A DNA stretch of 64,000 nucleotides from NCBI GenBank assembly GCA_965644495.1, contig CBFFSA010000003.1, positions 372,001 to 436,000 of the forward strand. Direction: 5' to 3'. This document shows positions 1 to 64,000 of the stretch, piece by piece. The notes below the pieces were generated by a model. That model was not told the origin of the DNA. It ran no database searches and saw only the letters and a list, made by a program, of their open reading frames with translations. Source of the DNA: Perkinsela sp. CCAP 1560/9. Lineage: Eukaryota > Protista > Euglenozoa: Kinetoplastea. How positions within the stretch are numbered: the stretch's first letter is position 1; each line of letters begins with the position of its first letter. A program made the translations under genes and the position numbers.

Positions 1-779
1 AGCCCATGAAGCAGTATGTTTTTAATGGCGTGGAATACAGCCATACCGAAGGTAAGGTAAGAATGGGACCGAGGAGCGTGAAAAAGATGCAAGGCGATAC
101 TTTTCGGAATGCAACGTACGGAAAACTAGAATCAGCTGTGGGTAGATTAGTCCATGCATCAGCAGTACTGGGAGAACCCTTTGCCAATTACCACTTCACC
201 TTAAAATTAGTGCGGCGCCGTATAAATGCGTTAAACAATGATCTGACATTATTGGATGTGAAGGTTCATCTTCCCCCCAATGTAACCATGGACTTGACGC
301 GATGGAAGAAAAAGTTGATTTCAAACATATTCGTGGCGCCGCCGCCTCATCCCGACACTGTACCACATAACCACGTTTTGTATACGGACGCTTCGTCAAA
401 AGGTTGGGGAGGAATAATATATTTGGACCACGGTTCCGTGATATGTGTGGGAGGTCGCTGGGAAGATGATTTCGATTATGAAGTCAATCGAGCGGAGACG
501 AGGGCCGTTAGTCTCGCGTTCGAGAAATTGTCGCACCATTTTCAACGAGGTACCTGCGTAGACCTATTTATTGATAATACATCATGCTTAGCTTCCATAT
601 GCAAAAAATCGACCAAATCGGATGGAATAAATATCGAATTGATAGGTGTACTTAAGTTTTTAAAGAGACAGGGTATAATAGTACAGCCGCATTACATTCC
701 GTCAAAACTGAACCCTGCGGATCCAATAAGCCGAGGAGGATGGGATTGCGACAATGTGGCGAAAGGGGTGAAAGATTGA
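1..779 (+). mobile_element. 3' part (RT C-terminus + RNase H) of a DIRS-type, VIPER/TATE-like retrotransposon, cut by the window edge
   Basis: RNase H motifs YTDASSKGWGG, NRAETRAV, FIDNTS, YIPSKLNPADPISRG; collinear with ORF 25020..25997 of the YR element in this window. Confidence 0.85.
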
Positions 780-1028
780 CTGGCGAAAGGGTGGTCCCCG
801 CGTGGACACCCGTTCGAGAAAGGGAGGGTAGGGAGTTCTCTCCAGGAAAAAGTTCATGAGGTATATAAAATAGATTTGATACTTACTTCGCGAAGTTGAT
901 ATTACAGTAGTGGTGAAGATAATGTCTTTTACTCTGTTGTCCATGATGGATGTTATATTTCGGTAGCTCTGCAGTTCTACAGATTAAACATTACAGTTTA
1001 CATACGCTTACTATATCTGATTGACTGT

Positions 1029-4000
1029 ATGTTTTTCTTCCGGAAGTGCAATTCGGAGACGACAAACTCAGTGTTCCACGAATGTCAAACACCGCCTCCT
1101 TTGGATCAGCGCACAACTCATAACTTTGGAGACACGGTTTCACCTATCAGCGCAGAAGGAGTAAATACAGGAGTTATGCCCCATGAGAAGCTTAATCGGG
1201 AAGAAGACAAGAGCCAAGAAGCGATTGCTCATGAAATGCGATTATCAATCCGACCCGGAGTTGATTTTCCGATGGCATTTGAAAAACTGCAGGAAGAAGC
1301 CGAGAGCTCCGAAGTAGGACACAAATGCGCAGTGGCCTGGTGTTTCGATCAACAGCCTTTGTTGAACATATCTTCAGGGACAGTGCAATCCGCGAAACGG
1401 AAATATGGCAAAAGACAGGTCGTTCTTTCATACGAAGGAATTTATGGACATAAGGAAGGAAATGGCTTCACGGGGGTGCTTCCACCGCAAACGAGCATAC
1501 GCATCTACAAGATCATATGGCTGAGAATTGGAGGAATTGCTAAAACGGAAAAAAGTAAAGCTGACGATCGCAAGACCACGTCTACGCAACCCAAGGTGAA
1601 TCACACTGAAAACGACCTAGATTTCGAACCTTTGCCCACTAGTAAAAGCATCGAAGCGGAATTCATACCTTGTGTTATCTCCATATACCGCGAGCTGATG
1701 AGGGACTATTCAGACAGTTCCTACGAATATCGGAATAAGGTATGGAACAGAGTCCTGTCCGCCATGAAGTTCTCTTTGACCACGATTCGCGAGGCCAGTA
1801 AGAAGCGTCGTCGGAGACGACCGTTCCCCGAACCTTTGTCCCACAATGTAGAGCAAAACGAAGATTCTAAAGACAATAGAGCAATTAAAAAAGCCACGCG
1901 GCTTATTTTGGAAGGTTGTGTCACCAAAGCCACCAAGGCTCTGGACCAAGAAAACCAAACGAGCATATTGTCGGATCAAGAAATCCTTAAAAAGCTGCGA
2001 GACCTGCACCCAGATTCGGAATCGAGCATTCAGCAGCCGGCCGACGCTCCACTCATTGCTTTTATTTCAACCCAGGAACTGAGGACTGGGGGGCGTAGAC
2101 TAGCGAAAGGAGCAGCTCCAGGCCTTCCGGAACAACTGATTGCATCGTTCGTCTACTACTGGACGATGAAATATGCTGTTCGGCATTGTGCCATATGATA
2201 GCAGATCTGATTAACGGTCTACTCTCTACAGAGGTAATGAGTCGATTGAAACGGGCGCGGTTAATTGCGATAGAAAAGAACGGGGGTGGGATCCGTCCAG
2301 TCGCAGTTGGGGAGCTATTTCTAAAATTGGCGGAGGTGGTAATGTTGCAGAGATATGAACACACATTGGGCCCCCTTTTTGAACCGTGGCAGTTTGGAGT
2401 CCAAACGAGATCGGGCTGTGAGAGGATAATACACAATCTGCAAGAACTGCATTCTCAAGGGAAGGCAATTCTGTCGATAGATTTAAAAAACGCGTTTAAC
2501 TCTCCAAGACGAGATGAAATGGCACGATCGCTTCTATCATACGCAACGCTGCGCCCATTCCAACGGTTATTCTTTGCAGAATATTCGTCAAAGTCAGAGC
2601 TGTTGTACTACGGGAAGGATGGTAAACTGTGTGGAATCGTAGAAAGCGCCTCGGGTGTGCGCCAAGGATCGCCGTTGTCTACCCTCATTTTTTGCGCCTT
2701 TTTACAATCAGTTCTCGCGACAATTTCTCTGGAATTTCCCGATATTAAAATTTATGCCTATATAGACGATATTAACTTGGTATCTAACGACGCCGGGATG
2801 CTATCTAAAGCCTTCTTTCGGATCTGGGATCTACTGGACGAAAGAAATGTACAGCTGTCCAATGACAAATGCATATGGTTCCAAGGGACAAGGGGCACGG
2901 AGATTCCAGAGGAGCTAGAAAATGCAAAGGTGAGAACAGAAACGACAGCACTCAAAGCCCTGGGGGCATATATTGGTAAAGGTGAAACCGTAAATAGTCT
3001 ATTATTGCAGTGCCTGCGAAAGCACAAAACGATTTTCAGACGGCTGAAAAAGATGGGAGCAAGTAATGTGTCATGTCTGGTCTTATCGAAATGCGTCAAC
3101 GGGAGACACCGCTACCACATCAGGGCACACAAACCTGCATGTACAGAAAACCTTACACGGGAGTTCGACGATGAGGTGGAAAACGTGCTCCATAAATGGT
3201 TCGGGAAGCTCTCCGAAACACAAATAGCATGGGCTAGACTACCCCTCAAGATGGGAGGATTGGGTTTACCTTCGACGCACAAACTCAGGGAAGCCTCTTA
3301 CAATTCTTCGCGATATGAAGCTTTCGAGCACAAAAAAATCTATTCTGCTCAAGCTACATATCCGCAAATATTGAAAGAGACCCACGCCCCACCGGACGAA
3401 GAAAACGCCACGGAAAAGAAGCATAATGAGACCATTAAGAAAGAACTGTCCAAGAACACCAAAATTGCGCGCATCATGGCGTCCACCTGTCAAAAAGGGA
3501 GCTATCAATGGCTGCAATCCACGGAGCGTTATATACCGTCGCCGCAATATACTCTTGCAGCAATGCCAAGATTGGGAATTAAACATCCGAAACTTCCGTC
3601 CGCTCTCTCCTGCCCCGGATGCAAAATTGTTCTGGATCCGGAAAATGCTCTGACACACATTCCTGGATGTGTGCGATGCTCAGGAACCAACAGCACCACG
3701 AAGCACAATGCACTGGCCAGATACATATATGATTTATGTCAAAAGGCCGGCATTCCATGTGGACGAGAACCTAGGGAGTTCTCCGCTTACATATGCTCAA
3801 TATGCAATTCAGAAGTCGAGGAGGAGAGGGAGTCGCAGCACTCGAAGGTTTGTCACGGCAGCACTTTCCGAAGATCAGGACCCGACCTCGTAATATATTG
3901 GGCTACAGGCCCGATATTCTACGATTTAACAGTAGTACACGATCTTGCTCCATCCATGAAATCGATGTCAGTGCAGAAGGCGTTCCGCGATGCTATCACA

Positions 4001-4360
4001 CGCAAGGAAACCAGGTACGTAGCGTCGAAACTGATTCCGAAAGAGCAATTCAAATGCCTCCCGGTCCTCTCGAGCGGGGCGATGCACCCAAATACTAAAG
4101 AAGTGTTGCAAATTTTGGCGGAGAAATGTGGACGTGAACAGCAATCCATACAAAGGGACTTCACACTCCACCTTCAAGAAATAAACGGCGCAATCTGTCT
4201 CTCCCAGCTCCGGAAATATGTCGCACAAGAGGACGGGGACAATATTTCCTTCTGATTCTAGGTAGAACGGCGAACTAGGGGAGATTTAAGAAAAATTAGG
4301 GTAGGATAAATTTAGGGTAGGATAAATTAGGGCAGGATAAATTAGGGTAGGAAAAAAAAA
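1029..4360 (+). mobile_element. CRE/SLACS-like non-LTR retrotransposon (RT + CCHC + RLE); one ORF broken by a 1-nt frameshift near 2123
   Basis: KGAAPG continues as (P)SGTTDCIVRLL in the next frame; IRPVAVGE, QFGV, DLKNAFNS, GVRQGSPL, YIDD, LPLKMGGLGL, CPGC..HIPGC, RSGPDLVI..YDLTVVH..KETRY; stop at 4255, short 3' UTR and A9 tail at 4352-4360. Confidence 0.85.
4293..4351 (+). repeat. Four ~15-bp tandem units AAATTAGGGYAGGAT, each containing TTAGGG, in the element 3' UTR
   Basis: Read directly from the sequence. Confidence 0.9.
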
Positions 4361-4608
4361 GTCGAGTACTAAGTGACATATCCTTCCGCAGTCAAACGAG
4401 GCTCCACAAGAGGTGCATTTGTAGGAAGTGAACTGTCGGGGCTCGCGCTCACAGGGGATTCCAGCTTTCATACATAAATTATAAATCCGTCTGACTAAAG
4501 CATCGTGCTTTGTTGTCACGTTACTCCCTGAACATTGCGCGCATCCGGATACATGGGCCATTGCAGCTTCGGCTGAAAGAAGAATGTGGCAACCAGGGCA
4601 TTGTAAAC
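4361..4608 (-). pseudogene. Fragment of another CRE-like element (CCHC/RLE region)
   Basis: CPGCHILL..HVSGCAQCSGSNVTTKHDALV..KAGIPCEREPRQF..CTSC aligns with the ORFs at 2186 and 9942. Confidence 0.8.
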
Positions 4609-4891
4609 ACGGGTAGTGAATCTCCTCCCCGTCGACCAGCATCCTGTTTCGCGACCGTGTCGCTGTCGACACAGGCCCGCGCCTGCGCCCTCCCATATAG
4701 CAAGGGAAGGGTTCACAAGTCAGGCCGCGGAGAGGTCGAAAGACCCGGTCCGGAACGCGCGAATGGATTGGGCCTGGATTGCTTGTTTTTATTGCTATTG
4801 TTATTATTGTTGTTATACTTACGGGAGATCGAATTGCTAGTTTTGGGCTCCAAAATATGAAATTGCTAATTTGATTGCTTGTTAAAAAAAA
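4607..4891 (+). repeat. 5'-truncated copy (3' UTR only, A8 tail) of the element at 4905-5693
   Basis: Near-identical to 5413-5693 over about 280 bp, ending GAAATTGCTAATTTGATTGCTTGTT followed by an A-run. Confidence 0.85.
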
Positions 4892-4904
4892 GTCCGAAAT
4901 GCAC

Positions 4905-5693
4905 AGTCCGAAATGCTAGCTGGGTGGCCGCGGGGTCTTTCGCTGAGCACTACGCCTCCGACCAGAAAGCTCGACAGCGCCGTGAATCTGAGTCGGCGGG
5001 AGGCGACTTCACAGCAATGGTCGTAGAGAGCTACGGCTCTTGGAGCTCTAGTGCCTTAGCAGTACTCCGGAAAGTAGGAGAACGTCGGGCCAAAGCGTCC
5101 AACGGCATTCTCAGTGACGGAGCAGCTACGCTACAGCTCGTCACAGACTTGAACATAACGCTGATGCGTCGCCAGGCACGTATGATGATATCAAGAATGC
5201 CGGTAGACGACCTTCCCACTCCGCTGATCGAGCAATAGCTTGGTAACGGAGGAGTAAGTAGCCCTCGTGGGATAATCGTTTCCTAACCACGCCGTTGTCG
5301 GCACAGGCCCACGTTTGCGCCCTCGCAAACAACTGATCTGGAAGCTGGTCGAGTCGACAGAGTCTATGCTCACGCCTAGCTCGCGAGGGCTAGGTACCCC
5401 AAGCGAGGTAGTACACGGGTAGTGAATCTCCTCCCCGTCGACCAGCTTCCTGTTTCGCGACCGTGTCGCTGTCGACACAGGCCCGCGCCTGCGCCCTCCC
5501 ATATAACAAGGGAAGGGTTCACAAGTCAGGCCGTGGTGAGGTCGAAAGACCCGGTCCGGAACGCGCGGATGGATTGGGCGTGTATTGCTACCTTTTTTAT
5601 TATTATTGTTATCAGAATCATAAATAACTTAAGGCAGGTTGAATTACTAGTTTTGGGCTACAACATGTGAAATTGCTAATTTGATTGCTTGTT
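4905..5693 (+). mobile_element. 3' end of a CRE-type non-LTR element (RLE C-terminus to 5238 plus long 3' UTR)
   Basis: QKARQ..FTAMVVESYGSWSSSALAVL..LNITLMRRQARM is a typical CRE-type RLE tail. Confidence 0.7.
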
Positions 5694-8570
5694 TACAAAT
5701 CACCGCTAAGCAACGACGTTCCTATCAATTTACAAACGCTATACAAAATCTCAAGTAACAAGAAGCGTTTTGATACTTTCGTGCGTGAGCATGAAAGTCA
5801 CATCTCAAACCTAGTTCGACAAGAATGTCAAATTCTGGAGAAAAACTTTAAGAAAAGACCTCGAGGAGCTTGGAAAATGATTAAAGATGTCATTGGGAAT
5901 GAGAAAAGGAGATTACATATAGACGGCAGTACGACGAAAGAAAAACTACAGGCTCTGAAAGATCATTTTCAAGCTACATACCAGAAGCATGAGGAAACCG
6001 ATAATGTAAAATTTGAGGTTGTCGAAGGAATAAAAATAGGTGATGAACCGTTCTCCCAGGATGAGCTGTTAATCGCGTGTAGACATATTATGAAAGGAAA
6101 AGCTACAGGGTCGGACGAGATTCCAATAGAAGCATACTCTGCTTTATTGGAAGACGTCAAGCTGAACGAGAGAATATTGATGATGATTAACGCTGTCTAC
6201 GCCACAGGTTACATGCCTACCACCTGGCGAGAAATCCTGCATGTACCTATTCCAAAGAAGGGAGATTTATCAATGCTTCAGAACTGGCGGGCGATATGCT
6301 TAACAAATCACATTGTGAAACTAGTGAACTACATGATTCTGAACAGGCTGCAACAGGAAATCAAACCAAAACTTCGAAATACACAATTTGGTTTTCGCTC
6401 TTTCCGCTCTACGACTACTGCATTGGCAATTCTCAATGAGGTTACACAGAAAGCATTACGTGGACCACAGGACGTTACACTAGGCTTCATTGATTTTAAA
6501 GGGGCTTTCCCTTCCATTTCCCATGAGGCGATTGCAGCAGTTTTGAAAGCCTTTACAGTACCGGAAAGGCTGAGTGCTATGATTTTAGCTGCATATAATA
6601 CTCCCGCAGGATACGTTCGTACAAGTTTCGGAGATACGGAGCTTTTCGAAATTACGTCAGGTGTACTTCAGGGAGATGTTCTAGAACCTTTTCTGTTTAT
6701 CTTATGTCTTGACAGAATTCTTAATCAAGCAATGCAGAACTCGTCTTTTGGGCTGACTCTTCATAGATCTGGAACCAAAAGTCGAGGAGTTCAAGAAATT
6801 AAGATAACTGACATTGATTACGCGGATGACGTAGTTTTCTTTGCACCAACACGCGAAATTCTTAAAGATATGATGGTAGCCTTGATTTATGAAGCATAAA
6901 AGGCCGGATTAAAACTCAATGTGGGACCTGCGAAAACGGCTTGGATGGTGATAGGAAGAAACGCAAGTTCGCAACGAAATGCTTCCATTGAACTTCCAGG
7001 ACTAGGTATCATTCCACACGTTGAATCGTATCGACACTTAGGTCTTCTAAAGAGTGCATATACGAGATCCTTTTCGGTAAAAGATCGTTTAAAGCTCGCG
7101 TGGGCGGCTTTTCATTGTCTAAAACTCCTATGGAGCAACGGATTGCATGTTTTGCTTCGCCTACGTATCTTCAATGCTTTAGTGAGCTCAGTCTTATCAT
7201 ACGGTGCAGCCGCGCTGGTACTAACTCAAAAAGAGCTCAAAGAAGTAGATACCGAAGTAAATAAGATGAGAAGGTTAGCTACAGGAGTCCCTTTATGGGA
7301 TGGTCAGAAAGGAACACCAAACAGCGCCCTTTACAGAGGAGATCCGAAATTTTCCACAGTTATTCGCGAAAACAGAGCCAGGTTGGTAGGGCACATGCTG
7401 AGACACGACACACCCTTCGCAAATGTCATGCTTTGGAGTACGAAAGAAAATGCTCGCATTAAATCACTTTCTGAAGCATGTGCAGAGGATCTTGGTATGG
7501 ACGTAGCGGAGTTAGGGGAATTGGCACAGGATCGGGAAGCATGGCGTGCAGTAGTGGGGAACTTTTTTTTTTTTCGTACATGGAGAAAATCTTTGCCACA
7601 ACCGCCTCGACCGCCACCCGGTGTCCAACCGGCAGGCTTTTCTTGGTCGAGTGAGCTGGCCACCTTCCAGTGGCAAGATGAATGGGTGTTTCCACCCACG
7701 CACCTCAGGGGAGACACCCCATTACAGGGTAGTGCGAGACTTGCATACCAGAGTTTTGTTGAATCTCGGATTGCGTAAGAGACTCTGGTAGCTCACTCGC
7801 TAAAAACTCCACTGCTCCGGATTGTTAGTCCAGGAGCGCTCCTAGCGTGGAGAAACGAAGGACCTAGCCTAGAAAAAAGGATCTAGTCCCTTCGCTTCTC
7901 CGGGAGATGGGGAGGGATAAAACCTCAGCTAGCACCAATGCCGTTCCACCTCCACCGAGGGGGTAGGGTTAGCGCGCTCGCTAACAACATACATGCCTCG
8001 GCGACGGGATGCTACCCCGTCTATGCCCCGGAACGCGGTTAACGACGCCGCGAACAAGGGTTGAACAGGAATAGGAACAGACACATTCCCTCCTGCCAGC
8101 TCGGAAACCCTTATGTCGGAAGGCTGGGGTGGCCACGCCCCATCACCGGCAACGGTCCAATGCCGGGCTCCTGATTTTATCTTCCCCTTCTGACGCACCC
8201 AAAAGGATATGCCGTGGCAATGGCGATCCAGTTAGGATAAACAAAAAGGGGGTATTTTGGGGAACTTGCGAGAGCGCCTAGAACCAATTGCGCGCTACCG
8301 TCCGGTATCGTCCTATACGAAGACCGAGGTCAATAAGATTTTGCTGTCTCCCCAGCTTACCGAGCTAGAAAAATGGGAAGCTCTGCAATTCTATGAAGAA
8401 GGTAAGGAGCAATGGCCCGATCATGAGCTACTGCACATATATTGCGACGGTTCGATGTACCGCAGAGGAAACCATGTGGGAGCAGGAGCTGCCATAGTAA
8501 TATGCCAAAGCGGATTTCTAAAGCTTACTTCAAAAGAGAAACTAAGTCCCACGTATGCTACACCAGAGGC
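5694..8570 (+). mobile_element. 5'-truncated RTE/Ingi-like non-LTR element with RT and the start of a C-terminal RNase H; in-frame TAA at 6897; interrupted at 7565-8257
   Basis: PIPKKGD..NWRAICL, QFGFR, DFKGAF, GVLQGD, YADD, RLVGHMLR, WRAVV; removing the insert joins VVGN to LRERLEP, then IYCDGS..GAGAA (RNase H). Confidence 0.8.
7565..8257 (-). mobile_element. About 690-bp non-autonomous (SINE/RIME-like) retroposon, antisense, with poly(A) tail
   Basis: T-run at 7563-7574; target-site duplication TGGGGAACTT at 7555-7564 and 8258-8267; removing the insert and one TSD copy restores the host reading frame. Confidence 0.85.
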
Positions 8571-9257
8571 AATGCCGCGTTTCATGCTTCTCCCCCCTTA
8601 TTAAAAAGAGAGAAAAAAAGCGGACGGGGTCCTGGGATTGGAGGTTGTCCCTATAATTTTTAGAAGGTTATGGATGTTAATCGGTTGACAAACTTTATCC
8701 TCACGCCTCGTTTTTTCGAAAACAAGGTTCCCCAATGTGAGATAAAGGTGGGTAAAGTTTTCTTTACTCTGCGATTAGCGCCTTAGTGTTTTTAACCGCG
8801 TCATTGTTGACACGGCCGTACACCACGCCTAGTTGCTCCACACTTCTAGGTCCCAAGTTGGTCTATGGGCAGAGGTTGAAAGCGTAACCTGTGTAGCTCG
8901 TGTGAGCTTGTAAAGGGCGTGGTAATGGACTGGTCATCTATTGCTATCGTTATCCTTTTGTGAGCTCTGCATATTTTGATATTTAATATCAACTAATATT
9001 TTACTACGTGATTGGGCATTTTGCGTTTATTGTGACGTGTGTGTGGGCAGGTTGGCCGAGGGTTCCGGTGGGGGGGAACCCCGTTAACAGAGTGACATTG
9101 ATTGTGTTGTTTTATGCAGGCTTGTTTCTTTTCCATCTTTGTGCGTGTGAATCGATTTAATGATATGTTGTGTCATTTTGAATTACGATTGAGCTATTCA
9201 TAGTTGTTCGTTTATTCATATATGTTATCAGTGTATATGTTTCCAGGGAGCCCCTCG

Positions 9258-10850
9258 GCGTGGATTTCCTATTTGAAGAGAAAAGTCTAGTTATTGCTTC
9301 CAAGAAATGCACGTGGTTTGGGGTAACACGCAACTTGCAGATGCCGGCTCGGCTAATGGACCTAGAGGTCGTAAGCGAAAATCAAGCAATCAAAATTCTG
9401 GGTGCTTTTATTGGAGACGACTCATCCGTGAGCGAACGTCTGATAGATTCACTGCGAAAGCACAACGACATGTTCCGAAGACTAAAGCTAATGGGCACAA
9501 ACAATATTTCCTGCAAATTGCTCGCAAAATGCGTCAACGTTCGTCAGAATTACCATCTACGAGTCCATAACCCTGACGCTTCGAAGGCACTCGCAAAAGA
9601 GTTTGACCAGGAGATAGAACACGTGCTGGAATCGTGGTTCGGACCGATTTCGAAAGAGATTAGCAGTACTTCGACTACCGACCAAGAAAGGAGGATTAGG
9701 TCTAACTGATTGCTTCTCGATCCGTGAAGCGGCTTTTAGCTCGTCACAATATTCAATCTTCGAGCGCCAAATCGAAAATACAGCTCAGATTGGAAACGGT
9801 GCGACAAATGCCCCTTCGGACGCGATCTGTCAGCGGAGACCTCCGCCGGACGACGAACCGACAAAAGCAGCAGAACTGCACACACAGACATGGAAAAAGC
9901 TGAAAGAATCTACCTCGCGCACAGCAAAGGTTCTGGAAAAGGTGTCTTACAAAGGGAATAATGAATGGCTATTGTCCAACGCTCGTTTTGTACCGTCACA
10001 CCTCTTCGCATTAGCCCTCATGCCGAGACTAGGGATCACACATCCAGACCTTCCTTCTCAACTGCTTTGCCCAGGATGTAACATTCTTTTGAAAGACGAA
10101 TCAATATTGCCACACATAATGGGATGTTCAAAATGCTCAGGGCTTAACGTATCGGTCAAACACCATACCCTGGTTAACTTCATCTACGAACTATGCATGC
10201 GTACCGGCATTCCTTGTGAGAAAGAACCTCGACTGTTTTCTACATTCCGCTGTGTGCAATGTAATGAAGCTATTGACCCGAAATTAAGAAAGACGCACGA
10301 GAGAGTTTGTGGAGGACGATCGTTCCGACGCTCAGGACCCGATGTGGTGATTTACTGGACCACGGGGGAAGTTTATTACGACTTAACGGTCATCCACGAA
10401 CTCGCACCCTCGAATCTAGAAACCAAATGTGTTCATCTTTTCAAGGATGCCTGCAAACGCAAACATGCCACATACGTCCAGAGCAATAAAATCTCCGCGA
10501 ACTCTTTTAAATGTATTCCCGTGCTTTCTGGAGGCTGCCTACATTCCAACACCAAGTCCCTGCTGGACGCACTTGCGGATGCTTGCGGTAAAGTTAGAGG
10601 GATGGTACGATCGGAATTTCAGCTCCTGCTGCAAGAGCTCAACGGTGTCGTAGTATATTCCCAATTGCGGAAATCTCTGGATAAGAACGTCACTGGACAA
10701 GAATACGGACTATAAGAAGGAATAATAATAATATCAAAAAACTATAATATAATATCATAATACGGAATCTTGAAATTCAATATTACAATTCAAAATTAGG
10801 AATATAAGAAGGAAAGAAAAATAATTGATTGATTGATTGATTGATTGATT
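9258..10850 (+). mobile_element. 5'-truncated, frameshifted second CRE-like element (RT C-terminus, CCHC, RLE) with AT-rich 3' UTR
   Basis: ORFs 9260..9709 and 9942..10715 are collinear homologues of 2186..4255 (KCVNVRQNYHLRVH, CPGC..HIMGC, RRSGPDVVIYW). Confidence 0.85.
10824..10850 (+). repeat. (ATTG)6 microsatellite
   Basis: Read directly; lies at the end of the CRE-like 3' UTR. Confidence 0.9.
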
Positions 10851-11229
10851 TTAAGGGCATTTATCCCATAGGGACGTACCCTCCCGGAGATAGCCGGGCA
10901 CTATCCAAAATTAACTTCTTTTAGCCGCGCGCGCCAGGCTATGAAAATCATAGCTTTTGCCATGCGTCACAGTTTTTAGGCTGTAGGCATTACAGACTGC
11001 ACAGCGGCCAAGCATCCAATGATTATTAGTTGGTGCGTATGGGTATTTACCCTAGTTTCCTAGTGTTTCGTTAATAAAAAAATGTTTCGTTAAATAAATA
11101 AAAAAGATATTTTATTTATAAAAGGATTTTCTATAGACGCAAATAAGCAAAATTTCCTGTTGGAGTTTCTTGAATCACACTTATTCTGAAATATTTAAGA
11201 AACTACGACATTAATTTCCCGCCATCTCA

Positions 11230-12114
11230 ATGCCGGAAAGTCAGCCCTCCGTTTCTGACGTCATGCGTCAGCTGTCGATATTAACTTCGAAATTCGAGTC
11301 TAGCGCGAGCCAACTTCAGAGTTTGCAGGAAGGAATGCTGCTTTTGCAATCTCAAATGGGGCGTTTGGACCGTATGGAAGGCGATCTGAGCCGCTTAAGT
11401 ACGCAAAATAAAGAAGCTTTACAAATGGTGGCGCGCGCGTCCGACTCGCCGTCTGCTTATGATATTTCCATCCATGACCTGCCACAGGAACACGTTTTGC
11501 AGCCGGAACACTGGAAACCCGAGCATTACTGTTCTGACAATTTGCGTCGACAGCTCCTCCAACGCGTAGAGCACGAGGTGCGAAAGCTCTTCGGAAACTC
11601 TGCGGATCCGACTGCTGTGCCAGGAGATTCTATTGGTCTAAAAGATGCATTAGACACTATCCAAAGTCACTTGGAGGCTTGCGACGAGCTGGTGAAACGG
11701 GGCCAGGCAGTTTCCATGAAGTCGATTACTCCGGCGATCGAAAACGTCATTTTCCTCAGATACAAACACAAGTGGGGTCGGCGTGTCGCGCTCCAATGGA
11801 AAGATGCTCTAAAAAGTTCGCCGATCGGGTCAAGGTATGACAATGCTCACGACACCGCTATGGAGTTTTACAAGAACTGTTCGATCGTTCAGGGCGCAGT
11901 GTCTCTATCGCAGGCAAAAAACGGCGGAGGGCGCGGGTTCGCTGCCAGTGGTCGAGGGAGAACCCGCGGGCGCGGAGGGCGCGGAGGTCGCAGTTATGGC
12001 GGAGGTGGCGGAGTGGCAAGAATTCAAAGTTTGAAGCACATGGTGCTCAGATGGCGAGTTCAAACCCGCTCATCGCAATATTCCTGGCGGCCTCACTCTA
12101 AGAGGCTGGGCTGA
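11230..12114 (+). CDS. Gag-like ORF, probably from a truncated VIPER/TATE-like element
   Basis: Coiled-coil N-terminus and RGG-rich C-terminus, the same layout as 22676..23089; transposon context; no catalytic motif seen. Confidence 0.45.
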   Translation: MPESQPSVSDVMRQLSILTSKFESSASQLQSLQEGMLLLQSQMGRLDRMEGDLSRLSTQNKEALQMVARASDSPSAYDISIHDLPQEHVLQPEHWKPEHYCSDNLRRQLLQRVEHEVRKLFGNSADPTAVPGDSIGLKDALDTIQSHLEACDELVKRGQAVSMKSITPAIENVIFLRYKHKWGRRVALQWKDALKSSPIGSRYDNAHDTAMEFYKNCSIVQGAVSLSQAKNGGGRGFAASGRGRTRGRGGRGGRSYGGGGGVARIQSLKHMVLRWRVQTRSSQYSWRPHSKRLG

Positions 12115-12167
12115 GAACCGACTAGGCCCAGTACTCGGAGGACCGTCCCGGACCCTCCCCTCAGGGA

Positions 12168-12187
12168 TTGTTGTTGTTGTTGTTGTT
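12168..12187 (+). repeat. (TTG)6 microsatellite, possibly the (CAA)n tail of a minus-strand retroposon
   Basis: Repeat read directly; the tail interpretation is inference. Confidence 0.7.
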
Positions 12188-12520
12188 TAACCCGTTTGGC
12201 CATGACTGGCTATGGGTTCAGAGTACACCCTAGTTATTTAGTGCTCGTGCGAAACGGCACCGGGTATTACCGTACTCCGTGGGTGGTACGCTGTAAGTCG
12301 CGCGCAGACTTTCCCAGAGGGATGCCGCACTCGCAGATAGACGAGCAATACCTGTCAGGTTGCGTGGCCTGACTCGTCATCCGTGACTTCAATGCCCGAT
12401 GGATTCGCATCCTAGGGCAAAGAAGTAGTGGATCAGTCGTTATATTCTGTTCCACCACCAGGGATGACTCACGCTAGGGTGTGTGGAGCTTGCGAGGCTC
12501 TCTCACCAGCGGAGCTCGAC

Positions 12521-12551
12521 CACATATAGATACAGTTTCTGTACCTTGTTG
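12521..12551 (+). other. Spliced-leader exon copy at the 5' end of element A
   Basis: CACATATAGATACAGTTTCTGTACCTTGTTG aligns without gaps to the last 31 nt of the canonical trypanosomatid SL (CTATTATTGATACAGTTTCTGTACTATATTG, recalled), 24/31 identical, with an exact 16-nt core. Confidence 0.85.
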
Positions 12552-13362
12552 TTTTTTTCTCTTATCTTTATCGTTACCATGACGCGACCCCCTTCACATT
12601 GCACTCATGCTGATGCGCCGCAGGACCTTACAGGAGGACCACGCGGCGTTGATATGTCAACCGTTGATCTCTTAGACCATGGACGTCCCGTCGACGAGAA
12701 TGGAGCCCCCTCCGAACGACCATCATGCGTCACGCCAACCGAACTAGTGACTGCAAATATGGTACCGCAAACCCCCATGACCCACGGAACACCACGTAAA
12801 CACAGGTGTCTCAACAAACGAACATGTCTTCACCCGTGTTGTAAGAGGCAACAGCCTCGCATAAACAAAATCGATATTCCTACAGCACCGAACTTGACGA
12901 ATATAAGCACCCCACCGAGATTCTTCGGGAGAGTATATTGCATCATCGAAGCATTACTGGCGACAATATTCATGAAAATACCCTACTTCGTAACCCAACC
13001 TGCATATTGCCGAAACTCTACAGAACCACCTCAAACGAAGCCATGTAAACATAAATGTCTAAACAAAAACACATGCAAGCATGCCTGCTGCAAACGCCAC
13101 TTAGTACACACTACTCCAGATCAAACGAGCAACCCCTACACGGAGCAGACCCTCAAGGTTGCAATACTATTTCATAACGTGAAGTACCTCATGGAACTAT
13201 TCTGCACACTTGTCCACTTAATATTCGCACTCACATGGTATGCGCTCAGTCTTTTGCGAAGTGTGATTATCATGCAGTAAACTGCAGAGATTAAAACAGA
13301 AGAAGATCGGGTGTATCCCTTTAGTGCGCCCAAAACGCACTTCTTCTTCTGACATGCCCACC

Positions 13363-16300
13363 TCATTGGAAGCTTGGCATATACCAGTTGGGGTTCTCCC
13401 GTTGTTGGTATATGTGGAAACTTCCTAGTAGTGCTCGCTGCACTAGTTTTTCCCTACACTTGGAGGCTTCAGCCTTAGTTCCAAAGAGGGAGTTTATCGC
13501 ACGTGCGGAGGAGTTCAGCTTTCCTCTCGCACCAACTTCAAAAACCAGGAGAAAGGTCGACGGATTCGCTAGCCTGCGCTGCGTGTAAAGATGTGTGTAC
13601 TTACGAACCTTCCGTTCGTGGGCGTATTCCAAGTTCTCTTCCCATGGGGATGTAAGTTCAATTATGTACTCGGACCCGTTGTGCAGCCGCACCCATCCAT
13701 CTGGTCTCAGTTCAGTTCCGTGCGAGAGCCAGGGAGGAGAGTTGCGGTACAGGTCCACGTCAAAGTGGTACGAGGATGTGGTGGGAGAGTTGGCAACAGC
13801 GTCTGCAAGGGCGAGTAGTATAAGATCATGGCGGTATGTATACCGTCCTTGCTCAAGGGACACTTTGCAGCCTGTTAAGATGTGGCGCGGGGTCTGGGTC
13901 GCTTCGCCACAAATTGGACATGCGACGTTCGTGTGTGACGATATGCCCCACCGGCGGAGAGAGGAACGCGTAGGAAGTGGAGTTTGAGTGAGCACGGATG
14001 CCGCGAAGCGAGAGAGGGAGGAGCTTTTGACATTACATAGGGCAGAAGCGAAGTCTTTCGCTAGGTCGCTTTCTGTAGCCATTTGAAACCATTCGCAGGC
14101 TATGGTGGTGCGGCGTTGTACTGACTCGATCAAGTGCCTTTCATACTCATCGTTAATTGTTCTTCGGAGGTTATCGGGGTCATCCCGCATATCATAGAAC
14201 CTCGCTGCGGGCCTCACATGTCCTGATGAGCGTCTACGTTGCTCGTTGGCTATCCTGTGTCGTAATGCGTACTGTACCGCTGGGTCACGAGATTTGGACA
14301 TTTGCGAGATGGCTGTGGCCGTACACTGCAGCCAAAGCTTAGAGATGCTCATCATCCGCCAGCCGCGCTCAGAGTAGAAGAGTTCACTTGTGGCCGTTTT
14401 CGCAACGTTAAGCCATTTCCTGATTTGGTTTGTGGCCAACTTTTGGAGACGGAGGATATAGTTGAAAGTGATCCCTGTGTTCACAGTCAGGACGTACCGG
14501 AGACGGGAAATTATTGCGTTATTGTAGATCCACATTTTCGCTGCTTGATCAAATGCGCTTTCCGTAATGTTTCCGAGCCACTTCCGCAACTTACATTGCA
14601 GGGTTTTGAATAGAACTTTTCCTTGTTGTGCCCCAGGAGCTAGCGTCATTCCGAGAAAGAGACTTCCCTTGTTACAGATATGTGGAATTACCTGCCCATC
14701 CGCGACTATGCGAGGGCGATGTGTCTTGTAACCTCCGTTGAGGACTGCCATGTGTTGCACTCGGCACTTCCCGACGTTCAGCCGGAGCCCCATAGTGGTG
14801 AGAACCCGGTGCAGAACGTTGGTCGCCCGCTGTAATTCGTCAGGGGTGCTCGTGACAAGGGTTAGGTCATCAGCAAACGCTTTTATGAAGGTTTCTCGCG
14901 TGTCCCATACAATACCATATTTTGGCAGGCTAGATCGGAGGTACCGAAGGACCACTTCCATTGCGATGAGAAAGAGAACAGGAGATAAGGTATCGCCTTG
15001 GAGAACGCCACGTGTTATAGAGATATCTCCGGTCAATCCCTCTGCACACTTCACTTGCATGGAAGCTCCCGTGTACAGGGCTCGAATGTACGTGATAACG
15101 TTGGTGGGAAGGCGAGCCCATTCCAGGGCAGAGAAGAGCACATAGTGTGGGAGTGAACCAAAGGCATTTTTGAGGTCGTACTGTCCAAGGCAGTATTGGC
15201 GTTTGTGTTGCCGTTGGTGGTCAAGAAGTTCACAAAGCGCTTGGGTATGTTCGATACAGCCATTCACACCAGGCAGGAATCCCTTCTGGATTGTAGTATC
15301 TATTACTCCCGATCCTGTGACATGTTCCTGAATCCGGTGGCTGACAATGCTGTGGAAGAGTTTCCCGAGACAGCTCGTAAGGCTTATGGGCCGCCAGTTG
15401 GAAACGTTCTGCGTAGGGCCACTTTTATGCACAAGAAGGGTAACCGCTTTCTTCCAGTTGTCGGGACAGACCCCAAATTTGAAGAGGTCGTTAAACGATT
15501 GGGCTAAGAAAGGGTGTAGCGCGGGGCAGCGCTTTAGCAGCGCATTGCTAACGGTGTCAGAGCCTGGTGCCGCTGTATGGCGCTTCGATGACACAGCGGC
15601 TGCGATCGTGGCGCTATCTATTGCTTCCCATGTCATGTCTCTATCCGCCTGGGGGCCCAGAAGCTCTTTTGGAGGAAGTCCACATTCTTGAGTTGTTTCC
15701 ATAGAGCCCCTGAAATAGGACTCTACTTCGGCGGGGGCGATGTCTGGATGCTTCCCATTACGTTGCTGTGCTTCTTTTTCGTGGTTATCAATACATTCAC
15801 TACCTGCCGTCCAGGGATTCCTTTGAAATCTTGTGTGGGCCCAGCGCTGAGCCATCTCCAGTCGCTGCGCTTCTCCTTCTGCCATGTAGACCTTCTGAAG
15901 TTTCACAGCCTCTTTCAGTTGACCCTTGACGTGGTTCCGCTCGGCCCGTCCGTGGGTATATCGCAGTGTTGCTTTCAGTTGTCGAACGTGAGTTTCAAGC
16001 TGCTTGGCCGAGCGCTCCGCTGCCAGGGGGCGTGTTCTGCGACGGTTGTGACGCGCGTTTGTTCTAATACGGAATCCCCCGGTTGGGTCTGCCTCGCTGG
16101 CCACCTCGTATGCCGACACGGCGAGACATGCCGTGAGTAGTTCTGCTTGTGCGGTAGCCTCGTCGGCACTCTCTGCGGGACTCAGAAATTTGGTACATCT
16201 TTCCAGTGCCTTTTCCTCCGTGCGCTGCCACTGTGCAGAGGAAAGATGTATCATGATGCGGCCTCCTTCTATGGTGCGTAGTGTCGATAGAAGAGTTCCG

Positions 16301-18099
16301 GGTGTATCCTGCACGTTCTCCAATCGGGACGTTGCGGCCCTCGATCGGTTCGCATTAGCCATCAGAGAGCGGGAAGATCGAAGCAGTGGCGGTTCAGGCT
16401 GGTTCTCAGGGTTCCTTATCAATTGGGGTGAGTTGGGAGTTGGTTGATCGTTCTCATCCCCCGACGAGATCGAGTTTCTCTGACCGGTGGATCGCGTCTG
16501 GCTGCTTGAGGTCGTCGATGTGGTTGTCGGCGTGGTGGTTGGTGTCTCTTCCGTGGATTGGTTGAGGCGAGAGTTTTGACTTCTGGAAATACTGATGTTT
16601 TGCACGGATCCGTCGGGGTTGATCTGTCTCTCTGCTGGGGGTCGTGACCCTAGGAATAGACTTCGAAGACTCCAGCATGACGATTCAGCGGATGAGGGCC
16701 GCGCGGAAACTAGTACTCCTTCTTTGCAGCACTTGTGTAGGCATCGGGCTTTGTCCTGGCATTTATGCAGACACGGTCGTCTATTGACTTGTACCTCATT
16801 GCTAAGGGCAGGTGTGGAGTTGTTAGGAATCGGCAGTGGATCGGGAAGTGCTGTGACATGAGGGTTAGTGTCTTCTAGTGGGGCATTTGCTGCATGGGCC
16901 TCGGTTGTCACGTTGTCAGAGAGCTGCGCTCGCTCATTTTGTGAGGTCCACGGTATGAGACTCCTCAGGGACCAACGGGCTGCAGAGGGGCGCGTTTCCG
17001 AGGCTCTATCGCTGTCGTAGTCGTGCGCACGCCTGGTTTCACGGCTCTGGTACGCACGGGGTTCATGTAGTGCTGATTGGACGGTTCGGGTGCTCCGCTC
17101 GTCAAGGGAGGGTGTGAGAGGAGTTGCCGTTGCCCGTTCTGGGTGAGGACGAGGGGAGATGGGGACTCCCACCTTGCAGCATCGATGTTTGCAATTCGCT
17201 TTATCTCGGCATATGTGCTTGCAGGGCCGATGCGTCACCGAGGTGGGAGGGCTGCTTGGCGTGGAGGGAAGTGGTGCTGGAGTGAGATTTTCTGCATGCG
17301 GCTCGCTAGGGGAGTCAGTTGTGGTTGGTACCTGCATAGCTGCGCTTACGGGTTCAGGTAAATGAGGATTTCCGCTTTCCGGGTCGGTGATTTTGCAGCA
17401 GGGATGTTTGCATCTCATTTTATTGAAGCAACGGTGTGCGCAAGGTTCGGTGCGTGCTGATGTAGGGGCCGGTTCTGCGGGGGTGTTCCGTGTGGGGAGG
17501 ATTCGGTAGGGTTCGTCAAATTGGATTTTCGGCTTGGTCCACCCGATATCTGCGTCTTGTTGTGGCTCAGGGGAGACATGTGATATTGCGAAGCGGGCCA
17601 GTGAGGGTATTACACGTCCGTTGAGTCGTTTTTGTATGGCCCGTCCTAGGGATCCCGCTGAGGAATAATCCTGGTCGAGCTTCATGTCTTTGTCATTATA
17701 CGCTGAGGCCCAGCTTGTGTGTCGGTAGATCGAATATGGCGCCGAAGTTTCGCGGAAGAGGAAGAAATCGCATGCTTTGTGGTCCATAACGTCGTTCAAA
17801 GTGCATCTTTGGACCACGATTCCGTCGGAGCGCTTCGCTCCTGATGAGAGAGTTCGTGCGAGGGAAAGCTCCGCTGTGATTTCCGCTTGGAAATGGTCCT
17901 TCTCAGTTAGGAATAAGGCTGCCGCGTGCGTGTCGGGGAAGTAAAGCCAGTGTGGAGACTCCGAGTTTCTGAGACGTAGGGATACTGCCCGATTCTGGGT
18001 GAGGCGGAAGCTTTTCTCTCGAGGTGGGGGCGCGCTGGCAGATCCTCGAGGGAGGTCGCCTGGCGCTAGGGGGGGCGGGGTAGGAGGGTGAAGTGTCAT
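13363..18099 (-). CDS. Retrotransposon protein: N-terminal domain, three Cys/His zinc fingers, RT, CCHC, RLE
   Basis: APGSD, NWRPISL, DTTIQKGFLPGVNGCIEH, DLKNAFGS, GVLQGDTLSP, AFADD, CPICG..HILTGC, YTYRHD, LRPDG..IELTSPWEE..HERKVRKY..EVGARG. Confidence 0.92.
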   Translation of the reverse strand: MTLHPPTPPPLAPGDLPRGSASAPPPREKSFRLTQNRAVSLRLRNSESPHWLYFPDTHAAALFLTEKDHFQAEITAELSLARTLSSGAKRSDGIVVQRCTLNDVMDHKACDFFLFRETSAPYSIYRHTSWASAYNDKDMKLDQDYSSAGSLGRAIQKRLNGRVIPSLARFAISHVSPEPQQDADIGWTKPKIQFDEPYRILPTRNTPAEPAPTSARTEPCAHRCFNKMRCKHPCCKITDPESGNPHLPEPVSAAMQVPTTTDSPSEPHAENLTPAPLPSTPSSPPTSVTHRPCKHICRDKANCKHRCCKVGVPISPRPHPERATATPLTPSLDERSTRTVQSALHEPRAYQSRETRRAHDYDSDRASETRPSAARWSLRSLIPWTSQNERAQLSDNVTTEAHAANAPLEDTNPHVTALPDPLPIPNNSTPALSNEVQVNRRPCLHKCQDKARCLHKCCKEGVLVSARPSSAESSCWSLRSLFLGSRPPAERQINPDGSVQNISISRSQNSRLNQSTEETPTTTPTTTSTTSSSQTRSTGQRNSISSGDENDQPTPNSPQLIRNPENQPEPPLLRSSRSLMANANRSRAATSRLENVQDTPGTLLSTLRTIEGGRIMIHLSSAQWQRTEEKALERCTKFLSPAESADEATAQAELLTACLAVSAYEVASEADPTGGFRIRTNARHNRRRTRPLAAERSAKQLETHVRQLKATLRYTHGRAERNHVKGQLKEAVKLQKVYMAEGEAQRLEMAQRWAHTRFQRNPWTAGSECIDNHEKEAQQRNGKHPDIAPAEVESYFRGSMETTQECGLPPKELLGPQADRDMTWEAIDSATIAAAVSSKRHTAAPGSDTVSNALLKRCPALHPFLAQSFNDLFKFGVCPDNWKKAVTLLVHKSGPTQNVSNWRPISLTSCLGKLFHSIVSHRIQEHVTGSGVIDTTIQKGFLPGVNGCIEHTQALCELLDHQRQHKRQYCLGQYDLKNAFGSLPHYVLFSALEWARLPTNVITYIRALYTGASMQVKCAEGLTGDISITRGVLQGDTLSPVLFLIAMEVVLRYLRSSLPKYGIVWDTRETFIKAFADDLTLVTSTPDELQRATNVLHRVLTTMGLRLNVGKCRVQHMAVLNGGYKTHRPRIVADGQVIPHICNKGSLFLGMTLAPGAQQGKVLFKTLQCKLRKWLGNITESAFDQAAKMWIYNNAIISRLRYVLTVNTGITFNYILRLQKLATNQIRKWLNVAKTATSELFYSERGWRMMSISKLWLQCTATAISQMSKSRDPAVQYALRHRIANEQRRRSSGHVRPAARFYDMRDDPDNLRRTINDEYERHLIESVQRRTTIACEWFQMATESDLAKDFASALCNVKSSSLSRFAASVLTQTPLPTRSSLRRWGISSHTNVACPICGEATQTPRHILTGCKVSLEQGRYTYRHDLILLALADAVANSPTTSSYHFDVDLYRNSPPWLSHGTELRPDGWVRLHNGSEYIIELTSPWEENLEYAHERKVRKYTHLYTQRRLANPSTFLLVFEVGARGKLNSSARAINSLFGTKAEASKCREKLVQRALLGSFHIYQQRENPNWYMPSFQ

Positions 18100-18145
18100 G
18101 CCCCAATGGGGGAAAGTAACAGTTAGTACGAAATTGAAAATAATT

Positions 18146-18174
18146 CAACAAGGTACAGAAACTGTATCTTTATC
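18146..18174 (-). other. Spliced-leader exon copy at the 5' end of element B
   Basis: Minus strand reads GATAAAGATACAGTTTCTGTACCTTGTTG; the last 24 nt are identical to 12528-12551; 46 nt upstream of the ATG. Confidence 0.85.
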
Positions 18175-21100
18175 ATAGCATACCTCTAGTTCCAGTGGCA
18201 ATCAACCAGATCTATCTAACCCTCTCCAACTTCAAAACGCCTGTCTCACGGAAATACGATGAACTTTGGTTGCTACTTGGGAAGACCAAGAAGACATCAA
18301 CATCGACCATCATTTTGGAACTTGTAAAATTACCACTACGCATCTTTCTCTGGTACATAGACTTCCTTACCCCCAAAGCTCCAAGCGCGCATAATGTACA
18401 AGCAGAGAATGATGAACCCAATTGTACGAATCCAACTATTGCACCTTGAAAATCGCGCTCCCAAGCAACCAAACTGCGACAGCAAAAACGACGCCGCGAT
18501 AGCTACCTCATGCAGTGCCACTAAAAACGACGAGATCCCTGGATACGAAAACCAAAATACAGAATCTCTGTATCCCGAGGTGCTCGCTCGCCTCCCTTCC
18601 CCACTACCGGTACCTAGCGACTCCGTAGACCATCACATCCTACCGGAAGAAAGCACGGACGAAGTTCCCACCTGGGTGTTCAACAACCAACACTCGGGAA
18701 ACCTAGATGACGCCGCCACAACACCTACTGGACTGAGTGCATCGCTTCAACACAAACAAAATCTTCATTTTGTCCAAAGCCGGGCGCGCCCCTTAAAAAT
18801 AAGAACACTCACAGATCTCACCTGGCGGTATTTTCCAGACGTCCGGGCCGCCAGCGAATCCCCTCTAGTCAAGGCCAGAATTGCTTCTCATCAAGCAGCG
18901 CAAGCGGCACTCAGTAAAATGCTTTCAGAGAACGGAAGCTCCCACGACCTAATTGTTCAGCCAGCCTCACTGGACGAACTCATGGATCACCAGGGATGTG
19001 ACTACATAAGGGTTGTAAAACAAGCGCACGCACAAGAACACCGACGGCACGCCAGCTGGGCTTCCCTCTACAAAGATGATACCTTCAAACTTGGTGAGTC
19101 ATACAGCTCCGCGGGAGCACTCGGCCGCGCAATCCTTAAGGTTCTTGCCGGAAGGGATGTGCCCCTCCTTCAACATCTGCATATTACACTACATAAGCGG
19201 GAGGAAGATCCCTCAGACGTACACTATGAAAAGAACCCGCGCCGAGAAGCATCCCCTCACCGCATCCAAACTATCAGTAGGGCACCTACGAAGCTTAGTT
19301 TGCACCCGTGTCAGCACACATGTCGAAACAAACCGGAATGTGCCCACAAGTGCTGCAAAGTATACGGACCAGTGTATGCCCGGAGGAACACTACGCAAAG
19401 AGACACCGAAGACTCAGAGACCGATGCAGCAGCCATCCAGCACCCGAACAGCCCTCCTCCGGCTGCAGAGTACCCTACCTCCCCCGAGCAAGAAGCCTAC
19501 TCTCGAACCAGATTGCAAACGCAACTTCTCCAGAAGCACGAAGCCATAAGCGGAGGTAAGGTTACGATACGACTAAATGAGGTACAGTGGCGGATTGTCG
19601 AATCGAGAGCGAAAGAGAGATGCATTCAACTACTTACCCATACACCGGATAAAGAGGCAGCTGTACGAAACGCGGAATTACTCAGTGCCGCATTAGCGGT
19701 CTCAGCACATGAAGTCGCCATAGAAGCAAATCCGACGAAAGGTTTCCTGATAAGGACCAGTACCGGACATGCACGACGTAGATACCGACCACTCGCGGCG
19801 GAAAGAACCGTAACCGATCTCAAACACCATTTAGAAACGATGAAACGATCGCTACGTTACACGAGGAACCGGGCGGAACGCGAGAGAACGCGGGCACAAA
19901 TTAAGGAATGTCGCAAAGAGATCAAGCTGAGGGAGGAGGAAGCTACAATGCAACGCAGAGATCTAGATGAAAGATGGGCCGCACAGAGATTCTCTAGAAA
20001 CTCGTGGACCGCGGCATCCGAAACGATTGATAAACCTAACGGAAGAGAGGTAGAAAACACCGCACTTCCCACCTGTGACAGATCTAGCATTGAATCATAC
20101 TTTCAAGAAAGTTTTACCCCCAATGAGCAATCCTCGCGTCTCCCTCCTTCAGATCTACTAGGTCCGACAGCTAGCCAGCCAATGCAATGGAACCCGATCT
20201 CCCATGAGGATGTCACTGCAGCTGTCACAATGAAGCGCAACGCCAGTACTCCAGGAACCGACACGATAACTAACAAAATACTCAAAAACTGCCCATCGAC
20301 ACACGAATACTTTGCATCTGTGTTCAACGATCTAATGACTTTCTCTGTGTTCCCGCTATCATGGAAAACCGCAGTAACCAGGCTGATATATAAAGCAGGT
20401 AGCAAAGAAAATCCGAAAAACTGGCGCCCGATCTCCCTTACTAGTGCTCTAGGTAAAACCTTTCACACGATCATCGCACATCGACTGACTCAACACCTGA
20501 CTGAACACCATGTCATTGACCCTCAAATACAAAAAGGCTTTCTCCCTTCCATTAAGGGTACACTGGAACACACCCAAACTCTTTGCTCACTCCTGCGACA
20601 TTACCAGAAACATAAAACTCAATATTGCCTCGCACAACTCGACCTGAGCAATGCCTTCGGGTCTGTCCCACATCATATCATACATGCCGCTCTGAAATGG
20701 GCCCAAGTACCGCCGGAGGTCATCCACTACATCAAAAATACCCTAACGGATGCGCACATGCGCATTAAGTGCTACGAAGGTCTTACGCAACCTATCTTTA
20801 TACGAAAAGGTGTCCTCCAAGGGGATACCCTCTCTCCTATTGTCTTCCTGATAGTGATGTAAATTGTTTTGCGATATGTCCGATTCTCCTGCCCGCACTT
20901 CGGTATGAAACTCCCAAACGGTCTGAACAACTTCCTTAAGGCTTTTGCTGATGACTTAACTATTCTTACTGAAAGCGACGGAGACATGCAACACGCACTT
21001 GATGCAGTTACCAAAGTGCTGGGCGAGCTAGGCCTTAAGATTAACGTGAAGAGTCGAATACAGTGCATGAGCACCCGTAAAGGCGAGGAACATCCAGGCT

Positions 21101-22675
21101 ATATGACAAGACGTCCGGAAATAAAAGTCTACGGAGAGACCAGACGACACATATGTGATGTCGGTAGCACCTTCCTCGGGATGACCTTGGCACCGGGGTC
21201 CCAACAACTGAAAGAGCTGTTTCGTAAACTCGACTCAAAACTAAAACAGTGGATGGAGAACATCACACAAAGTGCCCACAGCCTTCCCGCTAAGCTTTGG
21301 ATGTACAAAAATGCCGTTCTCTCACGTCTCCGTTTTCAGTTCGTTATTCACCCCTGTCTATCGTTCGGATCCGTGCTACGCCTTCAGAAGCGAGCCACGT
21401 CTCACATACGGAAATGGATAAACATGGCGCGTGCCGGAAGCTCTGAAGTCCTGTACTCTTGCCGAGGCTGGAATCTTACGAGCCTGTCAAAACTTTGGTA
21501 CGAATGCACGGGAGAATCTATGACGCAAATGAACAAACCCAAAGATCCAAATGTCCTACATACACTTCGCATACGCATACAGGAAGAGCAACACAAACGT
21601 CAAAGAGGTCAAATACGACCCGCTACTTTAATTACAGAACATCTGGATGATCCCCGAATGACTCGTCAACGGCTTCGTGAAGCACATGAGGAGGAAATGA
21701 TCACGCGCTTGCAGCAACGCGCGCCCATCGCAGCCCTATGGTGGCAGTTTCCTACGGATCCAGAAATGGCCCAAGAATTCGCTTCTGCCATAAATGGGAT
21801 CCGGAATGCGAAGATCTCCCGCTTTGTAGCATCCGTCATGACTCTTACACCGCTCCCTTCCCGAGCAGCGCTTGTTCAATGGAGCCGCAGCACCTACAGT
21901 AACATGAAATGCCCTATTTGCAACGACCGAGTGCAAACCGTCAGACACACCCTTTCCGCCTGCACCACTTCACTTCAGCAAGGACGATATACTTTCCGTC
22001 ATAACCTTGTCCTTGCCGAATTTGCGAAACATATTAGGGAAGCACAGGGAACTGAGTTTGCATATTTCGACCTACCAGGAGAGCGTAACCCACCAGCTTG
22101 GCTGAGGGAACACGATACACTGCTCCGTCCCGACGGTTACATTAAACTTCACAATGGGACAGAGTTCCTCATCGAACTCACAGTCCCATGGGAGGAGAAT
22201 GCGGAGAACGCTCATCGGAGAAAATCCGAGAAGTACAACATCCTTTTACATACACGGCGACAGGAAAACCCGGACACCTACATAATAGCCTTTGAAATAG
22301 GTGCCCGGGGATTCCCCAATGGGTCATGCAAATATATTAATGCCATCTTTAACGGCGACCATATTTTGGCCACAAAGTGTCGAGAAAGCATGACACAGAT
22401 GGCCCTCAGGGGGAGTTACATACTCTGGGCTCGCCGAAATGAGGCGACATGGTCGGAGGAGGAAACGTATTGACATTGTCTTCTAAAAAGGGGGCAATCC
22501 CGTTGAATGCGGGTCATACCCCCGACTTACTCTACTGGAAAGTATGAAAAAAATAAATCATGGAGCTCGACTTCACATTTTAATAGTATTGAGAATTCGT
22601 ATATTTGTGTTTACTAATTAAACCCATGTTTCTTATTTCTACTATGATATACTGGAGCACCGAATCCGGATTGGA

Positions 22676-23089
22676 ATGCAATTATCTACCGTGCTAACCC
22701 CCGAATTACAAGGAGTATGGGAATTCTTACATCAGTGGATCGTGCTAACGCAAAGCAAAGGAAGTGCAAGTTTTGATGACAAGGAACATTTAAAGTTAGG
22801 ACAAATGCTCTTAGATCGATTAAGAATCAAGCAGGCAGTGATGAAGGGAGCCGACCCACAATATGTGGAGACGCACTATGGGAATCAGCGTGATCCAACA
22901 GATCAGCTCGGAACGATGTTGGCTACCAGTATCCAATACAACCGATCTCGGGGACGATCGTACACAACTAACACCCGGGGAATGCGCCGACCCTACGCGA
23001 CCCGACGGTATTATGACCAACCACGATCGTACGAAACCAAGCCATCACGCCCGGATTTTTATTCGCGGGGGTCTGGCGGAACAAAGTGA
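22676..23089 (+). CDS. Gag-like ORF1
   Basis: Helical ORF with an Arg/Gly/Tyr-rich tail immediately before the YR ORF. Confidence 0.55.
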   Translation: MQLSTVLTPELQGVWEFLHQWIVLTQSKGSASFDDKEHLKLGQMLLDRLRIKQAVMKGADPQYVETHYGNQRDPTDQLGTMLATSIQYNRSRGRSYTTNTRGMRRPYATRRYYDQPRSYETKPSRPDFYSRGSGGTK

Positions 23090-23134
23090 CTCAGAGAAGT
23101 CCGCCCCCGGGCAAAAAGCCAGTTAAAAGCAAGT

Positions 23135-24174
23135 TTGGAGTTCGGCAGTTTAAGGCAAGTAGTAAGGAAGAAAGAGTCGCAGAAGATAAGTCAGTTACGG
23201 CGCGCCAGAAAGATTCAGAGCGTGCTAAAAAGCAAGTTCAGCGTACCGGGTACCACGAACGGGGGACAAGAACCGCGGGAGGAAGAGAAACCCCGCCAAG
23301 ATACGATACCTGGGCGAATCGATACGCCCCACTCCGCCCCGACTACGGCAGGCGTATATATCCGCGAAGTGCGATACGTCCTGATGGAAATGGGAATAAA
23401 CAATTCCAAAACACAGAGGCAGCTGCTAAACATGTGGGCACGGACGACATGGTTGACACGGGGCCGTTTATTAAGGCAAATGCGAGCAGCAAACCTGACG
23501 CTAGAGGACGGCAGTGTGGTAGCATTTGTCGCGAGCCTCAACGTGCGCAAGCAGACGAAGCACACATACATCAAGCACCTGATCTCAATCCTGACCCAGG
23601 CCAAGAAGCCGGCAACACACTCGCAAATGTACGCGAAGACACTGGTGCGGGAAGGAGCAGCGATACCAGAACGGCAGGCGAAACCGATAACAAAGGACCA
23701 AATAGACAGATTACTCCCGAGCATGACAGCGGACATGGCAATAGTGGTATTAGTCGCGTACAAGACGGCATCTCGTGCAGGCGAGGTATCGAAAATGAAG
23801 AGAAGCGATGTTATAACACTACAGCCAAACCGTGTAGTAATACATTGGGGACAACGAACGAAATCAACGAAAACGCAACCATTTCGCCCCGATTCTTTCG
23901 TGGTGATCGAGGGGGATTATACCGAACGAATATATCGAATATTAAGACAACGAAATTTTTACGGACACACCTGGGCAACGGTTGCACTTCTCACAGCCTC
24001 AAACATGGGGCAGTCCACGGTTTAATGGAACAGGTATCACGAGGAAATCTTACACTCGAAGAGGTAGTGAGAGTGACCCAACACAAGCAATTGGGAACAC
24101 TACTGAGATACTCGGGAACGAACGAGACGACAGCTTTAGCTTTGGGTACCCAAAGGAGTACGCGCACACTGTAA
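23135..24174 (+). pseudogene. Tyrosine recombinase, frameshifted near 23950
   Basis: KTASRAGEV and QRTKSTK in the 23135 frame; SHSLKHGA..TQHKQ..LLRY in the 23086 frame. Confidence 0.8.
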
Positions 24175-24176
24175 AA

Positions 24177-25997
24177 ATGAACGAGAACACTTATGGAAAA
24201 CAAGGTACGGAACCAATACGGGAATTGCGCGTACAAAAAGGAGGCGACGAGCGGCTGATCGCATGGTGGGATCGGAGCGCAAAGGATAGCGCGTGGAATC
24301 CGCGTCGTGTGTGGTCACGACTGCATAGGAAAACCGAGCGACCTACTCCAGAGATGATGGAAGCAGTACCAATACATGCGCAGCGAGTGGAGCCCTTAGA
24401 CCTGGAACGGGCTAAGTGGTTGATGCTACCACATATAAGAGAGCGATTCGATTATCTGTGGAACGAAATTACACGACCGTCCGTCTCGCCATACTTGAAA
24501 AATAATTCGCCCGTCAGCAAAGATGACTTAAGCCACGCCGACGTCAAGTCTCTACTCGGAGCGGACATCATCGAAAGAGTGGATAACGAAAGCACAGAAC
24601 CCACAAGAGCATGGGTATTTCCTTTTACCAATCTGGAACAACGAGAGGGAAAGTTCAGAAGGCGATTTATAGCGTGGCCGAAGGAGCATAATAATGCAAT
24701 CGAAGAATCATATGACGCGGTGGTACCGTTACAACAACCGGTAACGTACACGGCCAAGGTACAGGAAGAAACGGCAACATTGCGTGACCTCGCCTCGGCA
24801 TTTTATCAGGTGGAATTGCCAGGAACAACAAGATCATACTATCGGTTTCGACATAACGGAGCGATATATCAGATGAAACGCATGCCGATGGGGCACGCTA
24901 TGGCCCCAGAAGTTATGCAAACGCTAACGGGGATTATAGCGGGGCACACGGCTTATACGACGGCTCCCAGTGAATGACAAAGGTGGGGCTCTCCTGACAT
25001 ATATGTCGATGGGTTACGAATGTGTTCGTCATGGGCGGCGTGTACGGATTATGGAGCTTGGGTCGACGCCCGAGCAAAATACATTGGGGCAATCTTCAAG
25101 GAGAATGATACAACGGCAGTCATTGACTATGAATGGCTCGGTGTGCAGTACAATCATGCAAAGAATAGTTATAGAATGTCAACACGGTTCATTGATAAAA
25201 TCCCAGGAACTTTGCCGTTACAGTCTTATTTCTGTTATTACGAAACGCTATGCGCACGACTGGTATACGCGTCCGGAATCTTGTCTATAAACATGCCCAA
25301 ATATTATTGGACCATCAAGTACACTCGCAGACAAGTGTCAAAAATGAATAAGGGTCTTATCGGGGAGATGAATATGACGCAACCTCCCGAAGGCGCCCTG
25401 AGGCAGTTGCATACATGGGCACACGAAGTACGAAGTAACGAATGGCAACAATATCACGAGCCATCTTTCCAGGCCGCGACTATGTACACCGATGCATCCT
25501 TAGACGGCTGGGGGGCAGTACTATTTCTTCCCGATGGCACCGTGTACGGAACAGGGGCGGCCTGGGCGAAGAAGACGAAGATAAATGAGGGCGAGGCCCT
25601 GGCGATAGAAAGGGCGTTGTACGCGTTTCAAAAACATTGGGACCAAATGCTTAAAATCTATATACATATTGACAACACAAGTGTGCACTACGCGTTGCGG
25701 AAACAATGGGCCGAATCAGAAGCAATAGCCCGCGTGCTGGCGAGGCTACTGGAAGTAGCAGCGACACAACGCATGACACTCATTCCAAGATACGTAACGA
25801 CTAAAGAAAACTGCGCTGATCCGTGGAGTAGGAATCGGTTTGATACCTGGCGAAAGGGGGGAATATACGAACTGATTCAAAGTCGGACTGGCGAAAGGGC
25901 GGGTGCGGACGGCCCGCTCGTTAGTAACAATGCAAGTTTAACGGATAGAGAAAATGAGCATGCATACACGAATAAAGGACAGTATTTGAAATTATAA
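24177..25997 (+). pseudogene. DIRS-type RT + RNase H with an in-frame TGA at 24975
   Basis: RRRFIAWP, DLASAFYQVELP, RMPMG..APEVMQ, YVDGLR, YTDASLDGWG, INEGEA, IDNTS, NCADPWSR; both ORF pieces share one frame. Confidence 0.85.
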
Positions 25998-26000
25998 TAA

Positions 26001-26200
26001 NNNNNNNNNNNNNNNNNNNNNNNNNNNNNNNNNNNNNNNNNNNNNNNNNNNNNNNNNNNNNNNNNNNNNNNNNNNNNNNNNNNNNNNNNNNNNNNNNNNN
26101 NNNNNNNNNNNNNNNNNNNNNNNNNNNNNNNNNNNNNNNNNNNNNNNNNNNNNNNNNNNNNNNNNNNNNNNNNNNNNNNNNNNNNNNNNNNNNNNNNNNN
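26001..26200. other. Assembly gap (200 N)
   Basis: N-run. Confidence 1.
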
Positions 26201-26242
26201 GGAGGGGATGGAGGGGGAGGGGAAGTAGATGGGGGGGAGCAT

Positions 26243-27172
26243 GTGGAATCTTGGGGAGAAGGGAGGGGAGGGGGAGAAGAGGAAAGGGGGGGAGGGGGAG
26301 AGGAAGGACGGAGGGGAGGGGGGGAGGAGAAAAGGAAGTTAGATCCCCCCGAACGATGCTCTGAACAAGGTCGTGGAGGAGGACTCTCACAAGGTAACCC
26401 AGGAACACAACAAGCTCCTCGAGTGTTTGCACACCCACGGGCTCGGGTCTCCAAGGTGCCGGGGACCACACGGGATACGTTAGAGGTACGTTGCGTGTAC
26501 AAAGGGACGCGGATGAAGCTGATTGACACTGCGGGGTTTGTGCGCATACGAGAGCTGCGCGATCGGCCGTTTCGGGAGGCACTGTGGAAACGGACCCGAT
26601 CGGCGCTGCGGTTTGCCAGTGTCGTGGTGGTGGTGTTTGATGCCAGCAAGGGGTGCCCCAGCAAGGCGGATCTCATTCTTGGGTACCGATGCGTGGATGA
26701 GGGGCGGGCGGTGGTGTATGCGGCCAATAAGTGGGATACGGTAGAGGATGGGATCGCGACCGCGGAGGCGATTGATTATAAGCTACGCAGACAGCTGTAT
26801 GAGGTGAAGTATTGTAATGCCGTGGCGGTGTCTGGGGTGACGGGGTTGAATTTGGATCTGTTGTTGGATAGTGTGATTCGGGCGTATGAGACGTGGAATC
26901 GACACATTCCGGCGTCCGTGTTGACGCGATTTTGGCAGCGCTTGGAGAAAACGGTGAGCATGCCGCATCACGTGACGCGGGTGCGTAGGCTACAGCAAAT
27001 CAATATACGACCCCCGACGTTTTTGTTACACCTACAAACACGGAATGATAGGAAAAAATTGCCCCCAAGATACGAAAATATGATACGGAATGCTTTGGTG
27101 GAAGAGTTTGGTTTTCGAGGCGTACCGTTGCGCGTCTTTCAGTGTGTGAAAGATGCGTTTAAAGATATCTAA
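26243..27172 (+). CDS. EngA/Der-like GTPase (second G domain plus KH-like C-terminus); 5' end lost in the gap
   Basis: PGTTRD, LIDTAG, ANKWD, RPPTF..YENMIRNALVEEFGFRGVPL. Confidence 0.8.
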   Translation: MESWGEGRGGGEEERGGGGEEGRRGGGEEKRKLDPPERCSEQGRGGGLSQGNPGTQQAPRVFAHPRARVSKVPGTTRDTLEVRCVYKGTRMKLIDTAGFVRIRELRDRPFREALWKRTRSALRFASVVVVVFDASKGCPSKADLILGYRCVDEGRAVVYAANKWDTVEDGIATAEAIDYKLRRQLYEVKYCNAVAVSGVTGLNLDLLLDSVIRAYETWNRHIPASVLTRFWQRLEKTVSMPHHVTRVRRLQQINIRPPTFLLHLQTRNDRKKLPPRYENMIRNALVEEFGFRGVPLRVFQCVKDAFKDI

Positions 27173-27334
27173 CATGGTAATGACCAATGGGGGTATGTTG
27201 TGGTGTATGTTGTGTCACTTGTAATCATGGTTAGAATACAATCACTACTGTTGAACTACTTGTTTGCTGCATTTTATTTTCTTTATAGAAGCGTTCGGGT
27301 ATTCTTTCCATTTTTATAATCCTTTTATTTTGAA

Positions 27335-27721
27335 ATGGTAAACGCAAACAGTGCACGTGCCCTCCGTCAGTTTTCCAAGAAGGATTTACTGTCCCGCGTG
27401 GATGTGCTAAAGAAAGAGCTCCTCCAACTCCGCTGTGCGGCGAAGACTTCCGGAACACAGACCAAAGCTTGCAAGCAGTGGGTTGTCCGACGGAGCATAG
27501 CGCGCGTTTTAACAGTTTTAAACCAGACTGAGAAAGAGAATTTGCGCAAATTTTATGATCGCCCTCAAAACAAGCGCAAAATGCCGAAATTCTTAAAACC
27601 AAAGCTGACAAAGGCGAAACGACTAGCTTTAAAGCCACACGAAAGAAATGCAAAAAGTCTTAAGCAAGTGAAAAAGATGAAGGCCTTTCCCAAGCGTACG
27701 TATTTCGTGAAGGCTGCATAA
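27335..27721 (+). CDS. RPL35: 60S ribosomal protein L35 (uL29)
   Basis: LKKELLQLR..VVRRSIARVLTVLNQ..LRKFY..PK.T.A.R.AL..FPKR. Confidence 0.93.
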   Translation: MVNANSARALRQFSKKDLLSRVDVLKKELLQLRCAAKTSGTQTKACKQWVVRRSIARVLTVLNQTEKENLRKFYDRPQNKRKMPKFLKPKLTKAKRLALKPHERNAKSLKQVKKMKAFPKRTYFVKAA

Positions 27722-29138
27722 CTGAAAAAATGCAGACATATTGACGTGTAATGTACATGGCAGATGTTTGAAGCTGAAAGCATAAAATAGTGCCGTATAA
27801 CGACAAAGGATAAAACTATCGAAAGGAAGAATATTCTTTTGATTACAACGAAACATCAGAAATATTGATCTATTCTAGTTTCCAGAACCAGATGTAGTCC
27901 CTTTCGTTCTTTTGGAAATATTGCACACTTTTGTATTTTATCATTTAGAAACATTTTACATTTCCTAGTGAGGTCCTCTTCAATGGAGTTTCTGACGAAT
28001 TCGTTTGCGCGCATTCACTACGTACTTCTTTATCTGAACTGTGTGACTTGTGCATATTTTTTTCTGTCGCGTGCTTATCACTCAACCTATGAAAATAAAA
28101 AGAATTCTCCATCTCCATAGGATTTTCTCCCACAAGTCGGTTCCCGATTTTTTTTATGACCGAAAGATGACAAAGTCCTGGTAGATATCCTTTTCAGCAT
28201 CGGCTGTTGTTAAGCAGTATGGCTCAGAGATGCTGTATGATGAACGTGTGATGACCCTGTATGATTAACGTTGAGCTATCATATTTTTTTGAGGGATTTT
28301 TGAGAGAAGGATTCGAAACCCTTAGACTTTTATAATAGACAATTATAAAATTCAACAGACGTTTCTTGCAGAAAATGCCCCCATTTCTTCTTCCTTGCCA
28401 ACGGGATGCCTAGTGGTAATTGTCTGAGGAGTTGGGTGCAAGTCCTTGCTGACTGTAATAAGTGTTTTTGTAATAAGTGATGTTGACTGTAATATGGTAC
28501 ACAAGAAAAGTCACGGCCAGGTTGGTTTTTCACACTAGCTTGTGAAGGGGGAAGAATGAGTGACCTCCTGGTGGGAACACACTCATATTACATGCATATT
28601 TTTTATTGATCTTATCTATTGATCCGTTGCATACACCGCTGTATCTCGTACGTATTTTATGGTATTCACTACAGCTCTGAGTGAATGCTTATCTAATGCG
28701 TAAGGCGTTCAATTAGATATCTATTGAGACACCTAGCGAAATCACTGCAGCTTTTCCACTTTATTATAAAGTGTAGCCGAGGAATCCACATAAGTTATGT
28801 CGGTTTGTACCATCAGAAGAAAGGACATCCTGACAAGGTCTGCAGGATCCAAAGTTCCTTCTTGTCAAGAGTTGATGTACTATTACTTCTTCCTTCGCTT
28901 GCTCTTTTTTTTGAAATTATTGACTTGCCTAAAACGTAGTTTATTTTGCACATCCGCAACTGTGCATGATGTTTCCCCCCTTTTGCGCCCCCACGATATG
29001 TGAAAAATCAACATTGTAAGAGAAATGGGTAAATATAGGAACGGATAAGGATGATCGGCCTGCTGAGAGAACAGTTGAGCCCTGAGTCCCAGCAAAATAT
29101 GTAAACCACTATATACGAAAAAAACATATTTTATAGAA

Positions 29139-30112
29139 TTATAAACCATCGCCAGCATCGCCACTTACGTCACCGTCGCTACACGAACTCTCGCTGGCTT
29201 CCTCCCGTTCAGGATTTTCAGCCCCGTAGTGCAGCAGGACGCAGTTCAAAAGATTTTGCATTCGACATTGCCAAGCTTGGTGTAAGCCCATGTGAGTGGC
29301 ACCAAGTTTCACGCACTGAAGCGCAACGTTTCGCTGGAGTTGCAAAGGGGTGGCCTCGTAATTATAGTGCTGGCGCTTAACCCATCCCTTTATGGTACCG
29401 CGGACGCCCTCTGCGTGATTAGTGTGGTACCCTTGATAGGTAACGAACTCCTTGCTGAGGTTCACCGCGCAGTGTCGGCAATACTCGCCGAGGTTGACGT
29501 ATCCTTTCCAGTAATCGCTGACCACAACAGTCATCGCGCTGGCCAGATGGGGCAGAATGAAGGAATGAAGAGTTTCTAGGTCACGACGCCTCACCAGCTT
29601 CCAATGGGTAAGACCCGTTTTCCGTCCCTCCTGCTCAGTAAGTGTTGCGAACCACCAACCCCGCTGACCTTGTCTACGACCTCTGTTGTATTTTCCCCTA
29701 CCAATGAACGTCTCGTCCACTTAGATTCGCGAAAACGCGTGATCAAAATTGCGCTCTTGATCAAGCGCAGCCTCCGCGAGGTGACGCAAGATGTCCTTCA
29801 CAGCCTTTCGTCCGATACCACAGTGCACAAATGGTTCACAATATCTGCCCACACCAAGAGAAGCATGCTCGGAGTCAGCAAAGTGCGCCTTGAAATATAA
29901 AGGAGAAATCGGCTAACGTGCACTCGGCAAGAATTCCGATCACCAGGTTCTCGGTGCACACAAAGCCGCATCCGATTATTGCCCGGGATGTCAACCCTGA
30001 ACTGGTTCCCATGATCAGGGCATTTGGGTGGGCCAAACAGACCGTGAGACTTCATCCACTTCTCCGCATCATTCCCCTGAGGAATGGCGGCAACGCTTCG
30101 CCATAACCTCAT
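29139..30112 (-). mobile_element. Merlin (IS1595/ISXO2-like) DDE transposase remnant, frameshifted
   Basis: VDETFIG..KYNRGR, SDYWKGY, H.AVN.SKEFV, HTNHAEG; the upstream piece has a CPDH..C..C zinc-ribbon-like motif; TIRs not identified. Confidence 0.8.
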
Positions 30113-30431
30113 GCAGGCGCACCCCGGACACCCCCTACAAACAGGTCGAACCTCAATATTTCGCCACGTACGGTATGTTCAATGAACGGGCACTCAGTTC
30201 GTTGAACATTCAACGAACGTGCCCTCAAGCCGGAATTTGACTTCTTTTGAATACCTTGAGAGAGTTTAGAGGACGCGAAGCCATGCTACAGAAAACTCAG
30301 ATACGAAATATACGCAGTACTTTTGATCTCTACGATAGTTAGTTTGATTGAACAATTTATTCACAACCTCTTTCATTTTCTGTAAACCATATATAGTCGA
30401 CGTTAATAAATCGAAACCATTGCTATTTTCA

Positions 30432-31076
30432 ATGACTTATTCCTTTTCATTGTTACGTGCGCTACGGACATCAGACGTGCAGTCTTCAAAGAATCCACGT
30501 GCAGCGAAGGTAAGGTCTGTTTTCGTGCCGCAAGAATACGATTTGGTAAGACTTATTGAAAATGTAGAGAAAAGGCATCCTAGCTGGGACACGAACACAC
30601 CTGCCTGTGAGTGGAATGGCATTCTATGTTGTGAGAAGCAAGTTATAGGAATCGCCTGGTCCTTTACGGATCTAGAAACGTTAATTTGGAAATATTTGCC
30701 TTTAAGTTTAATGTCGCTTCAGGCGATGAGTGCCCAGCTTCGTTGTGAACTTCCCCTAGAGATGTTTCCCCCGACTCTCCTACATATTTATCTGTATTCC
30801 AATAAGTTAATAGGTAATCTCGACCTTCTGCAGCTTCCTCCTTTACTGGAGGTGTTCGACGTCCAAAGCAATTATTTTTTTGGCCTCGTCGATTTTTCAT
30901 TACTTCCGACAAGTTTGACCGACCTGACGTTGTCTTGGAACAGTGAACTCAAAGGTGCATTCGACGTGAGACTGTGTAGTCTGGATTTGAAGTATGACTT
31001 TCGGTACACAAATATTACGGCCTCCAACGGATGTTTATCTCGGGATGTTTATCTCGGAGGCCAATTAGCAGTATGA
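30432..31076 (+). CDS. Leucine-rich repeat protein
   Basis: CEWNGILC cap followed by LP..L..L.L..N.L.G.LDL repeats; paralogue of 43833..44639. Confidence 0.8.
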   Translation: MTYSFSLLRALRTSDVQSSKNPRAAKVRSVFVPQEYDLVRLIENVEKRHPSWDTNTPACEWNGILCCEKQVIGIAWSFTDLETLIWKYLPLSLMSLQAMSAQLRCELPLEMFPPTLLHIYLYSNKLIGNLDLLQLPPLLEVFDVQSNYFFGLVDFSLLPTSLTDLTLSWNSELKGAFDVRLCSLDLKYDFRYTNITASNGCLSRDVYLGGQLAV

Positions 31077-31432
31077 TTCGGAATGACCATGTGTGTACTT
31101 GATGTGGACTGTTTCAACTGCATGAACTGTCGAAGTGATAAACCGTGTATTACGCTAAGAAGAATTACCGTCACTCCCTTCGATGACCGTTCACCCCCTT
31201 CACTTGTCCGACTAGGTGACATATCCTCTGTCTACAACCGATGAGAGGATATGTCACTCGGATATGGACGGACGGGGCATGTCATAACGTCCCCGGCTTC
31301 AAAAGGAGATATCGTTGGAGTATCGCCATTCATATACATTATCATACAGATAATCTGCAGAGATTTGGTAAAGTGAATATCGGAAAATAATTCCGTTATC
31401 CGCGCACACGACGCGTTTAATTCACTTTTAGT

Positions 31433-32165
31433 TTAAGCAACGTTTGAATTTGGGTCATGGATCCAGTTTACGTCATCGCGGTGCTGAAAAAAATTAAAAC
31501 TTCCTCGCAGTGCGCTCTGGGTCATACTTTGCCGGCATGCCTCGATGAGACTATCGTTCCCAAGAAAAAGAGAGTTCAGAGCTCGAGCTGAGCTGTGGAG
31601 CTTCCCTCGCGCGCCTACTTCGAACACCAAAAGAAAGGTGGCTGGGTGTTCAAGCTTCCTGGAATGATAAATATTCGTGTACTTCTTCATGTTCCGCTCA
31701 TGTGCGTAGGTAAGGTTCTCCTCCCATGGGCAAGTTAGCTCTATGATATATTCTTCCCCGTTCGCAACTTTCACCCAGCCGTCCGGTCGGAGCTCAGTGT
31801 CCAAGATTGTGAGCGACGACGGAATGGAACGGAACTGTGGAAGATCAAAGTGTGCGATTTTTGTTGCAGGAGAATTGACAACACGGAATGCTAGGGTTTG
31901 GAGTACTAGATCATGCCGCAGGGTGTATGGGCCCTGTTCGAGTGATTTTGCACACCCGGAGAGGATACTTATGGCGTGTGGTTACTAATGGCGTGTGGTC
32001 TTCGTTTCGGTTCTGCATATTGGACATTTGTCGCTGGTGTGGGTTGAAACACCCCCAAGACGCGTGGGTAACCGAGGATGGTGTTCATACGACCACTGTT
32101 GAGGGGGCTAACTCCCTTCCGTGGGACGCGAATGGAATTCCCATCGTACATGCTACAAATGACTT
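31433..32165 (-). pseudogene. 3' fragment (RLE) of a third HERO-like element
   Basis: SLEQGPYTLRHDLVL, ELRPDGWV..IIELTCPWEENL..EVGARGKL closely match element B. Confidence 0.85.
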
Positions 32166-32691
32166 CCATGATTCATGATACTGTATCATGAATCCATGGC
32201 CCTGACCATACTGTATCATACAACACGGTCAGGGCCATGTATACGTGCTGGCAAATGAAGTCATGGTTCATCGTGCGTCATGGTGATCGGGGTCCCACAG
32301 AATCCGCCACGGCTGGTGAGCAAGGGAGGCACCATAGAGCATCCTCTCGAGCACGCATATACAGTGCGCCCCGATAGTAAAGTTTTTTTTAGTAGTTACC
32401 ACCGAGTTTGGGTAACTACTAAAAAAACGTTACCATTCGGGAAACCGTTTTTTGGGACTTTACCAACTGGGCGCACTGTAACGCGTTTGCTCGTCGTGCG
32501 GGGGACTTCCAGTATATGGAAGCCTCCTGCGCGCAGAAGTACCGGTGTCACGTTAGTGGGGAGGCAGGCCGCGTGGTCCCGTAGAAGGGTCCAGCAGCGC
32601 ATGGGGACTCGCAACCGTGTTCCGACCGGGTTATTGAGGAATGTAAAAAGGGAGCCGCACTTCTACTTTATGACAAGAGGGACAGTTCCCC

Positions 32692-32812
32692 GCCTAGCGT
32701 CATCCGGAAGCGGGCATGAACACAGTAAAAATATGCCCGCTTCCGGGAGAGAAATGATGAGCTAGGAAAATGTACCAATAAGGCACAGAAACTGCATCTT
32801 TATCCTTTAGTG
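32692..32812 (-). ncRNA. Spliced-leader RNA-like gene or pseudogene (37-nt exon at 32812-32776, GT donor, downstream hairpin)
   Basis: CACTAAAGGATAAAGATGCAGTTTCTGTGCCTTATTG|GTACA; TGTGCC/GGTACA stem across the donor; perfect 14-bp stem CCGGAAGCGGGCAT/ATGCCCGCTTCCGG downstream. Confidence 0.65.
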
Positions 32813-33097
32813 CAAGATCCAGAGACATTATGGCAAGATCCGCGTAATGTCCGCCAAGGTGGAGAGATGACCCCCCACAGGAAAAACGTAGACAAAAAAA
32901 AGCAATGCATTCCTCTAAAAAAAGCAATGCATTTCATCTAAACAAGGACTTCGATGAGTGTCTTTTCAGGTTTCCTACCTGTATTGGTTTCATTGTACTG
33001 ATCCCTACCTTAATTTACAAACACCGTCAACCCCTTGCGCTCGTCTTTTTATCCTTCCCCGCCATCTCACTCCCTCTCCACCCCTCCACTCCTCCCC

Positions 33098-34204
33098 ATG
33101 CCCCCCTCCCCCCCACAACCTCTTTCCTACCGTGATGCCCTCGCCGAGAGCTCACGCCAACACAAATTCCTCCTGGTTTGCATTACCCCCTCCTTCTCCT
33201 GCTCTGCCTCCCCCCTCCCCTCCCTCTCACCCTCCTCCTGCTCCTTCCTCCACCACCACTTTGTACTGTGGCAACGACCCCTCCACACCCCCGAGGGTCT
33301 CGCGGCCTTCCATGCCCTCCACGGGGTCTCGGCCCCGCTCTACGCTGTACTGGTCCGCATCCACGGCCATGATCAACTGATCTGTCGTATGCAGTATAGT
33401 GCAGGGGAGGGAGGGGAAGAGAGAGGAGTAGAAGGAGGAGTAGAACGGAGAGTAGAGGGAAGAGTAGAAGGAGGAGTGGAAGGAGGAGTGGAAGGAGGAG
33501 TGGAAGGAGAAGAAGGAGAACAACACGGGCGTCTACTCCCCCCCGAGGCTGTGGTCGACCAGCTGCGTCGGGTGGTGGGGGAGAGGCACCGTGGGGTGGG
33601 GGAGACGCTGGCGTCCAGGAGAGGGGAGGGGGTGAGCCGGGTGGGGTTGCGAAAGACCCAGCAGGGGGAATATGAAGTGGCCTGGGGGAGGGATGCGGGG
33701 AGGGGAAGGGGGGGTGGGGAGGGGGAGGAAAAAGGGGAGGAAGTGGAGGTTGGGGGAAAAGTCGGTGAAACGGAGGAGGTTGCGGGCGTTGGTAGGACTG
33801 TAATGAGTACCCCTGCTTGTGTGCCAGAGACCCCTGCATATGTGCCTGAGGTTCTCACAACGTGTGGGATATCAGCCTCCGGAACTGAGAGCATGAAAGT
33901 GGAGACAGGAGTTGAGACAGAAGGAGAGGAAGTGCTGTATACCAAAATTATTTTGCCCACGGGGAAAACGGTAATGCGCCAGTTTCGAGTCGTGGACACA
34001 ACGGACGCGGTGTATGATTTTGTGGAACAGTATTTAGCCGAATACCCGATACCCGTCGCGCAGGGCGCCTTGCCTGGCAATAAAGCAAGCCTTGCTTTAT
34101 CTGTTCAATCACATCCTATAAAAAAGCTTCCAAAGGACTCTACTATACGATTAAGCGAATATGAATTCCCTCCTCGAATAGTTATTTACGTTACCTATAC
34201 GTGA
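33098..34204 (+). CDS. UBX-domain protein with a possible N-terminal UAS/thioredoxin-like domain
   Basis: C-terminal TKIILPTGKTVMRQF...DAVYDFV..LSEYEFPPRIVIYV; GGVE low-complexity repeats. Confidence 0.7.
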   Translation: MPPSPPQPLSYRDALAESSRQHKFLLVCITPSFSCSASPLPSLSPSSCSFLHHHFVLWQRPLHTPEGLAAFHALHGVSAPLYAVLVRIHGHDQLICRMQYSAGEGGEERGVEGGVERRVEGRVEGGVEGGVEGGVEGEEGEQHGRLLPPEAVVDQLRRVVGERHRGVGETLASRRGEGVSRVGLRKTQQGEYEVAWGRDAGRGRGGGEGEEKGEEVEVGGKVGETEEVAGVGRTVMSTPACVPETPAYVPEVLTTCGISASGTESMKVETGVETEGEEVLYTKIILPTGKTVMRQFRVVDTTDAVYDFVEQYLAEYPIPVAQGALPGNKASLALSVQSHPIKKLPKDSTIRLSEYEFPPRIVIYVTYT

Positions 34205-34502
34205 ATTCTAAGGGATTCGTCATCTTCCAAGAAACTTGTACATCAGAGGTGACAGTATCAAGTGGTTACGGCGTAATCATGATAGCTCCCAACTAAGGTG
34301 GCTTGTCAACTCGCTGCCAAGTCTTATCCCCGCACATGCAATTTATTGCCACTACTTCTTTTCGTACATACACTTTGCTTTTGGTACATTTTGCAACTAC
34401 CTTTGTGTTAATTTTCGTGTGTACGTTTAGGAGATGCTTGTTTTTGTACGTTAAGGACTCCAACATTTCATTAATACTTGAAAGGACCTACATTTTTCCA
34501 CC

Positions 34503-34754
34503 ATGGGACGAAGCAAACTTTTCCCTTATCTTTCACGTCGACAAAATAAAGCCCGTCGCAGGAAACTGTCAGCTCGACATCCCCAAATGAAGCGCCACCT
34601 AACGTCACAAAAGCGTCGTGTTCGAGGAAAAATAAAGGCACAACAAATACCCCACGAAGCCGCCCTTATAGAATCCAAATTTCGGCGCATCAAGGAGGGA
34701 AAAGCCAAACCGGAAGATTCAAACAGTGAACAAATTTCTAATAAAGAGAGTTGA
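34503..34754 (+). CDS. Small basic hypothetical protein
   Basis: ATG-initiated Arg/Lys-rich ORF on the cluster strand; no family recognised. Confidence 0.5.
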   Translation: MGRSKLFPYLSRRQNKARRRKLSARHPQMKRHLTSQKRRVRGKIKAQQIPHEAALIESKFRRIKEGKAKPEDSNSEQISNKES

Positions 34755-35107
34755 ACGCCACCAGTAGAATCTTAAGTCACACTTGAGATGCATTCATGAG
34801 TCTGCCAATTCGCCCTTGCCAATTCACGCAATCTAAACCATGAAAACAGTGTGAGGCGCTACTTTACCCCTGAAGTCGATTGATATTCCGTTCATTTATT
34901 GGCATAAGGTCGTTTTGCTTACATTCTTTTTTCGCTGCGTACCACTCAATGACATCTTTTATTTCCGATTTATGGTTGTGTCAACATCTTGATAAATTCA
35001 CTTCTATTTATTCTTTTTTACTACACGTTACTCCTTACCGCTTTTTCACAAGAAGTTTTTCTGCAATTAAACATATGGATCTTTTTAACTCCCATTACTA
35101 GCTTTTT

Positions 35108-35371
35108 ATGACCGAGTTACTTCTTTCGTCACTTCGCAAGCGCATTACTGCCTACCTGAAAGGCGATCAGCAAGTTACTGGGACCCTGGTTGCCTTCGAT
35201 GAATACTTTAATTTGTTGTTAAAGGAAGGAGAGGAAATCTCTTACACTCTACCTGATGAGACACATGGTGCTGCAAGCAATCACACTAAAGAACCAACCA
35301 TTGAGACAGCTCGAAAAGATTTACTATGGCTTAGAGGCGACGGAGTTCTTCTCATCACTTCTCATGGGTAG
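35108..35371 (+). CDS. LSM3: Sm-like protein, LSm3-like
   Basis: Sm1 GTLVAFDEYFNLLL; Sm2 LLWLRGDGVLLI. Confidence 0.75.
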   Translation: MTELLLSSLRKRITAYLKGDQQVTGTLVAFDEYFNLLLKEGEEISYTLPDETHGAASNHTKEPTIETARKDLLWLRGDGVLLITSHG

Positions 35372-35928
35372 GAAAAGGGACATTAAATTTATACATGTGT
35401 GATTTATGATTTATAAATCGAAATCTGTTGTCACACTGTATGCAACTGTGAATAGCCCCCCCCCCCCCCCCCCCCAGTAACAGGGATTTGGCTCGGGAGG
35501 CTGGCTGGCTGAGGAGGCTGAGTGGGCGGGGGTGGCTGGACAGGTGAGGATGGCTGGTCGAGCTGAGGGTGGTTGGGAGGATGGGGATGGCTGAGCAGCG
35601 GAGTTGGCTGGGCATAAAGAAAAACACCCCCAAAAAAAGCATTCCCCCAAATAAAAGAGATTTTGTCCCGAAGCCCATTCTATCACTGAGGTGGGGGTAT
35701 ACGGTAATCATATTCCTCTAAAGGGCCTTATAAATCTTCTCCCGTCTACTTTGCCTTTCCTTAATTTCAATCACAAAAAAACCTCTACCTTTTCCTTCCT
35801 TTTTACCTCTCTCACCTCTTCATGTCTCACCCTCCACCACTATCCCCCCCTCTTCCCCCTCTCACTCTCCTCCCCCTCCCCCCCCTCCTTCCCCCATCTC
35901 AATCTTAACCCCCACCCCAGCCTCCCCC

Positions 35929-36513
35929 ATGCCACCCCCTCGCTTCCCTCCCTATCTCCTCTATCTCCTTATCCTCTCCCCCACCCCTCTGCTCTGTAGT
36001 GCTAACACTACTACTCCTCCTAGCCCCCCTCCCCCCACCACGCTGTGTCTGTGTCACTGCTGTTACCTCGGGGACTGCTCCCCCGTGGGGTCGTTCCCCG
36101 TGACCCACTGCTCGCTCTGTACCCACCACGCCTGTGTGGGACTCATGGAGCGGGAACTCCAGCACTTCACACCGCTGTACCGAATGTGGGGGGAGGGGGA
36201 GGGGGAGAGGAAGAGTAATACGACTCGAAAGAGTCATACGCGTCGTAATACGACAAGTACTACGAATAATACGAGTAGTCCCACTCCCCGTATTACCGGG
36301 GAGTTACCCAACATCTGTACCCTGGTGAATGGGTTCGAACGTAGGGTACGGGGACAGATGCCTCTGTACCGGGACACGACCTCCGTGCAGGCACGGTGCA
36401 GGTCCCGGAATTGGGTGTTTGCGAAGGTAGCGGTGGTGGGTACGATGGTGATGGCAGGGGTGGGGGTGGTGGTGTCGGTGTATAGGGGGTGGGTGGTGTG
36501 GCGGGGGAAATAG
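35929..36513 (+). CDS. Cys-rich single-pass membrane protein, hypothetical
   Basis: Signal-like N-terminus, CLCHCC..C..C..C..C, C-terminal hydrophobic helix. Confidence 0.6.
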   Translation: MPPPRFPPYLLYLLILSPTPLLCSANTTTPPSPPPPTTLCLCHCCYLGDCSPVGSFPVTHCSLCTHHACVGLMERELQHFTPLYRMWGEGEGERKSNTTRKSHTRRNTTSTTNNTSSPTPRITGELPNICTLVNGFERRVRGQMPLYRDTTSVQARCRSRNWVFAKVAVVGTMVMAGVGVVVSVYRGWVVWRGK

Positions 36514-36712
36514 GGAATAAGGGAGGGGGACGGGTAGTGATAGCCTATGGGGTGATAGCATATAAACTAAGGGGTGATGGGTTTTAGCGTAATAAATTGG
36601 AAAATGGTGGGTATTTGTTTTGACAATTTGGATTATGTATTCTTAGCAATTTTGTTTTTTTGATAGCTAATATTTTAATTATTATTTTGTTTCCTTCCAA
36701 GACATATTCAGA

Positions 36713-39700
36713 ATGCTGCGCCGTGCGTACAGGAATCTTTTTGTAACATGCTCGTTAACGATGCGATCTGGAGAACGTAAACTACCAAATATGAGAGAAA
36801 CGTGTCCAGAACTGGAGGCCTCATCGGCGACCCTAGAAAACAAGAAGTCAGTGGAGAAGTCTCAGGGAGCAACACGTGAGGTACCCTCTTCAACCGAATC
36901 CTCACCTAGCTGCGACACAGCAAAAGGCACCAAATCTGAACCTTCGAATAAAACAAAGGAGAGCTCCAAATTACCCTCCCGCACAAAAAATGTTGACACC
37001 CATAGCATTCGTTCCTCCAAAAGACTCAATCAGCCCACGCCCGGGCTGATTAAATCCTTAACCCACGTGCCACCCGCACACAGTTCTACCCTAAATGTGC
37101 TGCTGCGTCCCTCGAGCTCTTCACTCTTGAGTTCTGCGTCGAAAGAAAAGTCAAAAAGAATGCAGAATCTCAAAACAACAGAGGACGGGGCATGTGAACG
37201 GTCGCTTTCACAGGCCTTGCATGTGCATTTTGAAAAGAGACTCCCGAGGCAAAGTCTAGCGCTTTACGCTAAAGCCATGGAGCACGGGGACCGAAGTAAG
37301 AATGCTGCGTTGAGAGCGCGAGTGTATATGAATTTTGCAAAGTGTATTGAGGATTGTGTGGAGCACTGCTCACTTCTGGGTGTGGTGGAACGTGAGTTGA
37401 TGGATGAGTCACTCCCTAAGTTACCATTCCTCCCAATGCTCAAACAGTTCGATTCTCCCGAAGTGGAGTCCTCCAAGCAGAATTCTTCCGGTATGCCTGT
37501 ACTGAGTTTCGCCTTGGCTTGTAAGATCTACGAAAAGAGCGTTTCTTTTCTTACTTTGCCGGACAAGCCCTCCCGCGCAGTGCGTCTACAGTTGCGATTA
37601 GCTGAATGCTACGAAAAAGCTCGCATGAAGGATAAGGCAAAAGATGCCGTCAAGGCTGCGGAAAAGAATTCGAATGTAGATTCGGTGCAGTTCGATGTAG
37701 GCTCCACTCGATTGTCCAAATGGTGCTCGGACCTACTTTCCGTGTTCGTCTTCTTTTTTTGTGAGTCACGCGAGAAAGGAATTCAGTTATTACAGAAACT
37801 TGTAGAGCAAAATTCCACCAATTCGCAAGTACTTTGGTACGGCAATCTTTTTCTTGCAAGGAAATGTATTCTGCACACCAAACGGTTTTACAAAGTCGCT
37901 GACGTGGCGTATGATTCCCTGTTAAAAGTACGACCAGAAGCTTTTCTGGCGGGCCTGGAATATGCCCACTTTTTACAATACGCTCGTGAGAAACCTCTAG
38001 CCTCGGTCACGCAGTACTCACGCAGTATCTGTCACATGCGTCGCAACATGGAGTGGCCAGGCGTACGGGAGCATCTTCTCCCGGAGGCATTGTACAACAT
38101 GGGACATGCGCATCTCACAACTTTAGAGCCTGAGTTGTCTCATCCTGTTCTAACAGAAGCGATTTCGCTGATCACAAAAAACAAACCTCATGGAGGTGCT
38201 TGTGTCGGTCGAATTCAGCTCACACTCGCACGAGCACTCGAGGAGTGTAGAGACTCCAAAGGGGCGGCTGGGACGTATCAACTTTTGGTGGAACAAGCCG
38301 ACAAGGCCGTCGGAGGCATTTTACCACTGCAAATTGATGCCATGGGGCGAAGAAAGGATTTGAATGCGGCGGAAATTTATGGTCGATACGCTGCGTTTCT
38401 GTCCACCCAAGGTGATCATGAATTGGCGGAGACTTATTTTACCAAAGCATTGTCGTCCCCGTCGATTGATCTTCCGACAAAAATGGAATCCTTGGATGCT
38501 TTCATTCAGCTTTTGCGAGATATGGGAGAGGACGCGCGAGCGGCTGAGGCTGAGGACGAATTATTTGCTCTCGTACGTCACCACAACCAACAAGGTGTTC
38601 GTCTTCCACTACGCTCCTGGGTACGTCGTCTGGACTTTCTCGAGGCCTCGAATCGACCCAACGAGGCAGAGGAGATCTACTCCTTTCTCATGGACTCGAC
38701 CCATTCGCTAGGCGCGCAAGACAACAATGAGATACTGCGACGTTACGCCGAGCACCTCCAGCTGAAAGGTAGGTTTGAGGAGGCCGCCACACGGTACAAA
38801 ATGTGTCTCGAGCGTAATCCTTTAAATGTACACATGCTAGTGCAATACGCGTGGTGCATGTCACGCGTGCATCAACCCAACACTCTCATCCGCACAGCCT
38901 TCGAGGAAGCGATTCGCATTTATGAATCTCACCCCGATGCGAGTCGTTGGGACGGGTGTTTCACCTATGGCGAGTACGCTGTCTATTTACATGATACGGA
39001 GAAAGATCTCGTGCGTGCGGAGGAAATGTACAACAAAGCCGTGAGTAGCGTTGGAGCCTCCGAATCCGACAACTACGCACAAGTCTGCGCGAATTTAGCC
39101 ATTCTCTATCACACCAATGGAAAGGCTGTGGAATCGAGCCACTGGTTCACGGCCTCCATTTCCACGACCGTCCCCCAGCATGGGGCCTGGCAACTTTTCC
39201 TCGACACGCTGATTCAGTCACGTGCGATTGAGAAAGGATTTGCCACAGCGCAACGTATGCTTGAACTGTTTCCCTCTGAGGCCAGTGGGACGTATTTACG
39301 GATTGCTAAACTGCACGAGCTGAAGTCTCCATCCAGTGTGGAGGATGTTCTTTCCTCCTACTATCAAAGTATGTTACTTGGGTGTGCGGAGAAGGAAAAA
39401 GTGACTCTCGAGGAAATTTGCACCAAAACGAGTAACATCCACGCAGCTGCGGAGTACGCTGCTGTGTTAAACTACCGCATGCATCGTCACCAGGACGCTG
39501 CAATGTGTTACAGTATTCTACGTCGTCGTATGCCCACGGACTCGAACATTGCGCTACACTACGGGCGAATGCTCTATGACCACGGGATTGATTTCGAAGG
39601 AGCGAGAGAGCAATTCAACACCGTACTCGCTGCAGACCCGGGGAACCTTTTCGCGTTGGACTTTCTCTCGGATTACTATCAATCCCAAAAAGGGGATCTG

Positions 39701-41158
39701 GACGCTGCAGAGGATTGCCACCTACAAGCGCTGCGGTTAGGGAGACGAGATCCACCACGGGCAGCGCACCAATATGCGTGCTTTGCCATGCAAAATGCTG
39801 AGCACACAAGCTTGCGTGGACCCTACTACGAAAGCCTTTACCAGTCGTATCCCCAAGATGCCTCAGCCATGGGTGCGTATGCGATTTACATGCATCTAAA
39901 ATTAGGACCCGATGATCTCCGCGTCGCCAAGTTAATGAATATACAGGAAAAAGTAGAAGAGGAGGAAGAGGAGGACGAGGCGGAATCCAAGGAGGCGGAG
40001 CCGAAAATGCCGAGCGAAAAGGAACTACGCGATCGAGTGACCAAAATTATTGCAGCAGTCAAAAAGGCGATGCGAAAAAACCGCTCGGTTAAGAGGAAGA
40101 CGTCACCCAGCGGCAGTACGGAGACCTCAACATGGACAGCGGCTAAAATTAAGAAACTCACGAAGCAAACCATTGAAGCGATACAAAAATCAGAGAGCGA
40201 GCGATGTGCTGACACATCGCCTCGCCTCTCGGAGACATTGCCTCGGGTCTCTGTGACATATACGGAGCAGGAAATGTTCCACAGGGACCGGCTTAACTTA
40301 ATTGATACGCTTTATCGCAATGCGCTGGAACAAGAACCCTCCAACACCAATCATCTTCAGCATTATGCCTGTTTTCTGGCAACATGGCGACTAAATTTTC
40401 TCGGCGCGGCAGAAGTATTTTTTCGTTCACTTCGTCAAGATCCAAAAAACTTAAACTTGCTTCGACTGGTAGTTGCATTCCTCTTTCAATACGGCTACAA
40501 TCATCAAAATCAGCTTTTCCTGTTTTACGCTGAGGCTCTTTTCAAGGAAATCTTTCAATTAGACGCTTCTAACGTAGATTGCTTGCTACTTTACGCGAAC
40601 TACTTGAATTTAGTAAAACACGACTCGAGTGGTGCTGAAAAGGTCCTGGCTTACGTCCACGATATTATTCGGGCGCAACAACAATCACTAACCACAGGTA
40701 CCTCTTCAGCAAAATTATTTTCTTCAGATTCTACGCTAGAACAACAACATCTAGGCCAGAGCGAATCTCCGGTACAAGGCTCTGATGCAAAAAAGAACGA
40801 TGATGATACACCTACGGATCAAGCCGAGCCAATCAAACCGAGTCATCCAACCCCAAGTAATATCTCGAGCGCAGAAACTATGAAGGAAGATGTGCCTGCA
40901 AAAACTCATTGTCCTTCTGATGCAAAGCTTGAGAATAATGAAGTATCAGAAAAGGAGAAAGCATCTGTACCTGAAGGAACTCTGAAGATCGGGAACACTA
41001 AAAAGGCACTTGATCAGAGTCCGTCGGAGAAGGATGTAGGAAATACTCGACCAATATCAGACGAAAAGAATGACAGGCGAACGACAGACAATGATCCCAC
41101 AGAACGAAAAGAAAAGCCATTAACTTGCCAACACAGAACTAAAAAAGGGAAGGATTAG
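36713..41158 (+). CDS. Large TPR-repeat protein
   Basis: Repeated YA.FL...A..AE..Y..AL...P.N helix pairs. Confidence 0.8.
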   Translation: MLRRAYRNLFVTCSLTMRSGERKLPNMRETCPELEASSATLENKKSVEKSQGATREVPSSTESSPSCDTAKGTKSEPSNKTKESSKLPSRTKNVDTHSIRSSKRLNQPTPGLIKSLTHVPPAHSSTLNVLLRPSSSSLLSSASKEKSKRMQNLKTTEDGACERSLSQALHVHFEKRLPRQSLALYAKAMEHGDRSKNAALRARVYMNFAKCIEDCVEHCSLLGVVERELMDESLPKLPFLPMLKQFDSPEVESSKQNSSGMPVLSFALACKIYEKSVSFLTLPDKPSRAVRLQLRLAECYEKARMKDKAKDAVKAAEKNSNVDSVQFDVGSTRLSKWCSDLLSVFVFFFCESREKGIQLLQKLVEQNSTNSQVLWYGNLFLARKCILHTKRFYKVADVAYDSLLKVRPEAFLAGLEYAHFLQYAREKPLASVTQYSRSICHMRRNMEWPGVREHLLPEALYNMGHAHLTTLEPELSHPVLTEAISLITKNKPHGGACVGRIQLTLARALEECRDSKGAAGTYQLLVEQADKAVGGILPLQIDAMGRRKDLNAAEIYGRYAAFLSTQGDHELAETYFTKALSSPSIDLPTKMESLDAFIQLLRDMGEDARAAEAEDELFALVRHHNQQGVRLPLRSWVRRLDFLEASNRPNEAEEIYSFLMDSTHSLGAQDNNEILRRYAEHLQLKGRFEEAATRYKMCLERNPLNVHMLVQYAWCMSRVHQPNTLIRTAFEEAIRIYESHPDASRWDGCFTYGEYAVYLHDTEKDLVRAEEMYNKAVSSVGASESDNYAQVCANLAILYHTNGKAVESSHWFTASISTTVPQHGAWQLFLDTLIQSRAIEKGFATAQRMLELFPSEASGTYLRIAKLHELKSPSSVEDVLSSYYQSMLLGCAEKEKVTLEEICTKTSNIHAAAEYAAVLNYRMHRHQDAAMCYSILRRRMPTDSNIALHYGRMLYDHGIDFEGAREQFNTVLAADPGNLFALDFLSDYYQSQKGDLDAAEDCHLQALRLGRRDPPRAAHQYACFAMQNAEHTSLRGPYYESLYQSYPQDASAMGAYAIYMHLKLGPDDLRVAKLMNIQEKVEEEEEEDEAESKEAEPKMPSEKELRDRVTKIIAAVKKAMRKNRSVKRKTSPSGSTETSTWTAAKIKKLTKQTIEAIQKSESERCADTSPRLSETLPRVSVTYTEQEMFHRDRLNLIDTLYRNALEQEPSNTNHLQHYACFLATWRLNFLGAAEVFFRSLRQDPKNLNLLRLVVAFLFQYGYNHQNQLFLFYAEALFKEIFQLDASNVDCLLLYANYLNLVKHDSSGAEKVLAYVHDIIRAQQQSLTTGTSSAKLFSSDSTLEQQHLGQSESPVQGSDAKKNDDDTPTDQAEPIKPSHPTPSNISSAETMKEDVPAKTHCPSDAKLENNEVSEKEKASVPEGTLKIGNTKKALDQSPSEKDVGNTRPISDEKNDRRTTDNDPTERKEKPLTCQHRTKKGKD

Positions 41159-41353
41159 ACGTTGAGAATATCAACTTCCATAAATGTACATTCCATAAAT
41201 GTATTGAGCACACAGATTCATTTCTTCGGTTATTTTTTTTAATAATCGGGTTCTTACCCACTCACCTTCCCAGTAATATTGCTTTAGATACATACATTCT
41301 CAATTGTAGAAATTTATCTTTGGAACACATGCCACGCTCTCCACCACTGCAAA

Positions 41354-43390
41354 ATGACGTATAAGCCTTTTGCGTTACGTGATATTGCTCGCCAGTCACT
41401 GGTGCAAATGCTTTCGGAGGATATCATTCCCATGGATCCCAAATCTCCCGAAACGAATTCTGATTCTTCCTTTATCCCCTCGGACACCATTCCTCACTGG
41501 AAGATTTTAATCCATGACCCTTTCGCGCGTAACATTTTAGCCACGCTGCTTAAATTCCATGAACTTCAAGAGTTAGGGGTTACGCTGCATTTAGGGGTGC
41601 TAGCGAATCGTGAGCCTGTGGTTTGCTCCCCTGGTGTCTATTTTATTTTACCAACCGCAGACAATGTCCGGCGCATTGCGTGTGATATCAAAACTTCGCT
41701 TTACGCCTCCTTTGATGTAAATTTTAGTGGGTCGTGCACGACGGAGCTGTTACAGCTGTTGGCGCAAGAACTTGCGGAAGGGGTTGATGTTCTCCCTCCC
41801 ATACGTATCCGAGACTGGCCGTTATGTTTCGCTGCTTTGGAGAATGATTTCTTCTCTCTTGAGCACAAAGGATTTTACATGCAATCACATGTGCCCAAAT
41901 TTACGACAAATACCCCAAAAAATGATCACCCGATCGACGACATCGTGGACAGTATTGCCGCCGTATCTCGTGCGCTTCGTCTGGCTCCTTATATCGCGGG
42001 GTCTCGAACGCCCTCGTGTCTACGACTCGTTGAGGCCGTTAGCAACAAATTAAAGGAAGATTCTGAAAATAGCAAGGGGTTTCCCCGTGTAAGCTCTTTC
42101 ATGGGGCAGCAACGCCCACTGCTGCTGCTGGTCGACCGTAACATGGACTTAATCACTCCACTACACACTCCGTTTAGCTATGGAGCATTGCTAGCGGATA
42201 CAATGGAGATGCAACTAAATAAAGTTGGAGTAGAAGAATCGAATCCTGCGTCTTCGGATCTTAAAACTACGCCAAATGTTTCCGACACCCAAAAGAAGAA
42301 AAAGACCATTTTTCTCGATGACACGGACGAGTTTTGGAGAGAAAACTTTGCCAAAGACTTTAGCCAAGTTTGCGAGCGTGTGGAGAGTTCATTTTCACAG
42401 TTTTCAGCTCAGCGACAAAAACTCACCCAGGAGGGAGCCGAGGAGCTTCCCGGATTAATGAGCCACGTGCCGAAACTTGCGGAACAAAAGCGGCATCTGG
42501 ATTCCCACACCACGCTGTGTCACGCCATCGTAAGGCATGTACAGGACCGAGACCTTGACCGAGCCCATGCTATGGATAGACAACTGATGCGGGTAGCCTG
42601 GAGCCGTGGGGGTGGGTTGGAAAATATTGATTTTACGCTACTAAAAGACCTTATCCTGTCGAATACCTCAAAAAGGACATGGAAGGATCGTATGCGCACT
42701 TTACTGGTGTATGCCCTGTGTTTAGAACAGTATCAGATGTATCATAGGTTGGACGGCATTGAAGAGACGAATTGCGTAGAGGGGGACCATCTTGAGCAGT
42801 TTTGCAACGAACTCATGAAGCGGTTTCCAGAGCATACCACCGAGCCGAAACAAGTCTTGAGTCTTGTGCGTACCATGTGCACTGTGTACCTTGAAGGCTG
42901 CGGTCCAGACAAGCAAAATGACACTGCAATAGAGGCTGGTAGATGGGAACAGAAGATATCGGACGTGGCTCGCAAGCTTGCGACGTCTCTCACAGAGGAT
43001 TCAAATTTGCTTTCCCCTCTTGTCGAATTGATAGAGGTCGTAATGTCGGAGTCGAGAACCACCCAAGAGGATTCCTCCCTGCTTCCCAACTTTCTTTCCT
43101 CAGGCGAGGATGTGCGTCAAAACCTTCTACGAGCATTGTGGTGTATTGACCCTTTTACGCATAATGCAATCGATATCGCGGAGCATACATTTTCCTCCTG
43201 TGTGGTCGTAGTAGTTGGTGGTTTAACCTATACTGAATACTATGACCTTGGGCAATGGAAAATTCGACCAAAAAACCGGGACAAGAATGTAATTGTAGGC
43301 GGCACCGAGTTCATTGCAGGATGTCAATTTCTTGATCAACTAGTCGAAACTGCCCGTTTCACGGACAAAAATGAACTTACGAGACAATAA
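41354..43390 (+). CDS. SLY1: Sec1/Munc18 family protein, Sly1-like
   Basis: WKILIHD..L.ELGVTLH, VYFILPT.DNV, RPLLLLVDRNMDL.TPL, VVGGLTYTEY. Confidence 0.85.
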   Translation: MTYKPFALRDIARQSLVQMLSEDIIPMDPKSPETNSDSSFIPSDTIPHWKILIHDPFARNILATLLKFHELQELGVTLHLGVLANREPVVCSPGVYFILPTADNVRRIACDIKTSLYASFDVNFSGSCTTELLQLLAQELAEGVDVLPPIRIRDWPLCFAALENDFFSLEHKGFYMQSHVPKFTTNTPKNDHPIDDIVDSIAAVSRALRLAPYIAGSRTPSCLRLVEAVSNKLKEDSENSKGFPRVSSFMGQQRPLLLLVDRNMDLITPLHTPFSYGALLADTMEMQLNKVGVEESNPASSDLKTTPNVSDTQKKKKTIFLDDTDEFWRENFAKDFSQVCERVESSFSQFSAQRQKLTQEGAEELPGLMSHVPKLAEQKRHLDSHTTLCHAIVRHVQDRDLDRAHAMDRQLMRVAWSRGGGLENIDFTLLKDLILSNTSKRTWKDRMRTLLVYALCLEQYQMYHRLDGIEETNCVEGDHLEQFCNELMKRFPEHTTEPKQVLSLVRTMCTVYLEGCGPDKQNDTAIEAGRWEQKISDVARKLATSLTEDSNLLSPLVELIEVVMSESRTTQEDSSLLPNFLSSGEDVRQNLLRALWCIDPFTHNAIDIAEHTFSSCVVVVVGGLTYTEYYDLGQWKIRPKNRDKNVIVGGTEFIAGCQFLDQLVETARFTDKNELTRQ

Positions 43391-43832
43391 ATAGTATTGT
43401 CGAATTGTTAAATTGTCCTTCAATACCTCTACCATGAAGACATTGAGCCATTGATTCGTATTGTATTCTGCGTAGCATGCTGATCCCATGTTCCCATACG
43501 GTTCCCCTTATTTTGGGCATGCAACACAGGAGAGATTGCGGTTGTATGAATCGTGGTTTGTATACGTATGATAGTATCATACTTTTAAAGATAGAGTATT
43601 TTAAGATTTAACTAGCTTGCGCATATGACGCTGACAGTTACATCCCTTATGCTGTTGATTATGATAGTTACATCCCTTATGCGGACAGTATTACTGCGTC
43701 GTTCCATTGCGTGGAATACTGCAAATACAGAAAACGTCAATACATTATTTTTCGGAATACTGTGGTGCAGTATTATATTGTAGTGCAGTACTACATACTC
43801 TTTGAATTTTAAACTAAGCCTTTTGTGCGCCC

Positions 43833-44639
43833 ATGTCGGCTCCCATCATTTCATTTACCCGCACTAGCGATAGCCCACTCGAATCCCGAACACGGGCAGC
43901 GAAACTAAACATTTCTCTGCTTCCTTTGGAAATGCAGCTCATGCGATTTTTAGGGGATCAGGCTTGGAGCACCACACTATCGTCGTCCTGGAGTCGTGAT
44001 CAGCCGGGGTGTACCTGGTCGAACGTCATTTGTGATTCACACGGAGCTCTTATGGAGATGCGGTGGCGACATATGGGACTTTCCTGTGCCCCAGCGTGGC
44101 ACGCATTGCCCTCTACAGTAAAACTTCTATTCCTGAACCTAAATGAGGTGCGCGGGAGTCTTCCAGCCGAGGAGCTGCCAAAAGATTTGCTAATCTTCAA
44201 TCTAGGCGACAATTTGTGCGAAGGAATGATAAACTTCGAAAATTTATCTTTGAATTTGCAAACTCTAGAGCTGCCCGCCAATGAGTTTACCGGAAAAATT
44301 GACACGACAGCGTTACCTGCCGACCTACGTTTCTTAAATCTCTCGCAGAATATGTTTTACGGAACAATTGATTTTTGCACTTTACCCACTCATTTGCATA
44401 CCCTTAAGCTTTTTGATAACAAATTGGAGGGTACTTTGGATCTCTCAGAGCTTCCCAAATCCATGACACGTTTGTGGCTGCATAAAAACAATTTTCATGG
44501 CAGCATTGAAATGAAATCACTCCCCACCTCTGTACGGGTTATTCAAGTGCTACCTAACGAGCTCAATATTGTGGAGTGCCCTGAGCGCTTCTGCAAGGTA
44601 TTTAAAGAATACGTAATAAAGCCTTCAAAACATTTGTAA
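43833..44639 (+). CDS. Leucine-rich repeat protein
   Basis: CTWSNVIC cap plus LP..L..L.L..N.F.G.ID repeats. Confidence 0.85.
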   Translation: MSAPIISFTRTSDSPLESRTRAAKLNISLLPLEMQLMRFLGDQAWSTTLSSSWSRDQPGCTWSNVICDSHGALMEMRWRHMGLSCAPAWHALPSTVKLLFLNLNEVRGSLPAEELPKDLLIFNLGDNLCEGMINFENLSLNLQTLELPANEFTGKIDTTALPADLRFLNLSQNMFYGTIDFCTLPTHLHTLKLFDNKLEGTLDLSELPKSMTRLWLHKNNFHGSIEMKSLPTSVRVIQVLPNELNIVECPERFCKVFKEYVIKPSKHL

Positions 44640-44691
44640 GATATATATTTGCCGAGAGGCCATTAAATGGCTTATGCATAGACTTATAAGA

Positions 44692-44810
44692 TTTTCATTT
44701 TTAGTCTCTTCGTTGAAAGCGGTGGTTGTTTTCAACTTAGAAGTCACTCATGCTGTGCGCTTCGCGTTGGTAACTACCATCGCGTTTAACGAAGAGACTA
44801 AAAAAGAAAA
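44692..44810. repeat. Imperfect inverted repeat with ~45-bp arms
   Basis: TTTTAGTCTCTTCGTT..CAAC / GTTG..AACGAAGAGACTAAAA. Confidence 0.85.
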
Positions 44811-46833
44811 ATTGAATAGGAAAGCTGAAGAAAACGGAAGGATTTGAGCCAAAATTAGCCGATTTTTAGGTAAAAATAGGGGTATTTTTACGTATTTTTG
44901 CTCTCAGAGCACCAAAACCGATATTTGCGCGTGAGAAATCACTCGTAGGCACGAATTAAGCCTACCGAACGCAATGGGTAGAGAATGCGCCTCCAACCAC
45001 ACCATTCTTCCGACACAAAAAGACCCCCTTCGATCCGAAAATTACTTTTTCGCATTTTTTAGTCAAAAATAGGTCATTTTCGCAGGCATACCACAGCTCG
45101 AAGAAGGGTTAGCTTGCGAAAACAACAGCGTAGAAAGCTAGTATAGGTGCAAAATTCTCAAAATACAGTAGGTGAAACGATTTTGGAAAAATATTTTGTT
45201 TACGATTTGTTTCGCCAAGATGTTTTTTTTTTCAATTCTTTTTTCCAAAAAAATCCGAACTCGGCGCACCCGTTCCCGCTCACGCGGGCCCTCACCATAC
45301 CACCCCCTCCGACTTCGCAAATTACTTCCCACTACATCTAACGACATTTGTGCTGCATGTAGTTCGTGCAAGAGGCAGAGGTTGTAAACAACCCCCGCAA
45401 TACTATATATAATTACTGCCCCTATCCCACACTACTAGTCTCATTCTTTTTCAAGAGACTCAACGATGTTTCTAGTGATCCTGACGTATTGCACAGTACG
45501 GGGGCATAATTTCTTGGCCTAAGCGATCTGACGTGAGTGGTGTTGAAGTAAAGACTGCCTTTTAAAGGAGCTGTGTGCTGAATACATGTATGCGCGCGTG
45601 GACGTAGAGAGCTGATTGACGAGGAATGAGTAATGTGGCGGCACCGATGACACATCAGGTGCACATGGTGTCCCATACTGTTCTTCATGCACAAATCGGA
45701 CCCCTCGTGCTTGCGCATCCAAGGTGCGTATACTGAAATATACATGGAACTGTATACTGAAATTGTAACCCGGGGTTAATATTTAAATTCCGATTTAAAT
45801 ATTAATGTGCAAGCAGGTTAATATTTAATTTCCAGAATGTTTTTCAAGGTATGATCTTTTTTTACGAATGAAGGGATGCGAGTATGATCTCACATGATCT
45901 CTAGTGATATCGTTTTGGGCCTCACCCGCAGACGCTCGAGTTTAGAAGTATAAACCGGGGGGCTGATTATTATTACAGTGTAATTAGCTAAAAGGGTTAT
46001 TGGGAAGACGAGTTTTGTTCCATGTAACCCGGGGTGCGGAATAATATTTAAATATTAACTTGCAATTTAAATATTAAAGCAAATTTAAATATTCATCCGC
46101 ATTTAAATATTAGTACGTAGCGATTTAGAAGGAATTATTTTTGACTTTATTTTCGATATGAAGAGTTCCCTATGACGACTCTTTCTGAGACAGGTACATC
46201 AGCTTGTGCTGGTGCTTCTCTAAGTCTTTCTTCGAGCTCCTTGTAAGCTTCTCTGCGCCTCCTACACGTCCTCAAGTCACCACTTTGGACGGCTCCTTCG
46301 TTCTGTGAAGATTCCTCACCGGCCTGCTCATTTTCCGCGATAATAAATTCGTGCACTAGGTATGGACGTGCCCTACGCATGAACACTTAGATGTTGACCG
46401 TTTACGATTTACCGGAGCGGAAGCGTCTAGTGAGGTTTGCGAGGGGCCGTCACCCAATAGTTCCTGTACTATCGAAACTGCGTCATGTCTCTGTTGCATA
46501 TTCCAGAGAAGACCATCTTTCAAACCTGTTTGCAAGGAAGTAGAAGCTGCTGATGCGGAAAGTAGTCCGCAAAATGAGCAAAAACTGAAGAAATAATTTG
46601 AATTTCCCACAGGATGTTTTTGAAACCTTTGTCATAAGTTGCTTTTACAAGTTGTAAATGGTTGTAGCATCCCTTTAAAAATACTGGTTAGCCTTCCCTA
46701 TTCCACCCCAATGACTCCATCCTCACCCTGTATTTCACCTCCTCTATCCCCCTTCATCCACCCTACGTTACCACTTTCCTCCACCACATCTCTTTTTCCT
46801 CTTCTCCCCCTATTTTCCCACCCCCCAAACCCA

Positions 46834-47748
46834 ATGCAACAACTCCAAAACACCCACATCGGTCGCTTCGTTACCGTTCACCTCCATCGACCCCCCACCC
46901 CCGAGTCCCCCGCCCCTGGCCCGCACGACACCCTCCAGGGGCTGCTCTTCGCCGTGGACCACGACGCCCAGCTCGCGGTGGTCATCCAGCCCTCCGACGG
47001 CACCACGACAGTGTTCCACGCCGCCGCGGTGCGTGAGATCCGCGTCGAGGAGAAATCCACCAACACCGCCCACGCGGTGGTGCGACAGCGGTACTTCTGC
47101 GCCAGCGCGGAGCAGCCGCTCCCCTCCCCGGACTACGACCAGCTTCGTGCCCGGCTGGAGCGCGTGACCACCGGTCGAGCGCTCCCCCCCGGGGGAGGGG
47201 AAACGCGTAACGCCGTAAAAGGGTTAAACGATCGAACGTTAAACCCTAAAACGTTAAGTTCGAAGGAACCACCTTCGAAGGGTTTGAACGGTTGTGAATA
47301 TCCCATTGCCCCCTACGAGTTGTTCACGACACTCGCACGGCAGTACGGTGACACACGTTGGGGGGATGAAAGGGATGTGGCGTTAATTCTACAATCCCAC
47401 CGGGAGCATTGTGAGAGGGAAACGGGGAGGAGGAAAGGAGGGGAGGAAATCAAGGAAGACATAAAAGAGAACAAGAGTGGGCCATCTCCGGCACCGGAGA
47501 TTACGTGGCCGGTTCTGGTCGTTGCCGAGGACGTGGCGGTGTATGGTCCCTGGGACGGGTCGGCCTACCCTCGGGTGTGTTCCCGTTCCCTGCATGTCCC
47601 TCAGCACCATGTGGGGACGTGCGAGGAGAGTGTGATGGAGTGGGAGGGGTACGGACCAGAGATCGTGTCACGGATGGAAGGGGTAGCGCGGGTGAAAGGT
47701 GCGGTGGTCAAGTGGGCGCAATCCACAAGTTTGTTGAGAAAAGGATAA
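46834..47748 (+). CDS. LSM12-like protein (LSm domain plus anticodon-binding-like domain)
   Basis: IGRFVTV..LQGLLFAVD; LP.PD..L.AR; ELF.TLARQY..TRW; V.V.EDV.V.GPW; ARVK.AV. Confidence 0.65.
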   Translation: MQQLQNTHIGRFVTVHLHRPPTPESPAPGPHDTLQGLLFAVDHDAQLAVVIQPSDGTTTVFHAAAVREIRVEEKSTNTAHAVVRQRYFCASAEQPLPSPDYDQLRARLERVTTGRALPPGGGETRNAVKGLNDRTLNPKTLSSKEPPSKGLNGCEYPIAPYELFTTLARQYGDTRWGDERDVALILQSHREHCERETGRRKGGEEIKEDIKENKSGPSPAPEITWPVLVVAEDVAVYGPWDGSAYPRVCSRSLHVPQHHVGTCEESVMEWEGYGPEIVSRMEGVARVKGAVVKWAQSTSLLRKG

Positions 47749-47984
47749 ACTTTTTAGTGAATGACCTATTCCTTTTTAATGAGGCCATGGGGAATATTCA
47801 AGGGAAGAGATTAATTGAATGTGCTTGCTACATTATGTAAAGCATTCTTGTGATAGTTACTTCGTAGGTTTCAAGAGTTCATTTGTTGTACGTTCTTGTT
47901 GTACGTAATTTTTAACATCAATATGACGCGATAGATACAGCCCTGTAGTTATAGTATTCAAAACTAGAATACCCGCTGAATATA

Positions 47985-49394
47985 ATGACGCCTTCAGAGG
48001 ACCCTGCGGAGGCTGTGAATTCAGGAAACCGTAGTATGCGGCGTCCGTGTAATGAGCCCTCTGAAAATACTGTAGTCAATGTAGAAAACATTTCTGAGAG
48101 GTCCGCAGCTCAGAATACGCAGCCCGATTCCGCTACTGCCGATTTACGCTCTCATGATTCTCGCGATACCCCAATCGCTAACGTGGATAATAGTCAAAAT
48201 TTACCTGCAAGTGAAAGTGGTTCCACAAGTGGTACGTATGAAACCGTCACGGATGAGGAAAATGATGAGAACGAAGACTCAAACCAAGAGGAAGTGATAC
48301 GCTACATGGATCCCTCAGAAAGATTGGAGCGTGCGATTGCTCTACACACCCGTCCATCCCCACCTGCTGACCCTAGCGAGGTAAATCCAAACGCAGAATC
48401 TGAAGAAGCCACAATTGTCGAAAAAGAAACTCCGGAGATGGACACGCACTTTTATTGCTTCCACTGCAATAAATGCGGCTTTCCTTTACTAAAAGCTTCT
48501 GATCTGCTTCAAAAAAAGTTTACCTCCACGTTAAACTCCAGCGTTTTTTGCTACGAACTAGACTGGCTAGCCGATGAAGTCGCAGAAGCCGGAAAAATCC
48601 AATCAAAACAGTCACAAAATGATGGGGAACCGTCGCGTAAAGCACAAGAACCGGCGCAGAGAAATGTAAACCCAGAAAGCCAATCCACCTACTGGTGCTA
48701 CAGCGCTACGAATCCCTCTCAACAACGGTTTGACATCATTCGCGTATCGGGTAAAATAAACACAATACGATCGCACATACTTGACAACTCGGAACCAAGC
48801 ACTGAGCACTCGTGGTTTCCGCCCTATTCATGGAAGACGGCGTGCTGTGCCATCTGTAGTCAACACCTCGGGTGGTACTTTCAAGGCGAGACACCTGAAA
48901 ACGAGTCCGAATCCTCTGACCAATTCTTTGGTGTCATTTTAACTTCCCTCGTGCTACGTTCTGTATCGACAAGTGGATGGAGGAATGCTCACCAGAAGCT
49001 GCCTGGACTGATCGATGCGGAATCTCAGTATCAGCGTCATCGACAACTTATTCTTCGGGCGCTCTCTCGTGCCGCGGATGGTCGTATGATGGACGCCATG
49101 GCGCGCCTTCACTGGATGGATGAAAGTCCCATGGATCGCATACACATGGCTAATTTACATAGTGAAGTGATACGTTTTCTGCAGCAAACACACTCTGCAT
49201 CCTACGTGAGGAAGCTCCTCGAGGACTCCTCCCTCACTGAGGCTGGCGACGATGGCTCGGAGTGTGCCTCCCCGGAGGGAGATACCGAGGATGACTTTGA
49301 TGCCTCGGGAGATGACTACTATGACACCGACGACGATGACTGGGACATGTTCGTTCCTGATGACGATATGCATCCCTACTGGTCTTCAGACTGA
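47985..49394 (+). CDS. CULT (cereblon C-terminal/Yippee-like) domain protein
   Basis: CNKCG..TNPSQQRFDI..STEHSWFPPYSW..CAICSQHLGWYF..FFG. Confidence 0.85.
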   Translation: MTPSEDPAEAVNSGNRSMRRPCNEPSENTVVNVENISERSAAQNTQPDSATADLRSHDSRDTPIANVDNSQNLPASESGSTSGTYETVTDEENDENEDSNQEEVIRYMDPSERLERAIALHTRPSPPADPSEVNPNAESEEATIVEKETPEMDTHFYCFHCNKCGFPLLKASDLLQKKFTSTLNSSVFCYELDWLADEVAEAGKIQSKQSQNDGEPSRKAQEPAQRNVNPESQSTYWCYSATNPSQQRFDIIRVSGKINTIRSHILDNSEPSTEHSWFPPYSWKTACCAICSQHLGWYFQGETPENESESSDQFFGVILTSLVLRSVSTSGWRNAHQKLPGLIDAESQYQRHRQLILRALSRAADGRMMDAMARLHWMDESPMDRIHMANLHSEVIRFLQQTHSASYVRKLLEDSSLTEAGDDGSECASPEGDTEDDFDASGDDYYDTDDDDWDMFVPDDDMHPYWSSD

Positions 49395-49619
49395 TCTTTT
49401 GAAAGAATCACAAGGATGTTTGTTTCTCCTGGTTTAAATAAGTTCGGTATTTTGCTTTAATGCTTTTGAAACATCGTATTTTACAACACCTTTTCATCAT
49501 ACAGAATGCAGAAAGTGTTTTGATGCATCTCCAAAGCTACGCTTATCGAACAATATCAACCAGAACTACTGTAATCAAGAATTTCTAGGAATTGATCCAC
49601 AACTTCGCAAAATTCTTTA

Positions 49620-51926
49620 ATGTCTGTTTCAGCGGATTTCAAACAGTACCAGTCGGAGACGAAGACGGACTCCCTTGGCAGCCTCCGTGACATGTCTAAC
49701 TGCTTTGTCCTTGACGGGCTCCCCAAAGTCGTTGGCGGGATGGTACCCAACTTTCTACGTGTGATCACCAAACTCATGAACGACCACGGTGTCTTTCCGA
49801 AACGTGCCGACCTCATGCGAGACGAACTCACCCACGCCTCCCTGGGCTACATGTTTGTCGAGTGCAGCTCCCGCGCTGAGGCACAAAAAGCAGTCTCCCA
49901 ACTCAACGACCTCCCTATGGACAAGACGCGCCGACTGATTGCCAATGAGTGGGGTGACTTTGACACGTACCTCAACGAAACCCCCGAGAATGTTGAAAGA
50001 AACCTCGACACCAATCTCCCCGACACCGAGCCCCCCGTCGCCTATGACCTCCCCTACACCTTCCTCCGTGACCCCAATGGCCGGGAGCAGTTCCTCCTGA
50101 AATCCGGTCCTGGGTACGACATCCTCTGGGGCTGGCATGATCCCCACATGGTGGTGAAAACCGTCCCCATCATGGGACCGCCCCCCAACCCCACCGAGGC
50201 CTCCACCCGCGGCCCCCCCCTCCCCCCCTCCCCCGCGGAGTGGACCGCATTCGACCGTTCCGCCCGCCGTGTCCAGCCCGCCTACCCCATGTGGTCCCCC
50301 CTGGGTTCCTACGTCCTCACGCTGCACCCCTCCTATTTAGGTTTCTGGTCGTTTCGGGACCCCAACAACGAACACGGGACGAACGCGATGGACCAAGGCA
50401 GTAGTAAGACCCCCACCCCCCCCTGGGAGCTCGTGCTTCGGCTCAACCACCCCAAGCTCCGTCGTGCCTATGTCACCCCCAGCGAGCGGTATGCCCTCAC
50501 GGCGTGTACGAAATGCACCACACTGTGGGATATTGAAAAAGGAAGAAAGCTACGGACCTTTGCCACAGCGCTCGGGCCCCACCCATTGCAGAGTGTAGAG
50601 CCGAAAAAGAGCGAAGACAAGAGTGAGAGTGAGCATAAGATGAGTAAAAAGGAAAACAGCAGCAGTAACAGCAGCCACAATGAAGCTTCCTGGCCGCTCT
50701 TCCATTGGAACGCCTCGGAGGACTTCTTTGTGCAGCGCACCAAGGCGAGTCTGTATCTTTGTGCGATGAGCGAGCTTTCCCCGGTCTCGATTCATAAAAT
50801 CGAAAAAGAGGCCACGCTGTGTTTTGCCTGGGCGCCGGTCGCCTCCGTGCTGCTCTACAGTGTCGTCAGCGCGGCCTCGCGCCCCGGGGGGGATCAAATG
50901 ACCAAAGTGTTTGTGCAGCAGATTAAAGCGGGGAGTCAAATCCAGGAGTTATCCAACCGAACGGTGTATGAGGTCAAGGAGGTGAGCATGAAGTGGCAAC
51001 CGAGGAGCTCATGTCGTTATGGGGGTACGGGGGGGAGTACGGGGAGTAGCAGTGATCGTGCCTACTGTGCGGTTCTCATGCGTCGTGTCGGTACCCAACG
51101 ACGGGATAAAATCGACCTGTACTGTGTCCACGGGCGTAAAGTTGATATTGAGCAAATCGAGGTCGAGGGGAATGTGATGGAGGTGGTGTGGGACCCCGAA
51201 GGGCGAGAGGGGGCCCGGTTTTGTGTGACCAGCACTATGAAGAAAGGGGAGAAGAAGACGAAGCACCGCCAAGGGTTTTATCGACTCTCGGAGGGCCGGG
51301 CCCGGGTGATGGCACTGAGGGAGGACACGGAGACCTCGGAGGTGTTGTGGTCACCGTTGGGAAGTCATGCTGTGGCGAAGAATGCGAACGGGATGTTGGA
51401 GTTTTTGAAGGTAGAAAATGACAATGTCACGGTGCTACAGGTCCAGGAACATTTTAGTTGTACAGATGCCATGTGGGATAACTCCGGGCGGTATTTTCTG
51501 ACATCGGTCTCCGTACATCACACGGAGTTGGACAATGGGTTCCGTATTTACAACTTTCTAGGTCAGTTGCTGATGCATCAGGACTTGGAGAAGTTTTCGC
51601 ACTTTCTGTGGCGTCCTCGTCCCCCAACGCAACTCGGTATGGGCCGGTTGAAGGAGATTCGGGACCACATCGATGAGTACGTAGCTCGATATGAAGCCAC
51701 GGAGGAGCGACGACGATTGCTGGACCAAGAGGAGGCACGGAGCAAGGAAGCCGCCGTGATGGAAAAGTTTACCAAGTGGATCAATGAAATTCGAAAGGAG
51801 AACGAGCCCAAGACGCTGGAAAGGAAGAAACTGCAACAAAATTTGGAGAAGAAACACGGCGTTGTTTTCGTGGAAAATACTCGAGTGCAAGAAATCGTTC
51901 TGGAGAGTAAGGAGAAAGTTATTTAG
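49620..51926 (+). CDS. eIF3B: Translation initiation factor 3 subunit B
   Basis: RRM (VLDGLP, LGYMFVE), beta-propeller, WDNSGRY..DNGFRIYNFLG..FLWRPRPPT. Confidence 0.88.
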   Translation: MSVSADFKQYQSETKTDSLGSLRDMSNCFVLDGLPKVVGGMVPNFLRVITKLMNDHGVFPKRADLMRDELTHASLGYMFVECSSRAEAQKAVSQLNDLPMDKTRRLIANEWGDFDTYLNETPENVERNLDTNLPDTEPPVAYDLPYTFLRDPNGREQFLLKSGPGYDILWGWHDPHMVVKTVPIMGPPPNPTEASTRGPPLPPSPAEWTAFDRSARRVQPAYPMWSPLGSYVLTLHPSYLGFWSFRDPNNEHGTNAMDQGSSKTPTPPWELVLRLNHPKLRRAYVTPSERYALTACTKCTTLWDIEKGRKLRTFATALGPHPLQSVEPKKSEDKSESEHKMSKKENSSSNSSHNEASWPLFHWNASEDFFVQRTKASLYLCAMSELSPVSIHKIEKEATLCFAWAPVASVLLYSVVSAASRPGGDQMTKVFVQQIKAGSQIQELSNRTVYEVKEVSMKWQPRSSCRYGGTGGSTGSSSDRAYCAVLMRRVGTQRRDKIDLYCVHGRKVDIEQIEVEGNVMEVVWDPEGREGARFCVTSTMKKGEKKTKHRQGFYRLSEGRARVMALREDTETSEVLWSPLGSHAVAKNANGMLEFLKVENDNVTVLQVQEHFSCTDAMWDNSGRYFLTSVSVHHTELDNGFRIYNFLGQLLMHQDLEKFSHFLWRPRPPTQLGMGRLKEIRDHIDEYVARYEATEERRRLLDQEEARSKEAAVMEKFTKWINEIRKENEPKTLERKKLQQNLEKKHGVVFVENTRVQEIVLESKEKVI

Positions 51927-52366
51927 ATTCTTTCACCGAATTGCATCGTACGAAAAGATTGCACTCCTTGACAGGTGAGGAAAAGAAAGATGTGTGCTGC
52001 GGATAGTTGATTTTAAAAGTTTCGTAGTTAGGCAATGTTGCCTTTAACGTTCTTGTGTTGCTTTCTAAAGCAAAAAAAAGACTAAAGCAAAAAAAACAGT
52101 TAGCTTTACAAGAAATGTGCTCTAAATTTGTTGTGCTTTGAAGCGCGACCGATATTTGAAATAGATGTACGTAATGATATTCGACAATGCAGTGTCAACT
52201 TTTGAAAAAAAGAGTATGAGCTGTAGAGAAAATGTTTTCTATGCCAATGTAAACGTGTTCTATCGACACTTACAAATGTTGAACTGTTTTTTTTTAAATA
52301 TTTTTAGTGCAAATTATATTTATCTTTTGCTAAGCGATCCGAGCACAATAGAGATCAGACGAAATC

Positions 52367-52645
52367 ATGTATTCGCGACCCCTGACACTCGAGAGATCGC
52401 GCTACATTGCACGCGCCTATTTCTACGGTGGATTTTTTGCCGCACCTTGGTTGTGGTTTTCAAACTATTTCCTTTTTCGTACTGTACATCCCGAAGACCT
52501 AGTGGTTCAAAAATATGCTAGAATGAGTGGTATAGCCTTCATTTGTAGCATACCGATCTTCGTAGCATGGTACTTGACAATGTACTACGGTTTTCCTGAT
52601 TCCACATTATGGATTGTGCCTCCAAGAAACTTAACTAAACCATAG
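52367..52645 (+). CDS. PEN2: Gamma-secretase subunit PEN-2-like
   Basis: YFYGGF..PWLW..N..F ... KY..MS.I hydrophobic pattern. Confidence 0.75.
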   Translation: MYSRPLTLERSRYIARAYFYGGFFAAPWLWFSNYFLFRTVHPEDLVVQKYARMSGIAFICSIPIFVAWYLTMYYGFPDSTLWIVPPRNLTKP

Positions 52646-54014
52646 TAGTACGAAATATGTGATTTAGCTCGGAGCGTATCATGAGTCTTTTCTCAAAGCT
52701 GTATGAGCCGACACCTACATGTATGTGGGACTATCTAGGGATACAGCATGTACATGTTCAGAGCACAGAAGATAACTTACCCATTCGTACTGTGATATAT
52801 CGAACAGCTTGACACCACACTGAAACAAGTCTTTCGCGACATGAACCAAAAACGGTTGAAAGTCAGCTTGGTAAGTATTCTATAAGTCACTTCTATCAGT
52901 TCATGACCTCTATAAGTCACGAACACTGTTCTTTCGCTTCTCCCATGCAATGCAATCCATTCGGGAATACAAAAGAAAATGTCCTCGACCATCGACCAAG
53001 CGAAGGATGGTGCTTTCGAGAAGTGGGGGTCGGTTGCACACCGCACACGAAACGAGTGACATTGAAAAAGCTGTCATTTGTTCGAGAAACTGACACCATG
53101 TTCTCATTCACTTTTCCGGCGAGATCGTAGTAGGTGATCACAGGGGTAAGTGGCCGAAATTGATTCGTTCTCTGCGACCAGAATATCGAAGAACGTATCT
53201 TCACCACTTTCCATCACCTTCATGCTCAGCATGAGTAGTATGCTCATCAGTGGACCACGCGTCGGACAGAGGAAAGGTTTAGAAGGATAAAAATGCGTTC
53301 TATTTGCAGTTCACTGTATAATGCTTTGTGTCAATATAGAAGCTACGACGTACAATGCCCGTCGGCAATGTATCATCCCTATAACTAAAAAGGTTCATTC
53401 TACAAGTCTTTTCGCAAGCTTCTAGTGCTGGTTGCGTGTGTTTTATGTTGCTCAATTTGAAAAATAGCATGGAAATTATTCAAACTTTAGAGTTATGAAA
53501 GAAAGGGGATTACAAAAACTAACGACTGGGTACCGGAGGTCCCCACCCAGTCGCAAGTTTGTGAACTCCGTCTCGCCAAGTGTAGTAATGATGCGGCTCC
53601 ATGCATCAGCATGATTGTCTTTCGTTGGCACATATTCTGGAGAAACGCGAATATGATGTAGGCGTAAATAAGACGAAATTTTGTTATTCGAATTGAGGAA
53701 AAAAAAGGTTGAGAAAATGTTCTAACCACCTGAAAAAATTATTACAATTTATAATACCGGTCTAAACTTAATTGAGTGAGGAGTATCTAACTCGCTTACT
53801 AAGGTTAATTCCAAAAACTGAAAAAGATCGCCAAAGAAGCATAAGATCGAGTTTTTTCAAAATTCCAAAACGTAGCAGTAGGTCATTAGATGAACTCTTA
53901 AATACTCTAAAAATCATCTAAAACAACCTTATATCCCAAATTTTAGAACATTTTTCGTAAAAATAATTGCGTGTGCAAAGGTCTGCGATACGACAAACTG
54001 GTTGACTAAGGAGC

Positions 54015-54091
54015 GTCCTTTGAGTAGTCCAGTTGGTAAAGGGGTTCCATTTTGACGCTGAACGTCCGCGGTTCGATTCCCGACATCGACA
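54015..54091 (+). pseudogene. Degenerate tRNA-like sequence (possible SINE head)
   Basis: A-box TAGTCCAGTTGGTA and B-box GGTTCGATTCC at tRNA spacing; acceptor and anticodon stems pair poorly. Confidence 0.6.
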
Positions 54092-54264
54092 TTTTACTAA
54101 AAAAATCGAAAAAAAATTTATTTGCTCAAGATCGCCAAAAAAACAAATTCGGAACAAATTTTTTTTCAGACTTTTTTCTCGAAAAAGTGACCAGCTGGCC
54201 ACCAAAAACACGGTTTGCATTTTGTATATATATAGAGAGAAAAATAATGAGGAGGTCCGAGTGG

Positions 54265-54960
54265 TAGTGTGCAGCTACAGTGCCCGTGAGAGAGTAAGTG
54301 TACTGCCACGTGAGGCAGTGGTTGCACAGTGCTGCAGTGTAAGTACAGTGGCACGTGAGAGAGTAAGTGCACTGCCATGTGAGGCAGTGGTTGCACAGTG
54401 ATGCAGTGCAGCTGCAGTGGCACGTGCGAGAGTAAGTGCACTGCCACGTGAGGAAGTGACTGCAGTGCAGCTGCATCACGTACGTGAAAGAGTAAGTGTA
54501 CTGCCACGTGAGGCAGTGAACGCAGTGGCGCGTGAGAGAGTAAGTGACTGCAGTGTAGCTGCAGTGGCACGTGCGAGAGTAAGTGCACTACCACTGTAAG
54601 TACAGTGGTACGTGAAAGAGTAAGTGTACTGCCACGTGAGGCAGTGAACGCAGTGTAGATGCAGTGGCACGTGAGAGAGTAAGTGTACTGCCACGTGAGG
54701 CAGTGAACGCAGTGTAGATGCAGTGGCACGTGAGAGAGTAAGTGTACTGCCACGTGAGGCAGTGAACGCAGTGCAGATGCAGTGGCGCGTGAGAGAGTCA
54801 GTGACTGCACAGTGCGAGAGTAAGTGCACTGCCACGTGAGGAAGTGACTGCAGTAATGCAATGTAGCTACAGTGGCAAGTGCGAGAGTAAGTGTACTGCC
54901 ACGTGAGGCGGTGACTGTATTGATGCAGTGTGTAGCTATAGTGGAACGTGGGTGCAGGTG
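54265..54960. repeat. Minisatellite of ~60-bp units (GCAGTGGCACGTGAGAGAGTAAGTGTACTGCCACGTGAGGCAGTGAACGCAGTGTAGAT), about 11 variable copies
   Basis: A 60-nt period is visible at 54601-54790. Confidence 0.92.
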
Positions 54961-55173
54961 GCTGCACATGAAACACCCACATGAGAGACCGTGCGCCACC
55001 AGTGGCTGCACTGGTGTTCCATTTAGAGAGTGTTGTTACAGATCGCCATGTTGTGGAAGCTAGCCGAGCTAGCAAGCGCAAATGCTTTTCTCGTGCGGGG
55101 AGATACCATTTCTTTTCAGTGGGAATCTGCCACGCCTGTTGCTTCGTATCTCCCTCGCCCCTTTCAATCTGGG

Positions 55174-55241
55174 TTACGCCCAAACTTAACTTAAAATTAA
55201 GCCCAAAGCCAGATTTTGGCCTTAATTAAGTTTGGGCGTAA
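55174..55241. repeat. Perfect 16-bp inverted repeat
   Basis: TTACGCCCAAACTTAA / TTAAGTTTGGGCGTAA. Confidence 0.9.
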
Positions 55242-55927
55242 TGAACGTTATGTTCGACAAACTGTTTTCTAAATCTTTTGAAAAAGAATTTTCCATTTTT
55301 TATGGATAACTTTACGATTCCGAAGGTAGTGCTTGATGAGGTTTCGTCAAGACGAAACACTATCTGAAAGTTAAGAAGAGATTGATGTCCAGACGCTACT
55401 TAATTTATTATTGGAATGAGAGGATTTTTCAAGAATCCTATAGATTTTTCTAAAATATTTTTTACCCACATATTCTACTGCGCCGTGATAATGACGGGTT
55501 GGTGGACTCTCTCTGGGTAAGCCCAGATTAGGACTACCAACCTTCACAGTAACAGAGATTTGGCCATTTGGGTCCAAAATCGATTCTATTACTGGGGGGT
55601 ATACGGTATAAACTTCTTAAACCCTTGTTCGGTGAAATGGCTCCTGTTCCACCTGATGCAATGTAGGAGCAATAAAATTCTTTGAACGCACTTCCAAATC
55701 TTTCAAATGCATCGCGCACCATCATTTGCGTTGGACGATGTGTAACGAGTTACGATCCAAAAGACGGGCGTCAGGGTGCTGCCATGCCTTCTTGCTCAAA
55801 TCTCCTGCTAAAATCGGTGCTGAAATCGTCAGAGAAAACCAAACGGTCGAATAAGGTTGAGTCTTGCCCGAGGGTCATCTCGGCAAACTTGACTCGATAC
55901 TCTTTTTGCCGCTGCGTGAGACACATA

Positions 55928-56242
55928 CTATCCCCCCCTATTTAATAGGGCTACGTGCGACCCCCCTTTTAATAGGGCTATTTTGTCTGGAAGGCCAAAA
56001 TAGATTTCAGGTAAGATCAAAAAGTTTGTCGAATCCGCCGCGAAGGGGCGGATTTTCTTTTTCGTGTCTACCCCAGCAACAAAAAGTGTATCAAAAGGAG
56101 CAGGACCGTGTTTAACGACGATAAAAAAAGGCGCTGCGAAGCGGCGCCGACTTTTTTTCTTTCACATTATTTTCCATGTACCCTTCCTTTAAAAGGACAT
56201 TTTGCCCAAAATCGGAGTCCTATTAAATAGGGGGGGGGGTAG
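55928..56242. mobile_element. MITE-like element with ~23-bp TIRs and TA flanks
   Basis: TA|CTATCCCCCCCTATTTAATAGG ... CCTATTAAATAGGGGGGGGGGTAG|TA; subterminal TTTAATAGGGCTA repeat. Confidence 0.7.
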
Positions 56243-57098
56243 TATTTCTCTTTTGCATCGAATACGAATATCCATTGTTGGTGAGAAGTTGGCGGAGCCT
56301 GTGACGCAAGGAAACAAGAGTGCCATGGGTGATGTGGCCATACGCGTCGCCCATGTCATTCAAATACAGAGCGTGTTTCACTCAACGCTCATTTAGGAGA
56401 ACAACCTGAGACGCGATCGCTAAATCAAATCCTTCGACATGTCGTCTTCTTAAACATGTGAGCCAGTTGCCAACGTTGAAAAACTCCGGTGTTTACTATC
56501 CTGGTACGAAAAGAGAAGTCCGTACTAGATTTAGCACATCGTATTGTACTGTGTACTTGTGTGTATAAAGTTTAGTCACCCAATGTCTAGACGTGCTCGA
56601 AATTACTTTCTCAATTTTGCATTAGTTTCGCAACAAAATTTTTTGTATTATCTAAGCGAGTGATTAAGCATCGTATTTACTTACACGACTCCGTTCTATC
56701 ATTTTTCTTCGCATAGGCTTCAAGATGTCTAACCGCATCAAATCGTATGCGAATCCTGTAGTTGGGAACCTTGGATGACACAGTGATAGAAGACTGTGCT
56801 GTATGATGCAATTAAAGACCTCTTGTAATCCAATGTTGAAGGAATTTGAAATCTTTTTCCGAGCTCAGAACCGAAACGGGGATAAAGCTCACAATTTTTC
56901 TTGTTTAGTGCATTTAATTAATTAATTAATAAATAAAAAAAGGAGGTTAAAAGAAAAATATTTTGCCCTTAGACGTACTCGATTTTCCAGCTGTGTAGAA
57001 ACGCCCCTTTTTACCTCTTTCTTTTCTTTCCTTTTTCATCTTTCCCACCCAACACCCACCTTCCCCCCTCTCTTCACCCTTCCCTCCCCTCCCCTCCC

Positions 57099-57704
57099 AT
57101 GCCCCCTCCCTTCCCCCTCCCCCTCCTCCTCCTCCTCCTCTCGCTCCTCCCCCCCACCCACTGCCTCACCACACGCATTGAGCCCCGCACCAAGGAGTGC
57201 TACTTGGAGCAGATCCCCTCCAACACCCACACCTCCTTCCAGTTCCAGGCGGTCGCGGGGGGACAGCTGGATGTGGTGGTGACCGTCGAGGAGGGGCACT
57301 CCGGGGTGGTGATCCAGCAGTGGAACGCGGAGCCCGAGGGGAAGTGGTCGGATCGCCCCAAAACCGATCGCTTGGTCGCGCTGTGTTTCTCCAATGAACA
57401 CTCCAAATGGACCCCGAAGTGGATGAGTTTTTATGTCCACAGGGGACACAACCCCCATATTGCGAAAGCCTCGGATGTGGACCCCGTGGAGCGTGCTGTG
57501 ATGACGTTGAATGAGGATCTAGCGGAGCTCGAGGAGGAGCAGCGAGCGTTAAGGGTCACGGAGAGGCTGCACCGGGACACGGTGGAGGAGACGGCGGAGT
57601 ATTTGCTGTATTGGTCGCTTTTTGAGGCGGCGGTGCTGGTGGGGATGGGGCTGTTTCAGATGCGCTATTTGAAGCGGTTTTTGGAGGTGCGGTCGACGGT
57701 GTGA
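57099..57704 (+). CDS. p24/emp24/TMED GOLD-domain cargo receptor
   Basis: Signal peptide, ECY..FQ.VAGGQLDV..CFSN, coiled coil, TM, Q..YLKRFLEVR. Confidence 0.92.
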   Translation: MPPPFPLPLLLLLLSLLPPTHCLTTRIEPRTKECYLEQIPSNTHTSFQFQAVAGGQLDVVVTVEEGHSGVVIQQWNAEPEGKWSDRPKTDRLVALCFSNEHSKWTPKWMSFYVHRGHNPHIAKASDVDPVERAVMTLNEDLAELEEEQRALRVTERLHRDTVEETAEYLLYWSLFEAAVLVGMGLFQMRYLKRFLEVRSTV

Positions 57705-57997
57705 GCGGGTGTATGCGCGTGGGTAAATGAGATGGGTTGTGTGATTAGTTTTGGTTTTCCTAAAATCGGTTGATCTTTTAGTTAAAGGGATGAATGAAGA
57801 TTTGACAACAGTACCACTAGTAACCAAGTATCAAAGGGAAAAGAGTTTCGGATCTCACGTTTACTCGCTCAACGTAACGCTTAAGAAAATTATTATAGCT
57901 TCTATCTTCCACTCATGTCCTACCGCTCATAAATATCTTACAAGAAAAACCGACATGCCGTTACGCTGACACTGAAGACAGGATAGCGCTTGCTTAC

Positions 57998-60931
57998 ATG
58001 ATTTCTGATTCGCTCGTAAGTCTTTCCCAGGATATTGGTGTTGTCTTCTCTCTTAGAAAGGAGGGTATACATGAAACAAAACCGGCGAAACATGACCATG
58101 CTGTCGAGATGTATTCATCTTTTGTCACATCGATCATCCAGTTGAGTGGAACCTCAAGCACTATGCAAGGAAGATGTACCTCTTTTGCCACAGAAACCGA
58201 AGTCAGTGACGAAGCCCGGCCCATTGACTTACAGTTTGAGACAGGTTTCGTGAAATTGAAGAACCAAGCTGGTGATATCGTGGAGAGGGCCTTGTTCCCG
58301 TTAAAACAGTACTCTAGATCCGCTGCAGGGAAAACGCAACAAGAGGAAGATATTCGAACACCAGAAACGCTAAAGAGGACACTTGACTACATTTGCAGCA
58401 CTCTACTCCCCCTAACAGAGGACTCCACGTTTCTTTCCGATCCAGAGCTTAATCAACTTTTCGTCTTCCTAGATGACCGCATGCGTGCGATAGCTAAGGA
58501 TTACGAATCTCAGTCCATTCATAGTGAATCTCATTTAGAAAATATGAATGTCGTTTTTCGCATTTATATTCTCCGTATATTAAGGTGTCTATCCACAGAG
58601 GATGGGTGTGAGCTATTTGGACCATTTAAAAAACTAAACAACGAGCGATTAGACGCCGTTCGAGGAGGTCTCCTACGATATTATAAAGAAAACACAGGGA
58701 ACCCACACTGTGAGGAGATGCTGTCGTATTTTCTATTGCGGTGTCTCGGACACGATGCCGAGAGTGACTCACGAACGTGGTGGCATGACTCACTTATTCA
58801 ACGGAGACAAATTCTCCACGAGATAACGACAAGTGCAGCACTAGAAAAGATCCCCTCACAAAGTGTGTGGGTTTCTCTACAAGCCATACATTACATGGAA
58901 ACAGCGCAATGGCTATCTCTTCTTGACATGGTAAAAACACTAAATCCTTTGCAAGTGGCGCTCGTGGAAACTAGTCTTTCATACATTCGAGTCCGTGCAT
59001 TGCAAGATCTACTTTGTGGAAAAGCTCATGGCTTGAATCGGTCAAGACTAACGGGAAGAATGTCACTCGCCGATGCATCTAGAATGTTGCTTTTTCGAAA
59101 TACAGATCAGATGGAGAAATTCGTGTCCCTGTTCATGGCCGCGGAGAGCGTGATTGATGCTGACGACCTGATTTGCGGTTCCAAAGATTCAAACGAATTA
59201 ATTTGGGAAAAGCATGGAAAGTCGAAACTGTTGTTACCACTTCACTATAATGCTGTCACATCCATAGCTACATTTCACCACAAGGAACATGCCTTGCCGA
59301 TGTCATCCGAAACACTCGTCAGGGGATACTTCAGCGAAAGTCTCGAACAAACCCTTGAGCAATGGAAAACGTTTGGGACACTTTTGGAAAACTCGTTAGC
59401 TAATGTCCGTGCAATTACACTAAAAGCCCTCAGCATGAATGCTAAGGTTGACAGCCCGGCGAAGCCCAAATCTGCTGACCCATCAAATGAGGAGCAGGAA
59501 CAGAAAACTAATCTAGATAGTATACGGCCATCACCCACGACCATAACACAGGAAGCACACGAAACAAAATCCGATTCACAATCAGCCATTAGTGAAGATG
59601 AATCGGAGGACGAAGTACTCACTCCAGTAGAGACCGAATCAAATTTCTCACAGAACAACCGCTTTTGGAATTCCCGCGACGCCATCGAAGGCATAGCGCA
59701 AAAAGCACAACCAGGACAGGATTCTATCGTTGCAGCAGATGCATTTTACGCAGCTGCTCCCGTATGCCCGGCGGTTATGGAACAAAAAGCAACACCCCCT
59801 CTGGCGCAAGAAGTTATTTTACAGGACCATGTGCATTCTTTGCCTAAAATTACCGAGTTGAGTTCTCACACTATCGTAGACAATAAGTTTTCAGAGCTCG
59901 AGTACGCAAAAGTAGATCAAAACACCCAACAAATCTTGTCCTCCGATCTTCGTAGTACAGACAACGAGAGCACTAGAATAGAAATAGAGCCTCACAATAT
60001 TGAAGAAGACAATATTGAAGAAGAATCAGATGCGCTAACGAACGCTTTGCGTTTACTTGATCCCCTATGGATTTGTTTTGCCGAGTCTTCTTATGCTCTA
60101 TTATGGTGTCATCGCGCTGCGTGCCTCTTTACTGGATGGCAGTGGCATGAAATGATGCAACATTCGAGTGACGCGCCCCTTTTTCTAGAATGGGTCATAT
60201 CCTTCTCATGCGTTGACGTGTGCCATGATCAAAAAGCATGCCACCAACCATTATTCAGTCGGGTTCTAGCCAGTATAGGTGGCTCAGCAACACTTAACAG
60301 GACACTTTCATATTCTAATGGGGTTCTCATTTCACCGTTAGTGAGTTCGCAATTGGACTGTGCTACAGAGGACACATACCCGATGCTGGCCTACAATGAT
60401 TCTACTAACGGGGCCACTTTGCTGGTTGTCATGCCGCCAATATATTTTAAGGAACCTCAGGAAGACGATCTTCATGGTGGTTCTTTCAGAAGAGGAGCAG
60501 CATATCAACATCAAGGTCACAGAGTTCAAGACGAACAGAACAAAAAAGCATTTTTATTGCAAACGTTCGCAACGCATCTCCTGCGAGAAACTATGCTTAT
60601 GGTACGCATGGGAAAAAGAGTACGAAATGTGGTCGTGTTGCACGAAGAGCCTTTCGAGACCGACAACTCAGTTTCAGAAAGTGAAAGTCCACAAACTTCG
60701 ACGCTCTCCGAATTATACCGCGTTGCACGTCATGTTCTGTCCCATCAACCAGAACTTGCCGAATTATATGGACATTCGCATGTGATAAATTTAGATTTTA
60801 TGGATCTTAGCGTTGATAAAACTCTTCACTCTCCGGAAGGCGTAATTGAATCATTTGCTGCGCGTGTTGGGCAAATCATGGAGCAATGCGCTAGGCGATT
60901 TGCCGTACAAGATCAAATCGCTGAAAGTTGA
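57998..60931 (+). CDS. SAC3/GANP-domain protein
   Basis: KQYSRSAAG..DIRTPETLKRTLDYI..FLDDRMRAIAKDY. Confidence 0.8.
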   Translation: MISDSLVSLSQDIGVVFSLRKEGIHETKPAKHDHAVEMYSSFVTSIIQLSGTSSTMQGRCTSFATETEVSDEARPIDLQFETGFVKLKNQAGDIVERALFPLKQYSRSAAGKTQQEEDIRTPETLKRTLDYICSTLLPLTEDSTFLSDPELNQLFVFLDDRMRAIAKDYESQSIHSESHLENMNVVFRIYILRILRCLSTEDGCELFGPFKKLNNERLDAVRGGLLRYYKENTGNPHCEEMLSYFLLRCLGHDAESDSRTWWHDSLIQRRQILHEITTSAALEKIPSQSVWVSLQAIHYMETAQWLSLLDMVKTLNPLQVALVETSLSYIRVRALQDLLCGKAHGLNRSRLTGRMSLADASRMLLFRNTDQMEKFVSLFMAAESVIDADDLICGSKDSNELIWEKHGKSKLLLPLHYNAVTSIATFHHKEHALPMSSETLVRGYFSESLEQTLEQWKTFGTLLENSLANVRAITLKALSMNAKVDSPAKPKSADPSNEEQEQKTNLDSIRPSPTTITQEAHETKSDSQSAISEDESEDEVLTPVETESNFSQNNRFWNSRDAIEGIAQKAQPGQDSIVAADAFYAAAPVCPAVMEQKATPPLAQEVILQDHVHSLPKITELSSHTIVDNKFSELEYAKVDQNTQQILSSDLRSTDNESTRIEIEPHNIEEDNIEEESDALTNALRLLDPLWICFAESSYALLWCHRAACLFTGWQWHEMMQHSSDAPLFLEWVISFSCVDVCHDQKACHQPLFSRVLASIGGSATLNRTLSYSNGVLISPLVSSQLDCATEDTYPMLAYNDSTNGATLLVVMPPIYFKEPQEDDLHGGSFRRGAAYQHQGHRVQDEQNKKAFLLQTFATHLLRETMLMVRMGKRVRNVVVLHEEPFETDNSVSESESPQTSTLSELYRVARHVLSHQPELAELYGHSHVINLDFMDLSVDKTLHSPEGVIESFAARVGQIMEQCARRFAVQDQIAES

Positions 60932-61155
60932 TTCCGCTGATTTCTTGCATGTAGTCCATCCACACCTTACATGCACATCCTTTGAATTGTGTTCCAACAT
61001 TTTTGTGAGAAGTACACCTTGAAATACAAACAAACAACGCTCTATCTCTACCAAACGTCTCTTTTAGAAGTGTTTTACAAGCTTTTCTCTACCAAGGCTA
61101 CAATTTCATTAAAGCTAATGCAGCTGAGTCTTCCTCCCCACCTTCAGAACGTTTC

Positions 61156-62373
61156 ATGCCACGTGTTTTAAGTATCCAATCACATGTGAGCTCTGGATAC
61201 GTCGGCAACTCATGTGCCGCCACCGTATTTCATTTCCTAGGCATCGAAGTAGACTGTATTCACACCGTTCGCTATAGCAACCATGGGGGGTACGGCTGTG
61301 TTCGTGGCTCAAGACTCAGCGTTGAGGAATTCCAATCGGTTATCTCGGCGCTACGAAAGAATTGTATTCTACAGGAATACACACACTTACTCACAGGGTA
61401 TCTCGGTCCAGATCCTGAACTGATCTCTTCGATTCATGACTTTATACTTCAAATGAAACAAGAGAGACCTGATCTTGTATATTTCTGCGATCCCGTTTGC
61501 GGAGATGAGGTGCAATACGAAGAGAATGGTGAGATATGTGCACGTAAGGAAAAGCTTTATCTACCGAAAAGTTGTCTCCCGGAGCTTTGCAGACTGCTAC
61601 ACCTTGCAGACGTGATTCGATGTAATCTTTTTGAAATACGAAGCTTGCTTAGGAATGCATCTCTTACAGATTGTGACACACCACAAGGTGAGGAGATCAG
61701 CTGTGTAAAAACATTGCTAAGGCGTTGTTTTAATGCGTTTATGAGTCCAACGCAAGAGGAAAAACTTATTATGGTTTCGCACAATGAAGAGTCGAGTGAT
61801 ATAAGAGAAATTGTTTCTCATGCGAAACACTTTCCTTGTCCGTTGGATGACAAGCTTGCCTGTGTAGTTAGCTTTGCTCATGGAGTGAGAAAATTACCAA
61901 ATGCGGCTTTAGATATAAAAATGCGCCGTATGCTGTCACCTCGAGTTAAGCGTCCGTATCATTTTGCTGGAACTGGTGATTTGTTGACGGCTCTGCTTCT
62001 GGCTTACAGAATTAATAAAGGGCATAAGCCACCTGTCGACCCACTTACTAAATACACCCACTTACTAAGGCGTGCAGTGGCAGCCACATTCGGTGTATGC
62101 TGCAAAACAGCGGAACGATATCTTGCGTTCAAGGATTCAAATAGTGATGGGACGAGGAGTACAGTGCCGAGTGACGGTACGAATGAGTCTAAGAAACGAG
62201 AACTAGCTTTGATTTCTTGCGCCAACCTTTTACGACGGTACAATGAGACCGAGTTGGACACCCCAGCAAGGGAGAATGTAATGACTTCTGAGACGTGGCA
62301 GTCGGAATTACACGAAAGTATCTTGGTTCAAGATTTTCCCGATACGTCCAGAGATTCAGACCCAGAATTCTGA
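61156..62373 (+). CDS. PDXK: Pyridoxal kinase
   Basis: RVLSIQSHV.SGYVGN, SNHGGY, LLTGY, DPVCGD, FAGTGDL. Confidence 0.92.
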   Translation: MPRVLSIQSHVSSGYVGNSCAATVFHFLGIEVDCIHTVRYSNHGGYGCVRGSRLSVEEFQSVISALRKNCILQEYTHLLTGYLGPDPELISSIHDFILQMKQERPDLVYFCDPVCGDEVQYEENGEICARKEKLYLPKSCLPELCRLLHLADVIRCNLFEIRSLLRNASLTDCDTPQGEEISCVKTLLRRCFNAFMSPTQEEKLIMVSHNEESSDIREIVSHAKHFPCPLDDKLACVVSFAHGVRKLPNAALDIKMRRMLSPRVKRPYHFAGTGDLLTALLLAYRINKGHKPPVDPLTKYTHLLRRAVAATFGVCCKTAERYLAFKDSNSDGTRSTVPSDGTNESKKRELALISCANLLRRYNETELDTPARENVMTSETWQSELHESILVQDFPDTSRDSDPEF

Positions 62374-62549
62374 AAATATATTTTCACACCCTAGTGGTTG
62401 TCCATGGTACCGCGTGCCACCCTTCATGAAGCATTTATTTTTTCTTTGTTCAACTCTTGATAAAATTTCGCAGCACATTTTTGTAAAATTTGAGCTAGCG
62501 TGCTTCTTTAGTATTTTTGATTTCCGTCTATTTTTTCTTTCCTAGTCGA

Positions 62550-63518
62550 ATGGATCCCCAGTCATCTCTTCTCCTTCCGGATGAAATTATCGCATGGCGC
62601 CTACGCAATGCCACACCGACACAAACGGGAGTGCAATCTTTAAGCATGTGGTGTTTACTAAACAAAACTCATCGTCGTGCCATTCTGAAGCAATGGCGTA
62701 CACACTTGTGCAATGCGGAGCTTCCCGAAAGGACGCGAGTTGCACTTTTGTACATCGTGCACGATATTTTACACAATATTATCTCGGCTTCCTCCGATAC
62801 ACGTATGCGGGCACGTATCTATCTCGAAGATATCTGTGTGGAACTGCCGCTGGCCGTGATGGCTGTATCACAAGAACTCCGCGAGGCATCTAATTTGGGA
62901 CCCGAACAGGAGGCTTTAATCGAGTGCCTGTCGAAACTTGTGCTTGCTTGGAAAGAAATGGGCATCTTTCCACCCACAATAATGAAAACGTTGTGGAATG
63001 CAGTGGATCGAACCAGGCAGTTTTCCGGGAAACCACCGCTTACAGTTTTGAAGGCTATACCCGCATCAGAAATAAAGCATGACGTTGCACCATGCCTCGG
63101 TGAATTGGCTACAAAACAACGAACCTTACAAGACTTAGTGGAGAAATGGCGCAAGACTCGATTGTCACAAAAGATTAAATCGGAAACAAGCTCAAAAACA
63201 GATACGGAGGAAGCGGAGCATAAGGAACTTCGTAAAGCTCTGGAATGCGTTACCCAAGCGCTGCAGTTTGTTACGAGAGAAATTATTTCTCCATTACAGC
63301 ATACGGAAGCAGAATTAAGAGCAAGGGAACATGAGTTAGCTGGCCTCGATGAAGCAAAGGAAGTGACAAAAGATATCGGCGTATGTAATACAAAATTACA
63401 CCATGAAGATAAGCTGGCGCACCCTATAGAAGACAGACGAGTGGAGGATAATATTCAACATCCCGCTGAGACCTCCTACTCTGGTACTGGAGTATTGGAC
63501 GATCTTTTCGATGACTAG
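62550..63518 (+). CDS. CID (RPR/CTD-interacting) domain protein, RPRD1/Rtt103-like
   Basis: TQ.GVQSLS.W..LLYIVHDILHN..LV.AW..IF plus a coiled coil. Confidence 0.7.
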   Translation: MDPQSSLLLPDEIIAWRLRNATPTQTGVQSLSMWCLLNKTHRRAILKQWRTHLCNAELPERTRVALLYIVHDILHNIISASSDTRMRARIYLEDICVELPLAVMAVSQELREASNLGPEQEALIECLSKLVLAWKEMGIFPPTIMKTLWNAVDRTRQFSGKPPLTVLKAIPASEIKHDVAPCLGELATKQRTLQDLVEKWRKTRLSQKIKSETSSKTDTEEAEHKELRKALECVTQALQFVTREIISPLQHTEAELRAREHELAGLDEAKEVTKDIGVCNTKLHHEDKLAHPIEDRRVEDNIQHPAETSYSGTGVLDDLFDD

Positions 63519-63708
63519 ACAGAGCCAATACCGCTACTTCTATATTCCTGCATACTTCAAAAAAATATGGAAAGACAGTTAGTGTAAAGTTTGTAGCATA
63601 TTTTGTACTCTAGCAATCGAATACTATACTGTACGTCACATACTCTATCTAGTAATCCGTTAGCCACTTTTCTCTACCGCTTAACAGTAAATAATGTGAT
63701 TCGAAGGA

Positions 63709-64000
63709 ATGACAGACGCATACTTTGAGGAACCACTTTTGGCCCATTCCTTTATTGCTCACAACTCTCTTCTTCGACATGCTCGATGTGATTCCACAAA
63801 ATCTGTGGCTGTCCCGCAACCCACTTTGTCAACCGGACCTTATGGTCGTGATTTTATTAGTTCGCTGTGTTGTTCTCCGGATGGTTGTTTGATCGCAACG
63901 ACATCTATCGACGCTGTCATACGACTGTGGTGTCCGTCTTCTGTTGTCGAGAATTTTAAGAAAAAGGATTTGCAAACTCGATCCATGGGATCGAATCGGC
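63709..64000 (+). CDS. WD40 protein, runs off the window end
   Basis: Manual translation MTDAYF..DFISSLCCSPDGCLIATTSIDAVIRLW, with no stop before the window end. Confidence 0.65.
   Translation, partial: MTDAYFEEPLLAHSFIAHNSLLRHARCDSTKSVAVPQPTLSTGPYGRDFISSLCCSPDGCLIATTSIDAVIRLWCPSSVVENFKKKDLQTRSMGSNR

What the first reader, a model, noticed from the sequence alone, without database searches (positions are those of the whole stretch)
12511..18176. Retrotransposons capped with the host spliced leader: apparent retrotransposition of trans-spliced mRNA
Seen: two divergent HERO-like elements show no evident DNA identity at their 5' ends except AGATACAGTTTCTGTACCTTGTTG (A: 12528-12551 +; B: 18169-18146 -). 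In both, this sits directly inside the insertion boundary (A after TSD GGAGCTCGAC, B at the TTATCAT duplication). It is followed by a 27- or 46-nt UTR and the ATG, not by an intron GT. Known: GATACAGTTTCTGTAC...TTG is the conserved 3' part of the kinetoplastid SL exon, and SLACS/CZAR/CRE insert into SL genes, leaving SL-gene flanks on both sides, which is not the case here. Inference: these elements have no promoter or ribozyme of their own; they are trans-spliced from read-through transcripts and reverse transcribed up to near the modified cap. Both copies lack roughly the first 8-10 nt of SL. Neither UTR has an AG between SL and ATG, so re-expression would need an AG inside the SL relic or in the flank, recalling relict-SL recycling in dinoflagellate retrogenes.
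Basis: partly seen in the sequence, partly recalled or inferred. Interest (0 to 1): 0.9.

Follow-up and report, generated by a model that had tools for sequence, protein, structure and literature searches.

The report
Retrotransposons headed by host spliced leader
Two nested jumping genes of a kinetoplastid-type protist each begin with a DNA copy of the short leader that the cell splices onto its messenger RNAs, so they (and about 600 other elements in this genome) descend from leader-carrying RNA copied back into DNA, a habit I found reported only for dinoflagellate genes.

Summary
The 24-mer is exact at 12528-12551 (+) and 18146-18169 (-), and it is the only 5' DNA shared by two R2-like (RT plus restriction-like endonuclease) LINEs whose proteins are 46-50% identical. 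The genome's real SL RNA gene, a tandem pair beside a 5S rRNA gene, gives a 38-nt leader. Element A carries nt 11/12-38 and B carries nt 10-38, each ending exactly at the exon/intron boundary.

Empty sites show that each leader relic arrived with its element and that neither target is an SL gene. Both claimed target-site duplications are wrong. GGAGCTCGAC is a native repeat of the host sequence. TTATCAT is B's own 3' tail on one side and leader nt 10-14 on the other.

Genome-wide, about 620 relics head several LINE and SINE-like families. The evidence includes stacked leaders, retrocopies of SL RNA itself and cap-proximal stops.

One point goes against the strict "fresh trans-splicing every cycle" model. 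The leader/UTR junction is conserved across diverged subfamilies without any AG, and the UTRs have evolved pairing with the leader. No RNA data could be obtained.

The scan has already reported this phenomenon on other windows of the same genome. I found no published report for kinetoplastid elements.

The parts
12525..22559 (+). Element A. An R2-like LINE, about 5.1 kb of its own sequence, interrupted by B. It has no TSD. The start is ambiguous by 1 nt (12524/12525).
   Evidence: Paralogous empty sites L107-L109 read ...GGAGCTCGACCACA|ATGGAGCTCGAC.... A sister copy on C47 (L092) is 98% identical.
12524..12551 (+). SL relic of A: SL nt 11/12-38, with A>T at nt 14 (12527).
   Evidence: Compared with the SL RNA gene exon; sequence read. 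Sister copy L092 carries nt 7-38 without the mismatch.
12552..12578 (+). A 5'UTR (27 nt, no AG). Positions 12563-12576 (TATCTTTATCGTTA) are the exact reverse complement of SL nt 6-19.
   Evidence: The fold of full SL plus UTR is -19.3 kcal/mol, z -4.2 against shuffled UTRs. Sister copy L092 forms a 13-bp stem, z -2.9, 0/200 shuffles. The stem is lost in the truncated, mutated window copy. CTTTATCGTT is retained in the diverged subfamily L093/L095.
12579..13261 (+). A ORF, N-terminal part, up to the B insertion point.
   Evidence: ORF list. The sister copy runs continuously across this point.
18177..22473 (+). A ORF, continued after B. It holds RT, CCHC and RLE, and is broken by a stop at 20863-20868.
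   Evidence: Pfam RVT_1 on both pieces. 46-50% identity to B. CCHC and RPD...E motifs.
13262..18176 (-). Element B. An intact R2-like LINE of 4,915 bp, nested in A in the opposite orientation. It has no TSD, and 1 bp of target was lost.
   Evidence: Empty site GCGAAG-C-AGCATACC in L092. DNA contigs of three runs join 13261 to 18177 with 'C' between. A copy on C20 matches the 300-nt 5' query over 299 of 300 positions at 100% identity.
18146..18174 (-). SL relic of B: SL nt 10-38, exact. It is preceded by two extra bases, AT (18176-18175).
18100..18145 (-). B 5'UTR (46 nt, no AG). Positions 18129-18113 (GTACTAACTGTTACTTT) pair with SL nt 13-31.
   Evidence: The fold of 18174-18097 is -20.9 kcal/mol, z -4.0, 0/200 shuffles. 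The same hairpin is predicted in four B subfamilies, and GTACTAAC is the conserved core of their UTR alignment.
13363..18099 (-). B ORF, 1578 aa. It has three CxHxC...CxHxCCK motifs, then RT, zf-RVT, a CCHC knuckle and an RLE (RHD, RPD-x13-E, KxxKY).
   Evidence: Pfam RVT_1 3e-28 and zf-RVT, with no APE domain. It aligns to solved R2 proteins from the RT to the C-terminus, E 2e-29. Motifs.
13262..13291 (-). B 3' end: a small stem-loop, then ATGA and an A-rich tail (...ATCTCTGCAGTTTACTGCATGATAATCACA).
   Evidence: The ~560-bp SINE-like family has the same architecture (TCTCTGCGCC..AGCGCATGA + ACATCAAAA/TAAAACA).
12511..12520 (.). Native GGAGCTCGAC of the host repeat. This is not a TSD. The second native copy is at 22562-22571.
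   Evidence: The host repeat has at least 17 other copies. L107-L109 carry both GGAGCTCGAC copies 6 bp apart without any element between them.
32776..32799 (-). Decayed SL relic (3 mismatches) heading a third element, whose 5' module is that of the SINE-like family (SL|GTACATTTTCC..CCCGGAAGCGGGCAT).
   Evidence: It aligns with L023 and the class-ii copies. It is not an SL RNA gene: it lacks both the shared promoter flank and the GTATGAG intron.

Best explanation
A and B are two families of R2-type LINEs: a single ORF with RT and a C-terminal CCHC plus restriction-like endonuclease, no TSD, and no fixed target. Their 5' terminal module is a DNA copy of the host's 38-nt spliced leader. The leader got there because element RNA carrying the trans-spliced leader was reverse transcribed. 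This has happened many times in this genome, in R2-like LINEs, their ~560-bp SINE-like partners and poly(A)-type LINEs.

In the R2-like set, the DNA copy regularly starts at leader nt 10-13, so about 10 nt are lost. In the poly(A)-type set and in retrocopies of SL RNA itself, copying runs to nt 1-5, next to the modified cap.

In the A and B lineages the leader is no longer a passive scar. The leader/UTR junction is inherited across diverged subfamilies, and the UTRs have evolved sequences that pair with the leader to form a 5' hairpin.

Shown:
- identity with the SL exon;
- position of the relic inside the inserted unit;
- non-SL targets;
- the census of family copies;
- stacked leaders;
- the predicted hairpins.

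Inferred:
- that trans-splicing (rather than another way of joining) put the leader on the RNA;
- why about 10 nt are lost;
- how an SL-headed source copy regenerates the same junction.
For: 1. The real SL RNA gene, a tandem pair with a 297-bp unit beside a 5S rRNA gene, has the exon AACTTTAACGATAAAGATACAGTTTCTGTACCTTGTTG followed by GTATGAG. The relics end exactly at that boundary.
2. Empty sites show that the relic arrived with the element: L092 for B (DNA contigs) and L107-L109 for A.
3. The 20-nt core occurs 549 times, against 0 for the control. Only 8 sites have the intron. Six of those are retrocopies of SL RNA with unrelated flanks, starting at nt 3-5 and ending in an A-run. A further 71 relics are not preceded by G22.
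4. In 84 distinct junctions, poly(A)-type families start at nt 1-3 in 35 of 48 copies, and the sampled R2-like elements (class ii and B superfamily) start at nt 10-13 in 23 of 32.
5. Position 2 is T, G or C in 24 of 34 relics, whereas the gene has A. This is what an RT misreading near a modified cap would give.
6. A-family copies start at nt 7, 11/12, 13 and 16 with unrelated flanks. All 9 copies with the B-type UTR are SL-headed, starting at nt 10-15.
7. Re-splicing is visible. 11 sites have SL plus nt 23-38 (after the relic's ACAG) and 2 sites have SL plus nt 17-38 (after AAAG). In two SINE subfamilies a second junction, SL|TTCATC, lies exactly after the PPT-AG (CCCTTTAG|) of the long form, and those copies again start at nt 11-12.
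8. Leader-UTR hairpins: B z -4.0, the A sister copy z -2.9, both 0/200 shuffles.
Against: - No RNA evidence. The only possible RNA run gave two short contigs over the leader and nothing on A or B.
- In no copy of the A or B families does an AG precede the leader/UTR junction, and no leaderless source copy exists in the assembly. Canonical trans-splicing therefore cannot by itself regenerate the junction from the copies we see.
- The junction variants inside the B superfamily (L030, L101, L104) do not lie after an AG and may be deletions.
- The commonest 'stack', an extra TACCTTGTTG at 30 sites in at least 18 families, follows UG, not AG.
- In the SINE-like family the leader is followed by GTAC, which resembles the exon-intron junction of SL RNA (GTAT). 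Its 5' module could therefore derive from unspliced SL RNA rather than from a splice product.
Confidence: 0.65

Rival explanations
1. The elements have no 5' signals of their own. Every new copy derives from a read-through transcript that was freshly trans-spliced at a canonical AG just upstream of the present UTR, from a few source copies that lack a relic.
For: - The relics are identical to the host SL in families whose neighbouring UTRs have diverged to about 70% identity.
- The SINE junction SL|TTCATC after a PPT-AG, and the stacks after ACAG, show that fresh leaders are added to element transcripts.
- Copies with that fresh junction again start at nt 11-12, so the loss of about 10 nt is a property of copying, not of inheritance.
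Against: - All 9 copies with the B-type UTR and both copies with the A UTR are SL-headed. No copy reads AG|UTR.
- B has two copies with identical 5' ends, so its source is recent and should be present in the assembly.
- The junction is conserved across subfamilies 70-79% identical, which would require a separate hidden source for each.
- UTR sequences complementary to the leader imply long coexistence of leader and UTR on one RNA.
Confidence: 0.15
2. The leader is joined or renewed by the reverse transcriptase, not by splicing of the element RNA. The cDNA reaches the relic (or the RNA 5' end) and switches onto an abundant SL-bearing RNA or free SL exon. The switch would be guided by homology to the relic, much like retroviral strong-stop transfer, or would be an end-to-end jump.
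For: - It explains a perfectly conserved junction without an AG and relics that stay identical to the host SL.
- It explains 5' partial leader pieces lying upstream of a complete relic (L014, L041, L049, L065) and stutters such as ATAAAGAT repeated in L101 and L027.
- It explains the extra TACCTTGTTG after UG at 30 sites.
- From general knowledge, R2-type RTs are known for template jumping.
Against: - There is no direct evidence.
- It does not explain the junctions that fall exactly after AG.
- It needs an independent way of defining the element RNA's 5' end.
Confidence: 0.15
3. Targeted insertion. Like SLACS/CZAR/CRE, the elements insert into SL genes or SL relics, and the leader is target sequence.
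For: - Relics of the R2-like set start near nt 11-12. According to PMC12278014 and my own recollection of the original papers, CRE-clade elements interrupt SL genes at about that position.
Against: - The empty sites contain no SL sequence.
- The leader's 3' part lies upstream of the element's 5' end, not downstream of its 3' end.
- There is no SL promoter or intron in any flank.
Confidence: 0.01
4. A leader mimic. This would be an element-borne sequence that resembles the SL by convergence or ancient capture, is transcribed from an internal promoter, and has no continuing link to host SL RNA.
For: - The junction is inherited.
- The leader forms part of a conserved 5' hairpin.
- Trypanosomatid LINEs are known to have an internal 5' promoter, Pr77 (PMC1874656).
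Against: - 28-36 nt of exact identity to the host exon is kept in many families whose adjacent sequence has diverged, and it ends exactly at the exon boundary.
- Sister copies carry different lengths of leader (nt 7 versus nt 12 in A).
- Stacks and SL RNA retrocopies show that real SL RNAs are being copied.
Confidence: 0.05

Closest known systems
Relict spliced leaders of dinoflagellate retrogenes (DinoSL relics; PMC5585692, PMC6050394, PMC12014239)
   Same: A DNA-encoded copy of the host leader sits at the 5' end of a retro-copied unit. Stacked partial leaders arise by re-splicing at an AG inside the relic, as at the 11 and 2 sites here.
   Different: - There the tagged units are cellular genes copied in trans. 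Here whole families of autonomous LINEs and their SINE-like partners carry the leader as their regular 5' end.
- Here the UTRs have evolved pairing with the leader.
- Here the R2-like set loses a fixed ~10 nt.
CRE clade (SLACS, CZAR, CRE1/2) of trypanosomatids
   Same: Both are kinetoplastid LINEs with an RT and a C-terminal restriction-like endonuclease, and both are linked to the spliced leader.
   Different: - CRE elements insert into SL RNA genes at one fixed position, so SL-gene sequence flanks them on both sides (PMC12278014).
- A and B lie in non-SL targets and carry the leader's 3' part inside the inserted unit.
- No CRE-named protein appeared among the homologues.
R2 elements (solved R2 proteins 9nl3, 9dou, 8gh6)
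   Same: - The ORF aligns from the RT to the C-terminal endonuclease (E 2e-29).
- It has CCHC plus RHD/RPD..E/KxxKY motifs.
- Insertion leaves no TSD, or a 1-bp deletion.
- The RNA has structured 5' and 3' ends.
   Different: - R2 is specific for 28S rDNA and, from general knowledge, frees its 5' end from the rRNA co-transcript with an HDV-like ribozyme.
- Here the targets are unrelated, no Rfam ribozyme is found, and the 5' end is the host leader.
L1Tc/ingi with the Pr77 5' hallmark (PMC1874656, PMC8190864)
   Same: Both are kinetoplastid LINE/SINE sets that share a short 5' terminal module thought to govern expression.
   Different: Pr77 is an element-specific internal promoter that gives unspliced transcripts. 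Here the shared module is the host leader itself. Similarity to Pr77 was not tested, because I held no reference sequence.

Membership tests
RLE-type (R2-superfamily) non-LTR retrotransposon | Single ORF with a reverse transcriptase domain | tested here: met
   Pfam RVT_1 3e-28 in B and 1e-18 in A. phmmer to solved R2 proteins, E 2e-29.
RLE-type (R2-superfamily) non-LTR retrotransposon | C-terminal CCHC knuckle followed by a PD-(D/E)xK-type restriction-like endonuclease, with no N-terminal APE domain | tested here: met
   B has CPICGEATQTPRHILTGC, RHD, RPD-x13-E and KxxKY at residues 1394-1503, and A has the same set. The alignment to R2 runs to the C-terminus. There is no Exo_endo_phos hit. 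Catalytic activity was not tested.
RLE-type (R2-superfamily) non-LTR retrotransposon | Site-specific insertion, typical of R2, CRE, NeSL and R4 | tested here: not met
   B's target is GGTATGCT|G|CTTCGC inside element A. A's target is CACA|AT in a dispersed repeat. Flanks of other copies are unrelated.
HERO clade | Phylogenetic placement of the RT within HERO rather than R2, NeSL, CRE or R4 | not tested
   No named reference sequences were at hand. The named homologues are arthropod R2-like proteins and uncharacterised fish RTs at 23-34% identity.
CRE clade (SLACS/CZAR/CRE) | Insertion at a fixed position inside SL RNA genes, with SL-gene sequence on both flanks | tested here: not met
   The empty sites hold no SL sequence. 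Only 2 SL RNA genes with a promoter flank were found, and neither is interrupted.
Relict-SL retrocopies (dinoflagellate type) | DNA copy of the host SL exon, ending at the exon boundary, directly 5' of the retro-copied unit and inside the inserted segment | tested here: met
Relict-SL retrocopies (dinoflagellate type) | Stacked partial leaders from re-splicing at an AG within the relic | tested here: inconclusive
   There are none in A or B. Elsewhere in the genome, 11 sites have SL plus nt 23-38 and 2 sites have SL plus nt 17-38. The most frequent stack (30 sites) follows UG.
Relict-SL retrocopies (dinoflagellate type) | The mature RNA carries the leader (transcript evidence) | not testable with these tools
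   No RNA run covers A or B. Only contigs were available.

The most novel reading that the evidence does not exclude
The host spliced leader has been co-opted as a working 5' terminal module of R2-like LINEs and their SINEs. In this reading the UTR has evolved to pair with the leader. The relic also serves as a homology region through which each new cDNA is re-templated on cellular SL RNA, an R-region-like strand transfer. That would keep the leader perfect and the junction fixed without any splice acceptor.
Probability: 0.2. Interest if true: 0.9.

Novelty: new variant of a known kind. Interest (0 to 1): 0.78.

Why it matters
- **How LINEs get capped, translatable RNA without promoters.** Kinetoplastids transcribe genes polycistronically and lack gene promoters. 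LINE families that ride on the host's trans-splicing system would be a new answer to how a retrotransposon obtains a capped, translatable RNA there.
- **A natural tag.** The leader marks the true 5' end of every insertion, which makes about 600 integration events readable at single-nucleotide resolution. Two different RT machineries leave different footprints on the same leader (nt 1-3 versus nt 10-13). Position 2 is systematically miscopied. Together these give a genomic record of how RTs deal with the hypermodified cap.
- **A testable co-evolution case.** The pairing between element UTRs and the host leader is a case of a parasite RNA evolving around a host RNA.

Tried and rejected
- **RNA evidence.** One search for runs found four probable DNA runs and one 'RNA?' run, all held only as contigs. 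Laying them gave empty-site joints from the DNA runs. From the 'RNA?' run it gave only two contigs over the leader itself, one of which begins about at the leader and continues AATTAT... into another element. This says nothing about expression of A or B. The first attempt did not complete.
- **Ribozyme or known RNA family.** An Rfam scan of 12300-23000 at E<=5 gave only a chance snoRNA-like hit.
- **Flank listing.** I fetched the listed places by coordinate instead, so the junction table is a sample (84 distinct junctions from C1-C3 plus targeted fetches), not a full census.
- **Clade assignment.** The protein search returned mostly unnamed metagenomic proteins. HERO versus other RLE clades remains open.
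- **Organism identity.** The leader sequence occurs in no paper of the library.
- **SL-gene targeting.** Rejected by the empty sites.
- **Alternative splice sites in the B superfamily.** Junction variants L030, L101 and L104 were considered as alternative trans-splice sites. I do not count them, because none follows an AG; they may be small deletions across the 5' hairpin.
Full report
**1. The observation.**
The 24-mer AGATACAGTTTCTGTACCTTGTTG is exact at 12528-12551 (+) and 18146-18169 (-). A third copy with 3 mismatches lies at 32776-32799 (-). None is expected in 100 shuffles. A repeat search over 12300-23000 finds only two shared stretches between the two elements: this one and a patch in the RT. 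The motif is followed by 27 nt (element A) or 46 nt (element B) without any AG, and then the ATG.

**2. The organism's real leader.**
The 20-nt core occurs 549 times in the 21-Mb genome, against 0 for the reversed control. Only 8 sites continue with an intron (CCTTGTTG|GTATGAGAAGC).
- Two of these are a tandem pair (297-bp unit) with a shared upstream flank, lying beside a 5S rRNA gene (Rfam 99 bits). They give a 38-nt exon, AACTTTAACGATAAAGATACAGTTTCTGTACCTTGTTG.
- The other six have unrelated flanks, begin at exon nt 3-5 and end in ...GGGGCTT plus an A-run (one is cut short). They are retrocopies of unspliced SL RNA.

Against this exon, A carries nt 11/12-38 with A>T at nt 14, and B carries nt 10-38. 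Both end exactly at the exon boundary.

**3. Anatomy and boundaries.**
- B's ORF (13363-18099, 1578 aa) has RVT_1 and zf-RVT and no APE domain. It aligns to solved R2 proteins from the RT to the C-terminus (E 2e-29). It has the CCHC knuckle and the RHD / RPD-x13-E / KxxKY endonuclease motifs.
- A has the same layout in pieces (12579-13261, then 18177-20862 and 20869-22473). It is 46-50% identical to B.
- A sister copy of A on another contig (L092, 98% identical) is uninterrupted at B's position and reads GCGAAG-C-AGCATACC. DNA contigs of three runs show the same joint, 13261 to 18177 with 'C' between. B is therefore 13262-18176 (4,915 bp), with loss of one target base and no TSD.
- The 'TTATCAT duplication' is B's own 3' tail (...CTGCATGATAATCACA) on one side and AT plus leader nt 10-14 on the other.
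- The flank of A is a dispersed repeat with at least 17 other copies. Three copies without any element read ...GGAGCTCGAC-CACA|AT-GGAGCTCGAC-CAGTGCCC-TTCACATTTT. The two GGAGCTCGAC copies are therefore native. A is 12525-22559 and also has no TSD.
- The absence of TSDs fits R2-type integration (general knowledge).
- Both empty sites lack any leader sequence, so the relic came in with the element and the targets are not SL genes.

**4. Other copies of the two families.**
- A's UTR occurs only twice in the genome, and both copies are SL-headed. The sister copy carries leader nt 7-38.
- Two copies of a diverged A subfamily start at nt 16 and nt 13, the latter with an extra TACCTTGTTG. All flanks are unrelated.
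- B's UTR type occurs nine times, and all nine copies are SL-headed, starting at nt 10, 11, 11, 11, 11, 11, 13, 14 and 15.
- Further B subfamilies (70-79% identical) keep the same junction, SL|AATTA...GTACTAAC. No copy shows conserved element sequence upstream of the leader.

**5. The genome-wide picture.**
This comes from a sample of 84 distinct junctions.
- *Poly(A)-type elements.* Their ORFs have an LsmAD-like motif, RNase H and RT. They are often head-to-tail behind another copy's A-tail. They start at leader nt 1-3 in 35 of 48 copies.
- *R2-like set.* This comprises the B superfamily, A, and a ~560-bp non-coding family with about 327 candidate copies. In that family, 39 of the 40 best copies begin at leader nt 11-15. 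Among the 32 sampled class-ii and B-superfamily copies, 23 start at nt 10-13.
- The non-coding family shares with B the 3' stem-loop, ATGA and A-rich tail, so B-like LINEs probably move it.
- Position 2 of the relic is T in 20 copies, G or C in 4, and A in 10 of 34 (7 of those 10 are ambiguous, lying inside an A-run). The gene has A. I read this as miscopying next to the modified cap, which is an inference.
- Pieces of the leader's 5' half sometimes precede a complete relic (L014, L041, L049, L065). ATAAAGAT is stuttered in L101 and L027. These are typical marks of an RT at the end of its template.

**6. Evidence that fresh leaders are added to element transcripts.**
- Eleven sites read SL plus nt 23-38, the product expected from splicing at the relic's ACAG. 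Two sites read SL plus nt 17-38, expected after AAAG.
- In two subfamilies of the non-coding family, a minority junction SL|TTCATC lies exactly after the PPT-AG (CCCTTTAG|) of the common long form. Those copies again begin at leader nt 11-12. The loss of about 10 nt is therefore made at copying or integration, not inherited.

**7. What does not fit the simple model.**
- In every A-type and B-type copy the base pair before the junction is TG, the end of the relic. No leaderless source copy exists in the assembly. Yet the junction is conserved across subfamilies that have diverged by 20-30%.
- The relic stays identical to the host leader while the adjoining UTR diverges.
- The UTRs contain sequences complementary to the leader.
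  - In A, TATCTTTATCGTTA (12563-12576) is the exact complement of leader nt 6-19. The chance of such a match is about 3e-6 by my estimate. It is retained as CTTTATCGTT in the diverged subfamily.
  - The sister copy folds into a 13-bp stem (z -2.9, 0/200 shuffles).
  - The window copy, truncated and mutated, does not.
  - B folds into a two-part hairpin (-20.9 kcal/mol, z -4.0, 0/200), which is predicted in four subfamilies.
- The leader has therefore been part of the functional element RNA for a long time. Some mechanism other than canonical splicing at that junction must pass it on or renew it. The candidates are an internal start or processing near nt 11, or RT switching onto cellular SL RNA through the relic. 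I cannot decide between these.
- The commonest 'stack', an extra TACCTTGTTG at 30 sites in at least 18 families, follows UG and is unexplained. So are 71 relics not preceded by G22.

**8. RNA data.**
The runs that hold this DNA are available only as contigs. The single possible RNA run gave nothing on A or B. No known ribozyme or RNA family is found.

**9. Comparison with what is known.**
Relict leaders are well described for dinoflagellate retrogenes (PMC5585692, PMC6050394, PMC12014239). In kinetoplastids the described link between LINEs and the leader is the opposite one: CRE-clade elements insert into SL genes (PMC12278014). That survey lists four TE clades for trypanosomatids. The Diplonema genome paper (PMC10161547) does not mention leader-headed elements. 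The leader sequence itself is in no paper of the library. My searches found no report of LINE or SINE families that carry the host leader as their regular 5' end.

Earlier notes of this scan describe the same phenomenon on other windows of this genome. I treated them as leads only. The tests above are my own.

**10. Verdict.**
- The reading 'retrotransposition of leader-carrying RNA' is well supported as the origin. The strict version is not.
- Both TSDs are wrong.
- HERO membership is untested.

I rate this a new variant of a known kind, with interest 0.78.

Noticed in passing
L070, L111-L115 (C2:801.6 kb, C1:410.1 kb, C20:10.9 kb, C25:23.9 kb, C49:34.4 kb, C86:12.0 kb): Six retrocopies of unspliced SL RNA (exon plus intron). 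They begin at exon nt 3-5, end in GGGGCTT plus an A-run, and have unrelated flanks. Only two SL RNA genes with a common promoter flank are in the assembly (C1:661.3 kb, beside a 5S rRNA gene), so the array may be collapsed.
   Followed up: partly
30 sites genome-wide, e.g. L116-L135, L040, L079, L095: An extra copy of the leader's last 10 nt (TACCTTGTTG) sits between the leader and the UTR in at least 18 different element families. There are three units in L122 and degenerate arrays in L118 and L124. Several of these copies begin at leader nt 23. The duplication follows UG, so it is not a canonical splice product.
   Followed up: partly
L009, L033, L035, L085 and others (poly(A)-type elements): A large set of poly(A)-tailed retroelement families, often head-to-tail. 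The ORF starts with an LsmAD-like motif (GSWDQFxxN...STY.E.LYTTP) and is followed by RNase H and RT. Nearly all begin with leader nt 1-3 and then AATTATTT plus a pyrimidine tract.
   Followed up: partly
L002, L005, L026 and about 327 candidate copies; window 32166-32799 (-) is a relative: A ~560-bp non-coding SINE-like family reading SL nt ~11-38, then GTAC. The GUACC..GGUAC hairpin mimics stem-loop I of SL RNA. It also has a 15-bp hairpin (CCCCGGCAACGGGCAT...) and a 3' stem-loop, ATGA and A-rich tail like B's.
   Followed up: partly
window 12621-12649 (+), 18060-18031 (-); class-ii copies about 270 nt from their 5' end: A nucleotide motif (GGCGACCTCCCTCGAGGAYC / GGACCTTACAGGAGGACC / GGCCTCCCTTGAGGACC) is conserved between A, B and the non-coding family. 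It lies inside the ORF in the LINEs. It may be a cis-acting RNA signal.
   Followed up: no
window 13363-18099 (-), residues 220-460 of the B ORF: Three copies of an unusual Cys/His motif, C-x-H-x-C-x5-C-x-H-x-C-C-K, lie in the N-terminal third. A has one copy. This is presumably the DNA- or RNA-binding module. It has no Pfam match.
   Followed up: no
window 22572 (just 3' of the second GGAGCTCGAC): The window lacks the 8 bp CAGTGCCC that the three element-free paralogues of the host repeat have 12 bp downstream of A's insertion point. This is either paralogue variation or a target alteration made at insertion.
   Followed up: no
window 23000-27200: Downstream of A lie weak RVT_1 and RT_RNaseH hits, indicating another, LTR/DIRS-like retroelement, and then an EngA/Der-like GTPase ORF (26243-27172). 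The region is a pile of transposable elements.
   Followed up: no
run X5, contig laid at 18137-18172: An 884-nt contig of the possible RNA run begins about at the leader and continues ...TTG|AATTATTTTCTTTTCTC... into a different element. If the run is RNA, it would be a transcript with the leader at the same type of junction.
   Followed up: no
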